This document shows, one piece after another, positions 1 through 64,000 of a stretch of 64,000 bases of DNA. Both the position numbers and the translations under genes were made by a program. How positions within the stretch are numbered: position 1 is the stretch's first letter; the number at the start of each line of letters is the position of its first letter. Location: assembly GCA_038496445.1 (NCBI GenBank), contig JALMLS010000487.1, forward strand, positions 1 through 64,000. Direction: 5' to 3'. The DNA comes from Trichosphaerium sp. ATCC 40318 (Eukaryota; Protista; Tubulinea). Below the pieces are notes generated by a model. It did no database searches. It saw nothing but the letters and a program-made list of their open reading frames with translations, and was not told where the DNA came from.

Positions 1-1358
1 CGCCATTAGTTATACTTAAACAGTCCTTATAAACTTCGCATAATCGATTACTTTTACAAACTTTACCTTCCTTGCCAACCCATAAATTCTCCTTCGTGGG
101 TATCCGGAAAAGGCATCAAATCAAACAAAAATAATGGAACAAGCATGTTCGTAGCAAAAGCAAATCCAGGCTAAATAGAAAGTTAGAATAATCTAACCAC
201 GAACAAAACTGTTCATTATCAGTTGTTTCTTTGTACCATAGTTGCTTCAGCACCACGAAGTTTGAAACCAGTTAGCGCTTGTGTGTAACCTTTCAATACA
301 CAAGCTGAATCTTGGCTATCCCAAAACAAATAAATACAAACAACGTACAAAAATAGTGAAAGTTGTAAAGAAAAAAAACAAAAAAAAAAGAGTACCAAAA
401 GAAAGGATCGTTCTCGTTTATAAATTCTTCACATTCCTCCCATTTATTCAAAGAAAGATAGACATCAACCATATTATATCTGAAATTACAATACTGCGCA
501 TACATACCCCTACAACAATCCCACAATCAACACAAAAAAAACAAAAAGAAAAAGAAATCACGTGACATGCAAATGATAACCAAGTGTCAAGTTTCAAAAA
601 ATACTACGTACAGAATACCATCATCAAGTTCTATTAGATGTTTATACGCCTTAAGAGCTGCATTATACTCTCCTAGCTTACGTAAAGTGTTAGCAACACC
701 ATGTACGCATGTGAAGTGTTCCATTGTTGCTTGGTGAGCAAAGTTCCAAGGCATTTTAAGAGAAACTTCACCTGTAGGGTGAAGCGCTGGTGGTCTTCCA
801 GCGCCAGTTCTATAATACTCTAAAGCTTCCTATTTTGCATACTATTACGTACTTTTTACGTTGTTTAAGGTTATTACGTACGTTTTTTGTTTTAGCCCAT
901 CGCGCTTGTATTCTGTAAGCGAGAGGACAGTTAGGGCTGATTTTTAATGCTTTTTTAGCTATTTTGGTGGCTTTTAATGCATCTTTACATTGGGTGGCGG
1001 GAAGTGCACTAAATACTTATTATCGAGCGATGTGGTGTCTTTTTTATACGTTTGGTAGGCTTGAAACTCTTTTGTGCCTTTCCACGCTTCTACATCTTCT
1101 AAACGTTTGTTATTACCATAAAGATACTCTTTTAAGCATACCAACATGTAATTCAGGTCGTACTGATCCAAGCTCAAATAAGGCGATTATTTCGTCATTA
1201 AACTCTTCATTACTGTCCACATTGTTACCAACGTAATCTCTAGGTAAATCTGATTCGACAGGCATTGCTGGGTTTAGTATTGCGCGTGGAGCGGGAGAAG
1301 GGTCATTATAAGCGTTTTTTAGTACGCGTTCGTGAAACCGATGGTGTGCTGTTGCCAT
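1..1358 (-). CDS. ST7-like / TPR protein (multi-exon, 3' end runs off the window start)
   Basis: Spliced by hand across GT-AG introns: MATAHH...AKKALKISPNCPLAYRIQARWA..EALEYYR..HGVANTLRKLGEYNAALKAYKHLIELDD..RYNMVDVYLSLNKWEECEEFI. These are TPR-type helices resembling the ST7 family. Confidence 0.6.
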
Positions 1359-1558
1359 TTTGATGTTTCGACACGTTTTTTATGAAGAAAGACAAAAACC
1401 AGAAAATACAAAAGTTTTCAACAAATGACATTGTAAAAAATCTGTCATTATCAAGAATTTGACTTTGCAAGCACGAGCCGATGGTATGATTAGATAGCTG
1501 CCAGCATGGCTGAGTGCTTTGGTTGTAAAGAGTTGCGGTTACATTAATATCAAAAAAC

Positions 1559-1633
1559 AGGCCCGAAAGGGAGTCGAACCCTTGACCTCTTGCCTACAAA
1601 GCAAGCGCTATAGACCAACTAAGCTACCGGGCC
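1559..1633 (-). tRNA. tRNA-Thr(UGU)
   Basis: Reverse complement folds as a cloverleaf: acceptor GGCCCGG/TCGGGCC, anticodon arm CTTGC-TTTGTAG-GCAAG, T arm AAGGG-TTCGACT-CCCTT, discriminator T. Confidence 0.93.
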
Positions 1634-1771
1634 TCTGTTACTATAAGGACTCTGAAAGGATCGTAGCGGCACGACAAAGCACTGCGAGCAAGGCATTACA
1701 AAATACAAAGCAATACTAAAATATTTGTTGTAATTGTTAATGAAGATATAGCGCTTAAGTGTTCGGTCTGT

Positions 1772-3273
1772 TTACCATCCCTTAACTACATCATACTCAG
1801 TGAGTACAATCATGGTGTTGGTTGGTTCGTGGTAAGCTGTAACTATATACCCCGAATCCTTAAAGGTTTCCTCTCTAGATGGAGAGTCATAGTACATACT
1901 TGCATTGTAGAAAGCTAAAGATACCAAAGGAATTAGCGATAAATCAGAATTTTGCAACCGTACAAGATGCCCAACCAGAGTGAGAACCCTCAACATCATG
2001 AGAATCCTGAAAGAAGCATACAGACGAAAATCCATCAGGGAATTCTTCTTCCAGGTACTCACCAAGGCTGAATTGTGTTAGAAAAGATACACATTACTTT
2101 AAACACTTTTACCCAGCTAACATGCTTGGCGACTCTGTACTAAGTAAATCATCTTGATCCGATGAATCGTAAGCATCAACACAGTCTAAAAAATTTTCTA
2201 TTGGAACGCTTATCTTATGAGGCTTTTGAAAAATAACATAAGGAGGTCTATCGAAAAGAAGTGGTTACAAAAAAAGTCATGTACAATTAAGACTTGTTAA
2301 CGTACAATTTATCCTTATTCAAGAAATGATATGCATAAGTTCCCATTGACATTTTAACGCTTTTTTTTTCTACTGATGAAAAATCTGAAACAAAAACAGG
2401 ATCATCAATATGGATGAAACCATTATTGACACGTTTTATAGCAAAAAAAGCACATAAAGCATGATAACGTTCTATAGGCTCTTCGATATGTTGTGTGAAA
2501 GTATCAATACGAATACAAGCAGATAATGACGCATACTCAGCATCTACTACATAAGCGTGTAAATAGTTCTCTAACCTAATAATCAAAAAGCAACGTACAC
2601 TCGAAACTATTAACACCTTTGATGTATCCTCTAAAACGTCAAGTTATTAGATACTAAATCAAAATGTACTTAAAACGGGTGGTAAATGAGAATGACAATG
2701 AGGATAATGGTAGTGTTCTCTTTGGTTTGAATGATTTTAATTGGTTGTAATTGTTTTAAAGGACAGTGAGGACTGAGTGATACACAAAAACAAAGAACAT
2801 GTTATTCTGAGGTTGCAAAAAACAACGTACTCAATAATTGGCGGAAAAGTCATTGTCACGTGTTTTGGAACATGTTGCACGTGATTCTTAAACAAGTCAA
2901 ACCAACAGCTCCCCATACTAAAATCATCGAGTTTTTCAAACTCTTTGCTGACTCTATTTAAGACTTTGGTTTTGTACTTTGGTAAAACGAAGGAAGACAT
3001 AAAAAACCGTTTCCACAGCACGTTGGCCTTTCCAACCTTACAATCGTTAGTTCATTTAACGAACTTTGAAAGTCGTACAAAAGATGAACTGTTTTAGAAG
3101 AAATCTAATATTAAACGTGCCTCATTCCACCCTCTACTCACGCACATGTGCGTTAAGACGTCATATCGAGAAGAATACGCGTAAATATGTAATAAACAGT
3201 CGTAAGGCAATTCGCAACAAATACCATGGCTTTTTTGTACTCTCTTTGCTTCAGGCGTTGTGGTTTGCTGCAT
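1772..3273 (-). CDS. F-box protein (multi-exon)
   Basis: N-terminal F-box ELPYDCLLHIYAYSSRYDVLTHMCVSRGWNE|VGKANVLWKRF, completed by a GC-AG intron (3037-3120). Downstream exons correspond to ORFs 2737-3021, 2287-2616 and 1772-2065. Confidence 0.7.
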
Positions 3274-3528
3274 GTCGAGGTAACTGAAGCTGTACAACAG
3301 CAATAGTAACTTAACAACTCATTTAAGTTACAAATCTGCCACTTTCACACAGTTTTGTTGTAGAAAATATTTGAAATTGCAGCCGCGTTACCAACAAGAA
3401 ATGTTTGCCGCTCGCTAGTGTCAGTAGAATAAACTTGAGTTGCATTATTGTAACACAACAATAGAAATCTAACATTAATATCTTTATTGCAGCAAAGACG
3501 GCTGATGTTTACAGAGATTACAAAATAT

Positions 3529-4788
3529 CTATAGTTGGAATAGAATGCACAATAGTAAAGCAAACAATGAAACGATTGTTGACATTGCTGATGATGTATT
3601 GGCAGCTCTGCTTTGTGGATCTTCGGAACAAGATCCTTCTCCAGTGACCTCCAATGAATAGAAGCGTACTGTAGAATACTGATCACCAGAGTTGGCTTGC
3701 AAGTAGTTACCAGCCTTAAAGTAATTGGTGAAACTGCCCCAGTATTTGCTAACATCAACATCTAATTTTTTCTCGCCATCAAGATATACTAAAAGATCTC
3801 CATCATCAACCTAGGATTAAAGTAAGACAAAGAAAATATCTTTGAAGCAAAAAAAAGGCATACATGTATCTCCATGTCAAAGCGACCATAACCAACACTA
3901 CCAAGGGTAACCTGAAGAATTAGTTAGTGTGAATTGGAGCGAAACAAAAGTGGGGAGGGTTGGACTCATCAAGTACCTTTGGAGCGTCATCACCGTCTTT
4001 GTTTTCCTTGTACAAAGCATAAATGGTACCACTTGATTCCCATTGAATTTTTATCAAAGGAGGTGCGTCAAAAGCGTGGATTTGGAGTACTACGACTTTG
4101 CTTGCAGCTGTTTTGGCTCTATCAACCTTGAGAGTAGCTTTCATTATGTGTTTGCCATCAATATGCCAGTTCTAAAAATACATTAACCAAACACTGCAAT
4201 CACGTGTTTTTTTTTTTGACAATTGTGTATTTTTTTTAAATTGATTCTTACGTCGTTGTCGTTAGATGGATTACAGAGTTGGCGTAACTCAGACCTAGGA
4301 TAACTCGATCCTTTTGTTGTACCGCCATTAGAAGGACAATAAAATGTCATCGATCCATCACCTCCAGTGTAAAAGTAATCTGAGGTATACGTTTCCAACT
4401 ATAGCGTCGTTAGATAATTTACAAACGGTAAAGCAAGCGTAATAACGGTGTACATAGAAAAAAACCGTTTAAACCAAAACAGCCCCAAAAAGAAAACAAA
4501 TATGTTAAAACCGAACGATTAAACAGTCTCACGTATGACAGAACAAACCAGAAAATAAAAAGCAAAAAGAAAAAAAGTCGTACTTGAGAAGGTGATTTTT
4601 CAGATACTGATGAATCAGGAAGTGTTATCTTCCAGTTGCTGAGATCGAAGTTTTCTCCAGGTGTTTTGTCTGTATCAAGCTGTGCGAGACAGAGTGCTAA
4701 GAATGCTGATAAAATAATCCACTTCTGGTTAACAAAGTCGTAAGCGAGATGTATAGATACAAACAGACGGAAATATTAAACGAACCAT
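3529..4788 (-). CDS. Polysaccharide lyase family 7 (alginate lyase-like), secreted, probably GPI-anchored
   Basis: Signal peptide MKWIILSAFLALCLA; FDLSNWKITLP; PL7 motifs YPRSELR, QIH and YFKAGNYLQ; Ser-rich linker and hydrophobic C-terminus (STIVSLFALLLCILFQL*). The first coding exon is only the ATG. Confidence 0.9.
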
Positions 4789-6171
4789 TTTTCCGCTTGT
4801 GTTGCTTCTTGTTTGGTAAAGTGAGTATAATGACCGCTAGTGCGCTAATTTACTCGTTCACAGTACGCTAGCACCCGCAAAGTTCGGGTGTAAGTAACCG
4901 CTAGTGATATATCCTCGCTGGATTTTGATGTACGGAGAGTTAACTGGTTGTCTTACTTTTCAAATAAGCTTTCTTTGGTAAAAATAAAGCAGAATGTTAC
5001 TCACATAGGTACCCTCTGTAAGTTACTATATAATCAGTGTAACGGTAGTATAAAGATGGCACGTAGAAAGCGGAAGTGCGGCGCTATTATTTTTCCGTTG
5101 TACTAATTCACCATTTTGGCTGAACAGACAAAATAAGTGCCTTGCGGAAAAATGGGTTGAAGAAAACCTCCGTTGGTGCGTATACCTCGCGACAATAAAC
5201 ACGCTAGCCATCTCTCGACGCTTTCGCTAGTACATAAGATTATTACGCTTGCCAGCAGTATGATGCGATTTTTTATTAACTCTCAACACTTCTGCTGTAT
5301 TGTAGAAGGCCAGCAGCGTAATAATAAACAAAACTATATTTGGCAAACAAAGAAAAAAAAAGCGGTTGGTGTGAATTACTTTAATCCTATCTTTTCGTAA
5401 ATAAACAACCTAAAGCGCAATATACTAAAACAGTAAATCTTGAGCATTTTGTGCAGTCTTTTCATTGTTGATTGCGTCACCCTTTTGGTGTCCAAAGCGT
5501 ACAAACCACGTTTTATTGTCGTTACTAGCAAACGGGAGTATTAATAGAGACGCAATATTTTGCCAACTTGCGCAAGTTTTGAAAGCGCCAAAAAAAAAAC
5601 AACAACCTTTTTAAAATAAACCGGAACAAATGAATCAATTGTATATTTCTGCGTTTACACCCAACGTCTCCAAGTGTCTGCAGTAAAGTTGCTTTTTGAA
5701 AGCATACGATTCACAGACCACGTGTGCCACAGACACAGCACGTAATAAACGGTACAACATCACTATAGAACACCGTTTCATGAAGCACGTGAGCAAAAGA
5801 AGCTAATGCTTTGAAACGGTACAACGATAATATTATAAACTACTCCGAAATGAATCTTGTTCATAGCCTTATGGGTGTTTATTCGGATGCATGATCACTA
5901 TGCGAACCTAGCTCGCATTGAGTCACAACGCTATGACTTTTGTAAAATACCGTTTTGTACTTTTCAAAAAAGGTAAGAAATAGCCTCTACACTGTTATTC
6001 TATTCGGTTGACAACACTCTGTTGCCTCAAAATACGTAAACTGTTTGTGTACATGCAATAGGCTGTGTTTATTTAATCTACACCGACCATACATGAGCAC
6101 TTTAACACTTCTTTCAAATATGAAGAGTAAACAGTATCAATTTTATTGAAGTATTTTATTTGTTGACATGA

Positions 6172-8890
6172 TTAGAGTGTTACACTTGGGATTGTAGGAA
6201 GTTCTACACCTCCTTTTGAAGTCTCAATGCTTTCTACAGCTTTTGTTTTATCATCTACTTTTGTTGCAGCAGTCACCTGTTCGCTCTTAGTATTTTTACC
6301 CAGCACTCTCTTGCCCAACGCAATACACTCTTCATAGAATGGTTTTATAACTAATAAAGAAACAGATATTAACAAGGTAGACAACCATCGAGAGCATAGT
6401 GAAGGCGTACCCAGGCACCCAAGGAATAGTAAAAATGATCTTGAATAAACATTAAAACTTCCCCATACAGAATGCCACCACGGTGGTATGATCTCTAAGT
6501 CTAATGCAGATGTTAAAATGTAATATAATAATACAAAGTTTAACACTGTTTGACTTGCCACATTGTCCAGGCGTTTTATGCTCGCAAGCTATCCAAGCAG
6601 CAACTAGTTCGTTCGCTCTTTCTTCGGAATAAGTGAGTCTTTTAAGTGCTAGAGATATAGGAACTAAGCTGTAGTATATAAAAAGTAACATCCAAAGAAT
6701 GAGTATTGCTTGGCTTCTGGCTATTCTTTTTTTGGTTATTGCACTTCCTTTAACAGGAAAATTCTTAATCTTTCTGTATTCCTAGAGTTTCAAACAATTT
6801 TTAGCACAAAAGGAAATAACTGTAAGCACGTGTTTGTAATTCCCAAAATTTTCTGTTCAGAGTTGTATTTTTCAAAAACAAAGCACCGAAGTAACGTACT
6901 GCTGCGATGATTATCGAGAATGTGACCGTTCCAATAATACCCAACGCCGCTGGTATTATCATATCAGCTGTCCATACAATAATCAGATCATGTGTATTTC
7001 CTCGCACTATCATGATATTTGTTAACAAAAATCAGTTTTCTATGAAATAAGTGTAGGTGTTTGGACGTACTTGTGCAATGCGTTGACACAAGAACATTTG
7101 ATCCAAAATTCTCAGTTGCGAAGAACCAAATATCCACAATAGCCAAGCATATCCATGGTACAATATAGCAAGCTGCCCTGTCATACAAAGTTGAGCATAA
7201 AAGACTGAGTGAAAGCAAAACCTATTCTTACTTGAAGTATATCGATGGCTGTCCTTTCTTTAGAAAAGTGTACGTCATACCAACAACCCATGCTACAAAG
7301 GCATAGTGCGAAAGCGATTGAAAGTGATACATCCAAAACCCTAAAACAGTGTTAGCGAAGAGAAACTCTTACAAAACTAAACCCAAAGACAAAGCACCTT
7401 GGAATACACAAAACCATGAATCTCGTGGCCTGACATATTCTTCATCGTTCAAACAAACAAGATTGTGCGGTGAAAGAATAATACTAGCAATATACCCAAG
7501 AGTAGACAAGAAAGTATACCTACACTTGGTTAATGCGTTTTTTTTTTCAAATCAAAAAATGTTCGCTTCAAGTCAACTTTTAGTCTTGGACTAAAACGAA
7601 GTGATGGAGTGTTACTACGCGGAATAACCATGAAGCCACCAAACAATAAGCTTAAGCTTGGATTGGTAAAGTAGAATGGTATACTTCACACAATGGTGTA
7701 TCATTAGGAAGCGTGCGAAGTTTGACTTCTTAGGCATATTCTTTTACTCTATCGTACCATATAATAAGTGAATGTAACGAAATGGGGAACTTATGTTTCA
7801 AAGCAATCCTCGTAGATACCACTACAGCAAATAATCCAACAATAATCGCAAGAGGAGCAAACACATACATAAGCTACAGCGCAAGAAAAAAAACGTTAGT
7901 TTCCCATAATAATAATAAAAAAAAAATCACAATGTAGAACAAACTGATAAACGTACAATACGCTCTACCTTTGGTGAGCGAGAGTCAACATATCTCTTAG
8001 GACACCCAAAAGAACAAAGTTCTTTAAAACCATCTTCATGGTCTTCATTATAAACGGTAGGATGAGTACAATCTGTTGGAAGCGTTTGAATGGTAGCATC
8101 ATTGCAATCAGGTAAAGGAGCGTAGTCAGGGAAAGAAACTAGACGAAGTAAGAACTCTTGTGTGATCGATAAACGAACATGCGCTTTCTGAGACGTACAA
8201 GGACCGACTGTAGTGACACTGGAGCAATTAGGTAATATTAAGAGTGCTGTCTGACCAAGTGCTTCTACAAGGCACGTCCTTACTGCTTGGCACGTATTTA
8301 CGCATATTGGACGTGGTATTGGAAGGTTTCCTAGACTTCTTTTAAAATCGTAATATAACCGCTTTAGGAACATAGTAATACGTACCTGTACATTGTCGGT
8401 AGACTGTCTTACACAAAAGCTCTTTAAACACGCGACCACAACTATAAATGTAAGAGGCAAATAAAAAAAAAGGTCAATAGAATATTCCCACAACACGTGC
8501 GTGGAGTATAACTGACAACAAAGAAAAGGTGATTCGTGTGAAGCGGAAACAAAAATATGACACAAAAACGAAAAATCACGTGACTAGCGGGTTTATCTTC
8601 TTTTGTTTTATAGGCGCTAATCACGTGTTTTGTCATGTCCGTTTTTTAACGAAGATGTAAAATTTAACGCACTTTTTATCAACAAGTGATATATCTGAGA
8701 TAGCGTCTCTAAACGTAAGCTGATAGATGCCATCCAGTACTTGTGTTGTTGTATTTGGTGGAAGAATAAAATGATAGCTTTCTTCAAAGCCACACAGATT
8801 GTTTGTTGTGTTTGCGCTTAAGCACAGTTGTCCCGAGATAGTACATATCAAACATAGTATTATCACTAGATAAGTAGCATTCATCACCAT
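6172..8890 (-). CDS. Frizzled/Smoothened-like 7TM receptor (Fsl-type GPCR)
   Basis: Signal peptide, Cys-rich domain (PRPICVNTCQAVRTC..LPNCS..CSFGCP), then several hydrophobic segments with LVCLNDEE..WFCVFQG and ACYI, and a short cytosolic tail. Confidence 0.65.
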
Positions 8891-9125
8891 ACCTGGAATG
8901 TGCAACAAAAGAAACACAACGACTTCGATACCAGAAAAAAAACATCAACATTAACAGGTCAACAGGTTTCTGTTAGTTTATTTCAAAAGATTTATCTTTT
9001 TTGATACAGATCCCAGGCATTGTATTGTCGTTATTCGGTTCTACTTCACTTGGACAGCAAGTGTGTTAAAGCTTTTAGTGGTTATAAATTGGGACAGTAA
9101 ATAGCATGAACTCCCTCCACTATCC

Positions 9126-9754
9126 TTAGTTTACTCTAATATCAAACTTTATACCTTCGAAAAATTTTGCGTCGTCTTTTGTACTTTGTGTCGTCGGAAT
9201 GTGGCCACCCAGCGATTGATTCACATGCTTGTACAATATACCATCACTAATCCAACAAGTTTCCGCTACTTTAGTTCCTTTTGAATAAAGGCATTGCCAG
9301 AAAAGAGTTGGTATGACAACGGTCAAATGTTCTTGTAAATCAAAAACTGTACTACGGTAATAATATGCTACCCTATGCCATAAATACTTTGACGTTTCGG
9401 TTGTCCACTCTCATACTTATTATATACTCACTCAGCGACAAGTTTATCATTTTTGTAGTAAGTGTACCATCTGGTGTCCGAGTTTTAAGGTGTCCTTCTT
9501 TACTTCCATGCGAATAAAACCTTTCGGCTAGAGTTTTACAGTTTCTGCGTCTCACCTATTCGCCGTCAAACCTTGAGGATGAAACTGCAGCTAGCTTCGA
9601 TAGTAATGGCCACTTGATGTACACGATGCTGTTTATATCAATATTATCCAGTTGTAGCTCCACAGGGAGCTCAAGTAGAGTTGGGGAGCTTGATACCTAG
9701 TATCATTACAATAATGGATTATAGTGTTACCTGCTGTTTACGCTTTAGTGTCAT
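9126..9754 (-). pseudogene. Degenerate F-box-like gene
   Basis: MTLKRKQQ|VSSSPTLLELPVELQLD (F-box start), then an in-frame TAG near 9556 and another near 9373. Confidence 0.4.
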
Positions 9755-9944
9755 TTGGAAACTGAGAATATAACTTACGTGATGCCTTGTGGTATCGGTT
9801 TTGAAATGGGAACAAATTCAAGTTCCGTTAAGGTAACTTAGTATCAATGTAGTGTACAAACGTTGCGACGTATTGGATTGAAGACGTTTATTATTGTCAA
9901 CATTAATCGACCCTAAACAAGCTTATTTTGGGTGTACCTTTTAC

Positions 9945-10575
9945 ATAATCTCAACGCTATCTCCTGTACAGTATAGATTAATATATTCCATAGTCAACAC
10001 ATTGCCCTGAAGTGTCATTGTAACCACGCCAATTTTTTTTTGTTTGTGTATCGAAGGTTTTGAGACTCCATTCTCCGTATAGCCATACAGCTCCACCCGT
10101 AAGTTTTTAGAGTACGTGAATCAGGAATCAGCTTCGATACATCTGTTTCATTAATGATACCTATAAAAAGATAGTTGGAAGTCTGTTTAACGTTCAGATT
10201 CCATACAGCATTGTATTCAACAACTTTGGTGCCAACAACCGCACAATGTGCTGTTTGAGAACGCTTTTCAGCAACGGTTGAAGACACGGCAACCTCTCCT
10301 GCAGTTCGGAGGGCGTGAAAGGTGTCAGGTGAAGAAGATACATCACTGATTCCGAGGTAATCTACAAGAGCCAAAAAATCTTCATCTTTGTGCATGAGCT
10401 TAGTCACCTTGGAAAGAGGACGTTTGGTCGCTGGAAAAGTTGATGCTCTTAGAGAATTTAATATGATATCGAAATAATGAGGATTCAAGTCTAGGAATAC
10501 ACGTCCGTCCTTGTCTAAGGTATGCTTTTCTTCCCAGCGCCCGCTGAACATAATCTCCAGTTTATGCTCTGACAT
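9945..10575 (-). pseudogene. KCTD-type BTB + SPRY-like domain, 5'-truncated and frameshifted
   Basis: LEIMFSGRWE..DKDGRVFLDLNPHYFDIILNSLR (BTB lacking its first strands); WNLNVKQTSNYLFIGII..YGWS (SPRY-like). A plausible continuation (YGYTENG..IGVVTMTL) is in another frame. Confidence 0.55.
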
Positions 10576-11981
10576 TTTAAAAAAGAAGTGTTTTGGCTGA
10601 CTACTAACAGTTGACTTAATCAGCGAAATAAATGGTAACTGTTTATTGACAGCTCAGTTTGAAGTACAAGCAATGACCTATACTATTTAACTTTGACCAT
10701 GTACTATCAAAACAAGAGTCCTTCGATCGCCATTGCGTACATTTCAGTTTATAATTTATGTCTTTTCGGCTGTCTCCAACAAGTGCTGTTAAAACATACC
10801 TACGGCGAAGGTCAGTAGTTACTCTCAAATAGTAAGTAGGTCGGTTGTAGGTCAGTGGTGATACTAAAGATACAATCTTAAAGCGTTCTTGTTGGTTGTT
10901 GTTCACGTGAATTTCGTGATCACAACAAGGCTGACCTTGGTAGTAAAACAAGTTGTTTTATAAGCATGTTCTGCTGGTACCAATTGAGCTACATTAGGTA
11001 GAACAGGCTTACTTTTAGTGCTTCTTCAAGAACCAATACATACCATACAATTGTTGCCTGCAATAAGCGAACAGCGCATTTTCTGTTGTTGGAACTAGCA
11101 TGGGCTAAAAAGTTAGTTCTTCATCCTAAACGTCGCCTTCAGCGTCTCGTTTCGTTGTCTATTATGTTGAAGGTATGGATGCATAGGATACAGATGTAGG
11201 ATTTGGAAAAAAATTGAAGGTACAAGAAGTGAGTGTCTTACAATAGCGATCATAAAACCAGGTAGTTCTAAAGCCAACTTTATTTTCATGCAATACGTTG
11301 CAAGTTGCAATTAATCAAGGCAATAAAAACTGCAACCGAGCTTGTTGCTAACAGCCACAGAGAGTTTAGTGCCTTCATGTGAATTTTGGCGATAGTCTCT
11401 GAACAGTCATTGTTATGTGAATATCAACACCAGCCGGCAGTCTTTTTCTCCGACATGTCTTTGTTTAAAAACGTCTAAACCCTTTATTTAGGTACCAACA
11501 TAAAGAAAAGTTTCGAGAAATTACAACTGACTTCCTTCAGAGGTAAGTTTTACGCAATGGTTATTGTAATACTTCGCGTGTCATTTGAATTAATTGATTT
11601 TTTTTTTTTGGTTTTTGTTCTGTGTAGCACGTTTTTTATCACGTGTATACTGGAATATACATTTATTTTTAATGCACAAATGGTTGCATTATAGAACGCG
11701 GGATGGGTTTTGGGATTTTATCCCATATCCTCCGAAAAGACTTTTACTGCAAGAATAATTTTAAACCTATCAAATATTACTCTAGACACTTCCAAAGAAG
11801 CGCTCTAAGGATTCTACATCACTACCTCACCTGTTTCTACAAACTATTTAAATAGCATTACTAACGCTATATAAATATCAGTCGCTGATCTTCACAAACT
11901 AGCGGGGGCGGACGCACCACGAGTGCACAAATCAATGTCTTTAGCTAGCCGCTTGCGAACAAAATCTCAAATTCACTACAA

Positions 11982-14900
11982 ATGAGACAACTGCTCCTCC
12001 TGGCTATCCTTTTCTCTGTATCTTACGCTGCAGGACGTAATAGATTTACTGCTACAAATGTAGTCATTACAAACCGTCCATTTATCAACGTACGTTCCTG
12101 TTCCTGTATCCTAGTTTCTTCGACTTGTAGCAACTAGTTTGTTACCTTCTCAAGCTTGCCCTTTTACCCTTTTCATGTACTTATACGTTCTGTAGGGCGT
12201 GTTGGAAGCACAAACTATGTATTACGATAAACCAAACAAGCGCATCGCCTGGTACGTAGTTTTCTGGGTTGGGTCTATACCACACTTCTGGAGCTTCTAC
12301 TGAAGTCTTGGTATTTTTCTTTTCTGACTATTCACAGGACCTACAATGGTATTCAAGCCGGTTCGTTGAGTGAGGCATACATTTATGACGAGGTACGCTA
12401 TTTTTTTTGTCTCACACATTTAATACGGACATACAATCACCACCACAACTTACGAATGTTCGCTCTGTTTTTTTGGTTTGTTAATATTTGATATAGAATA
12501 TTCGCTTACGTAAGTGTTCCGACGCTTGCGAAGCTTTTGGTGAAGACAGAAACATACCAGATCTAGAATCTCAAGGAAGTACTATCGCTGCACGTGATGG
12601 CTGCCAAACATGTTATAATGAAAACACTAATGCTGATAATGGTGGAGTGGATACCTTATGTTTCAATGGCAACAATATTTGTTTGTACGAACATCTTTCA
12701 ATGGTCGTTCCACCTTTCACGTGATTTCACTGAAATCAAAAAAGTTGTTTTGTTTGTGATGCTTACGCTGGTGTAGGGTTGAATTTGCGAACGGAGAAAA
12801 ATGGAAGTTCAACGGTCAGATAACCACTGGCGCTTTCCTAGGAGATGCTTTCTTGGATTCTATTGCTGAAAAAAAGTACGCAACAACTTAACTTTGTACG
12901 GTGGCTGCTAACTTCGTGTTTTACTATAGAAAGCTACCTGGTGGTGGCGGATGTACCGATGAGTGTTCTCAAGTTTTTGATATCGTTGTGGTATTGGATG
13001 AATCAGGTTCTATTGACAACGAGGAGGCACGTGTTTATATTATTTAAAAAACACTTTATTGGTTCTGTATTATTCAAGTGTACCACATATGAAATAGAAG
13101 TGTTTGATAACTTGTGTTACAGTGGAAGAAATTAAAGGAGTTTGCTGAAAATCTTGTTAACGCTTTTGAAATTAGTCCAACTGGTGCTAACTTTGGTACT
13201 ATACTTGTTTCTTGCAGCGAATCCAAATTCTCTTATTTTTCTTTCTTTTTAGCTATCAAACTTTATTCTACTGTTGGTCGTAATCTCTTGTCAATGTCAG
13301 CCTCCAAGCAAACTATTTTGAATCAACTACGAAGTACGTTTTACTGAAGCCTTACTAATTAAGGATGACACTAACACTTTTTTCAACACTAGGTATTAGT
13401 AAAGTTAGCGAATACACTTGTATTGGATGCGGAATGCAACTTGCATATGAGGAGCTTCAACAAAACAATAGGCCAAACACTGTCGCCGTAGTTGTGGCAA
13501 TGACTGATGGTCGTAACAACCGCCCATGTCAGTTGAGTGCATGCGGCTGTAACCAGCCATGTGCCAATGACTGTTGTCGTGGAAAAGGACCGTAAGTGGT
13601 TTCCTTCTTTCGTCTTTGTTCTTGGCTAGTCTGCCTTACCTTCTGTTTAGTGTTTGGGGACCAGGCGGTACTGGTAATTGTGATAATTGTGGTGGTCGTG
13701 ATGAGCTTATATTTTGGACTGATAAGATAAGAGACGCTGGATACAAGATGGTATCTATTGGTGTTGGAGATAACTTATCAGAAGATGATCTAAAGCTCTT
13801 TACAAGCGAATGGCCTGCTGATCATATTGCCGTTGCTGGTACGCTAGCGTTATGATCACAAGTCTAGCCTAACTTTCTTTGTACTTCAGACTTCGCATCA
13901 CTTAATTCGAAACTCCAAGATATCCTCACAGTTATCTGTCCAGGTATGTCCATAGTTGTGGTACTTGTTATTAACGGCTAGTAGTAAATACTGTCAACGA
14001 CTGTGGTGCTGCTTGCAATGGCTTTTGTCACTGTGGACAAGAATGCACTTGTCCTAGTAGTTGTGAACCAAAGGACATGTGTCATACTGCCTCTTGTGTT
14101 GCCAACGCTGGTTTCGGATGTGTACAAGTACCAATAAAGTGTAACGATAACAATGCTTGCACCAAAGATACTTGCAACCCAAACAGTACGTTGTTTTACC
14201 TTCTTTTCCTTCTGGTTTGGCTAACGGTTATCCAGCGGGATGTGTATTCACCGACATTTCAAATCAGTGTAGCGACAACAGTGAGTGTACTGATAATACA
14301 TGTGACCCTGTTCTAGGAGTACGTTCACAAACAGTGTTCGTAAAGAAGTGCTAATGTACCTTTAGTGCGTTGTCAAAGATGTCAAGTGTGAACCTTCCCA
14401 TCAATGTCAAAAAACGTCTTGTAATCCTACCACTGGATGCCAGTCCGTAGCAATAACTGATCAAGATTGCAGAGACAGCGCACAAAGCCAATTCCAAACT
14501 GTTCGTTTTTTTTCTTTGTTTTTTATTGTTTTCCGAACCTATACAACTCACGTTTATGTAGGAATGCTGGATACATACTTGTGATAATGGCTGTAAACGT
14601 GAACGCAAAAACTGCACTGTTGATGGTAACAAATGTAAAAACTACGAATGTGATCCTAATATGGGTACGGAGAATGCACTTAAAAAAACACAAGTTATCA
14701 AACATACTAACTTACTTTATAAAGGATGCGTAGTCTCAGACGTAGATTGTGATCTGGGCGATCCGTGTAAGCTGTATTCATGTGATCGTAAGTTTAACTA
14801 CAGTGATATTGGGTATCGCTATGAAAGACTAATAGTTCTCTAGCGAAGGTTGGCTGCCAAGAACGGCCAAAAACTTGTGATGATGGTCTAGTTTGTACTA

Positions 14901-16424
14901 CTGACACGTGTACAAATGGCATGTGTGATAACGTCAATCGAGATTGTGATAGGTGCACACTCTTGACCGGTACAGAGGTTGATTGCGATCAAGTATTCAG
15001 AGATGAACTAGATGTACCTGCTGAACTTTTGTAATACACGGTTTTGATGTTCTTCTTAGGCCAACAAGTGTCAAGCTACCTTCTGCGATATCAACGGTTC
15101 TAGTGATGTTCCAGAAGAAAACTGCAGAATCAGAGATACTACTCCTGACTGTAACTCGTACGAATTGCTTAAAAAAAATGAGAAAAACAGTTTCTAATAT
15201 GACCTAGCAACTCTGAATGCATTATTGACACGTGTGATACGGCTACAGGAGAGTGTGTTGCAACACCTAAAGTATGTGAAAGCAATAGTAAGTGTATCAT
15301 AGACGGTTGTGACCCAAAGACTGGATGTACAACAGAACCTGTTGTTTGTGATAAGAGAAATGAATGCGAAACTGCAAGATGTGATCCGTAAGTAGCTTTT
15401 TGTTTTCTCAATCACGTGATTTATAACTTTCTTTTAGTGCTAATGGATGTGTTTTTGAGAAATTGGATTGTAATGGAACAGACAAGTGTTTGATCTACTC
15501 TTGTGATAACTCCAAGGGTTGCCTAAATGAGACGAAGTGCTTGCCACCAAATAATTGTTTTGAGGCCCTTTGTGATCCATTAACTGGAGAGTGTTCATTC
15601 AAAAGCCTTTGTGATGATGGAAGCAAGTACGTAGTAGAAAGAACAATAGAAATTGGCACTCTTCACTTGACTAACACCATTTTCTAGCTGTACCATTGAT
15701 ACATGTGATACCACAAATGATCCTTTAGGTGTCTGTGTAAACACTCCTATAAATGAAACTGAAGTTTGTAACGACTTCAGCGGTTGTACAAGAGATTATT
15801 GCGAGTAAGTTGTAATAGTCTACACCTATTTTTCTTGCAATCAAACTCTAACCTTTTTATTTCAAGTCCTCAGCTAGGATGTATAAATGAGTACCAAGAA
15901 TGTCCTAACTTTAACGTTACTATTCCTTGCCAAACTGGCGCTAAATGCCACCCGTAAGTATTGACAGCTGCCTAACTTTTTTCGTTAAACACCTGTACAT
16001 TCTAACCTCTTCTACTTAGAACTTTGGGATGTCGCATTGCCAACATTGAATGTCCTCCTAAAGATAAATGTCACGTATCCAACTGCGTCTTCTAGTAAGT
16101 TCTAGTTCATTTTAAACACTGTTAGCTTATACCCCTTTCAGCAATGCTACTGATACAAAACCAGCGGAGAATATTTGTGAACAAAGTTTTGTGGATTCAA
16201 CAATATGCGTTCTTGGTGATGGAGCTGTAACAGGGATTTCTATTGGTGCAGGTGTACTCGCTGTAATTATCATTGCTGTCATTGTTGCTCTCGTTCTTGC
16301 TTCTTTAGCTGCTGCTAAAGCTTTCCAAGTACTTACTGCTGATGGGCTTGCCAGCGGTGGTGCTCAAACATCTCAAATATTCAAACCTGATGGTGTTGAG
16401 GGAGAGAGCCAAATCTTTGCTTAG
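11982..16424 (+). CDS. vWA + Cys-rich repeat single-pass membrane protein (integrin-beta/Sib-like adhesion receptor)
   Basis: Signal peptide MRQLLLLAILFSVSYA; MIDAS DIVVVLDESGS..AMTDG; many CxDxNxCTxDxCxP repeats of the Dictyostelium type; TM GISIGAGVLAVIIIAVIVALVLASL; short tail; about 20 short introns. Confidence 0.85.
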
Positions 16425-16983
16425 TTAGTTAAAAAACCTATTTGCGAAAACCAAAGAACCGTAATAACCCAAAAAGTTGTAGAATCAATAAAAAATCAAA
16501 GCCAATAAAACAGTTTTTTTATCAGGAATAACACGTGATATACAAATACAACGTAACACACTAAACCACTCGATGTAGCTATTTTAACGAAACATCAAGT
16601 ACTTTACCAACTAATCTATCAGCAAGAAGTGCAATGAAGCTTAACAAATAACACCTCAAACTTTCATTAAGCCAAGTGCAAGCGTACTATTTGCTACAGT
16701 CACAAAGTTGATTTACTCTAAAAAGACTTAACGATACCTGTTTCTCTTATACTAAAAGAGCTTTCACTATCATTCCACTTGAAAAGTACAATATCAATAA
16801 CCGACTTTGCTTGTTAAAAATGTAAAAGATACAGAAGTACCAACAGGATTTTATGCGCAGTGCATTTATAAAACCAACTGAGTTCTATACTCAAGTTTAT
16901 CACGGTAACAAAGTGCCTCAAAAATGGTCATTGCTCTCCGAACTAATCACTTATAAGAACGCCGCTAAAACCATTATGTGAAA

Positions 16984-17195
16984 ACCTAAAAATTGAGAAA
17001 GTGCCCACCAAACAATGGTCTTAAAAAACAGCAATGAAGCTTGACTTGCTGTTAATAGTGTTTTTCTATGGTAAGTGAGAGTTGAAAAGTACAAAAAAAA
17101 TTGCTTTACTTTTTTTGAGCTCTACGAATAAGTAACGGCCTTGGTACCTGTCCTATCCGAGACCATTGTTTTGGGCACTTTCTCAAGTTTTAGGT
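16984..17195. repeat. Short inverted repeat (~37-bp arms at 16984-17021 and 17160-17195)
   Basis: acctaaaaattgagaaagtgcccaccaaacaatggtct versus the reverse complement of the right arm, acctaaaacttgagaaagtgcccaaaacaatggtct. Confidence 0.8.
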
Positions 17196-17381
17196 CACAG
17201 TGGATTGTCTGTGGTTTTGGCAACGAATAAGTAGCCTTGGTACCTGGTACATAGGTGTTGCCTGCCCGAGACTAGAACATTGTTTTGTTGACACGTTTTC
17301 AGTATTGTGTTATGGAGTTTTTTGCATTCAATTGTTGTGTCGCACAGAATCCATAACCTCACATCTGTGCTTGAAGTAACA

Positions 17382-18080
17382 ATGAAGCTCTTCTTTAACC
17401 TACTCCTGGTTCTGCTACTAGCAACGCAAACCATCGCTTTTGAACTGTCAATACACAACGAATCGCCTTCTATTGCTACGTTTCAAGTGTTTAGAAACGT
17501 GACCTTCAAAGACACTGATCCCTTGAAGCCTTATCCAGTTTTCTCGCAAAAACTACCTCTGAACTTCTCTTGGGACATTAAACCTGTCGATGTAACAGAC
17601 TACGTTGCCGTTTCAGCAGGTAAGTCAATACTTTACTCTCAACGACGAAGTATAACGAATGCGCTTATCCTTCCTTTAGACACCGAATCCGGGTACATAG
17701 AGTATCACCTACCTCTTGTTTTTGGCAAAGAGTACAAAGTCTCGTTTGTACCGAATTATCCAAGTCTTTTTGAGTTTAAGATGCTCGATAATATACCCAA
17801 CAGCGAAGACTCTGTAACTGTTAAGTTCCCTCCTTACTACCCAATTCAACACAGCTTTAAAGTCGGGATAACTTGGCTGAAAGAAGATAAAAAAGAGTCT
17901 TATTGGACAGCACAGAGCAGCGTTCGTGCTAATACACTTGTAACTGTCACACCTCATAGTATCTTTAACGTTAAGACAGACACAACAAAATTTCCAGGAT
18001 GTTTCTTTGACTTTACTCGCAGTAATCTAGGAGAAGCAACACTCACCGATGGCGGAGAATGGGAATGCAAGTTAATGTAA
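17382..18080 (+). CDS. Intronless secreted beta-rich protein (weak RhiA-like resemblance)
   Basis: Uninterrupted ORF with a clear signal peptide MKLFFNLLLVLLLATQTIA; AATAAA follows the stop. Confidence 0.75.
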   Translation: MKLFFNLLLVLLLATQTIAFELSIHNESPSIATFQVFRNVTFKDTDPLKPYPVFSQKLPLNFSWDIKPVDVTDYVAVSAGKSILYSQRRSITNALILPLDTESGYIEYHLPLVFGKEYKVSFVPNYPSLFEFKMLDNIPNSEDSVTVKFPPYYPIQHSFKVGITWLKEDKKESYWTAQSSVRANTLVTVTPHSIFNVKTDTTKFPGCFFDFTRSNLGEATLTDGGEWECKLM

Positions 18081-18297
18081 AACTCAATAAACAATTCACC
18101 CCACAATATTGTATTGTTCGCCATTGTAGACTTTGTTACTACCGAATCCGCCGGCCAAATCTCGTTTTCATGATACTTTAAATTGTTTCCATGTGCTACC
18201 TTGGTGTTCGGTGTTCAGATGTGCTCAATAATAAACTAATTTTACACTTTTTGCAATAGCCAGCTTTGGATTGTCCGTTCTCTTACAAAATTTATGC

Positions 18298-18595
18298 AGG
18301 TGTAAGATGGTTGAAATAGCTTGCGGACAGCGACTGGATTGCTCTATCTAGTTGGGAATCAGATCAACCAGTGTTTGTGGACTTTGGTGCAGTTACAAAG
18401 GCCATTGCAGCCTATGTTAGGACGAAATTCCCTGACAGAGAATTCAACTTTTTCTATGTTTGTGGTGGAGGTTCGTTGTTTAGTTTTAACATATTCCAAG
18501 TTCTCATTTATGGCTTAGATTTGTTTCTGCGATGCAGACTGTTCTTTCATTCTAGTATGGTGTATGTGGCCTCTCAAGGCCTGGATTTAAAATGA
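18298..18595 (+). pseudogene. Nucleotidyltransferase (NMNAT/CTP_transf-like) fragment
   Basis: RCKMVEIA/ADSDWIALSSWESDQPVFVDFGAV..KFPDREFNFFYVCGG, with a frameshift near 18321 and no intact 5' part. Confidence 0.55.
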
Positions 18596-19460
18596 CAGAA
18601 TACCAAGCAGATACACTTAAGAAACAGAAAGATAACGAAAAAAGGTAATTTACTTTTCAAACTTACAATCCTTGGCACAAGGCTAACCGCAGGTACAGTA
18701 ACAAGGTGTAGATTTGAGTAACAGTCTTTGTGAACACGTTTAATGAAAAAGTGTTCACAAAGAAATGGTTTTAAATTCAGTGATCATTACTTAACTGCCA
18801 CACTGTAAAGAAGTAAAAGATCCAATAAGCAAAGCACAAATGCTATCACCAAATGTAGTGCGTAACAATCAAACTACGCTGATTTGGCTTCCTTGCGAAC
18901 TTGTACACGTGATATGTTAGCATAAGACATCTGTGTGCTACTTTAACTAACATGCTTTTTCAGGCAATTTTGGGTGTTTTAAAGATACTTTAACATTATC
19001 AAGTACCTGCAGTGCTTTAAACAAAGTGATAGCGCATGACTCTTTATGGAGAGGTACTAATCACACGTCACGTGTTGTTTAAAATTATACGACTACGGTT
19101 AAAAACTACTAGCTTTGATGAACTCAAGATGGGGCCACGTAATAAAACAACAGTCGGAGAGCTATTTTCAAGCTTTTAAAAGACTTCATAGAGTACGTCA
19201 CTGAAATCCGTTTCACATGACGTTTTCTTACAAGCTTAGTGTCAACAGAAAGTACATGCAAATAGTAATATGTATCATTGTGAAGACGACAAGACCATTT
19301 TTATTTACGTTCGTAAGTGCTCTTTTTTCAAAAAGTGTTAACAATTTCTGCTGTATGTGACCCTAAACGTACATGTTACTATGGTGAAGCTTTGGTTTGG
19401 TTTAGTAGTATTGCTACTTCACAATGTGACAGTTCAAGCGTATATTACGGATCATTATCT

Positions 19461-20150
19461 TTACTTCAAATTTCCAAAAAGTTGTATGCGTCTTTCTTCA
19501 ACCCATGTTATACCTAAAGCCTCAACAGCTTGTTTTGTAATCTTGCTTCTCTCCACATGCCTGATGTTGATAGATTTTAGCGACTTCAAGTGTTTCAAGC
19601 ATGAGTTTGTAAGCTTAGGACACAGCACAAGCTCAAGATGTTCAAGATTTACCAAGTGTTTGAAACCTTCGTCTGTAATATTACAAGCGCCCAAATAAAG
19701 GCTTTTTACATTTATCAATGATTTGATGTCATCACCTGTAATTGATTTGGCAAAATAAATGCGTACTTCATGAACATTTCCAAGATGCTTAAGCCACTCC
19801 TTTTGTGGGTGTAGGAGTGCAATTGAGTGCACACCAGCAAGTGCTTTTATTCCTTCGACAGTAATTTTATTACAGGAAATAATATCTATAAAGTGTACAT
19901 CTTTGAGTGCCTTTAATGAAACATCAGTTATATTTGTTGACGCCAGGCTAATTTCGCGGATACTCCTGAAACGTATCTCGTTCATTATGTCGGTAACTGG
20001 TTCATTATTTGTCCATTTTCGTTTGTCAACTGGAACCACTGCTCCAAAGCGTATAACACTCGCTATTGGAGTTAACAGACGCACTAGCCTACAAACTCTA
20101 GTTTCGCCGTTGTAAACAATTGTTTGGAAACCAACGTTTCGGATGTCCAC
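19461..20150 (-). CDS. Intronless leucine-rich repeat protein (start uncertain, possibly a pseudogene)
   Basis: Repeats of the form ISLASTNITDVSLKALKDVHFIDIISCNKITVEGIKALAGVHSIAL..LYLGACNITDEGFKHL. The ORF opens at GTG; the first ATG is internal. Confidence 0.65.
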   Translation of the reverse strand: MDIRNVGFQTIVYNGETRVCRLVRLLTPIASVIRFGAVVPVDKRKWTNNEPVTDIMNEIRFRSIREISLASTNITDVSLKALKDVHFIDIISCNKITVEGIKALAGVHSIALLHPQKEWLKHLGNVHEVRIYFAKSITGDDIKSLINVKSLYLGACNITDEGFKHLVNLEHLELVLCPKLTNSCLKHLKSLKSINIRHVERSKITKQAVEALGITWVEERRIQLFGNLK

Positions 20151-20222
20151 TTTTTTTAGAAATCACGTGTACCTAATTTTGTGATGTTTTTTCAAACCCA
20201 CCGTCTTTACATCCACAACACC

Positions 20223-22826
20223 ATGGTTTCTTTAAGTTTTTGGTTAATATTATTGGGATGCTTATCTTTTACAAAATGCTGTGTGACGCTTTCTCCAGGC
20301 GACAATATAGATACTGCTGTACGTACAAGCGAAAAACAAACTAAAAAAAAAACCCAATTTTACACTGTAGTCATCCATACTCTAAGGCGTCTGAATGTAT
20401 TCTACTTCGTAATGGCGAATACGAAGAATTAGAATTAAGCAATGAACGTAATTTGGATATCCGAGCATTTGATACTATTAACCCAAACGCACGTGTTTTC
20501 ACAGATAAATGAAACGATTAGTTTTCCTCTTACAGAAACAAATGTAATGATAGGTCGTTTTCACTTTGGTCAGCTTAGATGGGTGCTCTAATATCTCCTT
20601 CTCGTTTGTGACTATTAAAGGCGACGAATTACCTCTCGTTGAAATGTTAGACGGTACGTCACCAACAGTTTTTTCAGTATTAAACTACTTTGTTGTAGAC
20701 GCTGCAGATATAACATTTGATCACGTGACATTTACATACACTAACAGCGCGGACAGAACGTAAGCATGGATTAAAATTAGAAAAAATCACAAGTCTTACA
20801 ACGAATAAGGCTTATAGAGATAGACGCGGGCGTTTCAGGTGAGTACTTTAATTAAAAAAAAACAGCAACATTGGGAATATTCCAAATTTTAAAACAGGTA
20901 CAACGCCGACAGCTGACAATAGCTACTACTTCAAGAATGTGCTGATTGAGACACAATCTAATACAAACAAAAATATTGGATTCTTAGTAGTATCAGGCCA
21001 TGTCTTTGTTACAGATAGTATATTAAATAGTAGCTTCAAAGGTATTTGGTTGAACCTTGATTGTTGTGTATTTTTGTTGATGACTGCAGAGGTATTTATA
21101 ACCACAAGAGCAGATAATGCGTACATATACATCGACCGTTCTCGTATTTATGGTGGGGGAGCAGGAGTAGATACAGTATTCGAGTAAGCATACAAATTGA
21201 AACAATTATATCATAAAGTCATACTCTTGTAGGTGCTTGAAAGATGCTCATTTCAGGATATCAAATACACTGATTACAGGAGCACCTAAAAGTAAGTGCA
21301 GTAGCTACGTCAAGGATAAACTTTGGATTACAACAGCTTCTGCTTTTTTACCAGTTTTTATCGATTTTTGACGCTTGGAACATAGTAATGAATACAAAAT
21401 GTGTGGACGATGAAGGAAGTTTTGAGATAGAATCTTGTACGTTCGGATTAGGTACAACCAAAGTGTATATTTTGTTATAAACAGTTTTTTGTAGGTTCCG
21501 AAAACATCACCCCAAACTTTGAACCAACAAAGTTCACCAATATATTAACTACAGCAATTGGTACAACTAGTGGTTCTGTAATGCACGTGGATCAGAGTGT
21601 ATTTGCGGACGCAAAAGAAAACGACTATAATATCGTATCAGATTCCGTGTTTAACTTCCAAGGTTAATCTACGCCCTTTTGCAACTATGTTAATTAAAAC
21701 TTTAGGCACGGTTCAAACTGGTGTTCCACTATACGACATAAGCACGTGTTTTAAAGTCTATCATTTGTGATATATTAATATTAAGTTTTAAAACTAGACA
21801 ATAATGTCAGGATTGAAGGGTTCATTGATATTGGCGCTTTCCAAACAGTATGTACATAGTTGATTTGTTTATAGTGTTGATTACTGTTTATTAGCGACTT
21901 CCTCCAACCTTGGCTGTGCCAACTTCACAACCTACCATCCCTTCACCAACAATGAAACCCACAACACAGTCACCTACAAGCGCGGGTCCTACTGCTACAC
22001 CGACAACAAACCCACCTACACACACTTGTAGTACTGTACCGCCAACAGAGCACTTTATATGTGCGGCAGGTCCGTTGTCTCCCTTACATTTAATGTGTTA
22101 TTTATTTAAACAAGGTGTGTGGCGTGTTAATGTTGATGTATTGCTATCAAATGACTCTATTTGGCATGGACGATTTGAAGTAAATAGTAACTTTACAGTC
22201 ACTGGTGATGTTGTTTTAAAGAAAAACACAACAATTACAGTAAAAGGTCACAATCCTCAATGGAAAATCACGAACATTAACTCCTTTTTATCAAGGTTGT
22301 ATGAATATATTTGGTGAGATAACAGTTTCTGATGACGGGGTACAACATGGACAGGTATTTACTCATTTTATTGACACCTCGTTATTCTTTACGCGGTTGA
22401 AGGCTGCTTTAACGCCAATAATTGAGTTGTATATCTTTTCAAAACCGTCGAGTTGTCCAGGCTTTGCCAATAGTACTCACCGTTTTTTTTTGTTTAAGAG
22501 CGTTGACTTTATTGACTATGATTTAATTAAAACCTGTGTTCATGTTCCAGCAAACATAAACGTAGTACCTAATACAGACTGTGCCAGAAAAATATATGCT
22601 GAAACCCTCGATGATCGCAAAGGTAAGTGACCTTGTATTTCACTAGCACTTCAAATACATAATGGCTTGTTTTCTTGCAGGAAGCATTGACATTGTGTTT
22701 TCAATTCGGAATGATTGTGGAAGTTCCTTAAGTGTAGCAGCAGCAGTTGGCATTTCTATTTCTTGCATAATTTTAGCGATAGTGATTGTAATTCTTATTT
22801 ACTTTGTAATAAAGGCCAAGTGGTAA
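20223..22826 (+). CDS. Secreted single-pass membrane glycoprotein with beta-helix-like N-terminus and Pro/Thr-rich stalk
   Basis: Signal peptide MVSLSFWLILLGCLSFTKC; VTLSPGDNIDTA; DIGAFQ; PTSQPTIPSPTMKPTTQSPT stalk; TM AAAVGISISCIILAIVIVILIYFVI; many short introns. Confidence 0.65.
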
Positions 22827-23019
22827 TAAACACATGTTGATCTCAAGTTTTAAACTAAGCCAAGAAATCTATGAAATAAGAACTGCTTATTAAAGAACAG
22901 CGTAACAACCCACATAAGTTGGTTTACCAAAGCAAAGTCACTTACCTCTAGTGTGACTTAACAAAAATCATGTGTTTCAACCGCGCTGGAGCAGCGTTTT
23001 CACTAGTACTCAGGTACAA

Positions 23020-23320
23020 CTGTTTGCTGATGTTCATAGTATTAACCTGAGAAACACTTAGTAACAGATAAAGGAATCAGGTACCTTACTGGTGTTCCTG
23101 AGAGACACTTCAGTTACCGATGAAGGAATCAAGCACATTGCTGGTGTACATGCTATTAGTCCAGATAAAACACTAGTAACTGACAAAAGAGTCAAAGAAT
23201 TAAAAGGTGTTCATTAGCCTTCAGGAGATATGTAACCGACAAAGGGGTAATAGCTTTAAGAGTTGTTCACACAATTGACACATTGAGTATTGTGAAGCTA
23301 CTGACAAAGTAAAAGGTTTA
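23020..23320 (+). pseudogene. Decayed LRR gene fragment, same repeat type as 19461-20150
   Basis: ADVHSINLRNT/VTDKGIRYLTGV/LRDTSVTDEGIKHIAGVHAIS..VTDKRVKELKGVH*, with frameshifts and stops. Confidence 0.7.
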
Positions 23321-23551
23321 TTCTAACCGCCAATTCCAATTCTGGTGGAATGTACTATAGAGGCTAACAGTAAATAGCACAAGCAAGGTAAAAAAACAAT
23401 AAACAGGTGCAAGAACAACGATTTTATTAATACCCCGAAATGTTGTTATGGTACAATGGAAAGCTCACTGCACCGTTAATAGGCCAGAATGATTTATGAT
23501 CTATCATAAAAAGAAGCAAATAACAACCACACCTATGCGAGAACTTAACAG

Positions 23552-24037
23552 TTAAGGAAGAAAAAAGAGAGTTGCAAAAAAGCGCTCATGTTTCTTCTCG
23601 TACGTAGATATGAACAGGTGACAATACTCATCAAGATTTTCATTGGGAGCAAAGGGTACTGCGGGATTTGCAAATATACGATGGGTTTTTCTACCCTCTG
23701 TAGTGAAAGAGAAGTCTCCTACTTTTTTCCCTTGATGTATAACTTCAGCAGTCATTTTATGGAACGTCCCTGTGTATGGACGTCCTTCTCCTGGGTCAAC
23801 TCTTCTAGTGTAGCTTTTTGTTGTAGTTATGTTTACTTCTACACAATAGCATTCCTTGGAAACACGTGTCATCTTCTTAACACCTCTTCTTATTTTATAC
23901 TCAGAGTATTCTTCATTTGATTTTGCTTTAATCTTTTCCACATATTCAGGAGCTATTTTTCCATCTAGCACTCTTATTACAGTGTTATTGAGAAAATTTA
24001 TTACACGCACCTGTGAGACTGAAATAGTGGCTGTCAT
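23552..24037 (-). CDS. Intronless hypothetical protein (161 aa)
   Basis: Long open frame from ATG 24037 with protein-like composition; no family recognised. Confidence 0.55.
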   Translation of the reverse strand: MTATISVSQVRVINFLNNTVIRVLDGKIAPEYVEKIKAKSNEEYSEYKIRRGVKKMTRVSKECYCVEVNITTTKSYTRRVDPGEGRPYTGTFHKMTAEVIHQGKKVGDFSFTTEGRKTHRIFANPAVPFAPNENLDEYCHLFISTYEKKHERFFATLFFLP

Positions 24038-25439
24038 ACGGAGCTGTTTCAACGTAATAGTACTTATAAGGGTGCTACAAAACAAAAATCAATAAGTTGA
24101 AAGACTGCCCAAAAGTGACATATCTCAGAATTTACATTTCCAATTCACGTAAATTACATTAACCAACAACACCTCTATTATTTCAATGCTGTCGCAGCGT
24201 ACAAACTCAACTTAAGTAAGTACTACTGCGTGTACACTTTTTGAGCTATCACGTATAAAAAGAGTCAAAGGCACTGATCAGTAGCAAGCACCATGACTTT
24301 CTGATCCTACCCCTCACATAAAGGGTACATCAATAGGGTAATTTGTGTACGCTAGTGGGTTGCCTGTATGCACAGACCATCTCGAAAACTAGCTTTAGTG
24401 CTAACGGTATTTCAGGTCAAACTCACAAAATGAAAACTTCAAAAAACTACCGTTAAAGAAAAGTCATGACTTTGATTCTTGTGGAGGAAGACGTAAAGCT
24501 GCAACACACAGGAGTATTAGCTTGAACTCTGTTTAGCTTTTATTGTAGAGGTATCCCATTCGTAGGTGATAAGGGTTTACTGTTACCTCGTGCAGCTCCG
24601 TTGTGGTTTTTTAGTCTTTTCTCCATCACTCGTACTCTCTCAATACTCTTACGTGGCGTCTATACAACATAAGGTACCTTTAGTTTAATTTCTTGTGCAA
24701 CTTCTCATCTCTGATGTTTTTTCAGTAGCATCGTGCTTATCTAGACAAAGCACCCGGAGTGATCCTTCTTTAAGGCTCTCGCTCAAACCCTTGTTTGTTT
24801 TGTGAGCTATTTTGTTTGCAGGCTGCAACGCTCAAGCTGCACGTATACACAGTGCTGAGGTTGCATTGAGCGTTATTGCAAACCATAAATAGTCGTTCAA
24901 AGTGTATTCTCTTTTAAACAAGCTATATTCGCCAACAAACTCTGTAATATTTACAAGAAAGCTGCCTTTTGCGTTCGTATGCGCAAGTCAAATTGTCACT
25001 CGCATTTGAAAATGCCTACATAATATGTTGCTCATTGTTGGCAATCGCTGCATGCTAGCTCAGTTGCGTTGGATCAGTTAAAAACTGTAAAACAGCACAG
25101 TTTTGTTTTCAGTGCCTAAAACGTTTTTTTACGCGTAGAAAATGCATATTAGCAATACTCGCAAAGTTCACTCAAAAAAAAATGACAAACCGCAGAAAAA
25201 AAAGTCAACATACTGTTGAGAACACAAAAAGGACTCTGGGGTTGAGCAATACAGTATATTAATATAAAAAAGAGGTGTTATGAACCCCACACAATTATCG
25301 AAGCTGTGTTGCTTGCTAGTGTCTCTATTAGCACTTTCTGTCCTGTACGTGTACACTTTTAGCTATTTTTTTGTCACTTTGAGCGTTTGGCGTAGAAGAT
25401 CACTTTGCAGTTCTTATTACGCGTCGTTGACGTTATTGT

Positions 25440-26810
25440 AGACTCCTTGAGGAAGCGCAGTGATTGGTGACGCTTGTACCACAGATATTGGCTTGTGGTA
25501 CACCGAATTTTTGCTGTACGCAGGCATACCGTACACAAGTAAAGAGTGTACCTGTCAGCCCTTTTTTGTTTGTTAATTTTCTTATTTGTTATTCATTCGT
25601 TTCAGTCCACAACAGCCATACACCAAAGACTGTTTGAAGTATTGAACCTATCAGCAATCACAGATCCAAACAAAACGCCAGGTTCGTATTGATACACCAA
25701 ATCTTTTCCGTTACTGGTGTATTATGGTAAACTTGGAATGCAAAGATGCCGTTAATGCTATCTTGTGTGCCTTGCTTGGATTCAAGAGTCCTAATTTTTA
25801 CGTATAAACGTACTCAGATGGTCGCACTGAGAAACGTGTCAAAACATGTAGCACGTACGTAATAAGGTGTTGTGTTTGCCTCTCATACTCGGGATTATGT
25901 TTTCTTACGTTTTTGTGTTCTTAGTTTTTGCGAACTTTGTACATGTACTGTGGCGAAGCTACTGTTACCAATCCAGCAACAAACGCGACCGTTGCACCCA
26001 ACATATACTTTAAGAGTGGTAGAGATGCGTGTAAAGCAGCAAAAAGGCGACTTTGGTGTTTTCGGTAAATGGGAATTTGATGGTCACAATAAAGCAACTA
26101 TTGTCCGTCCTACAAGAAAAGTGAAACCAATTACTCAGGGTGAAACAAACGGTGTTTTTGAGTATTGTATTGATGCTCAGACAAAAGATGTTATAACAAA
26201 CTGCTCTTGGGGTTTCAATGGATCCTTTGCTGAGAGTAATATCGCTGGAAGACATTACGTTAAATCAGTGCTAGAGATGGATGTCAGTGTACATCATACA
26301 ATAAACTTACTAGGGAGTACTCAAAAGATTTCTCTTTTTCAAGAGGCTTTGACATGGCTCAGCTATTTGTATGCTTTTTTTTAACGTCTCATGTTGTCCC
26401 AAACTAACAGTTTATTACTAGATGGTTGAAGTACTCGGTACTGACATCGTTGTACTGAGTGCCCAGTCGGTAATCATGCAAATGTGACCTCATCAGCAGA
26501 GTGTCTCAAATGCCCTGCAAACACTTGCTATCCTCTGGAAACTCAGAAGTTGAGTGCGGTAAGTTGAATTACTATTAGTTTCCGGTGTACTTATACAAAA
26601 ATTAGCCGCATGTAATCCTGGATACCACCATAATTCCGCTACATCTCACATTACTCTCCATGTCCAACTGGTCCATGGAGTCCTGGTGTATGCTTTTTTT
26701 TGTTTGTTTTTTACTATCTACATACTCATTTCTTATTTTAGGGAAATGCTACTTGCTTGACCTGTGGTGTTAGCCATTACGCTCCTTACACTATGGCTCA
26801 ATAATTGGTC
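25440..26810 (+). pseudogene. Decayed Cys-rich extracellular protein (GCC2/GCC3 / ephrin-receptor-like repeats)
   Basis: CTECPVGNHANVTSSAECLKCPANTC, CNPGY, CPTGPWSP, CLTCGVSHYAP, interspersed with stops, frameshifts and relic introns. Confidence 0.5.
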
Positions 26811-27199
26811 GAACTTCCCGCTTGGTACTGAAACTCACTGTGATGGATCATGGTAGCACATGATGGCGTTTGCTTGAGGATAATATTGACTCTGGTTCTG
26901 AGCATGGATATAACGTAAACTCTGTTCTTAACATTCCAGTCAATATGTCAACTTACAGCTTTGATCTTTTGTCAATAAAGAAAGCAAAAAAGCAAGTAGA
27001 CTAGAAAGAAGAGTTAACAAGAAACAACAAAATAATGGTGAAAATAAAATAGAAATGATTAACTTCCAAGCGCCTTCATCTTCTTGCATTAAATTAGAAC
27101 ACCTACAGTACAATCCACACTCCAGTAGAATTGGATTGATAGTGAATGAAGAGTATTCAATAGCAGGCTGAAATCGGATTTTTCAATTTGACACCAACT

Positions 27200-28260
27200 T
27201 TGGAGGTGTAGATAGCACTAATAATCCAATTTGATTGGTTGAAGCTTACCAAAGAAGATAGAGAAACAGTAAAATCAGTTGTTCAAAGTGTCGTTCTCGT
27301 TATCACAATGATACTCAAATTTAGGCTTCTCAAAATGAAACAAAACCTTCTGCCTCGAACGGTGATCACTACAATCTTGGGGTCATGGCTCACGCTGTAC
27401 ACAACTTGATCAGCGAAGACTATCACTCTTATACTGTCATGGGGTAAGTTTCAGATCCACAATAATGACGGTTTCACAAAAACCAAACCTGCCTTTATCA
27501 AGTGCCCACATAGCTGATATAACTGATGCCTCTCAGAATAAACGATTGTCCTGGCCATATCAACAAAAGACGCCTTTGAAGGCTCAACGCTATAATAAAA
27601 AACTAAAAATAAATAAAAAACTGTTCTATTGTCTCGCTTTGTGTAAAGAACACAATGTTATCGGTTCGAATCTTACTATTGTGTGTAGATTTTCGTGGAG
27701 AAAACACAATCACAAAAAGAGATAACCATCCCTTTCCACGCATAGATAACACCTTTTGATTCGATTAAAGATGCTCTCCATCGATTACACATCACACATA
27801 ACGCCTGATCCAACCTTCATGATGGTGCATTCGACTCACTATTGGTTTGCACCTGACCTTAAGCACAGATTTACTCTTTTCACAGATGCATCAGACGTTG
27901 GCATTGGTGGTGTGCTCACACAGAGGTAGATTATGTAAGCACTCCACTTTTAAAACAAAATTATTTACACTCTGAAAATCGTTTTTAATGTTTGCTCGCA
28001 CAGATAATACATGGTGATGAAAAAGTCATTGATTACCACAGTAGAGTATTCCAAAGGCAGAAAATAATTAACGTGAATGTTTAGCCCATTGTAGACAGCA
28101 TCAAAAAGTTTGGATGATATGTCACTAATGGTCCTTTTACCAAAATCACAGACCCAGTCTTAAATGGTTACTGAACATCAAAAACCCGACTGGACGATAG
28201 GCTAGATGGATAATGAAACTTCAAGAACTGGATTTTGAAGTACAATATCGACCTGTTTAT
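27200..28260 (+). mobile_element. Ty3/Gypsy LTR-retrotransposon pol relic
   Basis: RT motif TKRDNHPFPRIDNLL; RNase H APDLKHRFTLFTDASDVGIGGVLTQ; WLLNIKNPTGR*ARWIMKLQELDFEVQYRP; many disruptions. Confidence 0.85.
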
Positions 28261-29769
28261 TAAAGAAATAGACGCAAGACACAGATTTCAAAAGAAGGTA
28301 CTATCTTTAAAATGGGTAGCATTCATCAGTGACATAATTATTACCTTGTAGGAGCGTTTGTATAAACGCTTCACATTGAAAATGGCAGTATCTTGTAGCA
28401 CGAAACGAAAAAATAAAGTGTTAAATAAAGACAATCACAGTGAAAAGGGTCTTGAGGTTTTGTTAGCATTGTGAAGCTAGCAAGTGATTTGACAAGATGT
28501 CGCAAAGAAATCATCAGGAAAGCGTACAGTGATAGAGCGAAACAAGTGCGAACGGTTTTTCCCAATATACAGTTTTGAAAACAAAGAAACCCTTTTGGAT
28601 GGCAACACCTATTTTCTTTGTAGTTTGCAGTAATGTAGAACGCTTTTTTTAGCGGACACAAGACCTGATAACAAAACGAATTAGTTGAGCAGTTTTACGC
28701 CAGACCCAGTAATCATTTGTTTTTTGTTGTTTGATCACATGTCGAGAAAGTTTTTTTTTGTCTTGTGTTGCTATTTTCTATCTTTCAGTGTTTTCGTTTG
28801 TAACACTTTAGATTGTCAGAGTAGGCGATGGTTATTTAAATTCAGTGTTTTTGAGCTAGAGAACCAACAACACAGCTGGTATGAAAACGGCACCAAAGAA
28901 CTCTTTGCGCACCACAGTACGCTATCTAATCTCCAAAGAACGTGTATTTTGCGTAGAAGATTAACTATGATCTTTGTAGCGACATGAACGCTTCCAAACA
29001 TTCGTTGGAGCAAACTAACATAAGACTTAGAGTCTAAACTTTAATTAATGATGTAGTATCCATTGGTGATGACATGTTCACATAGCAATCCGCCATTCAG
29101 GTTTGAATAGTTCTGACCAAGTTTAGATGTACTCCGTGTACAGCTTCGCTTTGGTTATTTGCTTCATTCGCCTACATAGTTAACATTTAATCCAAAGCAA
29201 AAGTATCGACTAACCAACAGCGCTACGCGCCTTACACTAATTGTAAAGAAACTATTTTCTTGTTTTCTTCCCAGTGTTGTTTGGACACGCACAATGTGAG
29301 GCTCCTGACTGCGCTATATATGTTTGTAAGTCAAAAAATTTGTTCATTATGCTGTTTTTTGTAACCAAGTGGAAAAATTATTTTTATTGTCGGATTCTAT
29401 GCACTGATACATGTTGCATTAGTGTGCAAAGGATCAGGACAAAAATCGATTTTTCAAGCCAGATATGAGGACTTCTTTGTGGTTTTTTTGACCCAAAAAC
29501 GAGGAACATTTACAAATTGAGTGTCAGTTTGAAAATATAAAACACGCGTATTGACATGTAGATCTGTTGTTGAAAAAATCAGAACTGAACTTGACCGTGT
29601 TTGCCACAAATGTTACAATTCCTATTTTTTTCTGTATTTTCCACCGTGAGATAAACGCACGTGTTTCGTATCATTGACAGCTCATAAAAGTACATTCTAT
29701 CGTGAAGAGTTGACTTGAGTAATGTAACTATCTGGTCTCATGCACTGTGCTGGAGATTTTGTTACCTTT

Positions 29770-30480
29770 GAGAAGTTTACCAGCAATGCATGGTGACTTT
29801 GGTAGCCTGGGTTATTGGCTTCCCTCTTACGTTGTACTGGTCTTCAACCTTGTATCAGTGTTATCTTGTATATCAGTACAAATAAAGAATGCTGTTTATG
29901 TTGGATATATGTTGCCAGGAGTGACAAGAATCAAGGTAGGTGTTTTTCTTCCTTTACTCCAATATCATATGAAGCAGCACATTGTATATTTCGCTGGACA
30001 TAACATTTAGCAAATTATAGCGTAGTCAAAATACTGTAAAGTAGCCGTCATCCACTGACTGTTCCAAAAACCAGCCATTACAATACTGTAACGCTGCCTC
30101 TTTGCTTGTTCCTTGGACCATTAATATCACTGGTAACTAAATAACGATAACGAGGTTGGTTAGGCACCTTGTTGATGAACTTGCCTTGTCTTCTTGAAGC
30201 ATCTGTACTTGGATCTTTTGCTTTTCATTTGTACTTATTATTGTCATCGCCTTTACAAGTTTGCTTGAACAACTTTGGCACTTCTCTTCATGTACAGGTT
30301 TAGAGTCATCAAACGTAAAATGCTCTGTAGAATAAACGTACTGATGTCTGTGTCTTAGTATGTTATTGGACAGACTAGTCAATATCAAATAAGAGTTGCT
30401 TCAACAATAATTATCGTATTGGTCATAGCCATGTATTTTAGACAGTTGTTTGAGTATGTTGCATTCTCTGACAGCCATGT
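29770..30480 (-). pseudogene. Third, decayed paralog of the PARP-type ART domain
   Basis: Minus-strand relics QLSKIHGYDQ, ILRHRHQY, PVILMVQGTSKEAA, LILVTPGNIYP and GKPI/PGYQSHHA match the intact paralogs. Confidence 0.8.
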
Positions 30481-30913
30481 TATCGTTTGCGTCTAGAAGA
30501 TTTAGTGTTTTATAGTGTCGTTGGCAATAGTTTACGCTAACCTACTCATAATGTTAGAATAACCGTGCGCCAGCTAGACAATAAATATGCGACTGTTTGG
30601 GAGGAAAGACAACGTCTTAGTGGCTATCATAGCGCACTGATGTTGTATGTTTGTGAAATGCCGGTAGAAGTATTCATCCATTTTTTTTTGGCTCTGTAAT
30701 ATAATCTTGTATTGTGTCTGCTCCAGGCTATTAATCATTAACTTAATTGTTCGAAAGCTTACAAAATATTTCGAACAAAACAGCCAAAAAAAAAAAAGTC
30801 TTGTCACAGATAACGTTCGTTAACAGCCTCCTGTTTAAGCCATGGTTCGAAAATTTCAGACGAATTTTTTTCGAACAACCTTGTTCGAAAAAAAAAAGGG
30901 ACCTGTTTCACCG

Positions 30914-31005
30914 CTGTCACAGCGTACAACTCAAAGTAAGTAAGCGCCACTTGTACAGTTTTTTGAGCTATCACGTGATAAAAAAGAGCCAAAAGGCACG
31001 TATCA
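30914..31005 (+). promoter_or_regulatory. Conserved upstream block with ATCACGTGAT E-box palindrome
   Basis: About 280 bp upstream of the paralog A ATG; conserved at ~58360-58448 (paralog B) and, in degenerate form, at ~24189-24279. Confidence 0.45.
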
Positions 31006-31253
31006 ACCTGTTTTTATTTCAGTTGTGCGCAAAACCGCTGTATGCGCTAGTGGAACTTGATTATTTGGTTAATTTGTTGAAGAAAAACCAAACACCAGAA
31101 ACACAAAAACAACAACACCTGTTTACTCGCGCAAGTAAATAAACGGCTTTTTTTGATTCACTTTTTTTGAGCGAACCGGTTTGGAACGCACAACTCACAA
31201 TGTTTAGGAAGAATTTCACTAATTTCAAGTATCTACGTCGGCAGTCACAGCTC

Positions 31254-34200
31254 ATGTCGAACCAGGCGAAAAAAAAGAAATTAAAAGGTATTAACAACAA
31301 GTTGTTGGATACAGAATGTTTAATATTACCTCAGAAGAATTGAAACAACTTCAAAGGAAGGTGGAGTTCAAGGATATCACAACAGGTGTGCATTTTATAT
31401 CTTAGGCAGTTCATTTACAATTTATTTTTGTAGTAAATAAACTAAAGAAAAAGCTACGTAACCAAGAGACAGCCAATAAAATTCTATGGAATTCAGGTTT
31501 GTATAAATATGGTAGTACAGATATCAACCCAAATTAGCTTGGGGTAATTTGCCAAATATTTTGTCAATGTGTTTACAGGTCAATGCAAATATCAATGTTG
31601 TAGATAATGATGGCTGGACAGCTTTACATCATGCAGGTACAGTGTTGTAAATATACAATGTACTCACACTTCTCAGCATGTTATGGACACACACATATTG
31701 TACAATTATTGTTGGATGCTAATGCAAATATCAATGTTGTAGATAATGATGGCTGCACAGCTTTATATGATGCAGGTACAGTGTTGTAAATATACAATGT
31801 ACTCACACTTCTCAGCACGGCGTGGACACACAGATATTGTACAATTGTTGTTGGATGCTAATGCAAATACCAATGCAGATAATCATGGCTGCACAGCTTT
31901 ATATGATGCAGGTACAGTGTTGTAAATATACAATGTACTCACACTTCTCAGCACGGCATGGACACACAGATATTGTACAATTGTTGTTGGATGCTGATGC
32001 AAATATCAATGTTGTAGATAATGATGGCTGGACAGCTTTACATCATGCAGGTACAGTGTTGTAAATATACAATGTACTCACACTTCTCAGCATTGTATGG
32101 ATACAGAGATATTGTACAATTGTTGTTGGGTGCTAATGCAAATACCAATGCTGCAGATAATGATGGCTGTACAGCTTTACATCATGCAGGTACATTGTTG
32201 TAAAAATCTATATATGTTGCTGGATACATCTTTTTTAAAAAGCCACTTTAATTTTTACACTTACTAGCCAAAAATGGAGACAGCAAAGTTATTAAACTAT
32301 TAATTAAATACCGTGTAAACATTGATACAATTGATAACAAAGGATGGACTCCTTTATTTTATGCAGGTGATTACACATTATTATGCTACAATGATATGGT
32401 AACACTATTATTAGCACAGCATAAACAAACCTCAACATTTCTCATTTTATCAAATGCAAGTGATGTTTTCTCACGCACCATGAGCAAACAAAGAATTGAT
32501 TTTCAAACTGTATTGATGAAGGTGGTCGATAATGATCCTGCTTACACCAATGTGTTTGAAACTCTCTTGACACACTTTCCAACTGATAAACAACAAAGCC
32601 ACAAACTATGGCTATCATATGCTTATGATACAGATAGTCCACAATGGAGGTGCAATCTTGCAAAATGGTTACAGTACTTGGTACTTCTTTTTAATATCAA
32701 CAAATGTTGACTAATCACACCTCAAGCCTACACGCCATTACTTCAAGCTTGCAATTCAAAAAGGCATTTGTGCATTAATTTGTACTTACAATCGCATATT
32801 TGTACAATCTTTGGTACAAACTTCTCACTGGTTTCAAATTATTTATCATTATGTTAATGTAGAGCTTTTGGGTTATCCGTGGAGAACTGATGGAAGGTAT
32901 TTTGTTTGATTTACCAGATTACATGTGGAGTGAAAAACAAACTGGTACTGTTGCTGAAATGTGTGCAGAAGAAGGGTGGTGTATAAACTCCATTCAACCA
33001 GATCAAGATGACGGTACATGTCTATTAGTTTTTACATTGCAATATTTATTTTTATACAGTATTTAAGGACAATTTTGTATGCACTTATTGTGACAAGCAC
33101 AAACAAGAAAAAACTGTACATACATGACATAAAACAAGTTTTTAAACTGTTTGCAGAGGTTAATTTATAATGCTACACTGAAATGTAAGAGTAATCTTTA
33201 CACTATTGAACCTATCATACCAACTACAGCACTAATATACACTACAGCAGGTACAAACATCTCTGTTGTTTTAATCATTTGACTTGTTATCAAGGATTAA
33301 ATGGTACAACACCTTGGAGGTTGAACCCACGATTGGATTATGCACATGGCTGGGATAGGTCTAATAACAAGTTGAGTTTGTTCACGTTTCTATTGTGTTT
33401 AACAACAATAAAGGGGATTTGTTGAAAAGGCAACTCACTACAGGACATTGGATATTTTCAACAAGACTGACACTGTAGCCAAAAGAGAATTAGCATTTCT
33501 CCAAGACCAATTGTCTAAAATGCATGGATATGATCAAGTCAAACTTGTATCAGCACAACTTGTTTGCAATGATGTACTACTTCAAAACTTTGGCATGTAC
33601 ACTACGATACTCAAACATAGGCACCAGTATGTTTGCCTAACACAATGTTTTAGAAAGTACTTATACTTTGTTTCTAGAGAAGTACCCAAACTATTTTGTA
33701 AAAAAGATTGGCAAGGCAATGATCGAACAAGAATTGTCGAGAAGTTGTCATCTTTGACTGTTGATGAAGAAAGCTCAACTAACAAAGGAGAGGTACTTGT
33801 TCCAATACCATTCCTTACATAATCAATTGTTCAGTTACCTGTTGTGCTAATGGTGCATGGAACGAGTGCTAACGCTGCTAAGAGTATTGTAAAAGCTGGG
33901 TTTGGAACTGCAAGTGCATTGGATGCAGGATACTATGGACAAGGAATCTACTTTACAGTACTACTAATGTCAATTAAGTATTCTCTTTCTGATATTTTAT
34001 AATAGAGCAGTATCACATATGCTTGTTCTTATGACCGTGATTCAACTAAAAAAACACTGATTTTGAGTCTAGTTACACCTGGCAACACATATCCGGTACA
34101 GACACCGGTTGTATACATTGTATTTACAACAAGACTAGGTAATAGAAAGACCTGAAGACTCCAACAACCTTATGGGAAAACCTATTAAACCAGGATATCA

Positions 34201-34942
34201 AAGTCATTATGCAGTGGTAAACAACAAGGGAGAAGCAGTAAAAGAAAATATTGATAAGTATCCGCGTGATGAGTTGGTTGTGGCTCAAGGTAATGTCTGG
34301 TAGTATAATGCATTGTATTTATTGTTTGTTTAGATGTTCAAGCTGTTGCACGTTATGTCATTAAGGTTGTAAAGAAACCAAAGAAACGGGTTCAGAAGAA
34401 AGGTAAAACACCAAACAAGAAATCAAACAAGAACACCAAGACTTCCAACACAAGTATCAACAAAGAAGTAAAAGAAAAAGATAATTCAAAATCAGAAGAT
34501 GAAAGCGAGTCAGATGACCTGATTGATGAGGACGATTTCATAACTGAACGGTATGACATACACAAAACATAACAGCATATTAATTTACTCTTAAAGAAAA
34601 TTATGGGGAGCTGCCGATCGAAATCTACCAGAACAACCAAGCATGCAAGATAAGTTTGTAACATCCTTACAAGAACAAATTGAGAAGCTAAAGCAAAAGA
34701 ACAAAACCATCCTTGAAGAATCAAACACCGTAAAAGAGAAAAATGTAAAGCTTGAGGAATCAAAGTTCAAGCAACTCAAGAGAATCACTAAAATTGAGCA
34801 AGATAATGCCAACCACAAGGAAAACAACATCAAGCAACTTGAGAGAATCACTAAACTTGAGCAAGACAACTCTAAAATGGAAGAAGCGAATTCAGCTCTA
34901 GCAGAAAAATATGCCAAACTACTTGCTGAATTGAAGCCTTGA
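31254..34942 (+). CDS. Ankyrin-repeat / PARP-type ADP-ribosyltransferase / coiled-coil protein, paralog A (4 cassette ankyrin exons)
   Basis: Continuous reading frame after removing GT-AG introns; ankyrin repeats; ART triad MVHGT, YGQGIYFT, DELVV; Lys-rich and acidic linker; coiled-coil tail. Confidence 0.88.
31637..32189 (+). repeat. Tandem array of 139-bp intron+exon units (x4)
   Basis: Identical 40-nt introns gtacagtgttgtaaatatacaatgtactcacacttctcag; exons 31677-31775, 31816-31911 (96 nt), 31952-32050, 32091-32189. Confidence 0.95.
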
Positions 34943-36467
34943 GAGCAACTTGACCTCTTAGCTGCTCTGTTGGTTGAAATTATGTTTTGTTTCCAATAAA
35001 TAATACTTTTTGTTAGTGAGTTGTGTATATTTACAGATTGCATTCCATGAATACAAGGTAACCAACTATGTCCAATAAATTATGCAAAAACAATTGTTAG
35101 TTACATGCCTAAGTACCTGCACTGCATAACACCTTTTTTGTATTCTTTCAGAGTATTTGAACACAATATAAAGAAGAAATGACGATGTGTACACCAATTA
35201 CACAATGTAGCTATTCATAAACTTGTACTTAATCGAGTAGATGTGTTATGGAAAGATACTCTAAGTTTTTGGAGCAGTCACGCCAACTCCTTAAAAGGTT
35301 TTATTGCCTAAGCGATTAGGTTTTCTAATCAATGTTATACCTCGTAACCAATAGCACTAGTTATAGATTGAAAATCGTGAAAGACCTTCTCCCAAATGGG
35401 TTTTTTTACTTGATACGAAAGACCAAAAAATATCATTGTAAACATGACGTTAAACGAGCTTGTTTGAATCCTATTTAGTCAACACCAAAAAAAAAATTAT
35501 TGGTTTTTGCACTGAAAACAGGGTACAGTGTTTTGGTTTGGTATATTTCAGTTTTCTTCTGATGAAAGGTTGCTGAAGCAGCACAATGATCTTTATTGTA
35601 TGGCCGTGTTGATAAAAATATTGAGTTGCTTTTTTTTGACCAATTTTTTCAATAAACGACCGAAGAGAAAAGGCGCACTAGAATTAAAACACAAAAATAT
35701 TCTAGGTTGAACGACGTATTTATTACCAGCAAAAGGAAAAAATACCAAAAAAAAAGGGAATCACGTGATTAAAAAAAGACTGACGTTTTCTCGTTTTTTC
35801 CCTCTCAACAACATAATTTTTCAACATACTGTATTTCGTTATTTTGAAGCCTTTTCGCTAGCTGTAATATCCATACCCTTGAAAGTGATTACGTGAAGAG
35901 TCGAGAATCAATTATAGACCAACCCACAGATGCCAAATCTTTGCGGTGAAATGGTCAAACACTGCAAAAAGGCAATACACGCGCTCTAAGCCAAGGTTCG
36001 ATACCGTAACCAGCGCGTCTGTAATGATATAATAATGATGACTCTATCCTAAATTGCAGTTAACTTGTCCTGATATTAACAGTCAAATATATCTAGGAGT
36101 ACCATCCATGTTTGGATGTCACAGAAAACTGTTGCACAAACTCTTTACTATTCATAGCTTCAAGGATTAACCGCGAAAATCTGCGAGCTATGGGAAAGCG
36201 TGAGTTTTAACGTTACAAACAAGCACTGTTTTCAGTTGCTGAAAGGATAGTACTGATGAGACAAAGGAATAGGCTAAACAGTGCATGTGATATCTCTTGC
36301 ATTCTCTAGACCATCTTCGATTTAGTAACTCTCGTTTTATCGTACTAGAAAAAGACAGTTAGAAACAAAATTTTCCTAAAGTGCAGTTAGTATTAAAAAT
36401 AAACAAGCAAGTTTGGTTTTTAAGTTTTTATTAGGGTATTTAGAAATACAACCAAAAGGTGGAGCAC

Positions 36468-37898
<1,431 letters not shown>

Positions 37899-38816
37899 GA
37901 TTAGTGTTTTGGTGGTGTTGTTTCTTTTGCTGAGAGCAGAAAGTTGTGTTTTGGACTCACGTGAGAGAATTGGGAATTTCTCAAATTTCTGAATAATACT
38001 CGTACCTGGTTGATTTTTACACTTATTTCGCCATAATACGCTGATCCTGCTTTCTTACGCTAATAGAGTACTCCTCGGTATACGTAAAACCTATTTAGCA
38101 TACTTTTAGCGCTTGACTTGGGCAAAGAAAAGCTTTGTGATACGAAACGTAAGAACTACTTTAGATGCTCCAAAAAACTGCGCGTTGGTTGTGTCGAGTG
38201 CGGAGCTGCAATGTCACAGCGAAGATGTCTCACATTACGTTGTAATACTAACTTTAGGAACAACTCTCGTTGGCGCACTCAAACAGAACTGCGCACTCAA
38301 ACAGAACTGCTGACACTGCGCTGTGCTAAACTACAATAATTTTTCTGCCTTGGTGAGACTAAATCATTGTATGTGCGTTCCACGCCGCTCATGACACAGA
38401 AAGAGATACAGGTTAACGAAGGTTTTGTGCCGTTTTTATTTTCTCCAACGTTTTGAAGTGGTAAGGTCACTAAACTTGCGTTTTCTCTCTGTCTATGACA
38501 CCGTCACAAAAAACCAAGTCGTTTTGTAGTTATTATCAAAATACTATAAAATACAAGCTTTTATTACATTGAGGAAATTTGTACATTTTGTAAGTGTTTA
38601 CGCGTTCGTAACCCACCCAGATCGTCATAGAATTGCATATCCATAAAACAAACGCTCACAGAGCTTCGAAAAAAAAACGTAACGGTTTGTTTTTTCCTCT
38701 CTCTTCAGTCTCTTGCTCTTCTCTGCTCTCTATTTTCTTCTTTTTTTTTCAACTACGGATCGCGATGGATGGTATGTGGTGAAGGACAACCAAAAAAAAT
38801 CAAAATTGGGGAAAGC

Positions 38817-41800
38817 CTACTGTCCAGGGAACGAAGAGTAAGCAGGCACCTTCTTTTTCTTCTTTTTACCACTACTACCACCGTTTGAAGTTTCCTCTGT
38901 ACCAGGTAGATTATTATATTTAGGAACACCAGCACTTGCTCTACCATTTCCATGTCCGTTCTGATTGCCATTTGCAGAACCAGGAAAGTTAGAGTAAGCA
39001 GGTTGCTGTTTCTTTGTGTGACTAGGTGGTGGGAAACCGTAACTCAAACCAGAAGGATTTATAACTTTGTTTCCTCTAGCTACAACAAAAGTTAGAATTC
39101 GCTTCGCGTATCCAACGTAAAAGGAAGATTGGAAAAAACGACTCGTTTTTGATTTCGAAAGAGAAGCGTATTCTTTCAATTCTTCGCTTTATTTTCCCCA
39201 CTCCTTGTGAAAATACTGTTTTTTTCAGCGAAATAAATATAAAAGGTAATTCTGCAAGGGAAAAAGTGGAAAAAGAAATGAGTGTTTCGATTCTCTCTTT
39301 GTTTTGTTCGTTCTTTGTTGTGGTTGGTCTTACCTTTAGACTTCTTTAGCGGTAAAACAGTGTACTCCTCTGGTTCTGTATCTAAAGGACCTCCATCCCT
39401 CGTTGGTAAATCAGCATATTCCTCCTCAGGCTATAAAACTGTCAGTGATTTTAAAGAAAACAAATAAAGAAACCTTCTATAACGTACACTTGGAAATGAT
39501 CCGTACTGCGCAGGAGCATACTTTGCACGTGCAGGTGTAAGTGTACGGTGTGATGAAGAAGAATTAGCTCGATTTACCGATGGTCTAACTGGAATATCAA
39601 CATAGTCTCCTTGAGAATCATCAGAGTCTTCTTCATTGTTATTACCAGGGAAAGGTTGATAAGAAACTTGATCAGTCACAGGTGGAGCACGCCTTGTTCC
39701 ATTGTTTGTGTTGTTATCAATAGGTATAGGTTTATACTCTTCAGAGTCAGAACCATCAAACAGTTCCCCAGGTAATTGACCATATGACGGCGCTCCTGGA
39801 GGACCTGAACGGTTTGGTTTACTGCCAACCATTTGACGATTTGTATTTGGATGTTGTATAGACTTCGTAGGAATAGCAGAGTAGTCATCATCATCGCTTG
39901 TATTAGAACCATCGGGAAAGACACCATATGTTGATACGTCTGGTTTACTGCTCTTCCTTGAAGACTCATCACCATCTAAAGAAAATAAATGTAAGTACAA
40001 AGGTACATAAATAAAAAGTTCAAGTTTCTTCGTACATGAGCCACCAAAAGGCCTTCCTTGGCCGTTATTAGATGCATGCTCTGGGAATCCGCCATACGTT
40101 GATGGTGATCCGTTGTTCGAACCATGTTCTGGGAATCCACCGTATGTCGATGGTGATCCTTCATGAGATCCATGCTCTGGAAATCCACCGTATGTTGGTG
40201 GCGCTCCTTCATGCGATCCATGCTCTGGAAATCCGCCGTATGTGTTTGGTGGCCTCTCATTCGATGCACCCTCTGAGAAGTCTCCATAGGTACTTGGTGG
40301 TCTATCATTATTCGGACGAGGATTGGTATTATAACTTCTGCTTGGTGCTAAAGAAAATCATGTTAGCGCCAACATTGTTGAAAAAATAGAATAAAATTGA
40401 CGAACGTCTTTGGTTTGTTGTGTTTGTTAACGTGGCTCCATTTTGTTCACCAGGGAAAGAACCATATTGAGGTACTTGACGGTTTGTATTAGACATTCCA
40501 TAATCATTTCCACCCACTATTAGAAGAAATCAGTGACATACAATCTTAAGTTTAAAAAACGAACTTGAACCAGGAATAGGAACGTAATCTTCTTCATCTG
40601 GAGAAGACTCTGAACCTTCATCATCTGGGAATGGTCTGTACGATGCAGGTTTTGCTATACACAGTAATAAGCGAAAATAAAAGAGTATTTTGAGTACGTA
40701 CATCCTCCTTCAGGTATTACAATATAATTTTGTCCATCTGTTTGGTTTGCAAGCGCGGCAGATGATGTTCTTGGAACGCCCATAGTAGATCTAGCTGTAT
40801 TGTGTTGCCGAGACCTTGCTGTACTATGCTGAGATCTAGTTGTCATGTACTCTGACTGTGTTTGGCTACGTGCAGTAGCATGGTTCTGAGGTGGTTCAGG
40901 AAGACCCCTATTTTTGTTTGATGAGAAGTTCTGACTTTGTGCATAAAAACGCGTACAAGTATTCCGTTGGTACATGCTCATCAGAGCCCACTGATTTTTT
41001 ACTTGCAGCACTTACAACTGGCTTCGAAGATTTTGAAGTCTTTGAAGATCTTGAGGACTTTGGCCTCTTTGTCTGCCCACGAGAATTTGTACTAACATCA
41101 GGTTCACCAAAAGAAGTCGGAATCTACATATTGATTAAATAAAAAGAGTATCAAGTTTTTTTTCGAGAAAAAATATCACGTGTTGTATCACGTGGTTTGA
41201 AAAGAAATCAAAAGAGAAGTTGTATATGTATCGTACTGGATTACTAGATCGTGCAGCTGGTGTAGGCAATGGTGCATACTCACTATTTTGCTTTGGCGCA
41301 TGTGTTGTCTTTCTCTTGTTTGCTTTCTTAGCCTCTTTCTTTGTAGGTGCCAAGAAAGTTAGATTTTCAATAGGATTTTTGAATAATGTCTTGTTAGACT
41401 CAACAAGTTCGGTGAGTGTTGGATATATAAGATCTGACATATCATAACCGCTTGGTACAGGTTTTACAAGAGTATGTTTAACTGTTCCGTCCTATAATCC
41501 CATTAACAAAAGCAGAAAAAAAAAACTACAAAATAACTCCGCAGAAAAGACCAACAAATCAGCGTCACAATGCGCCATAATAATCATGTATTGCATACCT
41601 GATCAACAAAACTCACGCACATATATCCTCTTTTAGAACTGAATCTAAAAAGGAACGATCCAGGTTGTTTATCTAACAGAAATAAATAAAACTGTTTTAT
41701 GATCTTTTTTTTTGATAATTTCGGCTTTTTACTAAAGCTTTCAAATCACTTACCAGATAATAATTCTGTACACTCATTCGTATCTAAATCACCATGAAAC

Positions 41801-43580
41801 CAACTAAATATACGTTAGCAAGTCATACAGCATTTAAACAAAAATGTAACTCATGAGCGATAATCAAACAAAAAATAAAATTACAAGCTCCCCTTTCAAT
41901 AAATAGCATACCTTTCACGTGCCAGAGATGATTTAAAGGAGGTTTTTAAAATAAAACTATAATATCCTACTAAAGCCTCCAAAGTATCAAATACCTATAG
42001 TACGAGTATGAGTAAGTTGAAGAGAAGCATTGCGAAAAATTAAATAATTTTCTGAAGCATCTAAAGAACAATCCTTGAAAAAAAAAAAAAAAGCTTACCC
42101 TGTTTCTATCAGTTTGGCGATGGTTCTCGTTAATAGTAAACCCTTTCTGTTGATTATTACCACCAGTGCCAAGAGCCTCTGACTTGTAGTGTATCAATGA
42201 ATGGCACACTTTACCTTTTGGATCAATATACGCCAAAGCGAAACAACCCTAAGACGAAGTTCAAAAAAATGTGAAAAAGAAAAAAGCACTGGAAAAAAAA
42301 AAAACAAGTACACTTACAGGCTTAGACTTCGAGAACCTAATCAAAAAAGTGCCACAATCTTGAAGCTCCAATAATCTAGCTGCTTCCTCTGAAGATAAAA
42401 ATCCATGAAACCAGCTGAATTTAGTGCGGTGAGGTTCACGTGAAAACGAACAAACAAACACAAAAATAAAACGAAAAAAAAAAAAACATTAATGGTATCT
42501 CCAAAAACTGTTCAACTCGCTTTTTGCTGAAAATTACAAAAACCGGTTCCGGAAGGTGTGTGAAACCAGAGAAAACCAACGTATTCATTTTACACGTACT
42601 TTTTAGAAAGAACACTATCCACCTAAACACATAACGTTACAGATAGAACCGAAAAATGTGCTTCAACGTAAAAAATTGAATTTAATTGGGAGAGTATTCT
42701 TTCCATAAATCCCCTAAACTTGATTTCAAGTGTCTACAAGTACGTACGTGACCTAGCGCATGTGATAAAGGTCCAAAACCATTCAAAAATTCGGCAAATC
42801 TATACAATGACACCTCTCCTGTGTTTGAATGGTCTTGGTGTCTTGTCAGTACAATGAAATAAATAAATAAAAGTAATATTTGTTCTAAAACGTACCTAAC
42901 ATGTATCGCAAGTACTTTGTATCTTTGTCCGACGTAGCTATACCTTTCTTTTGTAAAGCTTTAACGAATCTGGGCCACTGAACCATAAGAGGCTAAAAAA
43001 CCGTTTAAAATAAGCCCAATAATTTCGGCACGCGTGTGGCAATTACCTCGCTACCAAATTCTTGCTTCCAAAAAGCTTTTCCTTCCGCGTCCTTGATTAT
43101 GTCCAAGATCTCGCTCATCTGTTCTGAGTTCATACATATTGATGATTTTCGGCCTCTAGCTTTCTTTTTTGGTTTTTGCGTTATTTTGGCTATTTTTTTT
43201 GATGCTGTAGCGTCCTCCAGCAGCTTCTTTCTGAATACTCTCACTTTTGAATACACTGCGTTGTTCAAGGAGTCCAAATTCTTGCGCACTCGCGTTGATT
43301 GCATAAAGCGTTTCATCTTTTGCTCTTTGCTTATCTTTGCTAGCAAATTAGCGTACTGAGAGAGCAGTTTGTCGCATTCTTCCAAGCTTCGCGTAGGGCA
43401 GTATTTTGGCTGTGCTTTTGCTGATAGCCTTTGCACAGCTGTCAAAACATCTATTGTAACAGCAATAGTGGCTCCTAATTCGTAATCTGTAATTTTATCG
43501 TTTGCGCCCGTATCATCTAAGATTTTTTGTATTTTGGTGGCGTTCTTGACACATGACTTTAACAGAGCTTTACTACTCAT
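38817..43580 (-). CDS. Helical bundle / EF-hand / tandem SH2 adaptor with long Tyr-motif tail
   Basis: GKAFWKQEFG..DHSNTGEVSLYRFAEFLNGFGP (Cbl/Shk-type EF-hand); WFHGFLSSEEAARLL..GTFLIRFSKS and WFHGDLDTNECTELL..GSFLFRFSS (two SH2 domains); low-complexity tail with YxxFP/YxxIP/YxxLP motifs. Confidence 0.85.
40065..40310 (-). repeat. Coding 48-bp tandem repeat (TYGGFPEHGSxxGxPx), 4 copies plus 1 degenerate
   Basis: catg(c/t)tctgg(g/a)aatcc recurs at 48-bp spacing (40075, 40123, 40171, 40219). Confidence 0.85.
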
Positions 43581-44067
43581 TTGTACGAAAGTGTATTATG
43601 CGAAAGGATTAGAAGCCTATCAATAAAGCTACGGAACCCCTTCTTATTGGCGATCGTTTGGGTAGAGTTGTTGTGCCGTTTTACACTTGTACAGTCAATT
43701 CCAGTATTTTGTTACTCAAACTCGCTCTTTTTGCATCACGCCTTGGAGTGAGCTCCGTTGGCTAGGTTGTCCAAGCTATTGCTTTCGATTAATGTAGCAA
43801 TACGCAGTACAAAGAAACATGTCAGTTGCAAAGAAATTATGTATTAGTATCTAAAACGCTACACCCGTAGCCACGTTCGCAGCCTAACGCTATTGAAGCA
43901 CCAAGACACGTGCTAAATCTGTAGTGCAAAAAGTCAACGACGGCAAAATAAAAGTCACTAGTCATACGTCAAATTGTGCTAACATCACCTGTTACATATA
44001 TCTCAACTCGTATTCGTGTTTTTAATATCAACACAACGGGAAATTAAAAAAAAGCACTAAATAAACT

Positions 44068-47000
44068 ATGGCACACAACCAGGTAACTAATAATTACTCT
44101 CTGGTATGATTGTGTTTTGTTACTAACATTGATAGGCAAATAACGCCTACCCAGACAACTCAAGACAACCTAACAACCCTAACGGAAACCCTGCGGACAC
44201 AAATAGTAACATACTACGCTTCTTTCCGAACCTCGACTCATTTGGTGGAAACCAACAAAGCAACTACCACAGCGCCACACAATCGCGCCACCATGGTAAC
44301 GCACCACCAGTAAATCGACAAACACATCCTCAAGCCCCAATGGGCTCTATGCCGTTACGCCAAATGCAAGGACAAATGCAAGGCAACATGTTTCACTACC
44401 AAAGAGTACCCAACACTGTACGCTCTGATTTCGTTTGAGAAATTCATAATTGTTTTAAAAACAACCAAATCGCTCTGAAAATGTCATATTACGCAAAACT
44501 AGTTCTCAGAGAACGCTAATAAGCGGTTGTTTTCTATTTTTTTTGCTTCGCCGTTAAACAGAAGAATTTGGCAAAAGAATTCTAGTGGCGCCTCAAACAT
44601 TTATTAACGCGTTTCATTAGCAAGCGCCTCCGCCAGGTGGGTTCTCCTTTCATCAAGAACAACCAGTAGCACAAAATACTCCTCCTCCTGCCATCAATGA
44701 CGTACAAGAAGATAATAATCAGCGTCAAGTACACAGAGAGGAACCAGGCACAGCATTACGAGGTACGAGGAGAGATATATAACATTAGTTTATCTAATCT
44801 CTCTCGGAGGCAATAAAATTGAATACAAAAGGAAAGGAGGAAAAGTAGCAAATCAACTCAGTGTTGTACCTATTACACTCTATAAGCAAGGAGAAAACAA
44901 ATATCAAATTGGAACATCTATTGCTGTTAATCATAGTTTTATATGCTACGTAGTAAAAGGTACAGAGTAGATATTTGCGTTTTTGTGGTCGCTTTGTTAA
45001 TTTGTTCACAATTGACTAGTTTTTTTTTTTGGTATTAAAGTTTAAGTGTTCTAATTATCATCCTAGAACGTCTCATTCGCGTGATTGCTATTGTTTCAGC
45101 CGAATTAAGCCTTCTGAAAGGTCATAAGCATCCTATAATAGATATTCGCTTTTTTTCTAATGAACATAACATATTGGCTACCCTTGATGCTGTACGGCTT
45201 TAGATTCGCTTGAAAAATCTCATATCATATCTTTTGTTTGGTCTACTTGTTCACACTGTATTATAGGGTGGCAATGTATTTATTTGGCGTGTTGACCAAC
45301 ATATTGAAGAAGGAGAAGATTCAACTCCAAAAACGGTTGTATCTACTGAAAAGCTTCTGGAATGCCGTTCTTGTGAAGATAATATTGAGCCACCTAAAAC
45401 ATTCCGGCGGCTCGTTTGGCATCCAATCGATCCCATGATTTTTGCCATTGTAGGCAAGTGATTAGGTCTTTCGCTGGTAGCGGATAACCACATTCTGGCA
45501 GATATTTTGAAGTTTTTTTTTACTGTTACAGTTTTTTTGAATTCTGACGTATTTTTTTTATAGATAGTGAACATAATGTATACGTACACAATAGAAATCA
45601 ATTAAAGGAATCTGCTGATGAAGATGGTCGTGTTGATATTTCGTCAACACCACCAAGTATCAAAACACCCAGCGAGGTAAGTAGTTTTCTTATTTTTATT
45701 TCATTGTGAAGCCGACTTCTAACATTATTAGATTAACGACTTATCATTTTCTCCCGATGGCCGTTTCCTCACTTTGGCGTGTTCAAATGGCCAAGTTACA
45801 ATATGGGCATACTCAGAATCTGGCCTAATGCTTCGACGAGAGCTTGTTCCACATGGTGGAGATGCTGTTTTTGCTTGTGTTTTTTGTAACCTACAAACAC
45901 AAGAAACATCTCAAGATAATCCTTATGTTCTATTAACTGGTATGTTGTTTGATATTTATGTGTCTTTGATTGCGCTTGTTTGTTTGTTAATGAATGGCTT
46001 GTAGGAAGCTATCATAACAGGGAACTTAAGTTATGGAACCTTAACAGTGGTGAATGCCTTCAAGAGCTTAAAGTTATAGATGAGCTTAATGATAAAGAAG
46101 AAGATGATGGTGTTGGTTATCATCTTGAATTTGATAATACAAAGAAGTTCCTATTTTATGCTCATACTACTCAAGATTCTTTCTATGTTCTTCATTTGAA
46201 TGAACCTAAGGTTAGAGAAGATGGAACTTTGGATCTATCTAAAGTTCGGTTTGATTATTTGTCGGAATTCGGTTTACAGACACCAATGTTGAGTTTTGTT
46301 GCGACGAATCATCTTCAAGATCGGTGCGTCTTTTTTATATTTTTTTTCTCTGTTCTTTTGTTTGTTTGTTATTGTGATTCTAACGGTTATCTAGTGATGG
46401 TCATCCTAGTGGACAGGCTGATCTTCAAATATACTGTGTTCAAACACGTTCTATTCAAATGTTCAACCTTTCTGGTGATGAATGTTATATTCAACAGCCA
46501 GAGGAACAACCTCAAGTGACATCTGCAGTACCACAGCAAGTTCAGGTAATTTTTAAAACACCTTCTGTTTTTTTTTCACTAACGTGAGCGTAGGGGCCAC
46601 CTACTACTAGCCATGGTGATCAAACTGGCGAATATGATGCAGGGTATCCAGATCAAGATCCTCAAGAAGAGCCTCCTCCAGCTGTAGAACCAAAAGCTGA
46701 GCCAGAACCTACTCAAAATGCTGAAAACGCAGAACCTGTCACCGATGAAAGTGCTACTCAGCGTGTTGAAGAAGAGCCTGAAGAGCCCTCTACCGATACT
46801 AAAGAAGATGACGCCGCTCAAGCTCCTCCTGAGGAACCTGCAGCACCAGAAGACCCTGCTATCCTTGGTACGTGCTTTTAGCTTTATGTTTCAATGTGTC
46901 TAGCTTATATTCACGCAGTTATGGGATCACCTATGGCCAGTAGAGCGCAAAACCAAGAGCCTCAAAAAAAGGTTGAACCTTCTGAGGAAGGCTTACCTAA

Positions 47001-49479
47001 GCCTGAGCCAGCAAAGGAACTTCATGAAGTCAAGATCCTAATCAAGAACGCGCTTCAGCCTGGCTCTCCAGTGAAGAAAACGGCCAAACCAGTTCCTGTT
47101 GCAGCTCCTGCTCAGAAAGAACGTCGTACCTCTACTAGTAATCGTGAACCACGACCTGCATTGTCAACTCAGTTCCCTAATATGTCTGATGACAGTAAGG
47201 ATGTTATTACTGTTGTTGAACGTTTGATGCAACGTCAAACACATATGATCTGTATCCACCCTTTTTTTTTTAACATGTTTGAGCTACAGATTTTAGTTGA
47301 AACTTCCTCCATTTGTTCCTTGACTTATAAGATCAAAAATTAGACAAAGATCGAGCAGATAGAGAAAGACACTTTAAAGAAAGGCAAAAAGCGCTTCTGC
47401 AGGTTGTCCTACAAGCTCAAGCACAAGTAAGTATTTTTTCAACAAAGTGTACCTTTATTTTTAACATTGCGCATCTTTGAGAATTTGAGGCATTTCAAAG
47501 TATGTTGGCTTGGTGGCTTTACTTACTATCTTTTTAGTCAATGAGCAAGATGTTGTCTAAGCAAGAGAAGAACATTGTAAAGAATGTCAAACTTCATGTT
47601 AACCAAGCAATGTCTAAGCTTGTATCTTCTCCTGAGTTTGTAGCGCCTCTTCAAGAGGCTATATCTAAGTCTTTGGATTCTACTCTACAGAGTTCATTGA
47701 AGCAAGCAACTGGTAAAAGATTACCACATAACATTGCGCAACAGGTAAGAAAGAGTTTTTTACTAATTTTCTCTGTACTTTTTTCTCAGATTTTTCTATT
47801 TTTTTGGTTTGTTCGTAGTTGGTGGGCTGACTTTTGCTACACAGGTCAGCAATGATATTCAAAAACCAATTTCTGATACGTTCCGTTCCTACTTTGAAGG
47901 TAGCTTTATTCCTTCATTTGAGAAGTCACTTCAAGTTATGTTTGGTCAGTTACATTTGGCTCTTGAACAAGGTAATTTCGAGAACTTGTTTTTCTAGCTT
48001 TGGAAAATTATTTTGTTAAATCTGTTGTTATAGGTATTAAAGAGATGCCAACTCAACCAGGTAAACCAGGTAACCCAGGTAACCCAGGTTATGGATCAAG
48101 TGAAGGACACCTAGCTGGTATGAGATATTCTTTTTGGTAGTTTTAAAACCTTACTGTTAACCTAGTTGCTGCGCAAGCACTTGTTGAGTGTACTCAACGT
48201 ATGAATAATGCGATTATTGATACACAGACAAGAATTCTTGACCGTTATGTTGGTCGGCCACATCCACTTCCTCAACAGCCTCTCATGCCACCACATGCAA
48301 TGTCACCTCCACCTCACCGTATCCCACCACAACGTGTACCACAAGGGTTCAATATGAACGTACAACCTACGCAACAGTGAGTTGATAACTATTGAACAAG
48401 TTGAACAATTTTTTTAATTAATTTTATTTAGGATGGTGATACCTCAACGTCCTCCACAAGACCCTAGATCGGTTATTCCACCTCCTCAACAGGCTCAACA
48501 TCAGCCACCGCCACAAAGACAGCAACCACAGGCACCACAGCAGCAACAACGCGAGGTTGTACCAAATCGATCTCAAATGCAACAGCAACCACCAAGCAAT
48601 GTTCAAAGTTCACCAAAGAAACAAGCTGAAAAGGTTCGCATTTGTGTTTAATCTAATGAGTACTTACCTTTTTTATTGAAGCCTTCTGGTGGTCAACGTG
48701 AACTTAAAGGTGAACTCATGGCGCAGATACAAGACAATAAATACGAAGAAGCTTTCTACACGGTTCGTGTTATTTCTTGTATTTTTTTTGTTTTGTTCCA
48801 GTTACTTTTTCTTATTTTGTACTTTTAGGCTTTGAGTGCTAATGATTTGGATCTTCTTGCATGGTTATGTACTCGTGTAGATACAGCTGAACTTTTTAAT
48901 ACGAAACCACTTCCATTAAGTCAATGCGTATTGATATCTGTTGTACAACAACTCAGTTGTGATCTTCAAAAGGTACCTGCCTTTTTTCTTTCTTTTCGTT
49001 TTAAGTTTTTGTTCATTGTATTTGTTTGTAATGCTTTACTTACATTGTAATATTTAGAGTACGTTAATGAAACTTAATTGGTTGAAGGAAAGCGTTTTAT
49101 TGCTTGACCCAGCGGAACCAACAATAGCAAGGTAAGGTGGTCTTCTTGTTTTCTTTCTTCAATTTCCGTCAGTACTTTTTTTTGCTTGATGTTTACTAAT
49201 CTCAAATAAAGTTACATTGGTCCTATACTTGAAGCATTATTGAGCACATTGACTAATACATTGGGACCTATGTATGATAGCACTGAGTACGATAATACCC
49301 ACAACATTTTAAATCTTTTTTATTCATGAATTATTTTTGTCGTTTTTTTTAAATAGTTACTTATGTTCTTACCTCCTTTTAGTAGCCCAATCACTGGTCC
49401 TTTACGCTTACTCACATTTGTGACTCAGTCAATGCTTTCAAAATTAGCAGAGCAGAAAGCTTCAAGCAACTCAAGCTAG
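44068..49479 (+). CDS. EDC4: Enhancer of mRNA decapping 4 (Ge-1/Varicose)
   Basis: WD40 region IAVNHSFICYVV, LLKGHKHPIIDIRF, RLVWHP; coiled coil with FIPSFEKSLQVMFGQL; C-terminal ALSANDLDLLAWLC..PLPLSQCVLISVVQQLSCDL. Head-to-head with the SH2 gene (~490 bp apart). Confidence 0.9.
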
Positions 49480-49928
49480 ATGTTCAGAGGCGACTGGTAC
49501 TAGCATGTTCGAACAAACACCCAGAAAACATATTTTTTGATGCACAAAAACCCACCTTTCAGAATACGTGAAGCCCTAGTACTTCTTGGTTATTCAAAGG
49601 ATTGTTTGGGTATTGGCAAAATCATTGTTTGATATAAGTAACCAATGTCATGTTTGCACATAAAAACTAGTTAAATGGTGTAACTTGGCCATATTATTTT
49701 CGAACTGTTGTCTCCATTTTTTTATTTCACGTGGGTCTTGAATTCAGGAAAAAACTGTTTGTTGATTTCATTGTACTGTTATTTTTATACGTTCTGTTCG
49801 GTTGGCATAACGAATTCTTAGACTTGCTGGTTACGTAGCCAACAAAGATCGTAAAGAAATCACATTTTTCTGTCTTTCCCTGTATCCTTAAAAAAGTGGA
49901 GAATCTTTTTTCCTATTTCTCAATCGCA

Positions 49929-52135
49929 ATGAGTCTCGTAAATAAGCAAATACTCCTTGTTGGTTATACTGATAACAAACCAAAGCAAGAGCACTTTAAA
50001 TGCGTTGAAAAGGTATTTTAAGCTACTTAGCGAGCAACATCAGTAAAGTATCTCTTTGTCTTGTCTGCTTACTCTACTAGCCTGTTGAGGATGTACCAGA
50101 AGGAAAAATATTGATTAAAGTATTATACATATCAGTTGACCCCTTTTCCCGTGCTTTAATGACAGATCACCCAAAGGATAAACAAGTAGTACATGAGTAC
50201 GATCAAAACAGCTCAAATTCTTCGTTCGAAGTTGCAAGCGATCATTCTTTAATTTTTTTTTTTTTTTTTTGCGAGCAGGACATACCCAGCCTTCTCTTTT
50301 CCCTTGCGAAACAGGTATTTCCAATACCTTCGCTGGGAAAAATGAAAATCGAATTTTGCTTCAAACCCAAAACTTGTTGTTTTCAGTCTTTTTTGGCTAA
50401 TTCTCCGCTTTAAAGATCTGTTCCTCTTAATACACCTATGAAAGGATTGGCTATTGGTCAGGTGATTATTTCTAAAAATAAGTCTTGGAATAAAGGAGTC
50501 CTGGTTCATGGCAGTTTTGGGTTTGTCATTTTTTTTTGATCTTGTTGATCTTTTTTTACTGTTTGTTAATCATATTGTTTAAGATGGCAATCGTATGTAA
50601 TATCAGATGGTACAATGATTTACCCCATCGATGATACCCACATACCAGCTTCAGCTTACCTTGGCGTACTTGGTATGTTAGCAGACTAAAACAATGCAAA
50701 AAAAGTTTCTTTGCATTTTTATTTCCGCAAAAACGTTTGTTGTGAGTGTACATCAGGCGTACCTGAAATATTTGCGTTTTCTCTTCTATAAGATCACGGA
50801 GATGTTGTCATTTATATCTTTCGGAGAATTTTAGTACCGGATTGAAAAAACACGTGTTTTGAGATGGAAGACTTTCATTTGTTATTTATGACTGTAATAC
50901 TGTAGGTCTTACTGGTTTTACTGCTTGGGGAGGTATGACGTTGGTTGGAAAGCCTGAGAAAGGTAAAACAGTTCTTGTTTCATCAGGCGCTGGTGCTACA
51001 GGGAGTGTTGCTGGTCAAATAGCGAAAATTAAAGGTATTGTAAAAAACTATTTCTACTTCTAAGGATTTCTTTTTAATCAATTGCATTTTTGAGTACACA
51101 TCAATTTATTTCGAATTATACACACGTGTTCTATAAACAGCAACATGTCGGCAGTGTTATTGCACGTTAGCTTAATACCGTGTAGGTTGCCGTGTTGTTG
51201 GTATTGCTGGAAGCGATGAGAAGGTCAAGTGGATGGTAGAAGAGGCTGGATTTGATGCAGGTAATGTATTTTTTTGCTATTGGCAAAGTTAACTCGTTTG
51301 TTCTATGGTATTAAGGTATCAATTACAAGGTTGGGAATTTGGCTGATTCAATAAAAAGAGAAGTACCTGAAGGAGTTGACTTATATTTTGACAATGTAGG
51401 AGGTAAGTTCTAAGCGCTCTTTTCATATGTTGTTGAACATACCTTTTTTTGTTCTGTTTAAGTAAGTTCTCGTTGCGTTCCGGTTTGTTTCCCTGCAGTA
51501 ATTTTTTCTGAACTGTTTTTGTTAATGTCAGTACAGGTGAGATGCTTGAAACAGTGCTTGATCATATGAATCTGTTTGGTACTATTGTTGGGTGTGGTTT
51601 TATTTCTCAATACAACACACCTAAACAAGGGAGATACGGCATTAAGAATATACAATTGCTGATTGAGAAAGAGCTTGAGTATAAAGGATTTGTAATACGG
51701 AGATTCTATAAAGACCACTTAATGACGTTCTTGCAGGTAAACAAGAATTTTGTCGTCTTGTTGGTAGCATAAAATATTGAATTTCTTTATCAAATGCTAG
51801 GCAACATCTTTCTGTTTTTGAGTTTTTTTGCTATTTGTACTAGAGAAATTCAACCACATTTTTGTTACTTGGTGACAATTTGAAAGTTTGGCTTGATCAC
51901 GTGACGTTTAGATTATTTTTCTATTGCTTCCAATTTTGTTCTTATTTTTTTCTTATTGAATAATGCTGACAACACTTTGTTTCTGTAGCAAGGCGCCAAC
52001 TGGTTAAAAGAAGGTAAACTTAAATACAAAGAAAATATCCTTGAAGGAATAGAAAGTGCTCCAAAAGCCTTGGAAAGTATTTTCACAGGTTCTAAGATTG
52101 GAAAAATGATAATTCGTGTTGGAGACAAAGAATAG
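49929..52135 (+). CDS. NADP-dependent oxidoreductase (prostaglandin reductase PTGR1/CurA-like, MDR family)
   Basis: [77 protein letters not shown]..GKMII. Confidence 0.92.
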
Positions 52136-53431
52136 TGTAAACCATTGAACTAACACGTTTGCGCACGTTGTATACTGCAATCGCTATCAATAAAGATACT
52201 TACAAGAAGGTTATCATAACTGGGTACTTTGAAGATAAAGGAGCTTAATAGAACATTGTCAGATTTTCAGCCAGAGCAATAAAAAAGGTATTTATTGTCT
52301 GTGTCATTCAAGTTTGCAAAACTTTGAACTTTTTCCTGTTTGTGAATTTTGGTTTTTGTGGTCAGATCTGACGTATCTTGCAACTTCTGTTAGTGCATCT
52401 TGTCAGTTCTGGAAAAACTAAACACCATACATATTATTGCAACACGTGTTTTTACCCATTATTCTATTTTGTACATTGTTAGCAGTTCTGTTGACGTCCT
52501 CTAAGGTCCATCCGTTGTCTCCCATTCCCTAAAATGTACTATTACGCTATGTTAATACCGTACACTCAGCACAAGATATCTTTGCAAGCGTTTGTAATTT
52601 TCTTTGAGGTTTTAACGTTTTCTCACGTTTAATACTCCTCTTTACACCTGAATATGTGCCAGTATGTATTCGCTTGGTGCTTGTAAGTTCACATGTAAAT
52701 CATTATTAATTAGTAGCCGGTTTTATGGCTCCTTGGGGTGAGTAGTAATGAGAGCACACGTAAGTAAAATACTGCGATCGTCTTGTTAGATTATGTGATT
52801 TTTTCGTCTTGCCTTTATAAGGACGGCAAGCACGGTACATTGTAGAATGTGATGCATTCACATTGAGTTAGGTTTCGCCAAGTTACTTCAAAGCTGTCAG
52901 TTCCTGCAAATCTGACAGAGCTTGCAACAAGATTCTGTTGAGTTGCTCCTGAGTTTAAAACATGTTACCTTTGAGTCAAGTTAGGACTTCAGGCGTTTGA
53001 GTCGTGCGCCTAGGTAAAATATTAGAGACATCTTGCGCTGTTGGATAGAAAATTGTGTAAGTGCCACTAACCAGAGGCTATTGAGCGCTTAGGTAATAAA
53101 ACCTTTAAAAAGTTGACGTGACTGCTCCAAAACTTAGAGTATCTTTCTGTAACACATCTACTCAATTAAGTACAAGTTTATGAATAGCTACATTGTATGT
53201 GTATGTGTACATTGTCATTTCTTCTTTTTACTGCGTTCAGATACTCTGTTGAGAATACAAAAAAGGTGGTGTTACGCAGTGCAGGTACTTAGGCATGTAA
53301 CTAACAATTGGTTTTGTATTGTTTATTGGACATAGTTGTACTCATGGAATGCAATCTGCAACAACTCACTAACAAAGTCATATTTATTGAAAACAAAACA
53401 TAATTTCAACCAACAGTGAGCAGCTGAGAGG

Positions 53432-56400
53432 TCAAGTTGCTCTCAAGGCTTGCAATTCAGCAAGTAGTTTGGCATTTTTTTCTGCTAGAGCTGAATTCAC
53501 TTCTTCCATTTTAGAGTTGTCTTGCTCAAGTTTAGTGATTCTCTCAAGTTGCTTGGTGATGGCTTCCTCATGGTTGGTATTGGTTTTTTGGAGCATCAAG
53601 TTCACCTTTTGCAATTTGGTATTTGATTCCTCAAGCTTTACATTTTTCTCTTTTACGGTGTTTGATTCTTCAAGGATGGTTTTGTTCTCTTGCTTTAGTT
53701 TCTTGATTTCTTTGTTTTCTGCAAACTTATCTTGCATGATTGGTTGTTCTGGTAGATTTGGATCGGCAGCTCCCCATAATTTTCTTTAAGAGTAAATTAA
53801 TATGCTGTTATGTTTTGTATGTCATACCGTTCAGTTATGAAATCGTCCTCATCAATCAGGTCATCTGACTCGCTTTCATCTTCTGATTTTGAATTATTTT
53901 TTTCTTTTACTTGTTTGTTGATACTTTTGTTGGAAGTCTTGGTATTCTTGTTCGGTTTCTTCTTCTTGGTGTTCTTGTTTGATTTCTTGTTTGCTGTTTT
54001 ACCTTTCTTCTGAACCCGTTTCTTTTGTTTCTTTACAACCTTAATGACATAACGTGCAACAGCTTGAACATCTAAACAAACAATAAATACTACATTACAT
54101 TGTAGAATGTTACCTTGAGCCACAACCAACTCATCACACGGATACTTATCAACATCTTCTTTTACTGCTTGTCCCTTGTTGTTTACCACTGCATAATGAC
54201 TTTGATATCCTGGTTTAATAGGTTTTCCCTTAAGATTGTTTAAGTCTCCAGGTCTTTCTATTACCTAGTTTTGTATTAATACCAATGTACACAACCAAGT
54301 GTCTGTACCGGATATATGTTGCCAGGAGTGACTAGACTCAAAATAAGTGTCTTTTCAGTTGACTTTGGGTCATAAGCGCAGGCATATGTGATACTGCTCT
54401 ATTGTAAAATATTAGAAATAGAATACTTAATTTGACGTTAGTACTGTAAAGTAGATTCCTTGTCCATAATATCCGGCATCCAACGCACTTGCAGTTCCAA
54501 ATCCAGCTTTTACAATACTCTTAGCAGCCTCAGCACTTGTTCCATGCACCATTAACACAACAGGTAACTGAACAATTGATTATGTAAGGAATGGTATTGG
54601 AACAAGTACCTCTTCTTTATTACTTGAGCTTTCATCAGCAGTCAAAGATGACAATTTCTTGGCAATACTTGTTCGAGCATTGCCTTGCCAATCTTTCTTA
54701 CAAAATAGTTTGGGTACTTCTCTAGAAACAAAGTGTAAGTACTTTCTAAAACATTGTGTTAGGCGGACATACTGGTGCCTGTGTTTGAGTATTGTAGTGT
54801 ACATGCCAAAGTTTTGAAGTAATACATCATTGCAAACAAGTTGTGCTGATATAACAGTGACTTGATCATATCCATGCATTTTTGACAATTGGTCTTGGAG
54901 AAATGCTAATTCTCTTTTGGCTACAGTGTCAGTCTTGTTGAAAAGATCCAATGTCCTGTAGTGAGTTGCCTTTTCAACAAATCCCCTTTATTATTGTTAA
55001 ACACAATAGAAACATGAACAAACTCAACTTGTTGTTAGACCTATCCCAGCCATGTGCATAATCCAATCGTGGATTCAACCTCCAAGGTGTTGTACCATTT
55101 AATCCTTGATAACAAGTCAAATGACAAAAACAACAGAGATGTTTGTACCTGCTGTAGTGTCTTTTAGTGCTGTATTTGGTATGATAGGTTCAATAGTGTA
55201 AAGATTACTCTTACATTTCAGTGCAGCATTATCAATTAACCTCTACAAACAATTTAAAAACTTGTGTTATGTCATGTATGTGTACAGTTTTTTCCTGTTT
55301 GTGCTTGTCACAATAAGTGCATACAAAATCGTCCTCAAATGCTGTACAAAAATAAATATTGCAATGTAAAAACTAATAGACATGTACCTTCATCTTGTTT
55401 ATCAGTTTGAATGGAGTTTATACACCATCCTTCTTCAGCACACTTTTCAGCAACAGTACCAGTTTGTTTTTCACTCCACATGTTATCAGGTAAATCAAAC
55501 AAAATACCTTCCATCAGTTCTCCATGTTTAACCCAAAAGCTCTATTATAAAATAAACAGTTTGAACCAGTAAAGTGTTTGTACCGAAGATTGTACAAATA
55601 TGTGATTGTAAGAACAAATTAATGCACAAATGCCTTTTTGAATTGCAAGTTTGAAGTAATGGCGTGTGGGCTTGAGGTATGATTAGTCAACATTTGTTGA
55701 TATTAAAAAGGAGTACCAAATACTGTAACCATTTTGCAAGATTGCATCGCCATTGTGGACTATCTGTATCATAAGCATATGATAGCCATAGCTTGTGGCT
55801 TTGTTGTTTATCAGTTGGAAAGTGTGTCAAGAGAGTTTCAAACACATTGGTGTAAGCAGGATCATTATCGACCACCTTCATCAATACAGTTTTAAAATCA
55901 ATTGTTTGTCTGCTCATGGTGTGTGAGAAGACATCACTTGCATTTGATAAAAGGAGAAATGCTGAGGTGTGTTTATACTGTGCTAATAATAGTGTTAATA
56001 TATCATTGTAGTAATGTGTAATCACCTGCATAAAGCAAAGGAGTCCATCTTTTGTTATCAATTGTGTCAATGTTTATGTGGTATTTAATTAATAGTTTAA
56101 TAACTTTGCTGTCTCCATTTTTGGCTAATAAGTGTAAAAATTAAAGTGTCTTTCAAAAGAGATGTAGCCAGCAACATATAGAGCTTCTTACAACAATGTA
56201 CCTGCAAGATGTAAAGCTGTACAGCCTTCATTATCTGAAGCATTGATATTTGCATTAGCATCCAACAACAACTTAACAATATCTCTGTGGCCATGCTGTA
56301 CTGAGAAGTGTGAGTACATTGTATATTTACAACACTGTACCTGCACAATGTAAAGTTGTACAGCCATCATTATCTGAAGCATTGATATTTGCATTAGCAT

Positions 56401-58113
56401 TCAACAACAATTGTACAATATCTGCGTTTCCATACAATGCTGAGAAGTGTGAGTACATTGTATATTCACAACATTGTACCTGCACGATGTAAAGCTGTTT
56501 GGCCATCATTATCTGAAGCATTGATATTTGCATCAGCATCCAACAACAATTGTACAATATCTGTATTTCCATACAATGCTGAGAAGTGTGAGTGCATTGT
56601 ATATTTACAACATTGTACCTGCACAATGTAAAGCTGTCCAGCCATCATTATTTACAGCATTGATATTTGCCTTAGCATCCAACAACAATTGTACAATATC
56701 TGTATTTCCATACAATGCTGAGAAGTGTGAGTACATTGTATATTCACAACATTGTACCTGCACGATGTAAAGCTGTCCAGCCATCATTATTTACAGCATT
56801 GATATTTGCATTAGCATCCAACAACAACTTAACAATATTGGTGTTTCCATACCGTGCTGAGAAGTGAGTACATTGTATATTCACAACAATGTACCTGCAC
56901 GATGTAAAGCTGTACAGCCATCATTATCTGAAGCATTGATATTTGCATCAGCATCCAACAACAATTGTACAATATCTGTGTTTCCATACAATACTGAGAA
57001 GTGTGAGTACATTGTATATTCACAACAATGTACCTGCATGATGTAAAGCTGTCCAACCTTCATTATCTGAAGCATTGATATTTGCATCAGCATCCAACAA
57101 CAATTGTACAATATCTTTGTTTTCATACAATGCTGAGAAGTGTGAGTGCATTGTATATTCACAACATTGTACCTGCACGATGTAAAGCTGTCCAGCCATC
57201 ATTATTTACAGCATTGATATTTGCCTTAGCATTCAACAACAATCGTACAACTTTGGTGCGTCCATACCGTGCTGAGAAGTGAGTACATTGTATATTCACA
57301 ACAATGTACCTGCATGATGTAAAGCTGTCCAACCTTCATTATCTGAAGCATTGATATTTGCCTTAAAATTCAACAACCATTGCACAATATCTTTGTTTTC
57401 ATACAATACTGAGAAGTGTGAGTACATTGTATATTCACAACATTGTACCTGCACAATGTAAAGCTGTTTGGCCATCATTATTAGCATTGATATTTGCCTT
57501 AGCAATCAACAACAATTGCACAATATCTGTATTTCCATACAATGCTGAGAAGTGTGAGTACATTGTATATTTACAACACTGTACCTGCACGATGTAAAGC
57601 TGTCCAGCCATCATTATTTACAGCATTGATATTTGCATTAGCATCCAACAACAATTGTACAATATTGGTGTTTCCATACCGTGCTGAGAAGTGAGTACAT
57701 TGTATATTCACAACATTGTACCTGCACGATGTAAAGCTGTCCAGCCATCATTATTTACAGCATTGATATTTGCATTGGACTGTAAACACATTGACAAAAT
57801 ATTTGGCAAATTACCACAAGCTACTTTGGGTTGATATCTGTACTACCATTTAAACACAAACCTGAAAGCCATAGAATTTTATCAGCTGTCTCTTGTTTAT
57901 GTAGCTTTTTCTTTAGTTTATTTACTACAAATGCATTGGATATGAACAATACTGCCTACGATATAAAATGCACACCTGTTGTGATATCCTTGAACTCTTG
58001 ATCTTCCCTTTGAAGTTGTTTCAATTCTTCTGAAGTAATATTAAACATTCCTGTATCCCCAACAACTTGTTGTTAATACCTTTTAATTTCTTTTTTTTCG
58101 CCTGGTTCGACAT
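53432..58113 (-). CDS. Ankyrin-repeat / PARP-type ADP-ribosyltransferase / coiled-coil protein, paralog B (11 cassette ankyrin exons)
   Basis: Same exon structure as paralog A; ART triad MVHGT, YGQGIYFT, DELVV; ends LLAELQALRAT*. Confidence 0.88.
56202..57721 (-). repeat. Tandem array of ~139-bp intron+exon units (x11)
   Basis: Exons 57585-57683, 57449-57544 (96 nt), 57310-57408, 57173-57271, 57034-57132, 56895-56993, 56758-56856, 56619-56717, 56480-56578, 56341-56439, 56202-56300; introns 38 or 40 nt. Confidence 0.95.
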
Positions 58114-59159
58114 GAGCTGTGGCTACCGACGTAGATACTTGAATTTAATGAAATTTTTCCAAAACATTGTGAGTTGTGAGTTGTGTGTTTCGAACCGGTT
58201 CGTTCAAAAAAAGTGAATCAAAAAGCCATTTATTTACTTGCGCGAGTAAACAGTTGTTGTTGTTTTTGCGTTTCTGGTGTTCGGTTTTTCTTCAACAAAT
58301 TAACCCAATACTCACGCTCTACTAGCGCATTGCGTACAACTGAAATAAAAACAGGTTAATACGTGCCTATTGGCTCTTTTTTATCACGTGATAGCTCAAA
58401 AAACTGTACCGAAGTGGCGCGAACTTAATTTGAGTTGTACGCTGTGACAACAACGGTTAGAACTTCCTTTTTTTTTCGAAAAAGGCGTTCGAAACAAACT
58501 CACCGAAATTTTCGAACCACTGAATATTAAATAGCCTCGCCTACTCTGACAATCTAAAGTGTTACAAACGAAACCATTGAAAGATAGAAAATAACAACAC
58601 AAGACAAAAAAAATCTATCTCGACATGTGATCAAACAACAAAAAAACTAAAAGATCAGTGGGTCTGGCGTAAAACTGCTCAACGAATTCGTTGTGTTATC
58701 AGGTCTTGTTATAATAATACAATGTGTTGCCTGTCGGGTTAAAAATTAGTCCGCGAAAAAAGCGTTCTACATTACTGCAAACTACAAAGAAAATAGGTAT
58801 TGCCGTCCAAGGTTGCTCTACGCTTTTCTGAGCGACATCACTTTGTATCTTCACAACACTAACAAAACCTCAAGACCCTTTTCACTGTGATTGTCTTGTT
58901 TAACAACCTTTACAACGCTAACAGACCCTTTTCACTATTTAACACTTGGTAGTTAAGAAACTCAGCGTTGTTATTTTTCGTTTTGTGCTACAAGATACTG
59001 TCATTTTCAATGTGAAGCGTTTTACAAACGCTCCTACAAGGTAACAAATTATGAATGCTACCCATGTTAACGACAGTAACTTCTTTGGACATCCGTGTCT
59101 TTGCATCTATTTCTTTAATAAACAGGTTAGCAATGACTACTACTTTCTAAGGGAAACTT

Positions 59160-60578
59160 AGACCCAACGTGAAAGTTCAATGATGTATTTGTTACCATGC
59201 CACGTTGTTGGAAACTGTCCAGCCAAATCTACTGCTCTATTTCGAATGGAGCACTTACCTCAATAGATCTCATTCGTCCAATTGTAGGTGTTCGTCTTGT
59301 TTTCTTGGCTTGGCATTTAGGACATTCCTGGATCCAATTTTTAGTGTCAGCGTAATATCTCCTTGCCAATAATATCTAATTCTGAGTTTGTAAAACATCT
59401 TGTCAAAGCATAAGTATCCACTAAGTTTATCACCGTGGCAAAGGCGTAAAACTAAGTGTTGTAGATTCTTGGGAACTACCGCTCGTTTGTACGTACGTAA
59501 TTTATCCGTTGATTGTGGCTCTGAACACGTACTGGTCGATATTGTGCTTCAAAATTCAGTTCTTGAATTTCATTATCCATCTAGCCTACGGTTTTAATGT
59601 TCAGTACCCATTTAAGACTGGGTCTGTGATTTTGGTAAAAGGACCATTAGTGACATATCATCTAAAACTTTGATGCTGTCTACAATGGGCTAAATATTCA
59701 CATTTAATTCTTTTCTGCCCGTTAGCATACTCTACTGTGGTAATAAATGACCTTTTCATCACCATATATTATCTGTGTTAGCACAACCAATGTCTGATGC
59801 ATCTGTGAAAAGAGTAAATCTGTGCTTAAGGTCAGGTGCAAACCAATAGTGAGTCGAATGCACCATCATGAGGGTTGGACCAGTTCAATGGCTTTTCTTT
59901 CTTAAGCGTACCGGTAAGCAGTGTTGCAATAGTAGCGTAACCTTATAAATCGTATGTAGCAACCAGTTTTTCCTAGAAATGTACATTACTGGCCGTTTCC
60001 TAAGTTTGATAAGTCTTTGGGTCGAGGCGTTAGAAATAGCGCTGATCTTGCTGGATCAGGCGCTATGTGATGTGTAATCGATGGAGGTAAAGCACTTAAA
60101 GGTAGAACCTATCGTGAAAGGAATGGTTATCTCTTTTTGTGATTTTGTTTTCTCCACTGCACAAAATCATTTAGAACCATGTACAGCAACAGGTGCCCGT
60201 TCGAATTGGAATGCAAAACGAAGCTATCGTTCAACATGTTGTTGATATGCTTTATATTCATTAGAATGTTTACAGCTCTTCCTGTACCGCTGTCAATAAT
60301 GTTGAAGTGTCAGGTTAATAAACAAATGACTGTGCTCTTCGATCTATGCTAAGATTCGAACCAATTAAATATTGTGTTCTACACACAGAGAAACCAGATG
60401 AGGAAAAGACAACAGTTATTTATTTAGTTTAGGGTGTTTATTGTAGCGTTGAGTTGATAGTGCTTTCAAAGGCGTCTGTTGTTGATCTGGCCAGGATAAT
60501 CGTTTATTCTGAGCGGCAGCAGTTATATCAGCTATGTGGGCACTTTATGGAGGCAGGCTTGGTTTTTGTGAAACCATT
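59160..60578 (-). mobile_element. Ty3/Gypsy pol relic (RT thumb, RNase H, integrase zinc finger)
   Basis: FLGKTGCYIRF..YATIATLLTGTLKKEKPLNW; APDLKHRFTLFTDASD; HGDKLSGY..YADTKNWIQECPKCQ. Confidence 0.85.
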
Positions 60579-63500
60579 GTACCCTCAAAGGGTAGAGCCA
60601 CAACCAACAATACAACGAAACGTAGAAAAACTGAGGTCGAGACTGATTTCGTCACCAGACGAAATAGTTCTACATACAAAGTTTAACCGGTTTAAAACTC
60701 GAAGTATTGCTAACGTACGGTAAATAAATCTAACTCTAAGTAAATTGTATTTCTTCCTCGAAAATCAATCAAGTCCAGCTCAGAGACTTCTTTTCCTGAG
60801 AACTGCGAAAAGCTACTTGCCTTTCTCATTGTGTTGTAGACTCTGACTAATATCTACTTCAGATAATGGCACAAAGTATCTCGGACAGTCTTTGGGATGG
60901 ATTGCAATATTCTCCTTGCAAGACCTTGGTGAAGTGAGTCCACCAACAGACTTTCATTCAGACAGGTTGAAAAACTATGGAATGGAAAAGTAATGACGAA
61001 CGAGGCTTGCCTCCTCAAGTAATGTCATGGCCTTCACATGAAGTACCTACATTGGAACGCTCCTTCAATACTTAAGTAACATATAGCCTAGTTCTATGAC
61101 AAGAATCAGAGTTGAGTTTCTACGAACGTCACGTGGAGTATTGACAGGAAAAGGTTGCAACAGACGAATATCAACTTATGACGGTTTGATTATGGATCTA
61201 AAGGCAAAGACAAATTGGCAGTGTATCTAAACTGGACCACGTACTTTACTATTTGTTCATAGCAACAAAGATCAATGATTGAAACCTTTTAGTTTAGAAG
61301 ATCAAAGCCGGCTTGCAGCCTCCTTATGTATGTACAGGGTTTACTACGCTTAGTTAAAGCTCAGCATCTACAAAATAAAACCTGGATGGAAAAGATATCA
61401 GACAAGTTAGAACTGGTAAGAGTGATCTAAAACAATTGTATCTAACTTCATAAAAGGGACAGTAATTGGAGTTCATTGGTGTAATGTATATACTAAATAC
61501 AATCAAAAGCAAATCAAGGGACAGTATATTACTTGACTTCAAAGGACAAATGGTTGTGACAAATGAGATGGTGCAATTTTAGACTCATATTTCTCATTTT
61601 AACGACGGCTCTAGGCAATGCTTGTGAGAAACAAGCCATCAATACCAAAAAGACCATACTGTTGTGGAGGAAAGCTAGAAGGATGCAAGCCCATAAAACT
61701 GTTTTATACAAACACAAAAGGAGTCAGTTCATGTGTTAGTTTTCCTAGTAGATTTGAGGATATACAGGCTTAAGCTTGTACAAAGCTGTTTTTTGGTGTT
61801 GCTAGCTAGATCAAGTACAACATTGTTATACTGCAGAAAATTAATGCTATCTAGGTTAACCGCACATTGGCACAGTATCTGCCAAGCTAAATACGATCAG
61901 CGCATCCAACTGAGACTCAAATTACGTTACCTAAACCTGACAAAGATGGTATAGTCGGGTTCTTCCAGTTTCACATCAAAAAATAAAAAATTGAGAATTT
62001 CGAATGGAAAAATAAAAACTCAAAGTGAATAATGGGCTGCTTTCAATGGTGACTCTGAGATTCATTCTGAATATATTAAAACAGGTGGCTTGTAACAATT
62101 GCCTACAAATTGTACAAGAACGCGAATACACTTGTGGGAGTACAGTCTGGGCAACCAATCTATGATAGATTCGCAAAGTTGCTCAAATGTAGAACGTGCT
62201 TACCTAAAGTACGTCAAACTCTTGGTTCCAAACACTTGTTTTCTTTATTCTAACATTAACTCCTCGGCATACCTTTAACTCATGAGTACTCTGTTAAAAG
62301 AGCTAAAATGAACTGGAGTACTATGCTTAAAGGAGAAGATGCGTACTTCTATGCATCTACAATAACCCGTAGACATTCCTTTTCCGTTCACGAGAAAGGT
62401 TAGGTGTAAAATCATACCAAACTGATACAAAGGCATCCAGACGCGGTATTCGAACCCCTAAAAAACGCAATCGTTTTTAGTATGTTACCACCTTCACATG
62501 TAAACTTATTTACCTTCGTTTGTTGCTTCACTCAGCGTTTTCAACTCTTCTGTCACTAATATTCTCATCACTGAGATTAATGGTTAATGTATTTCCTGAG
62601 CCACTCAGATTAATTTTCTTAACAAACAAGACCGTTCACTCCTTTATCAGTTATAAGCTCACAATGGCAAAGGCTCATGTATTTAACACCAACCAAGTAG
62701 GCTAAATTTTCATCTGTCACTGAGAAAAATGGTATGTACTCCTGCAAGTGCCTGTAAAGTACTGTCATCAACGCAATCAAGATAAGAAATATCAATGACT
62801 TTTGTACTATTCATTTTTTTTAGAGTTGTTATCTTACACCAGTTTGTTTACAATTAAATAATTTACAATTGAGCAGTATCGTCTTTATTGGTAAAATCAG
62901 GGTAGAAGTGTCACTAAGTATTTGCGAATCTGGTCCAGTAGTTAAACTACAGTACCTGGAGGAAACTGAGTACAGATCGCTTTTGCCAACTCCTAAGCGC
63001 TTGGTCGCTTTCATCTCGCCTTGAGAAATAAGACACATAAGCGTTATATCCTTTTTGAGCTTTTTGAAAAAAATTAATAATTCTAAAACTGCATTATCCT
63101 AACAACTTACCAAACTGAGGAAAACAAGCCAATATTATAATTCTGGCATCCTAAAGGAGCCTCTAATTGTGTTTTAATTCTCTTCGCTAATGGTAGAACA
63201 ACCTAAATCATTATTAATCTTCAAGGCTATCTGGAAGAGTGTCAAAAAATTTAATCAAACTAAAGTACCTCAAAAGAATCGAATACTTTACTTATATCAT
63301 CTTTACTAAGGTCTATCTTCTTTGCATTCTCTTTTAGAGGGTTTATGTATGCTAATAACCATATTTAACAAGAGAACCAAAGAGATAACGCCAACAACAA
63401 AAAATATTCTTCAAACAAAAAAAGAACTCGCTATCACAACGTACTGTAAGAACGATTTAGATTACGTGTGTTTTCACACTCGGTAAGTAAAATGTCCATC

Positions 63501-64000
63501 AAAACTACGCATCCTAGCATCGCTACCAATAGGTTGGGTGGCTAAAAAACAAATTAAAACATGGCCGTCACAATTAAACGTTTGCAATTCTATCGGGTCA
63601 GAAAAAATATCTTGTAAGGCGACAACGCCAAAGAGCACAAAAAAAAGAAGGTAAATCCGCAGTCTGATTTTTTTTTGTCTGTGTTTGAAGCGAGAGGGCA
63701 AAAAACGCCAACGAATTGAAATGGTGGGTTGAATCTAACCAAAAAAGCATACCTTATGAGGAGTTGAGGTAAAAGCTCGCTTGATCAGTTGCGGTATGAT
63801 CAATCTGTGCCCCCATAGCGTCTAGTACGGTACCTGTTGTGTGTCAGTTAAAACAATTAACACTAAAATAAAATTTCCCGTCTATGCGCGTAGTTTCGCG
63901 TGAGAGCGTCGTATGGCATAAAAACAAATATGCAGGTCGATCTGAGCGTGATAGTTTAAAAGCGCACCTTCTCAACTAACAGAGTGTCGTATTGCCGTGT

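Follow-up and report, generated by a model that had tools for sequence, protein, structure and literature searches.

The 64,000-nt window, that is, the whole stretch of DNA analysed, carries two related genes on opposite strands, here called A and B, each joining an array of ankyrin (ANK) repeats to a PARP-type ADP-ribosyltransferase (ART) domain. The features on which the following account is built are:

30843..35314 against 58519-53086, opposite strands: inverted duplication, from blastn of the window against itself
31254..34942, plus strand: gene A, 22 exons, manual GT-AG model
31538..32189, plus strand: gene A ankyrin array, exon 4 (N-cap) and exons 5-8 (4 internal cassettes)
32268-32366, plus strand: gene A C-cap ankyrin exon 9, curated model
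33414..34289, plus strand: gene A PARP-type ART, exons 16-20, H codon at 33856
53432..58113, minus strand: gene B, 29 exons, manual GT-AG model with the frame open throughout
56202..57820, minus strand: gene B ankyrin array, exon 4 (N-cap) and exons 5-15 (11 internal cassettes)
56026..56124, minus strand: gene B C-cap ankyrin exon 16, after a 77-nt intron (56125-56201)
55020..55982, minus strand: gene B linker, exons 17-22, a half-repeat cap and then ~200 aa without a Pfam family
54114..54985, minus strand: gene B PARP-type ART, exons 23-27, from a partial PF00644 match, the family profile and residues
53432..54071, minus strand: gene B tail, exons 28-29

The exon models of both genes were curated by hand on GT-AG boundaries, with splice junctions inferred from the DNA, and six gene B junctions 3' of the array are matched residue by residue by the intron-free homologs P0001 and P0002. 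The product of gene B measures 1160 aa from the first ATG (58113) or 1148 aa from the second (58048), and that of gene A measures 905 aa counted from the ATG at 31316. The first ATG (58113 in B, 31254 in A) is in frame with the remainder of gene B and not with that of gene A, and the second (58048 in B, 31316 in A) is usable as a start in both. Gene B is fully accounted for by its ANK array, linker, PARP-type ART, basic/acidic tail and coiled coil, in that order. Exon 28 encodes a lysine-rich and then an acidic stretch, and exon 29 a coiled coil of ~115 aa that runs up to the stop codon and matches weak Pfam coiled-coil families; a coiled coil downstream of the ART, as described in the initial annotation, is present in both genes. 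Neither P0001 nor P0002 has an equivalent of exons 20 (55286-55341) and 21 (55149-55242) of the gene B linker, and the linker domain had neither a Pfam family nor a look-alike in the Atlas. Apart from cassette number, the curated exon models of A and B are collinear, as had been proposed.

Each internal ankyrin repeat occupies its own exon. The gene B cassettes are 99 nt each, except exon 6 (96 nt), all are phase 1 at both ends (split G/CA or G/TA), and the lengths of the array introns run 38-40-40 three times and then 40-40. Exon 6 is likewise 96 nt in gene A, where four 40-nt introns of one and the same sequence separate the exons, and in both genes the intron from the array to the C-cap measures 77-78 nt; the C-cap ankyrin exon itself is conserved in 19-20 paralog loci. 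The curated models thus bear out the one-repeat-per-exon anatomy first reported (99 nt, with one 96-nt exon per gene, and 38-40-nt phase-1 introns) and the counts of 4 and 11 cassettes, and the array span then given, 56202-57820, corresponds exactly to gene B exons 4-15. The period recovered by Tandem Repeats Finder is 139 nt, repeated 11.5 times at 56190-57776 and 4.5 times at 31582-32204, and the gene B array has a further period of 415 bp. In a read-through translation across one gene B cassette, Ank, Ank_2, Ank_4 and Ank_5 all scored above their cut-offs. Cassette exons are 78-97% identical to each other, and the 33-residue ankyrin consensus (G-x-T-x-L-H-x-A, L-L) is nearly invariant over 156 cassettes from 21 genes. 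Two explanations for the identity of the introns were rejected: a conserved intron hairpin (MFE ~ -6 kcal/mol, z -0.55 to -0.74, no improvement on shuffled sequence) and a mobile "introner", all 24 genomic matches of the near-identical intron lying in ANK-ART arrays on two contigs.

Judged by its motifs and by profile comparison, the C-terminal half of A and B is a PARP-family catalytic domain keeping the H-Y-E triad, which in itself neither proves activity nor discriminates mono- from poly-ADP-ribosylation. The HGT / GIYFT / DELVV reading of the initial annotation is upheld on both counts: A and B both contain the motifs MVHGT, GIYFT (GQGIYFT) and DELVV, with the gene B catalytic codons at 54546-54544 (H), 54453-54451 (Y) and 54132-54130 (E; residue 945 in the 1148-aa model, where the ART takes up residues ~722-970), and a profile of seven family sequences matches the structures of PARP12 (E 3e-9), PARP10, ZAP, PARP4 and PARP15. 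The H and Y motifs of the family align with HGTS and YGKGSYF of PARP12, and the Glu of DELVV aligns with DDEFVV of PARP4, the motif that we take to hold the catalytic Glu of that protein. Of 20 paralogs, 19 retain all three motifs, L017 being the one whose H motif was not recovered, and G-T, G-I-Y-x-T and E-L-V, including the Glu of DELVV, are invariant in the family alignment; in three distant relatives, Q replaces the H of the triad. Against PF00644 (cut-off 26.7), gene B exon 25 alone scored 22.1 bits (E 1.2e-4), P0001 (30.9 bits) and P0002 (36.5-38.2 bits) passed, and seven of seven relatives matched; a PF00644 scan of the whole genome had no exon-by-exon entries for the gene A and B loci. 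By its language-model features, P0002:60-330 groups at 0.96 with PARP catalytic clusters. An AlphaFold2 model of P0001:1-430 (13-row alignment) had a mean pLDDT of only 42, so that the assignment of the ART fold is one of sequence profiles only.

The inverted duplication is ~87-90% identical and extends over the gene and ~400 bp on either side. With a dS of 0.10-0.14 and non-array introns that are 8.2% different, A and B are, by these distances, a recent inverted duplicate pair. Divergence among the array introns of one gene is 0% for A and 3.6% for B, and the divergence of the cassette exons, at synonymous sites too, is 3-4 times that of their introns, suggesting that homogenisation is opposed and exon haplotypes stay distinct. 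In each gene, several exons have the same 3' half (Be4 = Be5 = Be8 = Be11; Ae4 = Ae7), and the 5' halves of the N-caps are orthologous between A and B; exon halves common to the cassettes of one gene point to gene conversion. Cassette number differs between close paralogs, as had been claimed, in A and B (4 vs 11) and also in L014 and L015 (11 vs 12), where the junction of the difference falls inside an exon; the paralogs other than A and B have 5-12 cassettes. The earlier proposal that cassettes are gained, lost and swapped without breaking the frame is only partly sustained. Frame neutrality holds, as it must when the unit duplicated in tandem is an exon plus its intron and the exon length is a multiple of three, whereas recombination breakpoints lie within exons as well as introns, and cassettes are thus not swapped as clean exon units. 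These observations support unequal recombination as a source of diversification in the germ line.

In the 70-Mb genome there are ~104 strong matches to the key ART exon, some of which may lie on allelic contigs (L011 and L012 share 99.8% identity), and 59 matches to linker exon 17; by both measures the family is large and clustered. The initial annotation had anticipated further members, and about a hundred copies are found by ART-exon matches. Nineteen of the 20 closest paralogs have one-repeat-per-exon arrays, with 4-12 one-repeat exons each. Among 1.8 billion representatives, the only close relatives found are P0001 and P0002, which share 38-40% identity with the final ~640 aa of gene B; the third match of that search, P0003, a fish Ig-repeat protein, was spurious. 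The ANK-PARP fusion was known beforehand and has been concluded to have arisen independently several times (PMC2964712, PMC4245714), and with only two close relatives in public collections this ANK-ART family is essentially undescribed. On L021, an intron-free contig of a JGI sample, at least seven seamlessly joined ankyrin repeats lie upstream of P0001, which probably reflects expression of a gene of this kind. A viral origin of the family was rejected, there being no relatives on IMG/VR contigs, as was a discrete mobile element carrying the gene, since paralog homology stops at variable points near the gene borders.

Selection appears to act differently along the gene. Between A and B, dN/dS for the linker and ART is 0.32-0.40; pN/pS in the cassettes is 1.0-1.5, a value near 1 being expected under relaxed constraint too. 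At the six positions randomised in DARPins, which were chosen beforehand, pN is 0.25 vs a pS of 0.12. The changeable binding surface of the initial annotation is in this respect matched by a substitution excess of about twofold on the ankyrin binding face, a moderate enrichment whose pN level was reached by 231 of 20000 random 6-codon sets (p about 0.01). The same six positions are among the most variable across the 156 cassettes of 21 genes, and variation also occurs at outer-helix positions outside the canonical binding face.

We consider it probable that A and B are intact recent duplicates in a large, lineage-specific family of intracellular ANK-ART enzymes that modify their targets and whose array is recombining. 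The ankyrin array would serve as the target-binding arm, the ART with its retained H-Y-E would be enzymatically active, and the C-terminal coiled coil probably makes the protein oligomeric. Because each repeat is a symmetric phase 1-1 exon, a unit of 137-139 bp can be duplicated, deleted or converted without a break in the frame, and unequal homologous recombination in the germ line would add, remove or convert such exon-plus-intron units. Array turnover since the split of A and B would then have produced 4 and 11 cassettes, with the gene B array growing partly by three-unit blocks. Selection would preserve the repeat framework and the enzyme, and would favour or at least tolerate change at exposed ankyrin positions, especially at the canonical binding face. 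Such a protein would most likely serve to ADP-ribosylate whatever the array binds, by a tankyrase-like logic, and the members together would address a wide set of fast-changing targets, plausibly viral or bacterial proteins or those of other genetic parasites.

A stronger version, which we put forward tentatively, is that the family constitutes a germline recognition repertoire of ~100 ankyrin sensors fused to an ART, by which foreign proteins are neutralised or flagged without an NTPase switch. Exon-plus-intron cassettes would in that case yield new specificities through unequal recombination, and each member would bind a different fast-evolving foreign protein, whether of a giant virus, a bacterium or another parasite. 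The substitution and array patterns suggest that the family does evolve like a recognition repertoire. The nearest solved catalytic domains by profile are those of the antiviral, interferon-induced mono-ART PARPs (PARP12, PARP10, PARP14/15, ZAP), and several mammalian PARPs of that group evolve rapidly in host-virus conflicts (PMC4038475). Whereas the mammalian proteins are targeted via zinc-finger, WWE, macro or RRM domains and are mostly H-Y-I/L/Y, the A/B family would be targeted via its ankyrin arrays and keeps the glutamate.

It is rather doubtful that the genes are ordinary housekeeping or regulatory enzymes, tankyrase-like scaffolds with neutrally drifting repeat arrays and no role in conflict. 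Cellular roles are known for other ANK-PARP fusions (PMC2964712, PMC4245714), and tankyrases (PARP clade 4) are among the nearest known systems: they and A/B have an N-terminal ANK array, a C-terminal H-Y-E PARP domain and a self-association module, and likely share the logic of an array that recruits the substrate. However, tankyrases have a SAM domain, whereas A and B have instead a C-terminal coiled coil and a family-specific linker between ANK and PARP; the absence of SAM noted in the initial annotation is corroborated by the scanned gene B exons (exons 1-3, 18 and 28 not being scanned alone), P0001 and P0002, none of which had a SAM match. The A/B catalytic domain is also closest by profile to PARP12, PARP10, PARP15, ZAP and PARP4 and not to tankyrase, and the family, unlike tankyrases, numbers about a hundred copies. 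ANK and PARP are likewise joined in the clade 1A ankyrin-type PARPs (Dictyostelium ADPRT3 and C. elegans PME-5, with ANK, WGR, PRD and PARP), a fusion that occurs in Amoebozoa and other protists. Clade 1A comprises one or few DNA-damage-related genes, in contrast to the large multigene A/B family, and its WGR and PRD domains were not detected in the linker exons or full-length homologs, where Pfam gave only PARP and weak coiled-coil families. Neutral drift would predict a cassette-wide pN/pS of about 1, close to what is seen; tandem repeats recombine readily, there is little constraint on exposed ankyrin residues, every ankyrin protein varies at its surface positions, and here the outer-helix positions off the canonical binding face vary too. 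Harder to reconcile with drift are a pN about twice pS at binding-face codons chosen in advance and an exon divergence 3-4 fold above that of the introns, as well as the retention of ~100 copies, H-Y-E being present in 19 of the 20 paralogs examined, and the purifying selection seen in linker and ART.

The initial annotation had favoured NLR-like defence receptors, reprogrammed cassette by cassette, exon skipping and swapping included, in which a ligand unleashes an NAD+-consuming effector; we regard this as unlikely. No Pfam match to NB-ARC, NACHT or another NTPase was obtained in the scanned gene B exons or in full-length homologs, which leaves the proposed receptor without the switch domain of an NLR. 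PARP-type domains, moreover, act on targets by modifying them; the nearest solved ones are PARP12, PARP10, PARP15, ZAP and PARP4. Phase 1-1 exons do make skipping frame-neutral, but introns of 38-40 nt suggest intron-definition splicing, under which exon skipping is rare, and with recombination junctions inside exons the exon is not the unit of exchange. The large, clustered family, the variable cassette number and the binding-face substitution excess fit the NLR-like model, and its appeal lies partly in analogy with Ectocarpus ROCO and NB-ARC-TPR genes (PMC3341825, PMC11378527) and with fungal NLR ankyrin arrays (PMC4986451). [quoted passage not shown] Their repeat exons are of constant length and frame-neutral, repeat number varies among clustered paralogs, and ligand-facing residues show signs of positive selection, all as in A and B; the A/B family has the same combination of a constant-length exon per repeat, symmetric phase and variable number among paralogs. 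The effector in Ectocarpus is a GTPase or NB-ARC, whereas A and B combine ANK repeats with a PARP-type ART, and tiny (38-40 nt), nearly identical introns between phase 1-1 exons set A and B apart. Fungal NLRs carry highly internally conserved ANK, TPR or WD repeats (PMC4986451), and their ANK arrays resemble those of A and B in internal conservation, number differences, concerted evolution and concave-face diversification. However, the fungal repeats are not described as one exon each (PMC4986451), and the fungal proteins have a NACHT/NB-ARC switch and other effectors, A and B having no NTPase and a PARP-type ART as effector.

It is highly improbable that assembly artefacts produced the arrays or that the genes are decaying pseudogenes, for although assemblers can collapse or expand tandem arrays of 78-97% identical cassettes and the frame from the first ATG is broken in gene A, each gene B unit has its own combination of substitutions, the 22 exons of A and the 29 of B, with canonical GT-AG introns between them, keep the frame open, dN/dS outside the array is 0.3-0.4, and the architecture recurs at 19 other loci and on the intron-free contig of another sample.

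We return to the reading of A and B as recent members of a target-modifying ANK-ART family with a recombining array. The pair offers an unusually clean natural case in which a repeat-per-exon layout, tiny introns and unequal recombination would generate binding diversity, and with one copy at 4 cassettes and the other at 11, array diversification becomes a datable process. If the recognition repertoire proved true, the family would represent an immune-like receptor-effector design without an NLR-type switch, and the connection of PARP-type ADP-ribosylation with conflict between host and parasite would extend from vertebrates to amoeboid protists.

The two genes, A and B, each encode an ankyrin (ANK) array, a linker, a PARP-type ADP-ribosyltransferase (ART) domain, a basic/acidic tail and a coiled coil. 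Exon-intron structures were curated by hand as GT-AG models with both strands read, and the splice junctions are accordingly predictions from sequence. The principal features, together with a tRNA gene, are as follows.

58113-53432, minus strand: gene B, 29 exons, 1160 aa (curated GT-AG model)
57820-56202, minus strand: gene B array (exons 4-15), an N-cap ankyrin exon and 11 internal cassettes
31254-34942, plus strand: gene A, 22 exons, 905 aa counted from the second ATG (curated GT-AG model)
Exons 4-8 of gene A, plus strand: gene A array, N-cap and 4 cassettes
1559-1633, minus strand: tRNA gene (Rfam RF00005, 64 bits)

Tandem Repeats Finder detected a 139-nt unit in both regions, with 11.5 copies in gene B (56190-57776, 88% matches) and 4.5 copies in gene A (31582-32204, 92% matches). 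Cassettes, each an internal repeat on its own exon, are 99 nt long except for the second of each gene (96 nt), are in phase 1 at both ends, and translate to a 33-residue ankyrin repeat; introns within the arrays measure 38 or 40 nt, and gene A has four identical ones. In both genes the array is followed, after a 77-78-nt intron, by a C-cap ankyrin exon and then a half-repeat, from which point the genes are collinear through the stop codon. These results confirm what the initial annotation had described over precisely the span of gene B exons 4-15, namely one-repeat-per-exon phase-1 cassettes, four versus 11 in number, in otherwise collinear genes. Many repeats of vertebrate ankyrin genes likewise lie on single 99-nt exons.

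P0001 and P0002, intron-free homologs drawn from public data, align without gaps over junctions 17/18, 23/24, 24/25, 25/26, 27/28, and 28/29, while exons 20-21, which have no counterpart in either, are uncertain. The second ATG (58048 in B, 31316 in A) is usable in both genes. A short exon at the upstream ATG (MSNQAKKKKLK; 58080-58113 and 31254-31287) is kept in both and enters the main frame only in B, the frame of A being broken by 3 nt fewer near the first intron acceptor (2 of them intronic, 1 from the beginning of exon 2). Either a conserved upstream ORF or an alternative translation start could account for this short exon. A 56-nt Cys/His-rich exon (AFEDDFVCTYCDKHKQEKT; 55286-55341 and 33060-33115) was found only in A, B, and the paralogous loci L010 and L017, is missing from transcript-like homologs, and is either a lineage-specific micro-exon or a piece of a longer intron.

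Cassette repeats match Pfam ankyrin families, and the exon carrying MVHGT...GQGIYFT alone matches PF00644 (PARP; E 1.2e-4), slightly below the cut-off for such a short piece. When 1.84 billion representative proteins were searched exhaustively using the N-terminal portion of the ART domain, only two true relatives emerged, P0001 (590 aa) and P0002 (450 aa). Both derive from JGI samples, pass the PF00644 cut-off, and share 38-40% identity with gene B over the C-terminal ~640 residues, which comprise the linker, catalytic domain, basic/acidic stretch, and coiled coil. Five further, more distant relatives came from a word-based search, and one of these (P0008) is likewise an ANK-PARP protein. The profile built from all seven matches catalytic domains of known structure, those of PARP12 (E 3e-9), PARP10, ZAP, PARP4, and PARP15, with the HGT histidine and GIYFT tyrosine falling on NAD+-site residues and the DELVV glutamate on the PARP4 motif DDEFVV, which we take to hold its catalytic glutamate. 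Since an AlphaFold2 model of a homolog reached a mean pLDDT of only 42, the fold assignment rests on sequence profiles and language-model features. All three motifs are retained in A, B, and 19 of 20 examined paralogs, the H motif not being recovered in L017. Three distant relatives (P0004, P0006, and P0007) have QGTS for HGTS at the NAD+-site histidine, with Y and E retained, and could be inactive or of changed specificity. The intron-free JGI contig encoding P0001 (3300016894, 2604 nt) carries at least seven seamless ankyrin repeats upstream of it (2-784), with a stretch of N between them and the P0001 frame; the two genes called on this contig probably make up a single ANK-PARP transcript from a related organism. 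The linker matched no known family, and the exons scanned, like the full-length homologs, yielded no SAM, WGR, PRD, or NTPase domain.

Searching the genome (70 Mb, 642 contigs) returned 120 matches to the ART exon, of which ~104 are strong (E at or below 1e-11, 61-100% identity), and 59 to the linker exon, frequently clustered or as inverted pairs on one contig. Some are probably allelic contigs, such as loci L011 and L012 (99.8% identical). Seven small contigs (C554, C557, C467, C553, C264, C277, and C535) have near-identical ART-exon scores, the first four identical, pointing to copies of very recent origin or to alleles left uncollapsed. The 40-nt intron, proposed initially as a means of counting the family, proved specific to ANK-ART arrays (24 matches, all within them), on just two contigs (C64 and C552). 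Arrays of 4-12 one-repeat exons are present in 19 of the 20 closest paralogs sampled, most with introns drifted to 36-64 nt, which indicates that the exon-per-repeat design is ancestral to the family. Near-identical introns are the mark of recently remodelled arrays, those of A, B, L007, L017, and L016 (52-nt type). The last is a sister gene (G000:C477, 3908-5370) with an array period of 151 nt, that is, a 99-nt exon plus a 52-nt intron.

Genes A and B are arranged tail to tail with 18 kb between them, and their homology (87-90% identity) covers the gene and ~400 bp on either side. Homology among paralogs ends at variable points, which gives no indication that a discrete mobile element is involved, and no relatives were found on the viral contigs searched. 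Between the two genes lies an actin gene (36468-37313, minus strand; PF00022, E 3e-104), within the sole GC-richer stretch of the window (36-38 kb, 43.5% GC). At 40067-40275, a tandem 48-nt (16-codon) repeat in 3-4 copies (75-83% identity) is likely to specify a peptide repeat rich in proline and glycine. Upstream of A, short dispersed repeats (29365-29513 and 30050-30144), also found near L002, L003, L004, L013, L016, and L019 (77-83%), could represent a small element, either mobile or regulatory.

The arrays bear several marks of recombination. Exon 3' halves are identical within a gene (exons Be4, Be5, Be8, and Be11 of B; Ae4 and Ae7 of A), the N-cap 5' halves are orthologous between A and B (94%), and a single cassette, with its junction within an exon, distinguishes the paralogs L014 and L015 (92-94% identity). 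In gene B, intron lengths run 38-40-40 three times and a 415-bp period was detected, pointing to growth in three-unit blocks. Together, the shared halves, block pattern, and in-exon junction indicate that the arrays are remodelled by unequal recombination and conversion acting in any register rather than by clean swapping of exons.

Outside the arrays, A and B differ at 8.2% of intron positions, with dS of 0.10-0.14; dN/dS of 0.32-0.40 in the linker and ART demonstrates purifying selection there on both copies, and an assembly artefact or pseudogene is unlikely. Within the arrays, introns diverge by 0% (A) and 3.6% (B) and cassette exons by 10.9% and 13.4%, with segregating sites at 19/99 exon versus 0/40 intron positions in A (Fisher p = 0.0017) and 37/99 versus 3/40 in B (p = 0.0003). 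Our best guess for this contrast, synonymous sites included, is homogenisation set against selection holding exon haplotypes apart. An intron hairpin was considered as its cause and ruled out. Cassette pN/pS is 1.0-1.5, and with a value this close to 1 a serious alternative is that these are ordinary scaffold enzymes whose repeat arrays drift neutrally. At six codons fixed beforehand as the positions randomised in designed ankyrin binders, pN was 0.25 versus pS of 0.12, equalled by random six-codon sets in 231 of 20000 draws. Across 156 cassettes from 21 genes, binder positions are among the most variable, along with position 10 and outer-helix positions, and the ankyrin framework is almost invariant.

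The initial proposal of NLR-like receptors with exon skipping and an NAD+-consuming effector holds for the PARP-type domain with its H-Y-E residues, the existence of further family members, and the diversification, but the scanned exons and homologs show no switch domain, and as a whole it is improbable. ANK arrays of fungal NLRs are internally conserved, positively selected, and polymorphic in repeat number (PMC4986451), and brown-algal candidate receptors shuffle arrays with one repeat per exon (PMC3341825, PMC11378527). ANK-PARP fusions arose several times (PMC2964712, PMC4245714): tankyrases carry SAM, clade 1A carries WGR and PRD, and Naegleria, Monosiga, and Dictyostelium have others. 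The architecture of A and B matches neither defined type. Our literature search found no description of a ~100-member ANK-PARP family combined with exon-plus-tiny-intron cassettes and a diversification signature. The best-supported reading is that A and B belong to a large family of intracellular PARP-type transferases targeted by their ankyrin arrays, whose binding arms would diversify in the germ line and whose coiled coil may stand in for the polymerising SAM domain of tankyrases. Given the family size, clustering, and catalytic kinship with antiviral PARPs, which evolve fast (PMC4038475), a role for the family in conflict with parasites is plausible.
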